Positions 1 to 39,426 of a stretch of DNA of 39,426 bases are shown in pieces. Each line of letters begins with the position of its first letter. Within the stretch, counting starts at the first letter, position 1. The notes beneath the pieces were generated by a model that was given only the letters and a program-made list of their open reading frames with translations, made no database searches and had not been told where the DNA came from. Position numbers and translations under genes: made by a program. Source of the stretch: Octopus bimaculoides (Eukaryota); assembly GCF_001194135.2 (NCBI RefSeq), contig NC_068989.1, forward strand, positions 67,076,671-67,116,096, in the 5' to 3' direction.

Positions 1-114
1 CCGAGTCAGTAAGTTACATGGACATAAACTACCCAACACCAGTTATCAAGCAGCAATGGGGAACAAACTTAAACAAGCATAAAAACACAAATAGATATAT
101 AATTTTTTAAATTC

Positions 115-1138
115 TAAATGAGTAACAAAGATGTACAGGTGTCAATTCATTACAGCTGTTTCAAGTGACTCCTTTAATTGAGTAATGAAAACATTACATC
201 GTTTGAAAGAAACCTTTCTCGTCAGATAACCGCATAGACTTCAAACATAAACGATGGAACCATTTCCTTAACATATTTACATCAATAATGGAACTCAAAA
301 TATTTACATTGTCTCTTTTGTCATCTCGAAGGCCAGTGAGGCGGTACTGGCAATGGCCACGCTCAAAATGGTGTATTTTATGTGCCACCCACACAAGAGC
401 CAGTCCAGGGGCACTGGCAACGATCTCGCTCGAAAATCCTACGAAGGCCAGTCAGGCGGTACTAGCAGAATAGTGGGGGTCAGGATAAAAAGATAGTGAC
501 CTAGTTATTTACACTTAGAAGACTTTATGCAAAATGTAGTCTTCAACCATTTAGAATCAAATCCATTGGGAGGTGTCAACTGTATTCCAGTTAATGGTGA
601 TAAATCAATTAATGTCAGACAATCTACTAGACTCTCAATGTACTGGAACCATATATCTAGCGTTATCTACACAAAAAGGTAAGCATAGGGTTAGTAGTAA
701 GGGAATGCCTGATGGAGAAAGGGTGATAATTGGAAGAAAGAAGGATAGGAATGGCCAATACTTATTTTGATTATGATATCAAATGGGAAATTAATGAAAA
801 ACCAAAGGGATAAGTAATATAAACTTCACGGGTGGAATTTAGAATTAAAGGATAAGAGAATTTAGAATTGAAATTATAGTAGACTTGACAAGGTATGCAT
901 TATTTTCTAAACTCATTCTGCTACAGATATGACAAAAGAAACAATGTAAATATTTTGAGTTCCATTATTGATGTGAATATGTTAAGGAAATGGTTGTATC
1001 GGCTATGTTTGAAGTCTATGCAGTTATCTAACGTGAAAGGTTTCTTTCAAACGATGTAATGTTTTCATTAATCAATTAAAGGAGTCACTTGAAACAGCTG
1101 TAATGAATTGACACCTGTACATCTTTGTTACTCATTTA
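115..1138. mobile_element. Fold-back / MITE-like element with ~210-bp inverted arms
   Basis: 115-324 (taaatgagtaacaaagatgtacagg...tttacattgtctcttttgtcat) is the reverse complement of 929-1138, with scattered mismatches. Confidence 0.75.
325..463 (-). mobile_element. Fragment of a retroposon 3' region inserted in the left arm of the fold-back element
   Basis: Reverse-complement match to 17950-18065, which is the tail region of the RTE-associated repeat. It is bounded by a 22-bp direct repeat (cgaaggccagt[g/c]aggcggtact) at 327-348 and 442-463. Confidence 0.7.
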
Positions 1139-1558
1139 TATTTTATTCATCTATCTTGGAATCTGCACTTTCGAAATACTATAGAAAGTACCTTTTAAAA
1201 AGTACATGTCTGAATTACCAAGTGCGCATATCTTCACTTCGCTGGGTTGCATTGTCTGCACACATGGTAGGAATATCAGGTACAAACACCCCTGCACAGA
1301 GTCTTGTTATTCAATTAATGTTGTTTAGGTGTGTCTCAATTTAAGTACCTAATTCAACAGAATCTTAATTATATTTTAATTATTTTATTATGTTCTTAAT
1401 TATTTTCAAAATCAATTAAAATAAAAAGATGTATTTCAACAAATATAATAACAAAAGTGTTAAAGTATTATTACTTTTAAAAATGTTGCATGTTCTTTTT
1501 GTTGGGTGGGGTTTATGTTAGGTTGTTACCATTCTAAAGTGTTTATATTTTCTCTTAG

Positions 1559-1705
1559 GTTTATTCTAGCTACAGAATTCTCTTGGCTGCTCATAAACAG
1601 AAAAAACAGATTGGTGCAATAAACATTGGCCCTATACGTGGTGAACATTATCTCGACTTCCACATAAAAGCTAAGTGTGGTGATGTATTCTTACTTCTTG
1701 GATAG
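1559..1705 (+). CDS. SIRT4: Terminal coding exon of NAD-dependent sirtuin 4 (upstream exons lie outside the window)
   Basis: Not in the ORF track (<60 aa). The acceptor ttttctcttag|GTT is followed in phase 0 by VYSSYRILLAAHKQKKQIGAINIGPIRGEHYLDFHIKAKCGDVFLLLG*. This matches the SIRT4 C-terminus as I remember it (SLQVYSGYRF...IAILNIGPTRSDD..CLKL.SRCGELL), including the NIGP NAD-binding motif and the terminal CG. Confidence 0.9.
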   Translation, partial: VYSSYRILLAAHKQKKQIGAINIGPIRGEHYLDFHIKAKCGDVFLLLG

Positions 1706-2023
1706 TATTTCAATAATTCAAAGAGGATATTGATATTTAAGTAACTGATTTTTTTTTAAATTATGAACTGTATACTTGTATATTTTTAAAAAATGTTTTC
1801 TCAATTAGTGAAAGTACCTATCCTAACATGATATTATTAATGAAATAATAATAATGTTAATGATGATCATTTAACCAGGAATTCGTCATTATATACAGAG
1901 TACATCACAAAATCAGATGTTGGCAGGGTATATATAAAAATATACAGGTGGTAGAGTGTTTTGTGCAAGGAGATGTTTATTAAAACTGCCAGGATTGAAA
2001 TGGAAGTATAGCTTAGAGAAATT

Positions 2024-2244
2024 CCAGCTTTAGCATTTAAACTGGCCATATCTGGCCCAAATATTCTGCCTGTTTTATGTTCAAACTGGCCAGATCCAGC
2101 CCCTCACACTTATGTTACAATGTAATTTTAGAAATAAACATTTACATCATTGAAACCTTGAAGCTACAAGATGATGCATGATTAACTCAAAAGACTGTGA
2201 ATTAATAAGCATTACATCAACAGAATAATCTGAATGCTAAAGGG
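2024..2244. mobile_element. piggyBac-type MITE, family A
   Basis: Termini (c)tttagcatt...aatgctaaaggg. The same ~220-bp sequence recurs at ~25345-25565, ~29140-29362 and 35908-36075, where TTAA|CCCTTTAGCATT or AATGCTAAAGGG|TTAA ends are visible. Confidence 0.7.
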
Positions 2245-2408
2245 TTGAATACTATATAACACCAGGAAAGAAAAAAAGAATGAAACTATTTACAAATTAA
2301 AACAGAAAAATATAGCATTAAAGTAAAGCTGAAAGCAAGAAATCCACACAGGTTATTCTAAGGACACATCTATAGAAAATAAAACAAAAGTTAAAAACTG
2401 TAATGTAA

Positions 2409-2608
2409 CCCTTTTGATAGCAACCCACCCTATAGTGTCCCTTATTCAATGATACTCCTTGTAAAACCTTGCATCAGAATTTCATATTAATTTATGTTCG
2501 AAACACTGGTTTAATGCTGATGAAGATATTTTGTTAAATTCTTCATTATTTTCAAAAGTAAGTGAAACAAAGGCAATGTATTTCAAGAGGATTGTGGTGA
2601 CAAAAGGG
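2409..2608. mobile_element. piggyBac-type MITE, family B
   Basis: gtaa|CCCTTTTG...CAAAAGGG|ttaa termini. The internal sequence recurs in 28600-29500. Confidence 0.7.
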
Positions 2609-3502
2609 TTAAAGAGAAATCCTTGTAAAAATACAAATAAAATGATTTCATAGTAAGTACCTCAATAGAATACATAATATATAAATTTGACTCTTTGAAA
2701 AGCAGGCATCTGTTGTTAACAGCCAGAAACTGGAAGATTGAATATGAAGAACTTAACAGTTGTAACTCATACTAATGATGGCATTTATGGTGCTACAAAG
2801 AAACAAAAAGAAAAAAATGAACATATCTGAAAGGAAATTTATATGTCGAATATTTGAAGAATTTGCTGAAATAGATGACTATTTATTAAGTTTTCAAAAT
2901 AGGTAATGTTTACATATGTATATAGACAGAACCATTGAGCTGTGTCTCTCAGACTAAAATCTCAGGAACTATAAAATGGAAGTTATAATATTCTGTCTCT
3001 TATTCTCTGTATCAAAACTATTAAATCTAATCTAAATATCTGTTGGTTCTTATATTCTTTGTTATTGGAGTGTTACATGATTAATTCTTCTTTGAAATGA
3101 TCTCTTAGTTCTAATATATATGGAAAGTTTAACAGTTTGAATCTTAACCTCATCCTTCCAAGAAGTTTTCAGTTCCATTAAAATTCATCATTATTTAACA
3201 AACTTTTGGAAATTTGGTGGGAAGATTCCTTAGACATTATTGCATAAATATACAAAGTCTCAATCAAATTTAATGTAAGTCTTGTGGACAAGATATGATA
3301 AGACAAGTATCTAAAATCCTTCAAAATATTCTGTTGTAACAATGAAAACTGTAAACTTGTTACTTCATATGTATTAGAATGTTTATGTGATGCAGACTAC
3401 ACTTGGAATTTCTTTTGAATAAAAAAGAATTGTAAATGAATCTGTTGAATTTGTTCATTGTTTAATCCATCTTTTCTTGTGAGATTTGTCCATCACTGTC
3501 AT

Positions 3503-3700
3503 TTTATCAACTACCACCACCACCACCACCACCACCACTATCACCATCACTACCATCAGAGCTATCACTACCACTGCCACCACCATTACCATTACCAACA
3601 ATACCACCACCACAATTATCACCACTTCCACTACCACCTCCACCACTACAATTACCACCACCATCACTACTACTACCACCATTATCATCACTATTACCTC
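3503..3700. repeat. Degenerate (ACC/ATC/ACT)n trinucleotide tract
   Basis: Directly visible. It explains the poly-His, poly-Thr, poly-Val and poly-Gly ORFs at 3455-3802. Confidence 0.95.
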
Positions 3701-3726
3701 TGTTGCCAATATTTTGTATGTTTTCA

Positions 3727-3950
3727 AAGCAGTGAGCTGGCAGAACTGTTAGCATGCCAGGCAAAATACTTAGACACATTTCAGCCGTCTTTACATTCTT
3801 AGTTCAATTTTCACCAAGTCAGTTTTGCCTTTCATCCTTACAGGGTCAATGAAATAAGTACCAGTTGAACACTGGAGTCAATGTAATTGACTTATCCCTG
3901 CCTCTAAAATTGCTGACATTGTGCCAAAATTTGAAATCAGTATTTTGTAT
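3727..3950 (+). mobile_element. tRNA-derived SINE family 2 (head gagctggcaga..gttag; core tttgcctttcatcctt..ggggtcgataaat..agtacc)
   Basis: Other copies at ~8275-8476(-), 8538-8705(+), 12945-13146(-), 21790-21975(-), 23230-23400(-), 24345-24440(-) and 32760-32880(+, degenerate). Confidence 0.8.
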
Positions 3951-4134
3951 GTCTTAAATTGCAGTTTATGTATTTATTGGAAGAATTTGTAAATTAGTTT
4001 CTTTCCTACCTTAATGCTCTTTTCCTGGATACCATAGACTTCTAGATTTCATCTCTTCTCTTCATTGGTTCTTAATCTCTACCATCACCCAATGAAACCT
4101 GCATTCATCTATTCACAAACAGGGGATACTGACG

Positions 4135-4274
4135 ATACTTGCTTAGGAACCGCATGGTTCCGGGTTCAGTCCCACTGCGTGGCACCTTGGGCAAGTGTCT
4201 TCTACTATAGCCTTGGGCCGACCAAAGCCTTGTGAGTGGATTTGGTAGACAGAAACTGAAAGAAGCCCATCGTA

Positions 4275-4305
<31 letters not shown>

Positions 4306-4626
4306 NNNNNNNNNNNNNNNNNNNNNNNNNNNNNNNNNNNNNNNNNNNNNNNNNNNNNNNNNNNNNNNNNNNNNNNNNNNNNNNNNNNNNNNNNNNNNNN
4401 NATATATGTATCTGTGTGTGTATGTTTGTGTGTCTGTGTTTGTCCCCCCAACATCGCTTGACAACTGATGGTGGTGTGTTTACATCCCCGTAACTTATCG
4501 GTTCGGCAAAAGAGACTGATAGAATAAGTACTAGGCTTCCAAAGAATAAGTCCTGGGGTCGACTTGCTCGACTAAAGGCGGTGCTCCAGCATGGCCACAG
4601 TCAAATGACTGAAGCAAGTAAAAGAG
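4135..4626 (+). mobile_element. tRNA-derived SINE family 1 (head, internal TA/TG microsatellite, tail)
   Basis: B-box-like GGTTCAGTCCC followed by ggcaccttgggcaagtgtcttctactatagcc...gtggatttggtagac, and the tail ...tcaaatgactgaagcaagtaaaagag. Many copies occur in the window. Confidence 0.85.
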
Positions 4627-4647
4627 TATACATATATATATATATAA

Positions 4648-4808
4648 AACAGGCTTCTTTCAATTTCCATCTACCAAATCCACTCACAGGGCTCTGATCA
4701 CCCTGAGACTATAGTAGAAAACACTTGCCCAAGGTGCCATGCAGTGAGACTGAACCCAGGACCATGTGGCTAAGAACCAAGCTTTTTACCACAGAGTCAC
4801 ACCTGTGA
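4648..4808 (-). mobile_element. SINE family 1 head, inverted relative to 4135-4280
   Basis: caggcttctttcaatttccatctaccaaatccactcac...gactgaaccc...accacagagtcac is the reverse complement of the family-1 head. Confidence 0.8.
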
Positions 4809-4978
4809 CTATATATATTATATTTAGTAAACCTTTAAGTGGCCCATTCTGAATCGTGTTTGTTTGAATTTTGAGAAAATAATTTTTTTCTTGAAATAAA
4901 AACGAGTTAAAATCTATTCAGAAATATTTATTATCAGAAAAACCAAAAAAAAGAAAAAAGAAAAAGATTTGTACAACT

Positions 4979-5392
4979 CTACACATCTGTTATAAGTACC
5001 TCATTTGTAGAAGGCAAAGATTCATCATTATAAACAGCTGTTGTCAAGGTATGGAAAGCATGGATTGCTACTTGATTCACACGGTTCTCTCTCTCTGCTT
5101 TACCATTTGGCATATCTCGGAAAAAGTTCTCAATCAAAGCATCTTCAAGTTGATCTTTCCGTTCAGATTTGAGGTATTTGATAATCATGATAATTATAGC
5201 AGCAGAATAAAACACCAGGACCGCTACAATATATATTAATGCCCCGCTATCAGATGCTTGGCCTTGTCTGTGCACAGCCGGATATTTCCTACTGAAATTT
5301 TCAGGAGGAAACTGTACTGTTCGGAAAGTCTGATTAGGGAAACCTCTGCACAACAAAGCCAACATACTTGAGGTACTGTTTTGAATAACCAT
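4979..5392 (-). CDS. 137-aa single-pass membrane protein without a signal peptide, KCNE-like TM signature; complete single-exon CDS
   Basis: Intact ORF in unique, non-repeat sequence. Kozak context is AAAATGG, and an in-frame TAA lies upstream at 5420-5422. There are three N-terminal sequons (NST, NQT, NFS), one hydrophobic helix (ALIYIVAVLVFYSAAIIIMII), a basic cytosolic flank (KYLKSERK) and a C-terminal TDV. Confidence 0.85.
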   Translation of the reverse strand: MVIQNSTSSMLALLCRGFPNQTFRTVQFPPENFSRKYPAVHRQGQASDSGALIYIVAVLVFYSAAIIIMIIKYLKSERKDQLEDALIENFFRDMPNGKAERENRVNQVAIHAFHTLTTAVYNDESLPSTNEVLITDV

Positions 5393-6368
5393 TTTTTTAT
5401 TGGTGATATTGATTGAGGATTAAGATGAATATTAAGATGCTAATTATAATGATGGTAACATATAATGTTAATCACCTAGAATGTATATTTTCATTTGTGA
5501 ACTTCATACAAAATTACATTTTGTAAATTGTATTAAATTGCACTAAACTTGAAGCACTTATGATTGTTAGGAATGAAAAGCATTTCAGTTCATGTGATAC
5601 CTTGTTGATTGTAGACGGCCAGTATCCAAAGTAGAACATATGCAAGTTCTGTTATATCTCGTAAGTTCTGTCAAACAGTATTGTTAGAAGTTTTTCGTAT
5701 TTATTGTTTGATGATGGAAAATAAATCCTGCTGAATGAGTGACACCATAGCTGCAACCATTCTTGTAAACACCTTGAAAATATTTCAGTAAAAGTCATTG
5801 CTTCAATGTTTTCTCAAAACTTCATATCTCAGTGAAAATTCTGTTTACCAAAATAACTTATTCTTGTATTTTTTTTAATCTTGATATTGCTGTAGTTTTT
5901 TTTATTAAGAACCATTTCAGTTCAAAATAAAACTTCCATGGTTTGAATATTTAAAACTTTGTTTGACCAAAAATTTCTGAAATAGAAATAAAACAGTAAT
6001 TTAAAAAAATAAAATCATTCAAATTTGATTAAGATTTCAAAATCTATAAGTCTCATTAGAATTGCCAAGAACAATCTTGAAGTTAATTAGTTAATAACAT
6101 TTTTTTGTCTTTGGTCAGTAAGTGGTGTTTCTTATATATATANNNNNNNNNNNNNNNNNNNNNNNNNNNNNNNNNNNNNNNNNNNNNNNNNNNNNNNNNN
6201 NNNNNNNNNNNNNNNNNNNNNNNNNNNNNNNNNNNNNNNNNNNNNNNNNNNNNNNNNNNNNNNNNNNNNNNNNNNNNNNNNNNNNNNNNNNNNNNNNNNN
6301 NNNNNNNNNNNNNNNNNNNNNNNNNNNNNNNNNNNNNNNNNNNNNNNNATATATATATATATATATAT

Positions 6369-7180
6369 ACTCTATATTAAATCTCTGTGTAAGATATAAA
6401 CAGTAGCAATATGGAATCATAACATATAATTGCCAACCAAGTGTGGTGTCCTATACAGGAGAGTGCTACTGACGTTTATAGCCCCAGGAAGACATCTTTT
6501 CCAGCTGGCTAATGACATACATTCTGTGTCCGATTAGTATTTGCGAGGGGAGGTCATCGCTCCCATCTCTAGCCTTACATGATACACACAGACTTGAGTT
6601 TCTTAACATGTGTTAATCCTTACCCATCCTTAGCATGTGTTAATCACCAGCTAGTGATGATAACTCATTCCACTCGCAAAATACTATATGCTTTTTCCAG
6701 TGACAAACTGTCACTCATCTCGAAGCTATATTAAATCTCTGAGCAAGCTATAAACTGTAGCAATACAGAATCATAACATATGATTGTCAACCAAGTGTGG
6801 CATCCTATACAGGAAAGTGCTACTGCCGTTTATAACCCCAGGAAAAAATCTCTTCCAGCTGGCTAACGACACACATTCTGCGTCCGATTAGTATTCGCAA
6901 AGGGAAGTCATCATTCTCAAGCATATAATGTTTCTCAAGTGGAATGAGTTTTCATCACTAGCTGCTGATTAACACACACTGAGGATGGGTAACCACCCAG
7001 AAACTCGAGTCCATGTGTATCACGTAAGGCTACAGATGGGAGCAATGACCTCCCCTTACAAATACTAATTGGACACAGAATGTGTGTCATTAGCCAGCTG
7101 GAAAAGATGTCTTCCTGAGGCTATAGACGTCAGTAGCACTCTCTTGTATAGGACGCCACACTTGGTTGGCAGTTATATGT
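6369..7180. repeat. Three copies of one interspersed repeat: + (6369-6705), + truncated (6727-6912), - (6935-7180)
   Basis: All three share the block ccaagtgtgg..tcctatacagga.agtgctactg.cgtttata.ccccagga...ttccagctggctaa.gaca.acattctg.gtccgattagtatt; the third copy has it in reverse complement. Confidence 0.85.
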
Positions 7181-8274
7181 ATATATATATATTAAATATC
7201 CAATCAATACTTGGAATTGAAAATAGTTCACGTCTAAATTAACATACAACTCCACATCATAGAATGCAAAGAAAATCCAAATAAAACTTTAGCCAGTTAA
7301 ATCTCAAAGGATATTAAAGTGAAGACCCTGAAGACACTGCACCAGTATTATAGTAAGGTTGCAATTGCAATGGTTACTAACTGATGCAGTAGAAACATAT
7401 GTAGGTCTATTTGAGGCTGTATTTATATATAAAAATGAATTAAAGGTAATGCTAATGCTACTTCATCAAAATCTTTATTATTATTATTGTGTGTGTGTGT
7501 GTGCATGCGTGTGTAGCAAACAGCTACCAACTTTCGAAGCTAGGATTTGAAACCTAATCTACACTTTTACCATGTGTCAGCCTATTATTTTCACCTTTTG
7601 CACTAGGAAATTTATGAGAATAAGCCAACCTCTTGATCTTTCTCAAAGCATTCATCAACCAAAGCTGATTAGAGAGGAGAAATCCTCTATACGAAGAATA
7701 TAAATACACAACCAAAAGCCAGCTCCTTCTCTTTGGTCACACAGTGTCCAGCCATGAAGCACAGCTCTCTCAGTATTCTGATCAATGCACAAGAGTAGAT
7801 CTATCACCCTCTCTTCTTCCCGAGATTTCATTACTTTTTCTCTCTTTAGTAGTAGTTCACAGATGAAGCTGACATATGCAATGAAGTATAGACCTAAAGA
7901 TAATTTGTTTGCAATAACAAACAACTATAAGAAGTTATCTTCAACACTGTAATGATCAATACAATGCTATAAATAAATGGCCATTTTAATAAGCAATCAA
8001 TATTGTTCTTCACTCATTCATTTCTCCATTGCATCATGACATTTGAATTCTTCGTTATATATATTTATATATATATCCCATTATGCTTAGAAGCAATGCA
8101 CTTTATCAAAATTTTTAGACTGAGATCCAGTAGAAGAAACCACTCCAAATCCTTTTTAGAATATCTGTGCAAAAAAAAGGACTGGCTTGCTTGTGGCATG
8201 GAGTTGTATAATATATAATAATAAAATCAAACCAAATATTCTTTTCTTCTCTTTTCTTTTTTTTTTCTACTCTA

Positions 8275-8705
8275 GGCACAAGGCCCAAAATTTTTGGGGA
8301 GTGGGCCAGTTGATTAGATCAACCTCAGTACACAAAAAGTACTTAATTTATCGACCCCGAAAGGATGAAAAGTAAAGTTGACCTCAGCAGAATTTGAACT
8401 CAGAACGTAAAGACAGACAAAATACCGCTAAGCATTTCGCCCGGCGTACTAACGTTTCTGCCAGCTCGCCGCCTTACAGTGAGATCAAATATTGATATCT
8501 TGAATATATTCAAAATGTCAATATACAGTTTGACTAAGGTAGCAAGCTGGCAGAATCGTTAGCATGCCAGGAAAAATGTTTAGCAGCATTTCGTCTGTCT
8601 TTATGTTCTGAGTTCAAATTCCACTGAGATCGACTTTGCCTTTGATCTCTTTAGTATTAATCAAGCACTGGGGTTGATGTAACCAACTTAATCCTTCCAC
8701 AAAAA
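8275..8705. mobile_element. Two SINE family 2 copies head-to-head (8275-8476 minus, 8538-8705 plus)
   Basis: ...ctgccagctcgccgcc at ~8460-8476 and gcaagctggcagaatcgttagc at ~8541 are complementary heads. Confidence 0.8.
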
Positions 8706-9148
8706 TTGTGGTATCATCACCATATGCCTATGGTGTATGTGCATAAATATACATATGGCATGCAGGTAGGAAGAATGCTGGCAAGACAGGCACAGGTCAG
8801 ATGAAATGTTTTGAGGCAGATTTTCTTTCTGACACCAACCCTCTCCTGTTTTCAAACAAAATAATATTTCAATATGGTCAGACATGTTTATACAGAAGAT
8901 TGGCAATGAAGGACATTGCTCGTACAAAGGTCATGTTCATTTGCAACTAGCACATGATGTCAAAACAAGGACACACACACACATATACACACACATATAT
9001 ATATATATGTATGGATTGGGTCAAAAGTCACAAAGTCTCACTGTATATTGCAATCTAAAGATATAATCTGGTGGCTTCATTTATTGCACCAACTTCATTT
9101 TTACACTTGTCTTAGCCCACCCGGTACATATATATACGTATATATATA

Positions 9149-9202
<54 letters not shown>

Positions 9203-9502
9203 TATCCAAACAACTTATGTAAACAAACTTTTGTTGTTGTTGCTTTTGGAAGCATTAAATGTGTATCATATTATACAGATAAGAAAGTAATATTACAAAC
9301 ACAAAATAACCATGAAAACAGCAGAAAGACTGGGTATTTTACACTTATAAGATGGGAAAAGTTGTCAGCTGCTTACAACTTTTTCTCTCACAATCTTTCT
9401 GCTGTTTTCACAGCTATATTGCATTCAAAATATTACTTTTGAACGCAAACTTCTTACCACACAGTGATACATGCACCTAAATATACATACATACATGCAT
9501 AC

Positions 9503-9555
<53 letters not shown>

Positions 9556-9762
9556 TGGTTAAAAGTTTGTTGAAGTGGTAGAGAAAGAGAGAAATATAAA
9601 GAGCTTAGCAGAGGGAAATTTTAACATATAATATATTATTGTGACTCAAAGTGAAATACTTGGCAAAATAACAATATAAATGCAAATCACTCTTTTTTTC
9701 TTAAATAGCTTCTCTTAATTTTTTTCTTTCTGTAGAATTTCCATGGTCACACTAGTCTATAT

Positions 9763-10093
9763 ATACTCTTTTACTTGTTTCAGTCATTTGACTGCAGCCA
9801 TGCTGGAGCACCACCTTTAGCCAAGCTAATCAACCCCAGGACTTATTCTTTGTAAGCCTAGTACTTATTCTATCAGTCTCTTTTTGCCAAACCGCTAAGT
9901 TACCGGGACATAAACACACCAGCATCGGTTGTCAAGCGATGGTGGGGGGACAAACACAGACACACATACATATATATATATATACGTATATACGACAGAC
10001 TTCTTTCAGTTTCCGTCTACCAAATCCACTTACAAGGCTTTGGTTGACCCGAGGCTATAGTAGAAGACACTTGCCCAAGGTGCCACGCAGTGG
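9763..10093 (-). mobile_element. SINE family 1, 5'-truncated
   Basis: tactcttttacttgtttcagtcatttgactg...gctatagtagaagacacttgcccaaggtgccacgcagtgg. Confidence 0.85.
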
Positions 10094-10488
10094 ATATATA
10101 TATAAGATGATTACAATGAATACTAAGATTAATACATTTGCATATCTTTTGTTCCTACAGTTGATTATACAGCATATTTGATTTAAATGTATCCAATGCA
10201 CATTTCTGCTGCATAGTCATTCACTTGATTAGTTAGTTGTCCATGCAACTTTATTCAAGGTCCAGCCACTTTTCATGGTTTGAAGTTAACTCATGATTTG
10301 TAGATTTAGCTAGCATTATGTTTTGTAGGTGATTATAGTTTTTGAGTGAAAAGAATGTGAGAGGAACATTTGGAAACCTAAAACAACTATAAAAACTGTT
10401 ATCAGGTTGACAACTGTAATGACCTTAAATTAGGTCAGAGTATATTTTTATGGTTAAAATAGCCTAATTATTGCAGTTAATGCAAATT

Positions 10489-10666
10489 AAAAGCACCCAC
10501 TACACTCTCGGAGTGGTTGGCGTTAGGAAGGGCATCCAGCTGTAGAAACTCTGCCAAATCAGATTGGAGCCTGGTGTAGCCATCTGGTTCACCAGTCCTC
10601 AGTCAAATCGTCCAACCCATGCTAGCATGGAAAGCGAACGTTAAACGATGATGATGATGATGATGA
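10489..10666 (+). mobile_element. Retroposon 3' tail (RTE-partnered SINE/LINE end) ending in (GAT)n
   Basis: aaaagcacccactacactctcggagtggttggcgttaggaagggcatccagctgtagaaac...ccatgctagcatggaaagcgaacgttaaacgatgatgat. A second copy is at 13945-14127, and its start is seen at 18087-18106 at the end of the RTE copy. Confidence 0.8.
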
Positions 10667-10959
10667 TATGTCATCATCATCATCATCAATATCATCATTA
10701 TCATCATTATTTAACAATCATTTTCTATGTTGGCATGGGTTGGACAGTTTTACAGGAGCTGGCCAGCTAAAGAACTGCCCAGGCTGCATGTCTGTTTTGG
10801 TATGGTTTCTACAGTTGGATGCCCTTCCTAATGCCAACCACTTTACATGACACCAGTATGGGTGCTTTTTACATGACACCAGCACCTACAAGCCTGCAAG
10901 ATAAGAAATGCTCAGCTGGAAAGGGTTGCAGAGGACAAGCCTGTATGGAAGGACACCAT

Positions 10960-11550
10960 GCTGTTACTTGATGCGTCTGACATGTCTTTTCAAACACAGC
11001 AAACTGCCTGGAGTCTTTGTCCCTTGTCATCCCCTCTGTGAGTCCCAACATCTGTAGATCCTTTCTCACCACTTCATTCCACATCTACCTGGGTTTACCC
11101 CTTCCACATGTTTCCTGTGCAATTAGAGATTGGCACTTCTTGGTGCAACTGTCTTCATTCATACACATTACATGGCCATACCAGTGCAGTCCTCTCTTAC
11201 ACACTACATTTAATGCCTTGTATACCCAATTTTTCTCTCAAATCACTTACACTCTGTCATATGTGTACACTGACAACTGCTCCTCCAGCGAAGCATACTG
11301 GCTTCATTTCTTTCAAAACTTCGCATATCCTGAATAGCCACAGCCCATGTCTCACTGCAATGGGCATCATACAACCTGCCCTTGACTCTGAGGAAGAGGT
11401 CCTTCGTTACAAACAGAGGTAGTAACTCTCTGAGCACATAACTTATTCTTATTTTAGTAGCAATGCTTTCAGAACAACTTCCCCCACTAGTAACTTGGTC
11501 ACCTAAGTAACAGAAACTGTCTACTACTTCTAAAGATCCCTCCTAACATT
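10960..11550 (-). mobile_element. RTE-clade LINE, decayed 3' RT fragment
   Basis: Minus-strand translations include LPLFVTKDLFLRVKGRLYDAHC and WNEVVRKDLQMLGLTEGMTRDKD. These are homologous to 16965-17590. Confidence 0.85.
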
Positions 11551-11599
11551 TGAGGGAGTCATTTTTTTTTCTTTTGTACATTCCTGATGTTTAATACAC

Positions 11600-11780
11600 A
11601 CACACACACACACACACAATGGGCTTCTTTCACTTTTTGTCTACCACATCCACTCACAAGTTTTTTTTATCAAACCAGAGCTATATTAGAAAGCACTTGC
11701 CCATGTTGCCATGCAATGAGACTAAACCCAAATCCATGAGGTTGAAAATTGAACTTCTAAACCACACAGCCATGCCTGTA
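11600..11780 (-). mobile_element. SINE family 1 head
   Basis: gggcttctttcactttttgtctaccacatccactcacaag...cttctaaaccacacagccatgcctgtacc. Confidence 0.75.
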
Positions 11781-12269
11781 CCTTGATAATGTATAATTTC
11801 TATATCATCATAGACATCTACTGAAGGTGTTAAACTTACTTCATTATGGCTACCTTGTACAAATCTAAGATTTCGTTGATAAAATGTTAAATGATAAAAT
11901 AGATCTCATTTCACTTATTTTTGGTTATTTTCAGCTGGAATTTTGAATTGATTTTTGATAATTGCTAATTATATTTTTTAATAATTTTGCATTTATTAAT
12001 AATATTGTAGTTCCTAATTATTTTTGATTTTAGTGTTTTTTTTCTTCTTAATTCCTAATTATATTTTGCAAGATATTTTCAATATTCTTTTACTTCTACC
12101 ATTCTTTGTGAACAAGTATGAACAATTCTCTTAATATTAAGGTGTGAATCAATAATTTCAGAATATAGAACTTAGATAATATTACATTCTTTCATTCTTG
12201 AAATGTCAGAGATAGATTAAGAACTGAAGTTAGTCATAACACAAAAGAAAAAAAGGACACAAAATAATA

Positions 12270-12294
12270 ATAAAAATAATGATAATAATAAAAC

Positions 12295-12336
<42 letters not shown>

Positions 12337-12352
12337 TAATAATAATAATAAT
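12270..12352. repeat. (AAT)n microsatellite
   Basis: Directly visible. Confidence 0.95.
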
Positions 12353-12930
12353 AAAACGCCCAGATGCAGTACCAGGCAGTGGCTCTCATGGCTTCTGATC
12401 TTAATTGATTGGAAGTGTTATCATGTACATTGTTTTGTCTTGGTATAAAAGATGGGCTACAGCAAATATTCTGCTCAATACCACAGATTTGCTTGTCAGT
12501 TGTTTGACCTTAGTTGAGCATGTCCCTTGGTGGCCAATGATATGTGCATCTCTGACCATGAGCAAAAGTAGTGGGGGAAGCATCATAGCCATGTGTTGAG
12601 AGGAATTCTTTGGGGTTTGAATAATTCACCTCTAGAAACATGAATGTTTTGTTAAACATCTTCAAACAAACCTTATTCAGGGACCTTTTGAGCAGGATGG
12701 GCTACTCAACCTGAAGAACATTCTAACTGCCCCCCCACACACACACACACACCCTGCAAGGTCATGCACTGTTTATCTTGATATAAGATCACTGTGTTAC
12801 ACACATATGGTTGTGATGCATGTTACTAGTGTACCCTTATCAGGCAAGTAGTCATGGTGGGAATGTTGGGCTTTGTATATTTGCACACCAGTGTCACTTT
12901 GATGCGTTGCTCCCTTTCTCAATAATAATA
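12353..12930 (+). mobile_element. Long interspersed SINE-like repeat (family 3) ending in (AAT)n
   Basis: Its 3' part (gatgggctactcaacctgaagaa...gtgtacccttatca...ctcaataataataat) recurs at 24024-24250. Confidence 0.7.
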
Positions 12931-13385
12931 ATAATGCTTTCTATTTTAAGCACAAGGCCCGAAGCTTTTTGGGACAGGGGACTAGTCGATTACATCGACC
13001 CCAGAATTTCACTGGTACTTAATTTATCGACCCCGAAAGGATGAAAGGCAAAGTCAACCACAGCAGAATTTGAACTCAGAAGGCAACGACAGGCGAAATA
13101 CCGCTAAGCATTTCATCCAGTGTGCTAATAACTCTGCCAGCTTGCCTATTTATTCAATAATAATAATAATATTAATAAAATTAACTATAAAAATAACACC
13201 AATATTTCTAAAATCTTTTCTTCGTTAAGAATGAAGTAAATATGTTAAAATGTAGATGTGCAAAAACATTGATATTTTCCCGTAACTTTTACCTGCTTTC
13301 CACTGTTCAATAATTAAGTTTTTCACTGAATTTGTGAGTTCTTTACTTTTCACCATTATTACTTTATGTTGTCTCAGTGCTGAAA

Positions 13386-13833
13386 GAAGAAGCTAGTGTT
13401 TTGACACTTAAAAATGACCACTGATAAGATTATTGGAACAAACAAGAAAGTTCTAGTAAAAAAAAAATTATTTTAACAGTATTTTGTGGCATAGAAACTC
13501 ATAAATTTATTCTGTACGAATACTTTTTTCACCCCTAAATATTTATATTTGTATATAAATTCATTAGTTACTATAATTTATTAGTTCCTTTTGCATATTC
13601 TTAGNNNNNNNNNNGAAGAAGCTAGTGTTTTGACACTTAAAAATGACCACTGATAAGATTATTGGAACAAACAAGAAAGTTCTAGTAAAAAAAAAATTAT
13701 TTTAACAGTATTTTGTGGCATAGAAACTCATAAATTTATTCTGTACGAATACTTTTTTCACCCCTAAATATTTATATTTGTATATAAATTCATTAGTTAC
13801 TATAATTTATTAGTTCCTTTTGCATATTCTTAG
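13386..13833. repeat. Identical 219-bp direct duplication across a 10-N gap (probable assembly overlap)
   Basis: 13386-13604 equals 13615-13833, separated only by Ns at 13605-13614. Confidence 0.9.
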
Positions 13834-13944
13834 TTTATGCATGTGTATGCAAATATAGTATTAGTATATCTCATTTATGTTCATTAGAAATTAAATAAAT
13901 AAAGAATTTTGACATGTACGAATATTTATTTCCCCGGCACGTAA

Positions 13945-14127
13945 AAACCACCCACTACACTCTCGAAGTGGTTAGCGTTAGGAAGGGCATCCAGCTGTAG
14001 AAACTTTGCCAGATCAGATTGGAGCCTAGTGCAGCCTTCTGGCTCGCCAGCCCTGTCAAACCGTCCAACCCATGCCAGCATGGAAAGCGGACATTAAATG
14101 ATGATGATGATGATGATGATGATGATA
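13945..14127 (+). mobile_element. Retroposon 3' tail ending in (GAT)n
   Basis: Same sequence as 10489-10666. Confidence 0.8.
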
Positions 14128-14134
14128 TATATAT

Positions 14135-14770
14135 CAGGGGACTGTCTTGGGCCTGCTACTGTTTATAGTCTATATAAACAACATTTCAAGCATCATCAAA
14201 CACAGCAAAGAGAAAATATTCACCAATGACTCCAACCTCCAGAAAATTATCAATGGAGAAGAAGACTGAACTGAACTCCAGTCTGATCTACATGCTGTAA
14301 GTCAATGGGTAGACAAAAATAAAATGCAACAAATAAAGGTAAAATTTGAACTGATGCATTTTGGAAAAAAGACTGTGCTAAAACAACCATATTCTCTTCC
14401 TTCAGGGGAAACCATTCACAGCATCTAATAATATCAGAGATCTAAGAGTAATTGTTGACAACAATCTTAGCTGGAGTGCCCACATCAACAATAAAGTCAA
14501 TATAGCTCATAAGATGAGCTCCTGGATCCTAAGAACCTTCCAATCCAGAGAACAAGATGTCATCATTCCTCTTTTCTCCTCCTTTGTATGGCCACACCTA
14601 GAATATTGCTGCCCCCTGTGGTCTCTCCACACAAAACAAAACATTTCAAGAAATGAATCACCCCAAAGAGCATTCACTAAAAGAATTAAGGACATGACTG
14701 ATCTCAATTATTGAGACTGCATTAAAGCATTGAAACTCTATTCTCAGGACCATGTGCCATACGTCTCCTA
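14135..14770 (+). mobile_element. CR1/L2-group LINE, decayed RT fragment
   Basis: Translates with stops and frameshifts to QGTVLGLLLFIVYINNI...IFTNDSNL...LQSDLHAVSQWVDKNKMQ...LSWSAHIN...WILRTF...LFSSFVWPHLEYCCPLWS, the typical CR1 RT motifs (QGSVLGPLLF, RPHLEYC..VWSP). Confidence 0.85.
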
Positions 14771-16854
14771 CAAAATTCAGGATCACAACACATAAATACA
14801 CTGCAACACAATTCCTTTTCCTCAATGTGCCAGCATGCCACACTGTCATCGTTCTGGCTAATCTTAGCAAATGCCCATGACAACAACGCCAGACACAATT
14901 CACTTCTGCACTCTTTTCAAGGCATTTTGCACAAAATGCAATCCTGCAAGAAAACTTTTGCTGATATTATGGATTGAGAATGCAAACACTCAATACAGCT
15001 TATTCCACAGCTGCAGGATTTTCTCTTGCACTCATGTATACGCCCTTGCATGCTCATTCACGCAACGACTGGCACATTTTGCACTCATGCACATGCTCAT
15101 TCACTCTGCCTCAGTCACACACCAACTGGCATATTCTGCATCCTTTATTCAACTGATATATATAAGTGGTGTCATTTATTTCAAATATTCTGGAGAAACA
15201 TGTCTGGTCATGGAGAAATACTATTTTGTTTGTAAACAGATGAGGATTGGTAATAAGAAAGGCTTTTGACCATGAAAAAACTACCTCAATAAATGTCATC
15301 TGACCCATGCAAGCTTGGAAAAGTGGAAGTTAAAATGACACAGATGATTATATTTGTGTGTGTGTGTGTGTAAGTCATCTAAGAGTCCATAAGTCAGGAA
15401 AAAATGCTCTCATATATCTGTCAATAGAGTGAGTATATTATCCGAAATGTACAGTATTATATATCCATTATGACTAATCCCTACATTAACGGTATTAATA
15501 TAATTATTAAGAGTTACAATCTAAAAATATAGTATTATAGTAAACAAAGTTAAAACATTATGGAATAAGTAGATAATAGTAAAAAAATGTGTTAGTGTAC
15601 AAAGTTACTAAAAGACGGATGTCAATATTGTTTATAAAATTAAAATAAGAAAACATGACTTATCTGCCGGTTGGTAACTGTAAATTAAAACAAAATGACT
15701 TTGCTATAGAATTTATACTAAAAGGTCACGTGATAAATATGGCATCTATTACCCAGAAGTACATGCGTATTATAATTACTAAAATAATAACGAAAATATC
15801 GAAAAAGAAAATCTACCTAAAATAAAACCCATACGAAAATTCTATATTACGTAAATAATGCTATGAAAATTAATACTGAAAAGTCACGTGATAAACAGAG
15901 GTAAGTACGTGTTATAATTACTAAAATAATAACGAAAATATCAAAAAAGAAAATCTACCTAGAATAAAAAGTTTAATGAAGATTAATAATACTAAAATAC
16001 TTAAAACTCTCAGATTTACGTAGAATAATAACTATGCCAAATACGAAAGTTATATATTACTTAAATAATGTTATGAAACATTGTAAAAGACTGCTCATAT
16101 TATCGTTGAATACTTAAAGTAAAGGTAGTTATATGTTCCAATATTGTATAATATTGTGATGATTAAAGTGTATTCTAAAGCTATGTAGATGTATTTTACG
16201 ATACTGATCATAACTATAAGTTGGTACCTAATGCTAGGTTTAAAAATAAATTAGTTATCTAAACTTATTATATAAGTAATTTAATTTATGTCTGCATTTA
16301 ATATTACGTTCCTCGTGGGAGTTAATCAATTTTTTATTAATTAATAATATCTCTTTAAATTCGTTAGTACATAATAAGCAGAATTTATTCCCTATCCTAT
16401 ATGATTTAGTATATGATTTATTTATGTAATATGTTATTTAATTTAAATTTTTAGATTAAAATATTAGATATTAGGATAGTATATGCCTCACAGCATGGAT
16501 TTGGATGGGTTCTGAGTTGTAGAGTGGTGGTTCGTCTTTAAATTAGTTATATATATATATATATATANNNNNNNNNNNNNNNNNNNNNNNNNNNNNNNNN
16601 NNNNNNNNNNNNNNNNNNNNNNNNNNNNNNNNNNNNNNNNNNNNNNNNNNNNNNNNNNNNNNNNNNNNNNNNNNNNNNNNNNNNNNNNNNNNNNNNNNNN
16701 NNNNNNNNNNNNNNNNNNNNNNNNNNNNNNNNNNNNNNNNNNNNNNNNNNNNNNNNNNNNNNNNNNNNNNNNNNNNNNNNNNNNNNNNNNNNNNNNNNNN
16801 NNNNNNNNNNNNNNNNNNNNNNNNNNNNNNNNNNNNNNNNNNNNNNNNNNNNNN

Positions 16855-18106
16855 CCCAGTGCAAGCTATGGACACATAAGAGGTGCAGCAATATCAAAAG
16901 CAGGTTAACTAAGAAGTTAGTTTTTGTATGTGACAGATGTTCAGGTGCAATAAACACTGAAAATGTGCAGAAAACAACTTCTGTCACATTCCAGGGAGAA
17001 AAACTGGACGTAGTTGATAGCTTCCGATATCTGGGTGACCAAGTTAGTAGTGGGGGAGGGTGCACTGAAAGTGTAGCTGCTAGAATAAGAATAGCCTGGG
17101 CAAAGTTCAGAGAGCTCTTAGCTCTGCTGGCGACAAAGGGCCTCTCACTCAGAGTAAAAGGCAGACTGTATGACGCATTTGTATGAACAGCCATGCTACA
17201 TGGCAGTGAAACATGGGCCGTGACTGCTGAAGACATGCATAAGCTCGCAAGGAATGAAGCCAGTATGCTCCAATAGATGAGTAAAGTCTGTGTGCATACC
17301 TGACAGAGTGTATCTTGAGAGAAAAGTTGAACCTAAGAAGCATCAGTTGTGGTGTGCAAGAGAGACGAATGCGCTGGTATGGGCATGTGGTGAGAATGGA
17401 TGAGGATAGCTATGTGAAAAAGTGCCACACCCTAGCGGTTGAGGGAACCCGTGGAAGAGGCAGGCCCAGGAAGACCTGGGATGAGGTGGTGAAGCACGAC
17501 CTCCAAACATTAGGCCTCACCGAGGCAATGACTTGGGACCAAGACCTTTGGAAATATGGTGTGCGTGAGAAGACCCGGCAAGCCAAGTGAGACCAAAATC
17601 CAAGGCCTCTGCCAGGGCTGTAGCCAGCCCACTTATGCGCATCATTCCTTCATTGGACACTAAACTCCACTTGTGAAAACCTGTTGAGGCAAGTGAAATC
17701 GAAATCAAACTAAATTTGATGATTGGCACCCATGCCAACGTCTCTTTCATTGAACACTAAACTCGGCTTGCAAAGACCTCTTGGGGCACGTGAAAACGAA
17801 ATTGTGTTGGCACCTGTACCAGTAGAGCACCGTCTGAGCTTGATCTATGCCAGAGCAGCTGCCTGGCTTCCGTACCGGTGGCACGTAAATAGTACCATTT
17901 GAGTGGGATCATTACCAACGTCGCCTTCCTGGCATTTGTGCTGGTGGCACATGAAAAGACATTCGAGCGAGATCATTGCCAGTGCCGCTGGACTGGCTCC
18001 TGTGCAGGTAGCACATAAAATACCCCATTTCGAGTGTGGCCGTTGCCAGTACCGCCTGACTAGCTTTCATGCTGGTGGCACGGAAAAGCACCCACTGCAC
18101 TCTCAG
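16855..18106 (+). mobile_element. RTE-clade LINE 3' portion plus 3' tail, flanked by gaps
   Basis: EKLDVVDSFRYLGDQVSSGGGC...ARIRIAWAKFREL...LRVKGRLY, then MLHGSETW, then RRMRWYGHVVRMDE...GRGRPRKTWDEVVKHDL. A premature TGA and frameshifts are present. Confidence 0.9.
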
Positions 18107-18664
18107 NNNNNNNNNNNNNNNNNNNNNNNNNNNNNNNNNNNNNNNNNNNNNNNNNNNNNNNNNNNNNNNNNNNNNNNNNNNNNNNNNNNNNNNNNNNNNN
18201 NNNNNNNNNNNNNNNNNNNNNNNNNNNNNNNNNNNNNNNNNNNNNNNNNNNNNNNNNNNNNNNNNNNNNNNNNNNNNNNNNNNNNNNNNNNNNNNNNNNN
18301 NNNNNNNNNNNNNNNNNNNNNNNNNNNNNNNNNNNNNNNNNNNNNNNNNNNNNNNNNNNNNNNNNNNNNNNNNNNNNNNNNNNNNNNNNNNNNNNNNNNN
18401 NNNNNNNNNNNNNNNNNNNNNNNNNNNNNNNNNNNNNNNNNNNNNNNNNNNNNNNNNNNNNNNNNNNNNNNNNNNNNNNNNNNNNNNNNNNNNNNNNNNN
18501 NNNNNNNNNNNNNNNNNNNNNNNNNNNNNNNNNNNNNNNNNNNNNNNNNNNNNNNNNNNNNNNNNNNNNNNNNNNNNNNNNNNNNNNNNNNNNNNNNNNN
18601 NNNNNNNNNNNNNNNNNNNNNNNNNNNNNNNNNNNNNNNNNNNNNNNNNNNNNNNNNNNNNNNN

Positions 18665-18712
<48 letters not shown>

Positions 18713-19424
18713 GTATAATATATTTATATATATATATTCCTACATGCACACACACACACGCACACATACATACATGCATATATATATATATATTAATATA
18801 CTTATATATATATGCATATGTATATTTTTTCAGTGTGTTTAACATTTAAAAACATGTTAAAAGATATAATCAAAAGTGTGCCATTATATAGAACAGCTAA
18901 CAACAGGTATAAATACACCTGGAAAGTGTATTACTTTCTTGCTGTTCACAGAAATCAATTACAGATCATTTCTATTGAAGTTATTTGACACTGCTATTCC
19001 TATCAGGTTTCTTTGGTTGGCAATGGTGTTAATTATTAGCAGGAATTCACAGCAGCTATAGCTAATTCACTTGATAACAAGGAAGTGTTTACGCTGTCGA
19101 AACCAATAATAAGAGCTATCAACCACTTTCTGACTGCTTCATGCTTCCATGGGAATTTATGCCAAGACATATTACAAAACTAAATAAATTTTACTTTGCT
19201 GATTTACCTTCTGTGAAATTTAGCTTTAGTTTTATTTTAAGGAAATTATTCTTCTGTATTTCTGGAAGTATGTTCTAAATATACTGATCCAACTGTCCTC
19301 CCTTATATATGTGTGTGTGTGTGTGTTTACGCACATGTATACATACACACAAACACACACATACACATTTATATTTACATACATACGTATGTACATGTAA
19401 ACTTACATATATATGTATACATAT

Positions 19425-19426
<2 letters not shown>

Positions 19427-19510
<84 letters not shown>
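19427..19510. repeat. (GT)n microsatellite
   Basis: Directly visible. Confidence 0.95.
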
Positions 19511-19512
<2 letters not shown>

Positions 19513-20094
19513 CCTCATCATCATCATCACCAATGTGATCATTTTAATATTCACTTTTTATGCTTGCATGGGTCAGTTAGAGTTTATTATGGCAGATTTT
19601 CTATGGCTGGATGCCCTTCCTATGGCCAACCTTCATCTGTTTCAGAGTAAAGTAATATTCCCTTCCCCATGGGGCCAGTCAGGCAGTCCTGGCATCAATC
19701 ATATATATATATATATATGTTTTCCTGGCAGACTGGAAATGAAGAACTACTTGTATGCTGGGAATACTCATTCACAACAATCACATGATATCAAGGCAAA
19801 GAAACACAAACACACATACACACATGTACACATACACACACGTGTGTGTGTGTGCGCGTGTGTGTGTGTGCGCGTGTGTGTGTGTGTGGCAGATTAGTAC
19901 GTTTTTGTTGTTAAACTATCATTTAACCTCTTGTTACCACATTTCTAACAAAGCACACTGCTCCTATATTCCAATAATAGTCATCAATGAGAAAGGATTT
20001 AATGAAATAATTAATTTTTTCATTAATTGGTACATCAAGTTAGTGTATAGAACCTAACTTAACAAATGGTTGATATATGATAAATATGTGATAC

Positions 20095-20290
20095 TCTTTT
20101 ACTCTCTTTTACTCTTTTACCTGTTTCAGTCATTTGACTGTGGCCATGCTGGAGCACCACCTTTAGTCAAGCAAATCGACTCCAGGACTTATAGCAGAAG
20201 ACACTTGCCCAAGGTGCCATGTAGTGGGACTGAACCCAGAACCATGTAGTTGGTAAGCAAGCTACTTACCACACAGCCACTCCAGTGCCT
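20095..20290 (-). mobile_element. SINE family 1, internally deleted (tail fused directly to head)
   Basis: ...gcaaatcgactccaggacttat|agcagaagacacttgcccaaggtgcc...; the middle of the consensus is missing. Confidence 0.75.
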
Positions 20291-20519
20291 GATGAAATTT
20301 TTTATTCCAGTACAAACATTTAAAAGACATAAGGGATTTTGTAAGTTATGCCTTGGGCAGATTGACCTTGATAGGGTTAAAACCAAATCTGACTGGAATT
20401 AATAAATGTTTCAGTTCCTCTGTTGCTCAATCATGCTGCTTTCAGAACCAGATTTAGATGAAGAGAAGCCCTAGGTTGTTCTTTTCCTGAGGCCTCCCTC
20501 GAAAGACTTATGACAGTGT

Positions 20520-21285
20520 CAAAAATATTATACACATTGACCACAGGTCACCTGAGTTTTGCGATTCTAGGGGTCGGCCTATAGAAAAATCCACCTTGAT
20601 AAACTTAAGAAACCACTTGGATACCTTATCACCACTATTATTATCTCTTTCCAGCACCATCTGATCACTTCCACTTTCTTTTCTAAAATGTGGGTAGTCA
20701 TATAGTAAGCAGTAAGCTGTAAAATCCCTAGCTGGTGACCAGAGGGGGAGGCTGTCCTCTCAACCAAATGCACTGCCGTGGTTTCTACTGGATAATGGAC
20801 TCTGGTGGTGATGTTATACCATGCTTTCCCATCCTTGGCACTGGCCTTAGCTTGCTTTAGGTCAAGTTGCTGCAGCTTCACCCAAATCTTCTTTGGTGCA
20901 CTACACTAGATTCTCCAGTTTGCGGGTCACTGCCATCACAAAAGTGGGTGTGGCAGTCTTCCAGTGCTCCTCCTGTAGATGTGGCCAAACCACTCTAACC
21001 TGTACTGCCAGACTTGGTCTTCAATGGTCAGTTGCTGCTGATATTGTTCTCAGATGTTATTGTTTGAGATTCGGTTGTGTAGAGAGACACCAAGGATCTG
21101 ATGAAGACATTGCATTTGAAACACCTCAAGCTTGTTCAGATCTTGTTTAAGGATGGTCCAGGCCTCAGTGCTGTAGAGGAGGACAAGCAGAACCAGCATG
21201 CGGAAAAGACAGATCTTGGTTGTTAGGGAGATGTTGGGCTTCTTCCAGACACACCACCGAAGGGTAGATAGTCATGAAGCTCCCC
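20520..21285 (-). mobile_element. RTE-clade LINE (second subfamily), decayed 3' end
   Basis: Minus strand reads VWKKPNISLTTKICLFRMLVLLVLLYSTEAWTILKQDLNKLEVFQMQCLHQILGVSLHNRISN...RLEWFGHIYR. The lower boundary is uncertain. Confidence 0.8.
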
Positions 21286-22448
21286 TACACCAAGAAACAT
21301 ATTGTGCTCTTGCCCTTTCTCTCATACTTCAACCTTCGACTCCTAGCATAAAGCTGCCCACCTCAGGCCAAATTGTAAAAGCAGCCTCACTAGTGCTGGT
21401 GCTGGTATCCAGTCATAGAAACCATACAAAAGCAGACACTGGCATATAACACAATACCTGGACTATTTAGATCCTATCAAACCATTCCACCCATATCAGC
21501 AAAGAACATGGACATTAAATGATGATGACAAAGGTAATGATGTTTAAAGTTAACCACCAATTCTATCAAACACAGATATACACTCATGTCACCGTCATTG
21601 CAAAACAATCAAACAAGAATTCTTCATTTGCAGGAATAGAACTTCAAATTCAATCCATTAAATGCAGGTTTATAATCTTTTTATGTCTGACATGTCTAAA
21701 AGTTCTACGAGCTTTTCATTCCTGATACATTTAGAAAGCACTTAAACACTGTCAAATTATGTTCTTATATTGATTCAAATTTTGGCAGAAATTCTGTAAT
21801 TTCAAGGGAGTGGGTAAGTTGATTATATTGACCCTAGTGTTCAACTGGTACTTATTTTATCGACCCCCAAGAAGATGAAAGGCAAAGTTGACCTAAAGTT
21901 GAATTTGAACTCAGAACATGAAGATGGACGAAATACTGCTAAGCATTTTGTCTGGTGTGCTAATGGTTCTGCCAGCATGCCACCTTAAAATATGTTCTTA
22001 TATTATTTACACACTAAAGCATTACCATGATCTGATGGGTAACTTTGGAAGTACATTTTTGCCACTATGGATAATATCAAGAAATATGGTAAAACATTCA
22101 ATAACCTTTTGCAGAACCCAGTTGAGAAACACTGCTCTGTATAAATAAAAAGTATGAGTGGAGGATCAGCCACCAACTCAATCAACTGACCAACCAGCCA
22201 ACTGACTGACCAACCAGCCGACCAACCAACATTTATATTGGTTTATATTAAATGTGTATTATCATAGAAATTTATTTCTGATCTGAATGGAAATATCAAT
22301 ATCGGCACCAGAGGAACCATTGCTTCATATTTATATTCAATAAATCTGTGTTTATGAATGAATGAATGTTCTGGGTAGTCCAAATCTAATAAATATAGAA
22401 GGAAAATAACGTGTGTGTATGTATGTGTGTTTGCGTACATATATATAT

Positions 22449-23150
22449 CATTTCATATACACGGATGATTTAAAGCTCTTTGCCAAAAATGACCAACAAC
22501 TACAGGGCTTACAAGGAATTGTTAAACAATTCAGTGATGATATCAGGATGCAATTTGGCCTTGATAAATGTGCAAAAGCTACTTTTGTCAAAGGAAAAAT
22601 GACAGAAAAATTCAACGTTAATCTTGACCAACAGAATGTCATAAAAAGGTTAGAACCAGCAGAGAGCTACAAATACCTAGGGGTATTTGAAGGTGATGGA
22701 ATCAAACATTCAATGATGAGGGAAAGGATCAGAAGGGAATGTTATCACAGAATAAGGACAATACTCAAGACAGGGCTGAATGCAAGAAACAGGATCAAAG
22801 CGATCAATACTTTAGCCATATCAGTCATGACTTACAGTTTCGATATTATTAACCGGCCAATTACTGAAATGTGTAATCTTGACAGAAAAATACGAAAATC
22901 ATTGACAATGCATAGAATGCACCACCCAAATGCAGATATAGAATGACTTTACCTGCCAAGAAAAGAGGGTGGCCGTAGACTTTTACAACTGGAATTAACA
23001 ATGAGGATTGTCACAATTGGTCTAGACACCTACCTGAAAAACTCTGAAGACTGGATGTTAAAACTTGTCTCAAAGCATGAAAACAAGAAAGCATCATACT
23101 CAGTAACAAAACAAGGCACAGGAATATATAAGTGAATTCCAAAGTCTCTG
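22449..23150 (+). mobile_element. R4/Dong-clade non-LTR retrotransposon RT fragment
   Basis: YTDDLKLFAK...DDIRMQFGLDKCA...YKYLGV...IKAINTLA..VMTYSFDII...LDRKIRKSLTMHRMHHPNADIE*LYLPRKEGG matches R4/Dong RT motifs (YMDDLKL, FGLDKCA, HPRADVDRLYLPRKEGGRGL). Confidence 0.85.
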
Positions 23151-23759
23151 GGTGAGACTTGGAGTCAACTTGTACAAATACAAAGCAAAAGTCAAACATA
23201 TAATGATAATAGAAATAATAATCCTTTCTACTATAGGCACAAGGCCTGAAATTTATAGGGGTAGAGGGGGCTATTCAATTACATTGATCCCAGTGCTCAA
23301 CCAGTACTTATTTCCTCAACCCCGAAAGGATGAAAGACAAAGTCAGCTGAAGCAGAATTTTAATCCAGAACATAAAGATATGAAATACTGCAGAACATTT
23401 TAATAATAATAATGAAAAAAAAGGCATCAGAAAGGCAATGCATACCCTGTGCACAGATAATTTTTGTCGCAAATTATAGGGTGGCCTACAATGCGTTGCT
23501 TACCCATGCTTTTTAATTGAACTGAATTTAGGTTTGTAAGTGTTTGACTAAACTTGCTTATCAGGAAATTTGTAAGTTCAATGTTTTTTTCAGTTATTTA
23601 TTTTTTTTAAGTATCACCATTAGAAGTATTTATACTCTGGTGAAATTAAGAAATCAGCTCATAAATAAACAAAACCCTTGAATCCATCACTGTACACATG
23701 TGCATGCTCACACACACATACACACACAATCACATATCTATGTATGTATTTATGCATAT

Positions 23760-23935
23760 TTGAAGATGATCAAACCAAATTTTCATCATCTCAAGTCGCT
23801 CACACAATGAGTATTTCTGCCAAATTTGGTGAAAATTCATTCAGCCATTTCCCAGAAATTTTGCAAACACACAGACAAACAGATGAAGATGAGTGATTAC
23901 AATACCTTGCTTTCACTTATGCACACAGGGTAAAA
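23760..23935. mobile_element. Probable Helentron/HINE-like non-autonomous fragment
   Basis: gccaaatttggtgaaaattcattcagccatttcccagaaattttgcaaacacacagacaaacaga resembles the AAATTTGGTGAAAATCGG...ACAGACAGAC core of DINE-1/HINE-like elements (from memory). Confidence 0.45.
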
Positions 23936-23968
23936 ATGATGATGATGATGATGATGATGACAACAACG

Positions 23969-24022
<54 letters not shown>
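23935..24022. repeat. Compound (GAT)n(AAT)n microsatellite
   Basis: Directly visible. Confidence 0.95.
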
Positions 24023-24023
<1 letters not shown>

Positions 24024-24250
24024 ACTTTTGAGTGGGATGGGCTACTCAAACTGAAGAAAATTCTAACTGGGCTCCACCTGCAAGGTTATGCACTGTTTAT
24101 CTTGGTATGAGATCGCCATGTCGCACACATGGTTGTAATGCATGTGCCTGGTGTACCCTTATCAAATAGTCACAATGGGTATACTGGGCTTCATATATTA
24201 TACATCAGTGTCAATTTGATGGTATGCACTGTTCTCTCACTCAAAAATAT
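24024..24250 (+). mobile_element. SINE-like family 3, 3' part
   Basis: Matches 12690-12925. Confidence 0.75.
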
Positions 24251-24639
24251 TAATAATAATAATAATAATAATTATTATAATAACAATAATAATAATAGTA
24301 ATAACAACTTCAACAACACTAGCGATAATAATTCTTTCTAATTTTGGCACAAGGCCAGCAATTTTGATTGGAGACAGAAAATCAATTACATTGACCCCCA
24401 GTTGTTGACTGATCCCTCAATTTTATTGACCCCTGAAAGGTTTTATTAGATCTTGCAGTACTAGGGATAAGCGGGTACAATATTTGGTTTGGAATTGTGA
24501 AATGCAAAGAACGGGCTTTGAGATATAAAGGAAGAAGGAAAATTTGAGGAACTCTCAGCTATTTGTTACGGCTTACTCTTTCAACATAAATAACTGGCAA
24601 AAGATCAATCTATCGAAAAGATAATGCTAATACTAATAC

Positions 24640-24815
24640 GAAGAAGAAGAAGAAGAAGAAGAATGAGGAGGGGAGGAGGGGAAGAAGAAGAAGAAGAAGA
24701 AGAAGGATGAGGGGGGAGAAGAAGAAGGAGGAGGAGGAGAAGAAGGAGGAGGAGGGGAGGAGGAGGAGGGGAAGAAGAAGAAGGAGAACAACAACAACAA
24801 CAACAACAACAACAA
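24640..24815. repeat. Compound (GAA)/(GGA)/(CAA) purine-rich tract
   Basis: Directly visible. Confidence 0.95.
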
Positions 24816-25344
24816 TTTAATAATGATAAATGGAAAGTAGAGAAGGAACACAGTAGAGATATTCAGGTCACACAATACACAAATAGATACATGGAAACAG
24901 AACTGAAATATTATAACTCATTCAACTCATTTAACCAAATAAATTTTATTAATTGTTGAATTTAGATAAGGATGAAGATAAAGATTAAGGAAATAAGCTG
25001 TTTCAAATCTATTTTAAAATATGAAAATATAACTGAAATACAAAATTATCCCAATGAAATGCTTAGATTTTATTGGCATTGTTCTTGAAAATATAACTTA
25101 AGTACAAAATTATTTTAATAAAATATTCAGATGTTGGTATTGTTCTTGTAGTTTAGTTCTTAAGTCAGTCCTACTTGAGCGAGCCTTATAATCAAATGCA
25201 TTATATTATGACCATCCAGTCTTTATTTCAGGCATAGTAAATGTAGAAAGAACAACATTATACAATGTGCCCTCTCATTTTTTAATCCTTTTGTTACCAA
25301 CCTGTTAGAGATTACTCTTGCTTCTGTGACACAAATTTCCTGTT

Positions 25345-25565
25345 TTAACCGTTAAGTGTTTAATCCGGCCATATCTAGCCAAAATATTCTACCTGTTTTA
25401 TGTTAAAAACTGACCAGATCCAACTTCTCACACATTCCATAAAATGTCATTCTAAAAATATTGAAATCTTGAAGCCACAAGATAATGTGTGCTTAATTCA
25501 AAACAATGTGAATACATAATATAAGCAATATATTTGACCAAGAAACCTGAATTCTAAATGGTTAA
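25345..25565. mobile_element. piggyBac-type MITE family A, degenerate
   Basis: tttaatccggccatatctagccaaaatattctacctgttttatg...ctgaattctaaatggttaa. Confidence 0.65.
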
Positions 25566-27691
25566 TTTTTTGCCAATCCTGTGTATCACAATGTGATGTT
25601 CATGCATCATACATTTTACACATTTACATACGAAAGGAAAGCTTTATGTTGATCAGAACATTGAAACAAGGATTAACTAAAAGTATGAAAACAAACATGA
25701 ACGTTTGGGACAAACTTATAAAAATGTTTTGGACAGGCAAAAAGGTTAAAGCAACCTAAATTAAAACTTATTTTCCGGACACCAGCTTCATAATGACAAA
25801 GATTTTTTATTAAATTCTTGATTACTTATTTAACCAATTGAAAAAAAATATAAGGTAGTGTTTTTCAATAGAGATATGGTAACAAAAAGGTAAAGATGAG
25901 ATGGTAAAGTGCAATTTGAGAGAGATTTGGCAGTTATTTCTAGAAGGTTGAGCAACTGCATAGCAGCTTTCTCTTGTTGTTATTGGAATTGTTAGAGTTA
26001 GGTATATTTTCACTTTAAAGTCTGCTACAAAGTACATTGCTTTCATTTTTACCATTTTTAAATTCTAACATAGTTGAAAATTAAAAGAAGGAATTAATAT
26101 AATCTGAAACAACTCAGGAATTAAAATCTTAAAACGTTAAATACAGTTGGATGGAAAAAAAATATATAGCAGCTTACCATTTTTAAAGATCAAAGAAATA
26201 AAACGGGGGTGGAGGTGCAGTGGGGGAGGCAAAAAAATCATTACTTAGTTCTATAAATAAATGAAGAAATTTATCAATATTCTTTGTAAGGATTTCTTCA
26301 CAAATACAAATATTCCAAATTGATATTTTGAGAGAATAAAATGTTTGTAAAATATAAAACAAAATTTGGAATATTTATAACTAAGAATTTTTCCATACAA
26401 AGGAAGATTTTAACCTAATATTTATATGCTATTGTTTATAGATTTATCATCTGCTTAGAGATCCACTGTTCCAAAAGAAAGAATTATACACACACACGCA
26501 CACGCACACACACACACACACACATATATACATATATTTATCATACATATACATAAACACATATATGCAAATACATATACACATATATATTTATATATAT
26601 GCATATATAGGCATCTATATATACATATACATATAAACATATATATGTATAAGTATATATATATGCATATATTTATATATANNNNNNNNNNTACATACAT
26701 ATATATATGTATACATACACACACACACACATATATACATATTTATATGCTCAAATATATACATATATGTACACACACACACACGTGTGTGTATGTCTAT
26801 ACATATGTATGTACAAAAAGATACTATATTTAAAAGAGCAAAAACTTGGATTGGAATGAATAAATAAATGGTGTCAGCAGTATCATCATCATCCTCATCA
26901 TCATCATTAACAGAAACAACAGCAACAACATCAATAACAACAATAGTGCAAACAACATATTCTTTACCTCAGTATTTTCTCCCACAATGAGATCAATTGC
27001 TTCAGAGCTGGATTGATGATAGATTGCCATGATAAAAGTGAATGTAGATTAATGGGGGAACAAAATAATATAGATGCAAAAAAAATATATCCTTCATTCC
27101 TCCTGTCAACAATTGAGTATTGAGTTGTTTGTTTCTGTGAGAGTAGAATCAGGAAACTTGATTTTGGATTTCAACTCTTCTTGCGTTTGTTTGTTCTCCA
27201 TGATAGGAAAAGTAATTAAACTGAAAAGGAAGCATTGTTTGTATGTTCTTTCATTATTAAAATAAAGGTTGCTGTAAATCTGTAAAATAATGGGTTGAGA
27301 GAATGAACTACTGATTTCATTTAGAGGAGTTAACTACAGACCGAAACCCCCCTGCAAGAAAGACAGACTGTTCCAGCTGTGTTCCTGCCACTTACATACT
27401 GGATTTTAAAATGGATTTCATTGGAGCCTACCTGCTTTATGTTTTATTTACTTTTTTTTTTTTCCATTATTTTGTATTTTTATTTTCATGTTGTTTTATT
27501 TGTTCTTATTCAGCAACCAGTTCTGTCTTGGAAATAATTGACATGAATTGATTAAGTCAGTGTTATGTAGTTAGTTGTGAAGCTAATGTAACTGTGAGTG
27601 TGAAAGCAGCTTCAAGAATGAGACATACACACACTGATGAGAAAATAACAGCATGTCTGATAGTATTAACTGATGGTGTGCATGTGTGTGC

Positions 27692-27738
<47 letters not shown>

Positions 27739-27885
27739 ACATGTTTGATCGTGTGGGATTTTACATCTATGATGTGTGACAGCTGGGCCAACCAATGTCT
27801 TGCAAGTAGATTTGGTAGACAGAAAGTGAAAGCAGCCCATTGCATATATATATATATAATATATATATGTGTGTGTGTGTGTATG

Positions 27886-27917
<32 letters not shown>

Positions 27918-27919
<2 letters not shown>

Positions 27920-28110
27920 TAGCAGTATAGCCCGACGTTGCCCGGGATTAAGTTGAGATTATTAAGCTAATCAAGTGCTTTGTTTCAAACTAAACTAAGT
28001 AACACCAACATCAAATTTGAGTGAAATCCATTGAAATTGATAAACGGGGATCACAACTACAATTTCCATTTAATTTTGGTTTTGATGTACTTGATTCAAT
28101 AGGTCTCCTC
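27918..28110 (+). mobile_element. Helentron/HINE-like element end
   Basis: Begins actagcagtatagcccgacgttgcccggg immediately after a (TA)n/(CA)n tract, resembling ACTAG...CCCG..GTTGCCCGGG HINE termini. Confidence 0.5.
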
Positions 28111-28114
28111 AAGC

Positions 28115-28505
28115 ATAGCATGTCACTCTATGATCCAAGGTGCTTTTGAATGGGCTGGCTATGCGACACTGGTGTAGGTTACAGCTGTGAACTCAGTTTA
28201 TTTGCTGGGTCTTCTCAGTCACAGCATATCTCTAGAGGTCTCAGTCTTTTGTCATTGCTTCTGCAAGGCCCAGCATTCGAAGGTCATGCTTCACCACCTC
28301 ATCCCATGTCTTCCTGGGTCTCTCTCTACCCTGGATTCCTTTCACTGTTTGGGAGTGGCACTTCTTCACACATCTCTCCTCATCCATCTGTAGTACATTT
28401 CCATACCAATGCAAACATCTCTCTTGCATGCCACATTTGATGCTTCTTATATCCAACATTTCTCTCGGGGCTCTTACACTCTGTCATGTGTGCACACTGA
28501 CATTA
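28115..28505 (-). mobile_element. RTE-clade LINE 3' fragment
   Basis: LDIRSIKCGMQERCLHWYGNVLQMDEERCVKKC...RERPRKTWDEVVKHDLRMLGLAEAMTKD; same family as 17315-17590. Confidence 0.85.
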
Positions 28506-28599
28506 CCCCCAAAAATTTCGGGCCTTGTGCCTAGAGTAGGAAAGAATTATGTGAGATTTTAACATTTATAATTTTATGAGCCATTTGTCATGCTATAAA

Positions 28600-29495
28600 C
28601 CACAGATTAAATTTTTTTATTACCTTACTTTTGTTTCAATTAATTTCAAAAATAATGAAGACCATATTAAAATAACTTTGTCATTGTTAATCCAGTGTTT
28701 GGAGTTCAAATTAATATGAAATTTCAATGGACGGTTTTAATTTTTGATCACTTTTACATTTTCATAACCATATTTCTACTGAAATATACTCCCTTCATTT
28801 CAATTATTTTTTAAATAATTAAGAATTTAGTAAACTAATTTTATCATTACTAAGCTGGTACTTGGAATTTAAATTAGCATGAAATTTTGATTGAAGATTT
28901 TAATTTAGATCACTTTGAAACAGAAAGTTTGTTCCATACAACCAGGGGCAGTCTCAGGCAAATTAGTAACAAAAGGGTTAAAACAAGAAGTTTGTATCAT
29001 AAAACAAGGAGTGGTTTAAGTAGATTGGTATCAAAAGGGCTAACCCTTTTATTACCATATTCCTGCTGAAATACACTGCTTTAGTTTCAATTAATTTTGA
29101 AAATAATGAAGAATTTATTGAAATAACTTTGTCTTTATTAACCGTGTAGCATTTAATCCACCCATATCCTTCCAAAATATTCTACCTGTTTTATGTTAAA
29201 ACTAACCAGGTCCAACCTCTCACATCTATGCCGCAATGTAATTCTAAAAAATATACAGTTACATCACTGAAATCTTGATGTTACAAGATAATGTGTAATT
29301 AATTCAGAACAATGTGAATAAATAAACATTACACTTGACAGAGTAATCTGAATGCTAAAGGGTTAATCTGGGGTTTGGGACTTAAATTAGCATGATATTT
29401 TAATGAAACGTTTTTAATTTAGACCACTTTAAAACAGGAAACTTGTATCATAGAATGAGGGCTGAACTCAGGCTGATTTGTATCAAAAAGGTTAA
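28600..29495. mobile_element. Cluster of abutting or nested piggyBac-type MITEs
   Basis: AAAAGGG|TTAA at 28975-28981; AAAAGGG|CTAA|CCCTTTT at 29037-29046; AAAGGG|TTAA at 29360-29366; AAAAAGG|TTAA at 29485-29495. Confidence 0.7.
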
Positions 29496-31343
29496 TAATT
29501 AGAAAATTATTTTACTTAATTTTGTCAGCAAAAATGTGTTTTATGTAAATGTGGTTAGTGAGAGGATTAGTCCAACAAGAAATTTAATCAAATAATGGCA
29601 TTAGACTTTTCTTTGCCATTAAACAATTGCAAAATAAATATTGTAAGTGTTATTATATCAATGGGTTAACGTCATACAGAAGACATCCAATATAATGACA
29701 TGAATAAATGAGGAAAGAGTGGGTGTGAGAGAGAGAGTGAGAGACAGAGACAGAAGGATGGATAGACAGAGACAAAACAGAGTGGGAAAGAGAAAGAATG
29801 AGACAGACAGAGAGGGAGGAACAGACAGACAGACAGAGATCAGAATTCACAGCCATATAGAAAAGCATACTTAGAAAGACAACACAAAAAATACTTTCGA
29901 CAAAGCAACAATTGAATGAAGTGCAAAGAAACTTGATTAATTTGCCAATTCTTGAATAACAAAATACAGAACTACAAATACTGGAGTGAGTTCCATTATT
30001 CAGTAGAGACCAAAGAATATCAGGAATCCTTAAAAGAGACTCAAGACAGTAGATTTGAAACAAAATCAGAAACTAATCAGGATGTTTGTGAATAGAAGTG
30101 AATAAATTCTATAATTCTATTCTTAATTGACATATAAAATGAATAATATACTGTCTGCAACCTCATTTTACACACATACGCCCACCCACCCCCACACACA
30201 TATTGAGTTAACCCTTTTGCAGGCAGAACTACATTTTGATTATGTTTGTCACAGCTCAATGTAAAGCATTCTCATTTTGGTTGATTGTTGAGTATTAAAC
30301 GGTTGTTAATGTATTGAAACAATGCTAGAGAACCCCAGCAGAATTCTTTGTGATTTGCATGTCATTAATATGTCATTATGACATAATTATAACAGTACAT
30401 TTAAAGATTTAAATGCTACAAAAGCACATAAACAGTGCCGAGAGGTTCTTGCCAGCCTATCTGCAAAAGGCAGCCTTCAAGTACATTCTATGCTTTTCCT
30501 TTCTGAAAAAAGTGAAATATGAAGAAATTGGAGGGGGAATTGAAATTTTTAAATGCTAGTTTTTTTACAGATTCAGAATCTCTGTAGATAAAAACCTGGG
30601 TTTCTGTAGAAAAAAAAATGGAAGTGAATGTGGTGACGGTCCGCCTTGTACACCCCTAAGATTTTGATTCAGTCTGCAAGTTGGATAATATGTTCCACGT
30701 GGTTTTGTATTATGACAAATGAAGTAATTGCTTGGTAAAAATATCATGTTTTGTTTTGTTAGTTTTTATATATGATTAAATGACTTGTTTTAAGACAAAA
30801 TATTTACATGCAAATTTTCTGAAAATTGTTTACCCACAACACAAAGGTTTTAAAAAATTATCTATCTTCTAGCATCCACTTTTCCTTGCTTACATGGGTC
30901 AGATGGAATATGTTGATGTATATTTTCTGTGGCTGGTTGCCATTGCTGAGTAAATNNNNNNNNNNNNNNNNNNNNNNNNNNNNNNNNNNNNNNNNNNNNN
31001 NNNNNNNNNNNNNNNNNNNNNNNNNNNNNNNNNNNNNNNNNNNNNNNNNNNNNNNNNNNNNNNNNNNNNNNNNNNNNNNNNNNNNNNNNNNNNNNNNNNN
31101 NNNNNNNNNNNNNNNNNNNNNNNNNNNNNNNNNNNNNNNNNNNNNNNNNNNNNNNNNNNNNNNNNNNNNNNNNNNNNNNNNNNNGGTTACCATAGAAAAA
31201 TATTACCTTGCTTGTTTCCACTCAAGGTAAATATTTCCCCATGTTTTTCATGAAAGACTTGAAACAAACAACAAAACATGATTGGCAGTGAAGCTCATTA
31301 ACAACCATCATGTGATGTCAAGACACACAAACACACACATATA

Positions 31344-32231
31344 TTGGGTCATCCCATAAATAATGTGGGGTTTTATTTATACTTTAATTTTTAAAATTAA
31401 GATAAAGTTCTTTTTTAATCTAAAATATACTCTCCTTCATTTTCTGCAATGCTCTTCCATCTATCGGGTAGACTTGCAAAGTCCCTCTTCCAAAATTCAC
31501 TTGTCCAGTACTGTTCTGATGTCGTCTACAGAAGTCATATTTTTTACCATCCAAATGATTTTGAAGAATGCGGAATAAATGATAATCAGATGGGATAATG
31601 TCTGGCAGATATGGTGGGTGGGGTATCGTTTCCCAATCAAACCGCTCCAGCCTTTAGAATGTCATCCTCTTCTGTAAGTGGCCGAGCATTATCCTGATGG
31701 AGGAACACCTTTCATCTTGAAAGCAAAGATGGTTGTATGTCTTCTAGTGCTGGTGTCAATGAATGGTTGAATGACCAAATTCAAGTTTCTCTGCTAGTTC
31801 CTCAACAGTTTGTTCCACCATAGTTTGCAGGACATCCTCATAGAGCACTACAGATCTTCAAAGATGTGATTTGTCTAGTCTGTAGTTTCTGGCTTGGAAT
31901 TTCTGGAACCACCATTGACATTGGGTTGTGCTTATTGTCTGATCCCCATATACTACATTAATATTCCTTGTACTTTCCATTACATTGTGGCCATTATTAA
32001 ACTCATAAAGCAAAATATGCTCCTCTGTCACTTCCATTATAGCTTTGGAAAAATAATCGTTAAAATCGAACTGCATACTTCAAAACTTGCACTAAGCAAA
32101 GTACACCAACTTGTACAAAGCAAAGTTACTACCTGCTTTTATAGCAAGTTAATGCAGATAGTTTATCCTATCACCCTCTGACTTTTAGTTCATGCAATTG
32201 AAAAAACTGCATTATCTGTGGGATGATCCAA
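31344..32231 (-). mobile_element. Internally deleted mariner (Tc1/mariner) element with both TIRs and TA target-site duplications
   Basis: TA|ttgggtcatcccataaataatg ... cattatctgtgggatgatccaa|TA. Minus-strand remnants include the N-terminal HTH (MEVTEEHILLYEFNNG...STRNINVVYG...CQWWFQKF), then HQDNARP and IPHPPYLPDIIPSDYHLFR (mariner HPPYSPDLAPSDYHLF) and LPDRWKSIAENEGEYILD*. Confidence 0.9.
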
Positions 32232-32236
32232 TACAT

Positions 32237-32655
32237 ATGGCTTTATGGCAAGGAGTTTGCTTCCCAACCATGTGGTCCCAGGTTCAGTCCCACAACATGG
32301 CACCTTGGGCTAGTGTCTTCTACCATAACCTTGTGAGTGGATTTGGTAGGCAAAAACTAAAAGAAACCCATCATATGAATGTGTGTGTGAGTGTGTATGT
32401 GTGTGTGTGTGTGTGTGTGTGCGAGCATATGTGTGTGTGTCAGTTTTTGTCCACCACCACTGCTTGACAACCAGTGTTGGTGTGTTTACATCCCCATAAC
32501 TTAGTGGTTTAGCAAAAGAGAAGGATAGAATAAATAGCCAACTTAAAAAAAAAGTGCAACAAAATGCTGGGGTTGATTTGCTCAACTAAAATTCTTCAAG
32601 GTGGTGCCCCAACATGGCCTCAGTCTAATGACTGAAACAAGTAAAAGATAAAAGA
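32237..32655 (+). mobile_element. SINE family 1, near full length
   Basis: Head atggctttatggcaaggag...ggttcagtccc, an internal (TG)n, and the tail ...atgactgaaacaagtaaaag. Confidence 0.85.
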
Positions 32656-33624
32656 CACACACACACATACTCACACACGCACACACACACACACACACAT
32701 ATTTTATTTTATTTTATTTTGTTTGATGTTTTTTGTTGTTGTTTTTCCCTTTACTTTCTGAATTCAAATCTCACCTGGGCAGGCTTTAGTATTCATCACT
32801 CCAAGGTCAACAAAATTTGAATATGTAATATACTGAGGTTGAATGAATCATCTACATCTTTCCAATGTCACACAAATATTGGCCATGTGCTTTTGTAGGA
32901 AATCAATAATATACTACACCTGTAATTAGCAAAAAATCAATATGTCCAGAGAAATTAAGAATATAATCAATGAAGGTAATGCAACAGAGCAATTATTATA
33001 TATATTTCTATTATGGTATGGATTAACGAGTGTGTGGTGTTAATTTATTCAGGTAATTTATACACAAAATGGAGCTTGGATATCACAAAACAGTGGCAGA
33101 ATATTGGTGCAGTTGACTATAATGAAGAGATATGACTGTATTAAGGCAATGGATTGGTGTAGTCTTTAGAACATTGCAATATTTGTTCTAATTCTCTATA
33201 CCTTGATTTCAAATCCCACTGAAGTCAACTTTGGGTTTTATTTATTTATTTATTTTTGGTAGGGTAGAAGGCAAAGAGTCAATAGATAAAGAGTACAGGT
33301 TCAATTCTCTCTCTCCCTCACTCTCTCTGTCTATCTATCTATCTTTGTCTTTCTTTTTAACAAGGACAAAAAGAACAAAATCAGCAGTGGTCAGATCTAG
33401 AAAGGGATATTCTCAACAAGTTAAAAATTCCCAAGCCATTCTGTATATTATGATGGCACACGACTCCATACTGACAGAGAAAGAGAGAGAGAGAGAGAGA
33501 GACCAAGACAGACAGACAAAAGATAGATGTAAATGTGTGTGCATATATAGAATGTCTTCCCCAATAAATTCCATCTGACCCATGTAAGTGTAGAAAAGGG
33601 GACATTGAACTTGAAACCACATGA

Positions 33625-34135
33625 TTGGGAAGTAAACTACTTAACCACACAACCATACCAGTAAAAGATATTTTGTTGCTTAAATGATAAAATTTTAGGT
33701 ATGACTGTGTGGATAGGCACAGGTGTGGCAGTGTGGTAAAGAAGTTTACTTCCCAACCACATGGTTACAGGTTCAGTCCCACTGTGTGACACCTTGGGTA
33801 AGTGTCTTCTACAATAGCCTTGGTCTAACCAAAGCCTTGTGAGTGGATTTGGTAAACAGAAACATGAAAGAGGCTTTCTGTGGATTTGTGGGTATGTGTG
33901 TGTGTGTGTCTTTATGTCTGTGTTTGTCCCCCAACCATCACTTGACAACCAATGTTTGTGTGTTTACATCCCCATAACTTAGTGGTTCAGCAAAGAAGGC
34001 CAATAGAATTAGTACTATTTATTCTTTATTCAAAGAATAAATCCTGGGGTCACTTTCTTTGACTAAAAGAAAAGCCTTTAAGTTGGTGCTCCAGCATGAC
34101 CATGGCCACAGTCAAATGACCTAACAAGTAAAGGA
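33625..34135. mobile_element. SINE family 1: short minus-strand head (33625-33665) followed by a full plus-strand copy (33712-34135)
   Basis: ataggcacaggtgtggcagtgtggtaaag...ggttcagtcccactgtgtg...tcaaatgacctaacaagtaaagg. Confidence 0.8.
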
Positions 34136-34728
34136 ATAAAAAAAATAAAATAATATAGAGTCTCGTTTTATTTTGAATCTGAAAACAAGAGCAATGAATA
34201 TAGATATTGTATCAAAAACAATATCAATAAATATTGATATTGTTTACCATTCCTTACCAAAAAACTGTAAAAAAATAAAACTTTGATATAAAATCACAGA
34301 GCAAAAAAAGTTTCTTATTTCTTAAATATTTGCTTTTGATTTGTTTTATTGTTTTTGTTGTTTTTTTTTATCTAGTTCTATGCTATATTATCCAAACTAC
34401 TTTTCTTAAGAGAGCACGGTATTGTCTTTTTTATTTCTATTTTTTTTATTTATTTACTCATTTATTTTTTTGGCAAAATTCTTGCTCTAGTTTTGTCACT
34501 TCAGAATCATGGTTTATATATATATACATATATAAACTAGTCTGCAGATGTTTTGAACTTGATGGGAACGCTGAGCTCCCTGTTTGAAAATATAAGGACA
34601 CAGATAGTGTGACATAGAGCCAGCCAGAAACGATGTTTCTTGGGGTTGAAACAACAGTAACATCGTCTCTTTTGAGACAGCCGCATTATGTTGGTAAACA
34701 GCTTTTACTTTATATATATATACATACA

Positions 34729-34960
34729 CAGATATGCCCTGATATAAAGATCTACTACAAAATTATTGACAGATTTAAGATGAAAAGTTCGCCTAACATC
34801 TACTAATTGACAGGAATGTTATTTTCTTTGGCATGTTATGGTTTTTTAAAATCACAACGAAAATAACATTCCTGTCAATTAGTGGATAGATGTCAAGTGA
34901 ACTTTTCATCTTAAATCTGTCAATAATTTGGTAATAGATTTTATGTCAGAGCATATGTCT
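34729..34960. repeat. ~230-bp palindromic (hairpin) element, MITE-like
   Basis: 34729-34826 is the reverse complement of ~34859-34960, including a perfect core attattgacagatttaagatgaaaagttc / gaacttttcatcttaaatctgtcaataat. Confidence 0.85.
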
Positions 34961-35130
34961 GTCTGTCAGTCTGACTATCTAATTTGTTTGTCTGTGTATA
35001 TATATATGTGTGTGCGTGTGTGTGTGTATATATATATATATATGTTTGTATATATGTATATAGATATAGATATATAGATATATATAGATACATATATATA
35101 TACATATATACATAAAAGTTCCCAAAAAAT

Positions 35131-35495
35131 GCACTTTTTTCCGATAATACCAAGAACGTATACCTAGTAGAAAACGGCACATATTCACGACTTCTACACA
35201 ACAGCATCGTCAATAATTACACCAAGGCTAGACCACAAACCTATAACGAAATTAATAAAGAAGCTAGTAATATCGCTGCCAGACTTAAATTAGATTTAAA
35301 AAATAGAGGTCCTCCCCAAAAAAGAGGCCTTTATAACTATCAAAGACCATAAAAAGAACTTCCTATCTAATCCAAAATGTAGGCTTATTAACCCAGCTAA
35401 ATCAGAACTTGGCATTATTAGTAAAGAAATTTTAGGAAAAAATTAATGCGAAAGTCAGGAATGCCACTAGGTTAGTACAGTGGTCCAACAGTACT
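35131..35495 (+). mobile_element. Penelope-like element (PLE) RT N-terminal fragment, two frameshifts
   Basis: SDNTKNVYLVENGTYSRLLHNSIVNNYTKA...INKEASNIAARLKL / [40 protein letters not shown] / [19 protein letters not shown]. The AFIT.KDHK.NF...[12 protein letters not shown] motif is characteristic of one invertebrate PLE RT group (from memory). Confidence 0.7.
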
Positions 35496-35539
35496 TGACC
35501 CAAAATGGCATAAATTATCAAATCTAGCCTTTATTTTAG

Positions 35540-36880
35540 CTGTCATATCTCTCCAGTGTTCTTAATCAGTACCATATTCTCACGTGTTTAGCTAGTATCT
35601 GGTCACAGCCTTTAGTTCCAGCTAAAATAGTTGATGCCATATCACCCCTAATCTTCTTCATTTTCTCCTTCCTTTCACTTATGAATGAGCAAACTACCAT
35701 ATTCTTTAACCTTTCACATTTTTCAAGTAGCTACTGTCTTGGAGTTTCTCCAACAATATTTTTCTTTGAATGATTTCATTTCTTATCTATGTATGGGATT
35801 CTCAGGATATTTCTCAAGCATTTCTGATGGAAGGCATCCAACATTTTGACTCACATGAATCACCATTGATAGTACAATGGTACTGCACAAGTAGATCATG
35901 ATATTAACCCTTTAGCATTTAAACCGGCCATATCCAGCCCAAACATTCCGTTTTATGTTCAAACCAGCCACTCCTATCCTACAATGTCATTCCAAAAACA
36001 TGTGATCACATGATCAAAATCTCAAAACTAAGAGATAAGGCATGATTAAATGAAAACAGTGCGAATAAACAGGCATATTTATAATGGGATAATGTCCAGT
36101 GTGTTTACAGACAAGATTGTCTACATTCGCTAAAACAGTCACCATTCCATTTCTGCATTTGACAGTGGTTCCATTTCTATTATCACACAGAACACTGTCA
36201 AAGTACATCTTTGAGAGCCTGCTCTTCAACTATCAAGGTGGGGTTTCCTGTTCCTTGGCTGGTCTCCATAGTCATGTTTCTCTGCATTCATTATCAGACC
36301 AGTTTTCTTTGCTACTTCACTTAGGCACCAAGTCAGCTCTCTCAGACCATCTCTAGATCCTAATGACAATACAACAGCATCAGTAAAGTCCAAGACAGCA
36401 AACTATCTCTGATTTTTTCATCAGATGCCAAATTTAATACTGTCAACTACCTTTCACATGAGGAAATCCATGGTTTGTAGAAAGAGAAACAGCAACAAGT
36501 CACAACCCCAGTGAACCCCCATAGCAAAATCAAACTATCTTGTTTCCATTTTACCATCTTTACACAGTAGTCAGACATAAATGCTTCTGAAGTTTGCAAT
36601 GTGGTGCTCTTTGATACCATAAGTTTTTGCAATACTCCATTAGACATTCTCAATGAATGCTATCAAATGCCTATAGACAATGGTCACAGGAACTCCTACA
36701 CTACTTGATAATATCCTATATTGAGATGATAGCATGACTACTGTTGTCTAAATCCTACCTGTTCTTCCCATAGTCTTGCATCATGAAGTCACCATAACAG
36801 CCATTCTTATAAGCAACCAGATACTGTATAGCTGACGAGTATTATATTAGCTTGTACTACTGAGTTCAATATCTTTAAGA
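35540..36880 (-). mobile_element. Old, heavily decayed RTE-like LINE interrupted by a MITE
   Basis: Minus-strand remnants in order: MGVHWGCDLLLFLFLQTMDFLM (GVRQGC.LSP.LF...MD), VLDFTDAVVL (LDFADD), LSEVAKKTGLIMNAEK, LDAFHQKCLRNILRI. Confidence 0.65.
35908..36075. mobile_element. piggyBac-type MITE family A, truncated
   Basis: TTAA|CCCTTTAGCATTTAAACCGGCCATATCC at 35904-35935. Confidence 0.75.
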
Positions 36881-36939
36881 GTAAAACACACCCAAGATAG
36901 ATTAGTGAGATAGTGTGTCTTTTATGCTATAAAATACAG

Positions 36940-37338
36940 GCACAGATATGGCTGTGTGGCAAGAAGCTTGCTTCCCAACCACATGGTCTCAGGTTCAGTC
37001 CCATTGTGTGGAACCTTGGGCAAGTGTCTTCTACTATAGCTTTGAGCCAACTAAAGCCTTGTGTGTGGATTTGGTAGACAGAAACTGAAACAAACCCATC
37101 ATGTGTGTATATACATATATAAACACACCAACACTGGTTGTCAAGAAGTGGTGGAAGACAAATACAGATATATATATGATGGGGTTCTTTCAGTTTCTGC
37201 CTACCAAATCCACTCACAAGGCTTTGATCAGCTTAAGGCTATAGTAGAAGACACTTTCCCAAGGTGCCACACAATGGGACTGAACCCGGAACCATGAGGT
37301 TAGGAAGCAAGCTTCTTACCACATACCCATGCCTGTAC
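36940..37338. mobile_element. Two SINE family 1 heads in inverted, tail-to-tail orientation
   Basis: Plus head 36940-37100 and minus copy 37120-37338; ~160-bp complementary arms separated by ~75 bp. Confidence 0.85.
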
Positions 37339-37644
37339 CTAGAACATATATAAACAGGGCTAATTAAGCTATTTCTCCGTAGATTGAAAACTGATGAACA
37401 GCCTTTCTCGATTTCTAAAACTTATTTCTCATCAGAGGTGCTCACATCAATTTCACCAAATCCAATGTACATTAATATCATATCAATATTGCTGCAGCAG
37501 TAAAAAAACAACATATATATTCAAAATGCAAAGTGTAAAGCACATTTGTCAGATATATATAACCAAAAATATGTTTATTAAAATGATGTTTATTTTTTTT
37601 CTTTTTTTTTTATAGATTTAGAAAATAAATTGGAAGTGGTTAGG

Positions 37645-38636
37645 TTAGGAAATAATAGATAATTTAGCATAACGATAGTCTAATGATTTAATACTTCTGA
37701 CCAAAATTATAGATTTGGAATTTGGTAACAGCTCTTCCAAACCAACTAAAGAACAAAATCCAATGCCAACACCAGAAGCCTTTAAAAAAGAGTATCTCCC
37801 TGTTGTAAGAAATCCAATAATCTTTCGTGATGTACTTGACAATGGAAGTAACTGACCCGTCCCATTTTTTAGTTGGGCTTCACACAATCTTGATGGCTTT
37901 GTTATTTTCTTTTCTTCACATTCTTTGCTCTCTCTTTTGACTTTGTGTAGTGGTTCTTTAACATCTGCTGCTTTCTGAGATTTCAGATTTACAAGATCCC
38001 TTTTCAAGGGCACACAAATCATTGAACAGTGCTCTGGAACCCCTTTAGATATCATTTCTACAATTACTGGTACTATGGCCTGCTTGTAAAAACCATCTCC
38101 AACAAAATGTTTTGAAATTTTCAATTTGGAATCATTAGTAGATGATATTAATCTACTTAGAGCAATTAGTTTTTTACGGTCTCTCAACACACAAAACTTC
38201 TGAATGATGTCTTTATTTAGTCCTTGTACCAAGGAAAGATAATCCGTATAAAAAGGAATGGGAATGCCAAGCCGCTCAAAATTGGGTCGCTTACTTGGTG
38301 GTCGTTGCATATAAACCTCCAGTTTGTTTGTTTGTATCACAGACATTTCAGCAAGTCCAGCATCTGTATCGGGATAGTCAAATGGAAAATATAACTCCCC
38401 TACTTCTAATGATGTCCGATAGGCTTCAGAAAGAGCACCCACCTGAGCACCTTGATACACTAGAGCTATCCAAAATGCCATTCCCCATCCAGCCGGAAGT
38501 ATGATGTCACAGCCGTTTCCAAGCCGAGGGTTTGCAAAAGTAGACTTACAAGGCTGATGTAATGACTGTATTCCTGGTCTCTGAATTAAAAGCATTGGAA
38601 TTCGAGATGAAGAATCTAGAAGATGCAACTGATAAC
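37645..38636 (-). CDS. POP1: Terminal coding exon of ribonuclease P/MRP protein subunit POP1 (POPLD domain plus C-terminal domain)
   Basis: Motifs IPMLLIQRPG, GWGMAFWIALVYQG, FPFDYPDT, RPPSKRPNF..LG and the C-terminal IIGFLTTGRYS...GIGF...ILVRS...YRYA match POP1. The ORF-track Met at 38679 is intronic; the exon starts after the acceptor ttttctgtttcag|GT at 38636. AATAAA signals lie on the minus strand at 37574-37579 and 37589-37594. Confidence 0.95.
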
Positions 38637-39426
38637 CTGAAACAGAAAATATATAAATCAATATTTTTCTAAAAGCCATTTTAAAATGTTAGCAAAAATT
38701 TATATTTTAAGCATAGAATACATATGACAGTTCAATAAAAACACACACAGTCTGATGTATGTAAAGTAATGGTTGTATGTGACTTAGAAGTTTCTCAACT
38801 ATGTTGCTTTGAGCTCAATCTCACCGCACAACACCTTGGCTTTTTTCTTTATAGACCTAGTTTAACCAATACCTTGTGATGGAATTTCATAGATGAAAAC
38901 TGAAAGGTGTGAATGTGTGTGAACATTTAGAATCTGCACTGAGCTGCATACAGAGAAAATTAAATCAAGACAATCATAAAGGAGAATGGAGGATTATACA
39001 TCTCCAAAAATTTATTTATTGAAGCATTATTCTCCTCAAATTCCAATCCAACACGTTTCTGCTAGATAAGTGCCCTAGCATCCTTTGACACAATTTTAAG
39101 AGAATTAGAGAATTCACTGGTAGGAACCTAATAAGCACAAATAATAGAACTAACATAAATAGTAATGATATGACTGGTTATAACAACAACTACGTGGATA
39201 TGTAGAATATAAATATGTGTCTCCCGGAACCCATCTAGTGGCCTTGGCCATAGTCTCCCCTACATTTGGGTAGCGCATAAAGTTTGAGTAATGTTTGCAG
39301 GTTGTAGGTACTGTTTTGCTTATGAATTCTTCCAATTGCAAGTTTTCTTTTCAGGTACACGACACTGCTTTTCCCCTTCCCAGGCTACAGGCCCACACCC
39401 CCAACACCCATACTGTTAGGATTGGC

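What the first reader, a model, noticed from the sequence alone, without database searches (positions are those of the whole stretch)
4979..5392. Candidate cephalopod KCNE/MinK-like K+ channel beta subunit
Seen in sequence: an intact, intronless 137-aa ORF with no cleavable signal peptide, three N-terminal sequons (the first at N5, MVIQNST), one TM helix and a cytosolic tail. From memory of human KCNE1 (129 aa; MILSNTT..., also a sequon at N5; TM [31 protein letters not shown]): the octopus segment YIVAVLVFYSAAIIIMIIKYLKSERKDQLED aligns with no gaps. Y0, V4-L5, F7, aromatic 8, Y19, [IL]20-[RK]21-S22 and D30 fall at identical offsets. Vertebrate KCNE genes also carry their whole CDS in one exon. 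KCNEs are generally treated as a vertebrate family, with only loosely related nematode MPS proteins. Inference: this may be a lophotrochozoan KCNE homologue or analogue that modulates Kv/KCNQ channels. The alignment is short and hydrophobic, so convergence is possible.
Basis: partly seen in the sequence, partly recalled or inferred. Interest (0 to 1): 0.82.

Follow-up and report, generated by a model that had tools for sequence, protein, structure and literature searches.

The report
Octopus relative of KCNE channel subunits
This is a real, strongly conserved octopus gene for a small one-helix membrane glycoprotein, part of an unnamed invertebrate family (molluscs, crustaceans, amphioxus) that profile comparisons link to vertebrate KCNE potassium-channel helper subunits, which the literature says invertebrates lack.

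Summary
The ORF at 4979-5392 (-) is as described: 137 aa, three N-terminal sequons, one TM helix, and a tail ending in I-T-D-V. It is a real gene. It is 82% identical to Argonauta hians, dN/dS is 0.08 (0.02 for TM plus tail), and DNA conservation starts at the ATG and stops at the stop codon.

The octopus protein alone gives no Pfam hit. An exhaustive HMMER search found 144 relatives, all unnamed, in cephalopods, gastropods, bivalves, a barnacle, decapods and amphioxus. Their most frequent Pfam match is ISK_Channel/KCNE (PF02060); five of 63 scanned pass its curated cut-off. None of 480 column-permuted controls reached the real score. The family profile's best PDB matches are KCNE2 and KCNE3.

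The columns shared with KCNE are the family's most conserved ones, and conservation lies on one helix face. The KCNE cytoplasmic DP[FY]xxYI motif is absent. Instead, 60% of members end in a class-I PDZ ligand.

Homology to KCNE is probable. Channel modulation is inferred, not shown. Papers up to 2026 say invertebrates have no canonical KCNE genes.

The parts
4979..5392 (-). Complete single-exon CDS, 137 aa plus TAG stop (stop codon at 4979-4981). It encodes a KCNE-related single-pass membrane protein.
   Evidence: Orthologues are 96% and 82% identical. dN/dS is 0.08. DNA conservation is bounded by the ATG and the stop codon.
5243..5392 (-). N-terminal ectodomain, residues 1-50. It has sequons N5ST (5372-5380), N20QT (5327-5335) and N32FS (5291-5299) and a short helix at residues 6-15.
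   Evidence: for coordinates and for helix 6-15. The sequons are invariant in orthologues. Across the family there are 3.99 sequons per 100 aa before the TM helix and 0.60 after it. hhalign aligns this region to the KCNE1 N-terminus, sequon on sequon.
5180..5239 (-). Transmembrane helix L52-I71 (LIYIVAVLVFYSAAIIIMII), the core of the similarity to KCNE.
   Evidence: Hydropathy; AF2 pLDDT above 90. Family columns: Y0 100%, I1 97%, L5 95%, F7 94%, Y8 99%, S9 88%. Conservation lies on one helix face, moment P=0.0006.
5156..5179 (-). Cytoplasmic juxtamembrane segment K72-K79 (KYLKSERK). It aligns with KCNE1 S64-L71 (SYIRSKKL).
   Evidence: Y19 is 94% conserved and K/R21 is 91% in the family. Y19 is present in 13 of 14 KCNE TM types and R/K21 in all 14.
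5021..5104 (-). Predicted cytoplasmic helix, residues 97-124, with the subfamily motif VNxVAIxAFHTLT. It has no counterpart in vertebrate KCNE.
   Evidence: helix 97-124. The motif is conserved across mollusc relatives. Only synonymous changes occur here against Argonauta, apart from N122S.
4982..4993 (-). C-terminal I-T-D-V, a class-I PDZ-binding motif ([ST]-x-hydrophobic at the carboxyl end).
   Evidence: It is identical in the orthologues. 88 of 146 family members end in [ST]-x-[VLIF], against a 3.4% background frequency of that pattern.
4927..4932 (-). AATAAA polyadenylation signal, 47 nt downstream of the stop codon.
   Evidence: The surrounding block CTGATAATAAATATTTCTGAAT is conserved in the related octopod contig L002.

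Best explanation
The ORF is a functional, intronless gene for a small membrane glycoprotein with its N-terminus outside and one TM helix. The ectodomain is about 50 aa and carries three N-glycan sites. The tail is about 65 aa and ends in the PDZ ligand I-T-D-V. The protein belongs to an unnamed family found in molluscs, crustaceans and amphioxus, and this family is a distant homologue of the vertebrate KCNE (MinK/MiRP, Pfam ISK_Channel) auxiliary subunits. What is shown: the gene is real and under strong purifying selection; the family exists; it has position-specific profile similarity to KCNE over the N-terminus, the TM helix and the juxtamembrane turn; and conservation lies on one face of the TM helix. 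What is inferred: like KCNE, the conserved helix face packs against a voltage-gated K+ channel alpha subunit (KCNQ or another Kv type), in the cleft between a voltage-sensor S1 and the neighbouring pore domain, and tunes gating or trafficking. The C-terminal T-D-V is inferred to tether the complex to a Dlg/PSD-95-type PDZ scaffold, a feature vertebrate KCNEs are not known to have.
For: Gene reality. dN/dS is 0.08, and 0.02 for TM plus tail.

Family: one search found 144 hits at E<=1e-3 and 37 at E<=1e-10. Named members come from Arion, Mya, Nucella, Patella, Elysia, Amphibalanus, Penaeus, Petrolisthes, Scylla, Panulirus, Procambarus and Branchiostoma, and all are 'uncharacterized'.

Link to KCNE:
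- ISK_Channel is the Pfam family matched by most members, 23 of 43 in A3.
- Five homologues pass the gathering score of 22.1 bits: P0010 24.1, P0143 25.2, P0295 22.3, P0136 28.3 and P0125 24.4. The last two extend into the cytoplasmic part of the model.
- The shrimp protein P0143 already carries a precomputed PF02060 tag.
- hhalign of the family against KCNE gives 96.6% and 96.5% (E 6e-10 and 8e-10) and 94.1% with database-only sequences over 71 columns. The octopod-only profile gives 81.6%.
- Each of the five subfamily groups tested gives 93.5-95.8% on its own.
- Permutation nulls against a real score of 58.3: all columns shuffled 10.8+-2.4; shuffled within blocks 20.1+-4.5 (maximum 32.1); TM only shuffled 33.4+-5.6; flanks only shuffled 34.9+-3.0. 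None of 120 runs in any null reached the real score.
- The four best PDB sequence matches of the family profile are KCNE2 and KCNE3, in register.

Partner-binding face: the helical conservation moment is 0.177 against a null of 0.070+-0.033, P=0.0006. Offsets -3, +1, +5 and +9 (A, I, L, S at 86-96%) coincide with KCNE3 S57, I61, M65 and A69, which face KCNQ1 S1 (PMC9671499).

Topology: sequons are about 6.6-fold enriched before the TM helix.

PDZ ligand: present in 60% of members against a 3.4% background.
Against: - The octopus protein alone has no ISK_Channel hit at E<=10.
- Most homologues score below Pfam's cut-off, at 12-21 bits. Clearly unrelated TM families reach 19-20 bits: CrgA 19.4 and TMEM154 19.7.
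- The PDB matches have E values of 0.18-0.73.
- The similarity covers only 40-87 columns, about half of them membrane-embedded. Tyr at both interfaces followed by basic residues is partly generic for single-pass proteins.
- The KCNE hallmarks S68 (invariant Ser at offset 22), P77 and the DP[FY]xxYI motif are not conserved in the family. Offset 23 is Glu in 93% of members, against Lys/Arg in KCNE.
- The S1-facing set as a whole is not significantly more conserved than other TM positions (P=0.07).
- There is no evidence of expression: the only matching contig is colinear with genomic DNA.
- There is no evidence of a channel partner, and Foldseek found nothing.
- The KCNE profile I used is mammal-only.
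Confidence: 0.6

Rival explanations
1. Convergence. The family is an independent single-pass, PDZ-anchored membrane protein, for example an auxiliary or trafficking subunit of a receptor, transporter or adhesion complex at Dlg-type scaffolds. Its TM helix resembles KCNE only because of shared physical constraints: interfacial tyrosines, an aromatic and small-residue packing motif, and the positive-inside rule.
For: The similarity is restricted to the ectodomain start, the TM helix and one cytoplasmic turn. The cytoplasmic KCNE motif is absent and the charge at offset 23 is reversed. Most Pfam scores are sub-threshold and comparable with spurious TM hits. PDB E-values are 0.18-0.73. The conserved cytoplasmic helix and PDZ ligand have no KCNE counterpart.
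Against: Block-wise column permutation keeps the hydrophobic and charged architecture yet drops the hhalign score from 58 to 20+-4.5, and shuffling only the TM helix or only the flanks also loses it. Out of 24,736 Pfam models, ISK_Channel is the one hit most often and with the highest scores. KCNE2 and KCNE3 are the top four of 177,635 PDB sequences. The five subfamily groups each give 93-96% independently. The N-terminal sequon and helix also align.
Confidence: 0.25
2. The gene is a true KCNE homologue whose role has shifted away from gating modulation. It would act mainly as a scaffold adaptor that brings a PDZ ligand to a membrane complex for clustering or trafficking, with the TM helix serving only as an anchor.
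For: The strongest constraint lies in TM plus tail (dN/dS 0.02). The cytoplasmic helix motif VNxVAIxAFHTLT and the T-D-V end are conserved across molluscs. T-D-V is the same type of ligand as the E-T-D-V end of Shaker/Kv1 channels, which binds PSD-95/Dlg (general knowledge).
Against: A mere anchor would not need one strictly conserved helix face. It would also not need near-invariant residues at positions that correspond to KCNE3 contacts with S1.
Confidence: 0.12
3. The ORF is a chance open reading frame or a decaying pseudogene in AT-rich, repeat-rich intergenic DNA.
For: Other ORFs of 130-136 aa occur by chance in the window. Dispersed repeats lie within 150-500 nt downstream. No transcript evidence was obtained.
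Against: The ORF is intact in three octopod genomes or contigs with dN/dS 0.08 while dS is about 1.2. Conservation is bounded by the start and stop codons. 144 relatives exist across phyla.
Confidence: 0.01

Closest known systems
Vertebrate KCNE1-5 (plus KCNE6 and lamprey KCNE0); Pfam PF02060 ISK_Channel; MinK/MiRP beta subunits of KCNQ1 and other Kv channels
   Same: - Size is about 100-170 aa, with a single TM helix, N-terminus outside and no obvious signal peptide.
- There is a sequon at about N5 followed by a short ecto-helix.
- The CDS lies in one exon.
- The TM register is shared: Y0, I/V1, V4, L/M5, F7, F/Y8 and a small residue at 9; Y19, R/K21 and K/R24.
- An acidic residue sits a few positions before the helix.
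- hhalign gives 94-96.6%, and five relatives pass the Pfam cut-off.
   Different: - The octopus protein itself is below Pfam detection.
- KCNE's invariant Ser at offset 22 is not conserved in the family, although octopus has it.
- Offset 23 is Glu instead of Lys/Arg.
- There is no P77 and no DP[FY]xxYI motif.
- The activation-triplet positions are aliphatic (A-I-I).
- The cytoplasmic domain is a different conserved helix (VNxVAIxAFHTLT).
- The protein ends in a class-I PDZ ligand.
- The taxa are invertebrates.
Caenorhabditis elegans MPS-1 to MPS-4 (MiRP-related subunits of KVS-1/KHT-1)
   Same: They are invertebrate single-pass proteins described as KCNE-like. The TM domain is sufficient for complex formation with a Kv channel (PMC4210162; PMC13516689).
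   Different: MPS-1 has 256 aa and a disordered tail with a disputed kinase activity. It is called nematode-specific in the literature. No MPS sequence was available here, so the relationship to the octopus family was not tested. No hit that carried a source name was from a nematode.
Shaker/Kv1-type channel C-termini (E-T-D-V) and other class-I PDZ ligands that bind Dlg/PSD-95
   Same: The last residues, I-T-D-V, fit the same [ST]-x-V carboxy-terminal motif. The motif is kept across the family as TDV, SDV, TFV, TSV or TNV.
   Different: This is a short linear motif, not homology. Here it sits on a putative auxiliary subunit rather than on the pore-forming subunit. Binding to a PDZ protein is untested.

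Membership tests
KCNE / Pfam ISK_Channel (PF02060) | The whole-protein score against the curated Pfam model reaches the gathering threshold of 22.1 bits. | tested here: not met
   The octopus ORF and its Argonauta orthologue give no ISK_Channel hit even at E<=10 and E<=1 respectively. Five homologues found with the octopus profile do pass: P0010 24.1, P0143 25.2, P0295 22.3, P0136 28.3 and P0125 24.4 bits. Membership therefore holds only by transitivity.
KCNE / Pfam ISK_Channel (PF02060) | Profile-profile similarity to KCNE1-5 that exceeds composition-matched controls. | tested here: met
   hhalign gives 96.6%, 96.5% and 94.1%, 81.6% with octopod sequences only and 93.5-95.8% per subfamily. 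None of 480 column-permuted controls reaches the real score. The top PDB sequence hits are KCNE2 and KCNE3.
KCNE / Pfam ISK_Channel (PF02060) | Small single-pass protein with N-terminus outside, no cleaved signal peptide, and a glycosylated N-terminus with a sequon near residue 5. | tested here: met
   There is one TM segment. Sequons lie at N5, N20 and N32. Across the family sequons are 3.99 per 100 aa before the TM helix and 0.60 after it. Absence of a signal peptide is judged from hydropathy only; glycosylation itself is untested.
KCNE / Pfam ISK_Channel (PF02060) | Conserved TM and juxtamembrane signature: Y-[IV]-L-x-V-[LM]-x-F-[FY]-[GAS] ... Y-x-[RK]-S-[KR]-[KR]. | tested here: inconclusive
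   Y0, I1, V4, L5, F7, Y8, S9, Y19, K21 and R24 match and are the family's most conserved columns. However, KCNE's invariant Ser at offset 22 is Arg/Thr/Lys in most relatives (Ser in octopus), and offset 23 is Glu instead of Lys/Arg.
KCNE / Pfam ISK_Channel (PF02060) | Cytoplasmic post-TM motif [SN]-D-P-[FY]-x-x-Y-I, which contains KCNE1 D76 and P77. | tested here: not met
   The octopus sequence is K-D-Q-L-E-D-A-L-I-E-N-F-F. An acidic residue is kept at offset 30 (D84), but there is no Pro at offset 31 and no Y-I at offsets 35-36. Only the 'EFVKRD' subfamily (P0136, P0125) aligns to this part of the Pfam model.
KCNE / Pfam ISK_Channel (PF02060) | Physical assembly with, and modulation of, a voltage-gated K+ channel alpha subunit (KCNQ1 or another). 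| not testable with these tools
   This needs co-expression electrophysiology or co-purification. The only indirect evidence is a conserved helix face (P=0.0006) that overlaps the KCNE3 positions contacting KCNQ1 S1.
C. elegans MPS (MiRP-related) proteins | Sequence similarity to MPS-1 to MPS-4. | not tested
No PDB hit to MPS appeared.

The most novel reading that the evidence does not exclude
KCNE-type auxiliary subunits are not a vertebrate invention. On this reading, a KCNE superfamily was already present in the bilaterian ancestor and survives in molluscs, crustaceans and amphioxus as several paralogous subfamilies. Most of them carry a C-terminal PDZ ligand that vertebrate KCNEs lost. The octopus gene would be the cephalopod member of one such subfamily, and it would couple a Kv channel both to gating modulation and to a Dlg-type synaptic scaffold.
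Probability: 0.5. Interest if true: 0.85.

Novelty: new variant of a known kind. Interest (0 to 1): 0.72.

Why it matters
Current papers state that no canonical KCNE genes exist in invertebrates and that the family arose in early vertebrates (Commun Biol 2024, PMC11659587; eLife 2026, PMC13516689; JGP 2011, PMC3206303). Experiments have been designed on that premise, such as using Ciona KCNQ1 as a KCNE-naive channel.

A conserved protostome and amphioxus family with position-specific similarity to KCNE would move the origin of this class of channel regulators back to the bilaterian ancestor. It would give cephalopod, mollusc and crustacean neurophysiology a new candidate channel subunit. It would also offer natural variants for dissecting which TM positions carry the KCNE-channel interface.

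The hypothesis is directly testable with standard oocyte co-expression. If the relationship proves convergent, the family is still an unannotated, strongly constrained, PDZ-linked membrane protein of unknown partner.

Tried and rejected
- Single-sequence searches of the octopus protein found nothing meaningful. Pfam at E<=10 gave only DUF6249, DUF2973 and Spore_YhaL at E>0.1. NCBIfam gave a plant TM family at E=0.06. The PDB gave mitoribosomal uL14 at E about 0.5.
- Foldseek of the AF2 model (pTM 0.33, three isolated helices) against the PDB returned no match. This is uninformative for such a fold.
- The exact window protein is not in the contig index, so the species could not be named.
- The Logan contig for the 96% orthologue is colinear with the genome for 730 nt upstream, so it gives no splicing or expression evidence.
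- The last word-indexed search, with an 85-sequence profile, was limited by its candidate cap and returned only 13 hits. These did add the decapod names.
- The bacterial promoter/terminator scan is irrelevant for this eukaryotic locus and was at shuffle level.
- A literature search for the gene id LOC115216824 and for KCNE in molluscs, amphioxus or protostomes found nothing.
- No second family member is encoded elsewhere in the window.
- I considered FXYD, phospholemman-type and other small single-pass families. None appeared among the Pfam hits of any of the 63 homologues scanned.
- CrgA and TMEM154 hits (up to 19.7 bits) were taken as the noise level, not as leads.
Full report
**1. The observation**

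The window is AT-rich, repeat-masked eukaryotic DNA with about 30-39% GC. On the minus strand, 4979..5392 is an ATG-initiated ORF of 137 aa:

MVIQNSTSSMLALLCRGFPNQTFRTVQFPPENFSRKYPAVHRQGQASDSGALIYIVAVLVFYSAAIIIMIIKYLKSERKDQLEDALIENFFRDMPNGKAERENRVNQVAIHAFHTLTTAVYNDESLPSTNEVLITDV

- The start codon has A at -3 and G at +4.
- An AATAAA lies 47 nt after the stop codon, at 4927-4932.
- ORF length alone is not remarkable, because the window contains other ORFs of 130-136 aa.

**2. It is a real gene**

- A word-indexed search found two close relatives. One is a 137-aa protein on a Logan contig, 96% identical. The other is 'uncharacterized protein LOC115216824' of Argonauta hians, 82% identical.
- In Argonauta the gene is called as one uninterrupted 414-nt CDS.
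- In a DNA alignment of window and Argonauta, similarity appears at the ATG and disappears right after the stop codon.
- Nei-Gojobori dN/dS against Argonauta is 0.081, with dS about 1.2. It is 0.26 for the ectodomain (codons 1-46) and 0.021 for TM plus tail. Against the closer octopod it is 0.077, with no non-synonymous change in codons 47-137.
- The Logan contig is colinear with the genome for 730 nt upstream, so it neither proves nor excludes transcription.
- The exact window protein is not in the contig index.

**3. The family**

On its own the octopus protein matches nothing meaningful in Pfam, NCBIfam or PDB sequences. An exhaustive HMMER search of 1.84 billion cluster representatives, using the three octopod sequences as profile, found 144 proteins at E<=1e-3 and 37 at E<=1e-10.

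Where a source gives a name, it is always 'uncharacterized' or 'hypothetical'. The named taxa are:
- gastropods: Arion vulgaris, Nucella lapillus, Patella vulgata, Elysia crispata;
- a bivalve: Mya arenaria;
- a barnacle: Amphibalanus amphitrite;
- decapods: Penaeus vannamei, two Petrolisthes species, Scylla paramamosain, Panulirus ornatus, Procambarus clarkii;
- amphioxus: Branchiostoma lanceolatum and B. belcheri.

All members share the core D-x-G-A-[LV]-[LM]-Y-I-V-x-V-L-x-F-Y-S-x-G-I-x-x-M-I-x-K-Y-L-K-x-E-[RK]-x-E-x-E-E-E. They differ in the cytoplasmic domain:
- The octopus belongs to a mollusc-type group with VNxVAIxAFHTLT, ending in [ST]-D-[VL].
- Other groups have RLALxALN...KVTFV, a long tail with [FY]RVQ ending in VT[SN]V, an 'EFVKRD' tail, or the decapod FYEDYL.

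Only one copy lies in this window.

**4. Test of the KCNE idea by sequence**

*Pfam.*
- When each of 43 family members was scanned, ISK_Channel (PF02060) was the family matched by the most members (23), with a best E of 3.2e-5. The next was the obviously unrelated bacterial CrgA, with 18 members and a best E of 1.2e-3.
- Detailed scans of 63 distinct homologues showed five above the curated gathering score of 22.1 bits:
  - P0010: 24.1 bits, residues 2-77 on model positions 2-72.
  - P0143 (Penaeus): 25.2 bits.
  - P0295 (Petrolisthes): 22.3 bits.
  - P0136: 28.3 bits, model positions 26-93.
  - P0125: 24.4 bits, model positions 43-119.
- The source database already carries a precomputed PF02060 tag on the shrimp protein.
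- Most other members score 12-21 bits. Spurious TM families reach 19-20 bits, so single sub-threshold hits carry little weight.

*PDB sequences.* A profile of 43 members ranks KCNE2 (2m0q, E=0.18) and three KCNE3 entries (6v01, 9wd8, 2ndj; E about 0.6-0.7) as the top four of 177,635 distinct sequences, with TM on TM in the same register.

*Profile-profile comparison.* I used human KCNE1-5, recalled from memory, only as bait. The search returned 883 hits at E<=0.001, of which the best 120 were listed; these are database KCNE1, KCNE3, KCNE4 and KCNE5 proteins, all from mammals where a name is given.
- hhalign of the 146-sequence family core against that set (plus the recalled human KCNE2) gives 96.6% probability, E 6.3e-10, over 87 columns from the N-terminal sequon to the juxtamembrane turn.
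- With trimmed alignments it gives 96.5%, score 58.3.
- The session's own tool, using database sequences only, gives 94.1%, E 1.3e-7. Its 71 columns align octopus residues 4-80 to KCNE1 residues 6-75.
- The octopod-only profile gives 81.6%.
- The five subfamily groups give 93.5-95.8% independently. The cephalopod-only set scores 39.9, barely above the maximum (39.0) of its 40 block-shuffled controls, whose mean is 19.2+-4.3.

**5. Controls for hydrophobic bias**

I permuted the columns of the family alignment 120 times per scheme and re-ran hhalign. The real score is 58.3.

| Scheme | Score (mean+-sd) | Maximum |
|---|---|---|
| All columns shuffled | 10.8+-2.4 | 18.9 |
| Shuffled within ecto, TM and cyto blocks (architecture and composition kept) | 20.1+-4.5 | 32.1 |
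| Only the 20 TM columns shuffled | 33.4+-5.6 | 48.1 |
| Only the flanks shuffled | 34.9+-3.0 | 44.9 |
| Reversed | 21.2 | - |

None of the 480 shuffles reached 58.3. The similarity is therefore position-specific in both the helix and its flanks, not a generic pattern of a TM helix followed by basic residues.

**6. Which columns carry the similarity**

Offsets below are counted from the first Tyr (octopus Y54, KCNE1 Y46, KCNE3 Y60).

| Offset | Invertebrate family | KCNE (14 TM types) |
|---|---|---|
| 0 | Y 100% | Y 14/14 |
| 1 | I 97% | I/V 13/14 |
| 4 | V 83% | V 10/14 |
| 5 | L 95% | L/M 13/14 |
| 7 | F 94% | F 11/14 |
| 8 | Y 99% | F/Y 14/14 |
| 9 | S 88% | G/A/S 14/14 |
| 19 | Y 94% | Y 13/14 |
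| 21 | K/R 91% | R/K 14/14 |
| 24 | R/K 82% | K/R 14/14 |

The differences are equally clear:
- KCNE's invariant Ser at offset 22 is R/T/K in most relatives, although octopus has Ser.
- Offset 23 is Glu (93%) instead of Lys/Arg.
- An acidic residue persists at offset 30 (KCNE1 D76, octopus D84), but P77 and the following [FY]xxYI are missing.

**7. Structure and topology**

- AF2 with the 43-sequence alignment predicts helix 6-15, one long helix 47-93 (pLDDT 89-96 per ten-residue block over residues 51-90), helix 97-124 and a disordered end. This is the same helix order as KCNE proteins (general knowledge). Foldseek finds nothing for such a model.
- Across the family, sequons are about 6.6-fold denser before the TM helix than after it, and 128 of 136 members have at least one before it. 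This fits an N-terminus-outside topology.
- Column conservation within the helix has a strong 100-degree periodicity, with moment 0.177 against 0.070+-0.033 for shuffled values (P=0.0006). One face is constrained, as expected for a helix that packs against a partner protein.
- Offsets -3, +1, +5 and +9 (A, I, L, S at 86-96%) correspond to KCNE3 S57, I61, M65 and A69. Together with G73 and I76, these line KCNQ1 S1 in the cryo-EM complex and are needed for modulation (PMC9671499).
- The full six-position set is only marginally more conserved than the rest (P=0.07), so this is a lead rather than a result.

**8. A feature KCNEs are not known to have**

The protein ends in I-T-D-V. Of 146 relatives, 88 end in [ST]-x-[VLIF] (TFV 19, TDV 12, TSV 10, SDV 8, TNV 8 and others). 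The background frequency of that pattern is 3.4%, and many exceptions look like truncated models. This is the class-I PDZ-ligand pattern, of the same type as the E-T-D-V end of Shaker/Kv1 channels (general knowledge). It argues for anchoring to a Dlg/PSD-95-type scaffold.

**9. Comparison with what is known**

[quoted passage not shown] - Searches for KCNE together with mollusc, amphioxus or protostome terms, for PF02060, and for the gene id found no description of this family.
- The relation to C. elegans MPS proteins could not be tested.

**10. Verdict**

The gene is real.

Homology of its family to KCNE is probable, about 0.7-0.75 in my judgement. Three independent resources (Pfam, PDB sequences and profile-profile comparison with permutation controls) all point to KCNE and to nothing else.

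By strict criteria the octopus protein is not a Pfam ISK_Channel member. It also lacks the KCNE cytoplasmic motif. It is best described as a divergent invertebrate branch of the KCNE kind with its own tail and a PDZ ligand.

That it binds and modulates a Kv channel is the most likely mechanism, but it rests on inference only.

Noticed in passing
window 37645-38679 (-): A 344-aa ORF with strong Pfam matches to POPLD (E 1e-26) and POP1_C (E 2e-32). It is most likely the large 3' coding exon of the RNase P/MRP subunit POP1 gene, on the same strand as the KCNE-like gene and about 32 kb away.
   Followed up: partly
window 22413-22946 (+): A 177-aa ORF with a sub-threshold reverse-transcriptase match (RVT_1, 23.5 bits against a cut-off of 29.6). 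It looks like a degraded retroelement fragment.
   Followed up: partly
window 4470-4830, with further copies at 4150-4292, 9758-10092, 11622-11730, 20110-20287, 27805-27857, 32273-32648, 33713-34132 and 36928-37323: A dispersed SINE-like repeat, 77-93% identical between copies, on both strands. One copy lies 150-500 nt downstream of the gene's stop codon. Its spurious ORFs ('...LPNPLTRLW...GTEPGTM...') recur in the ORF list.
   Followed up: partly
window 4306-4401, 6143-6348, 16568-16854, 18107-18664, 30956-31184: Runs of N (masked or unresolved sequence), each flanked by (TA)n/(TATA)n-type microsatellite. Several long 'ORFs' in the ORF list are artefacts of these runs.
   Followed up: no
window 3458-3802 (+) and 19309-20057 (+): Low-complexity ORFs: a His/Tyr-rich one from CAT/CAC repeats and a Cys/Val-rich one from (TG)n. 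They are simple-repeat artefacts, not genes.
   Followed up: no
L001 16874-20414 (-) (Argonauta hians contig BAAFZT010000018.1): The nearest called neighbour of the Argonauta orthologue is a SIR2-family (sirtuin) gene on the opposite strand. No sirtuin ORF was noticed in the octopus window, so synteny was not established.
   Followed up: no
related proteins P0009/P0152 (Mya arenaria LOC128213220 and LOC128213221) and P0094/P0292 (Elysia crispata RRG08_046323 and RRG08_046324): In a bivalve and a sea slug, family members have consecutive locus numbers on the same contig, which suggests tandem duplication. Gastropod members reach 400-770 aa through long, low-complexity cytoplasmic tails that still end in a PDZ-type motif.
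   Followed up: no
related proteins P0136 and P0125 (ENA contigs of 508 and 573 nt, organism unknown): Members of the 'EFVKRD' subfamily, whose only named member is from amphioxus (P0127), align to the cytoplasmic part of the Pfam ISK_Channel model as well (model positions up to 93 and 119 of 126). This subfamily may be the closest invertebrate group to vertebrate KCNEs. The amphioxus protein itself gave no Pfam hit.
   Followed up: partly
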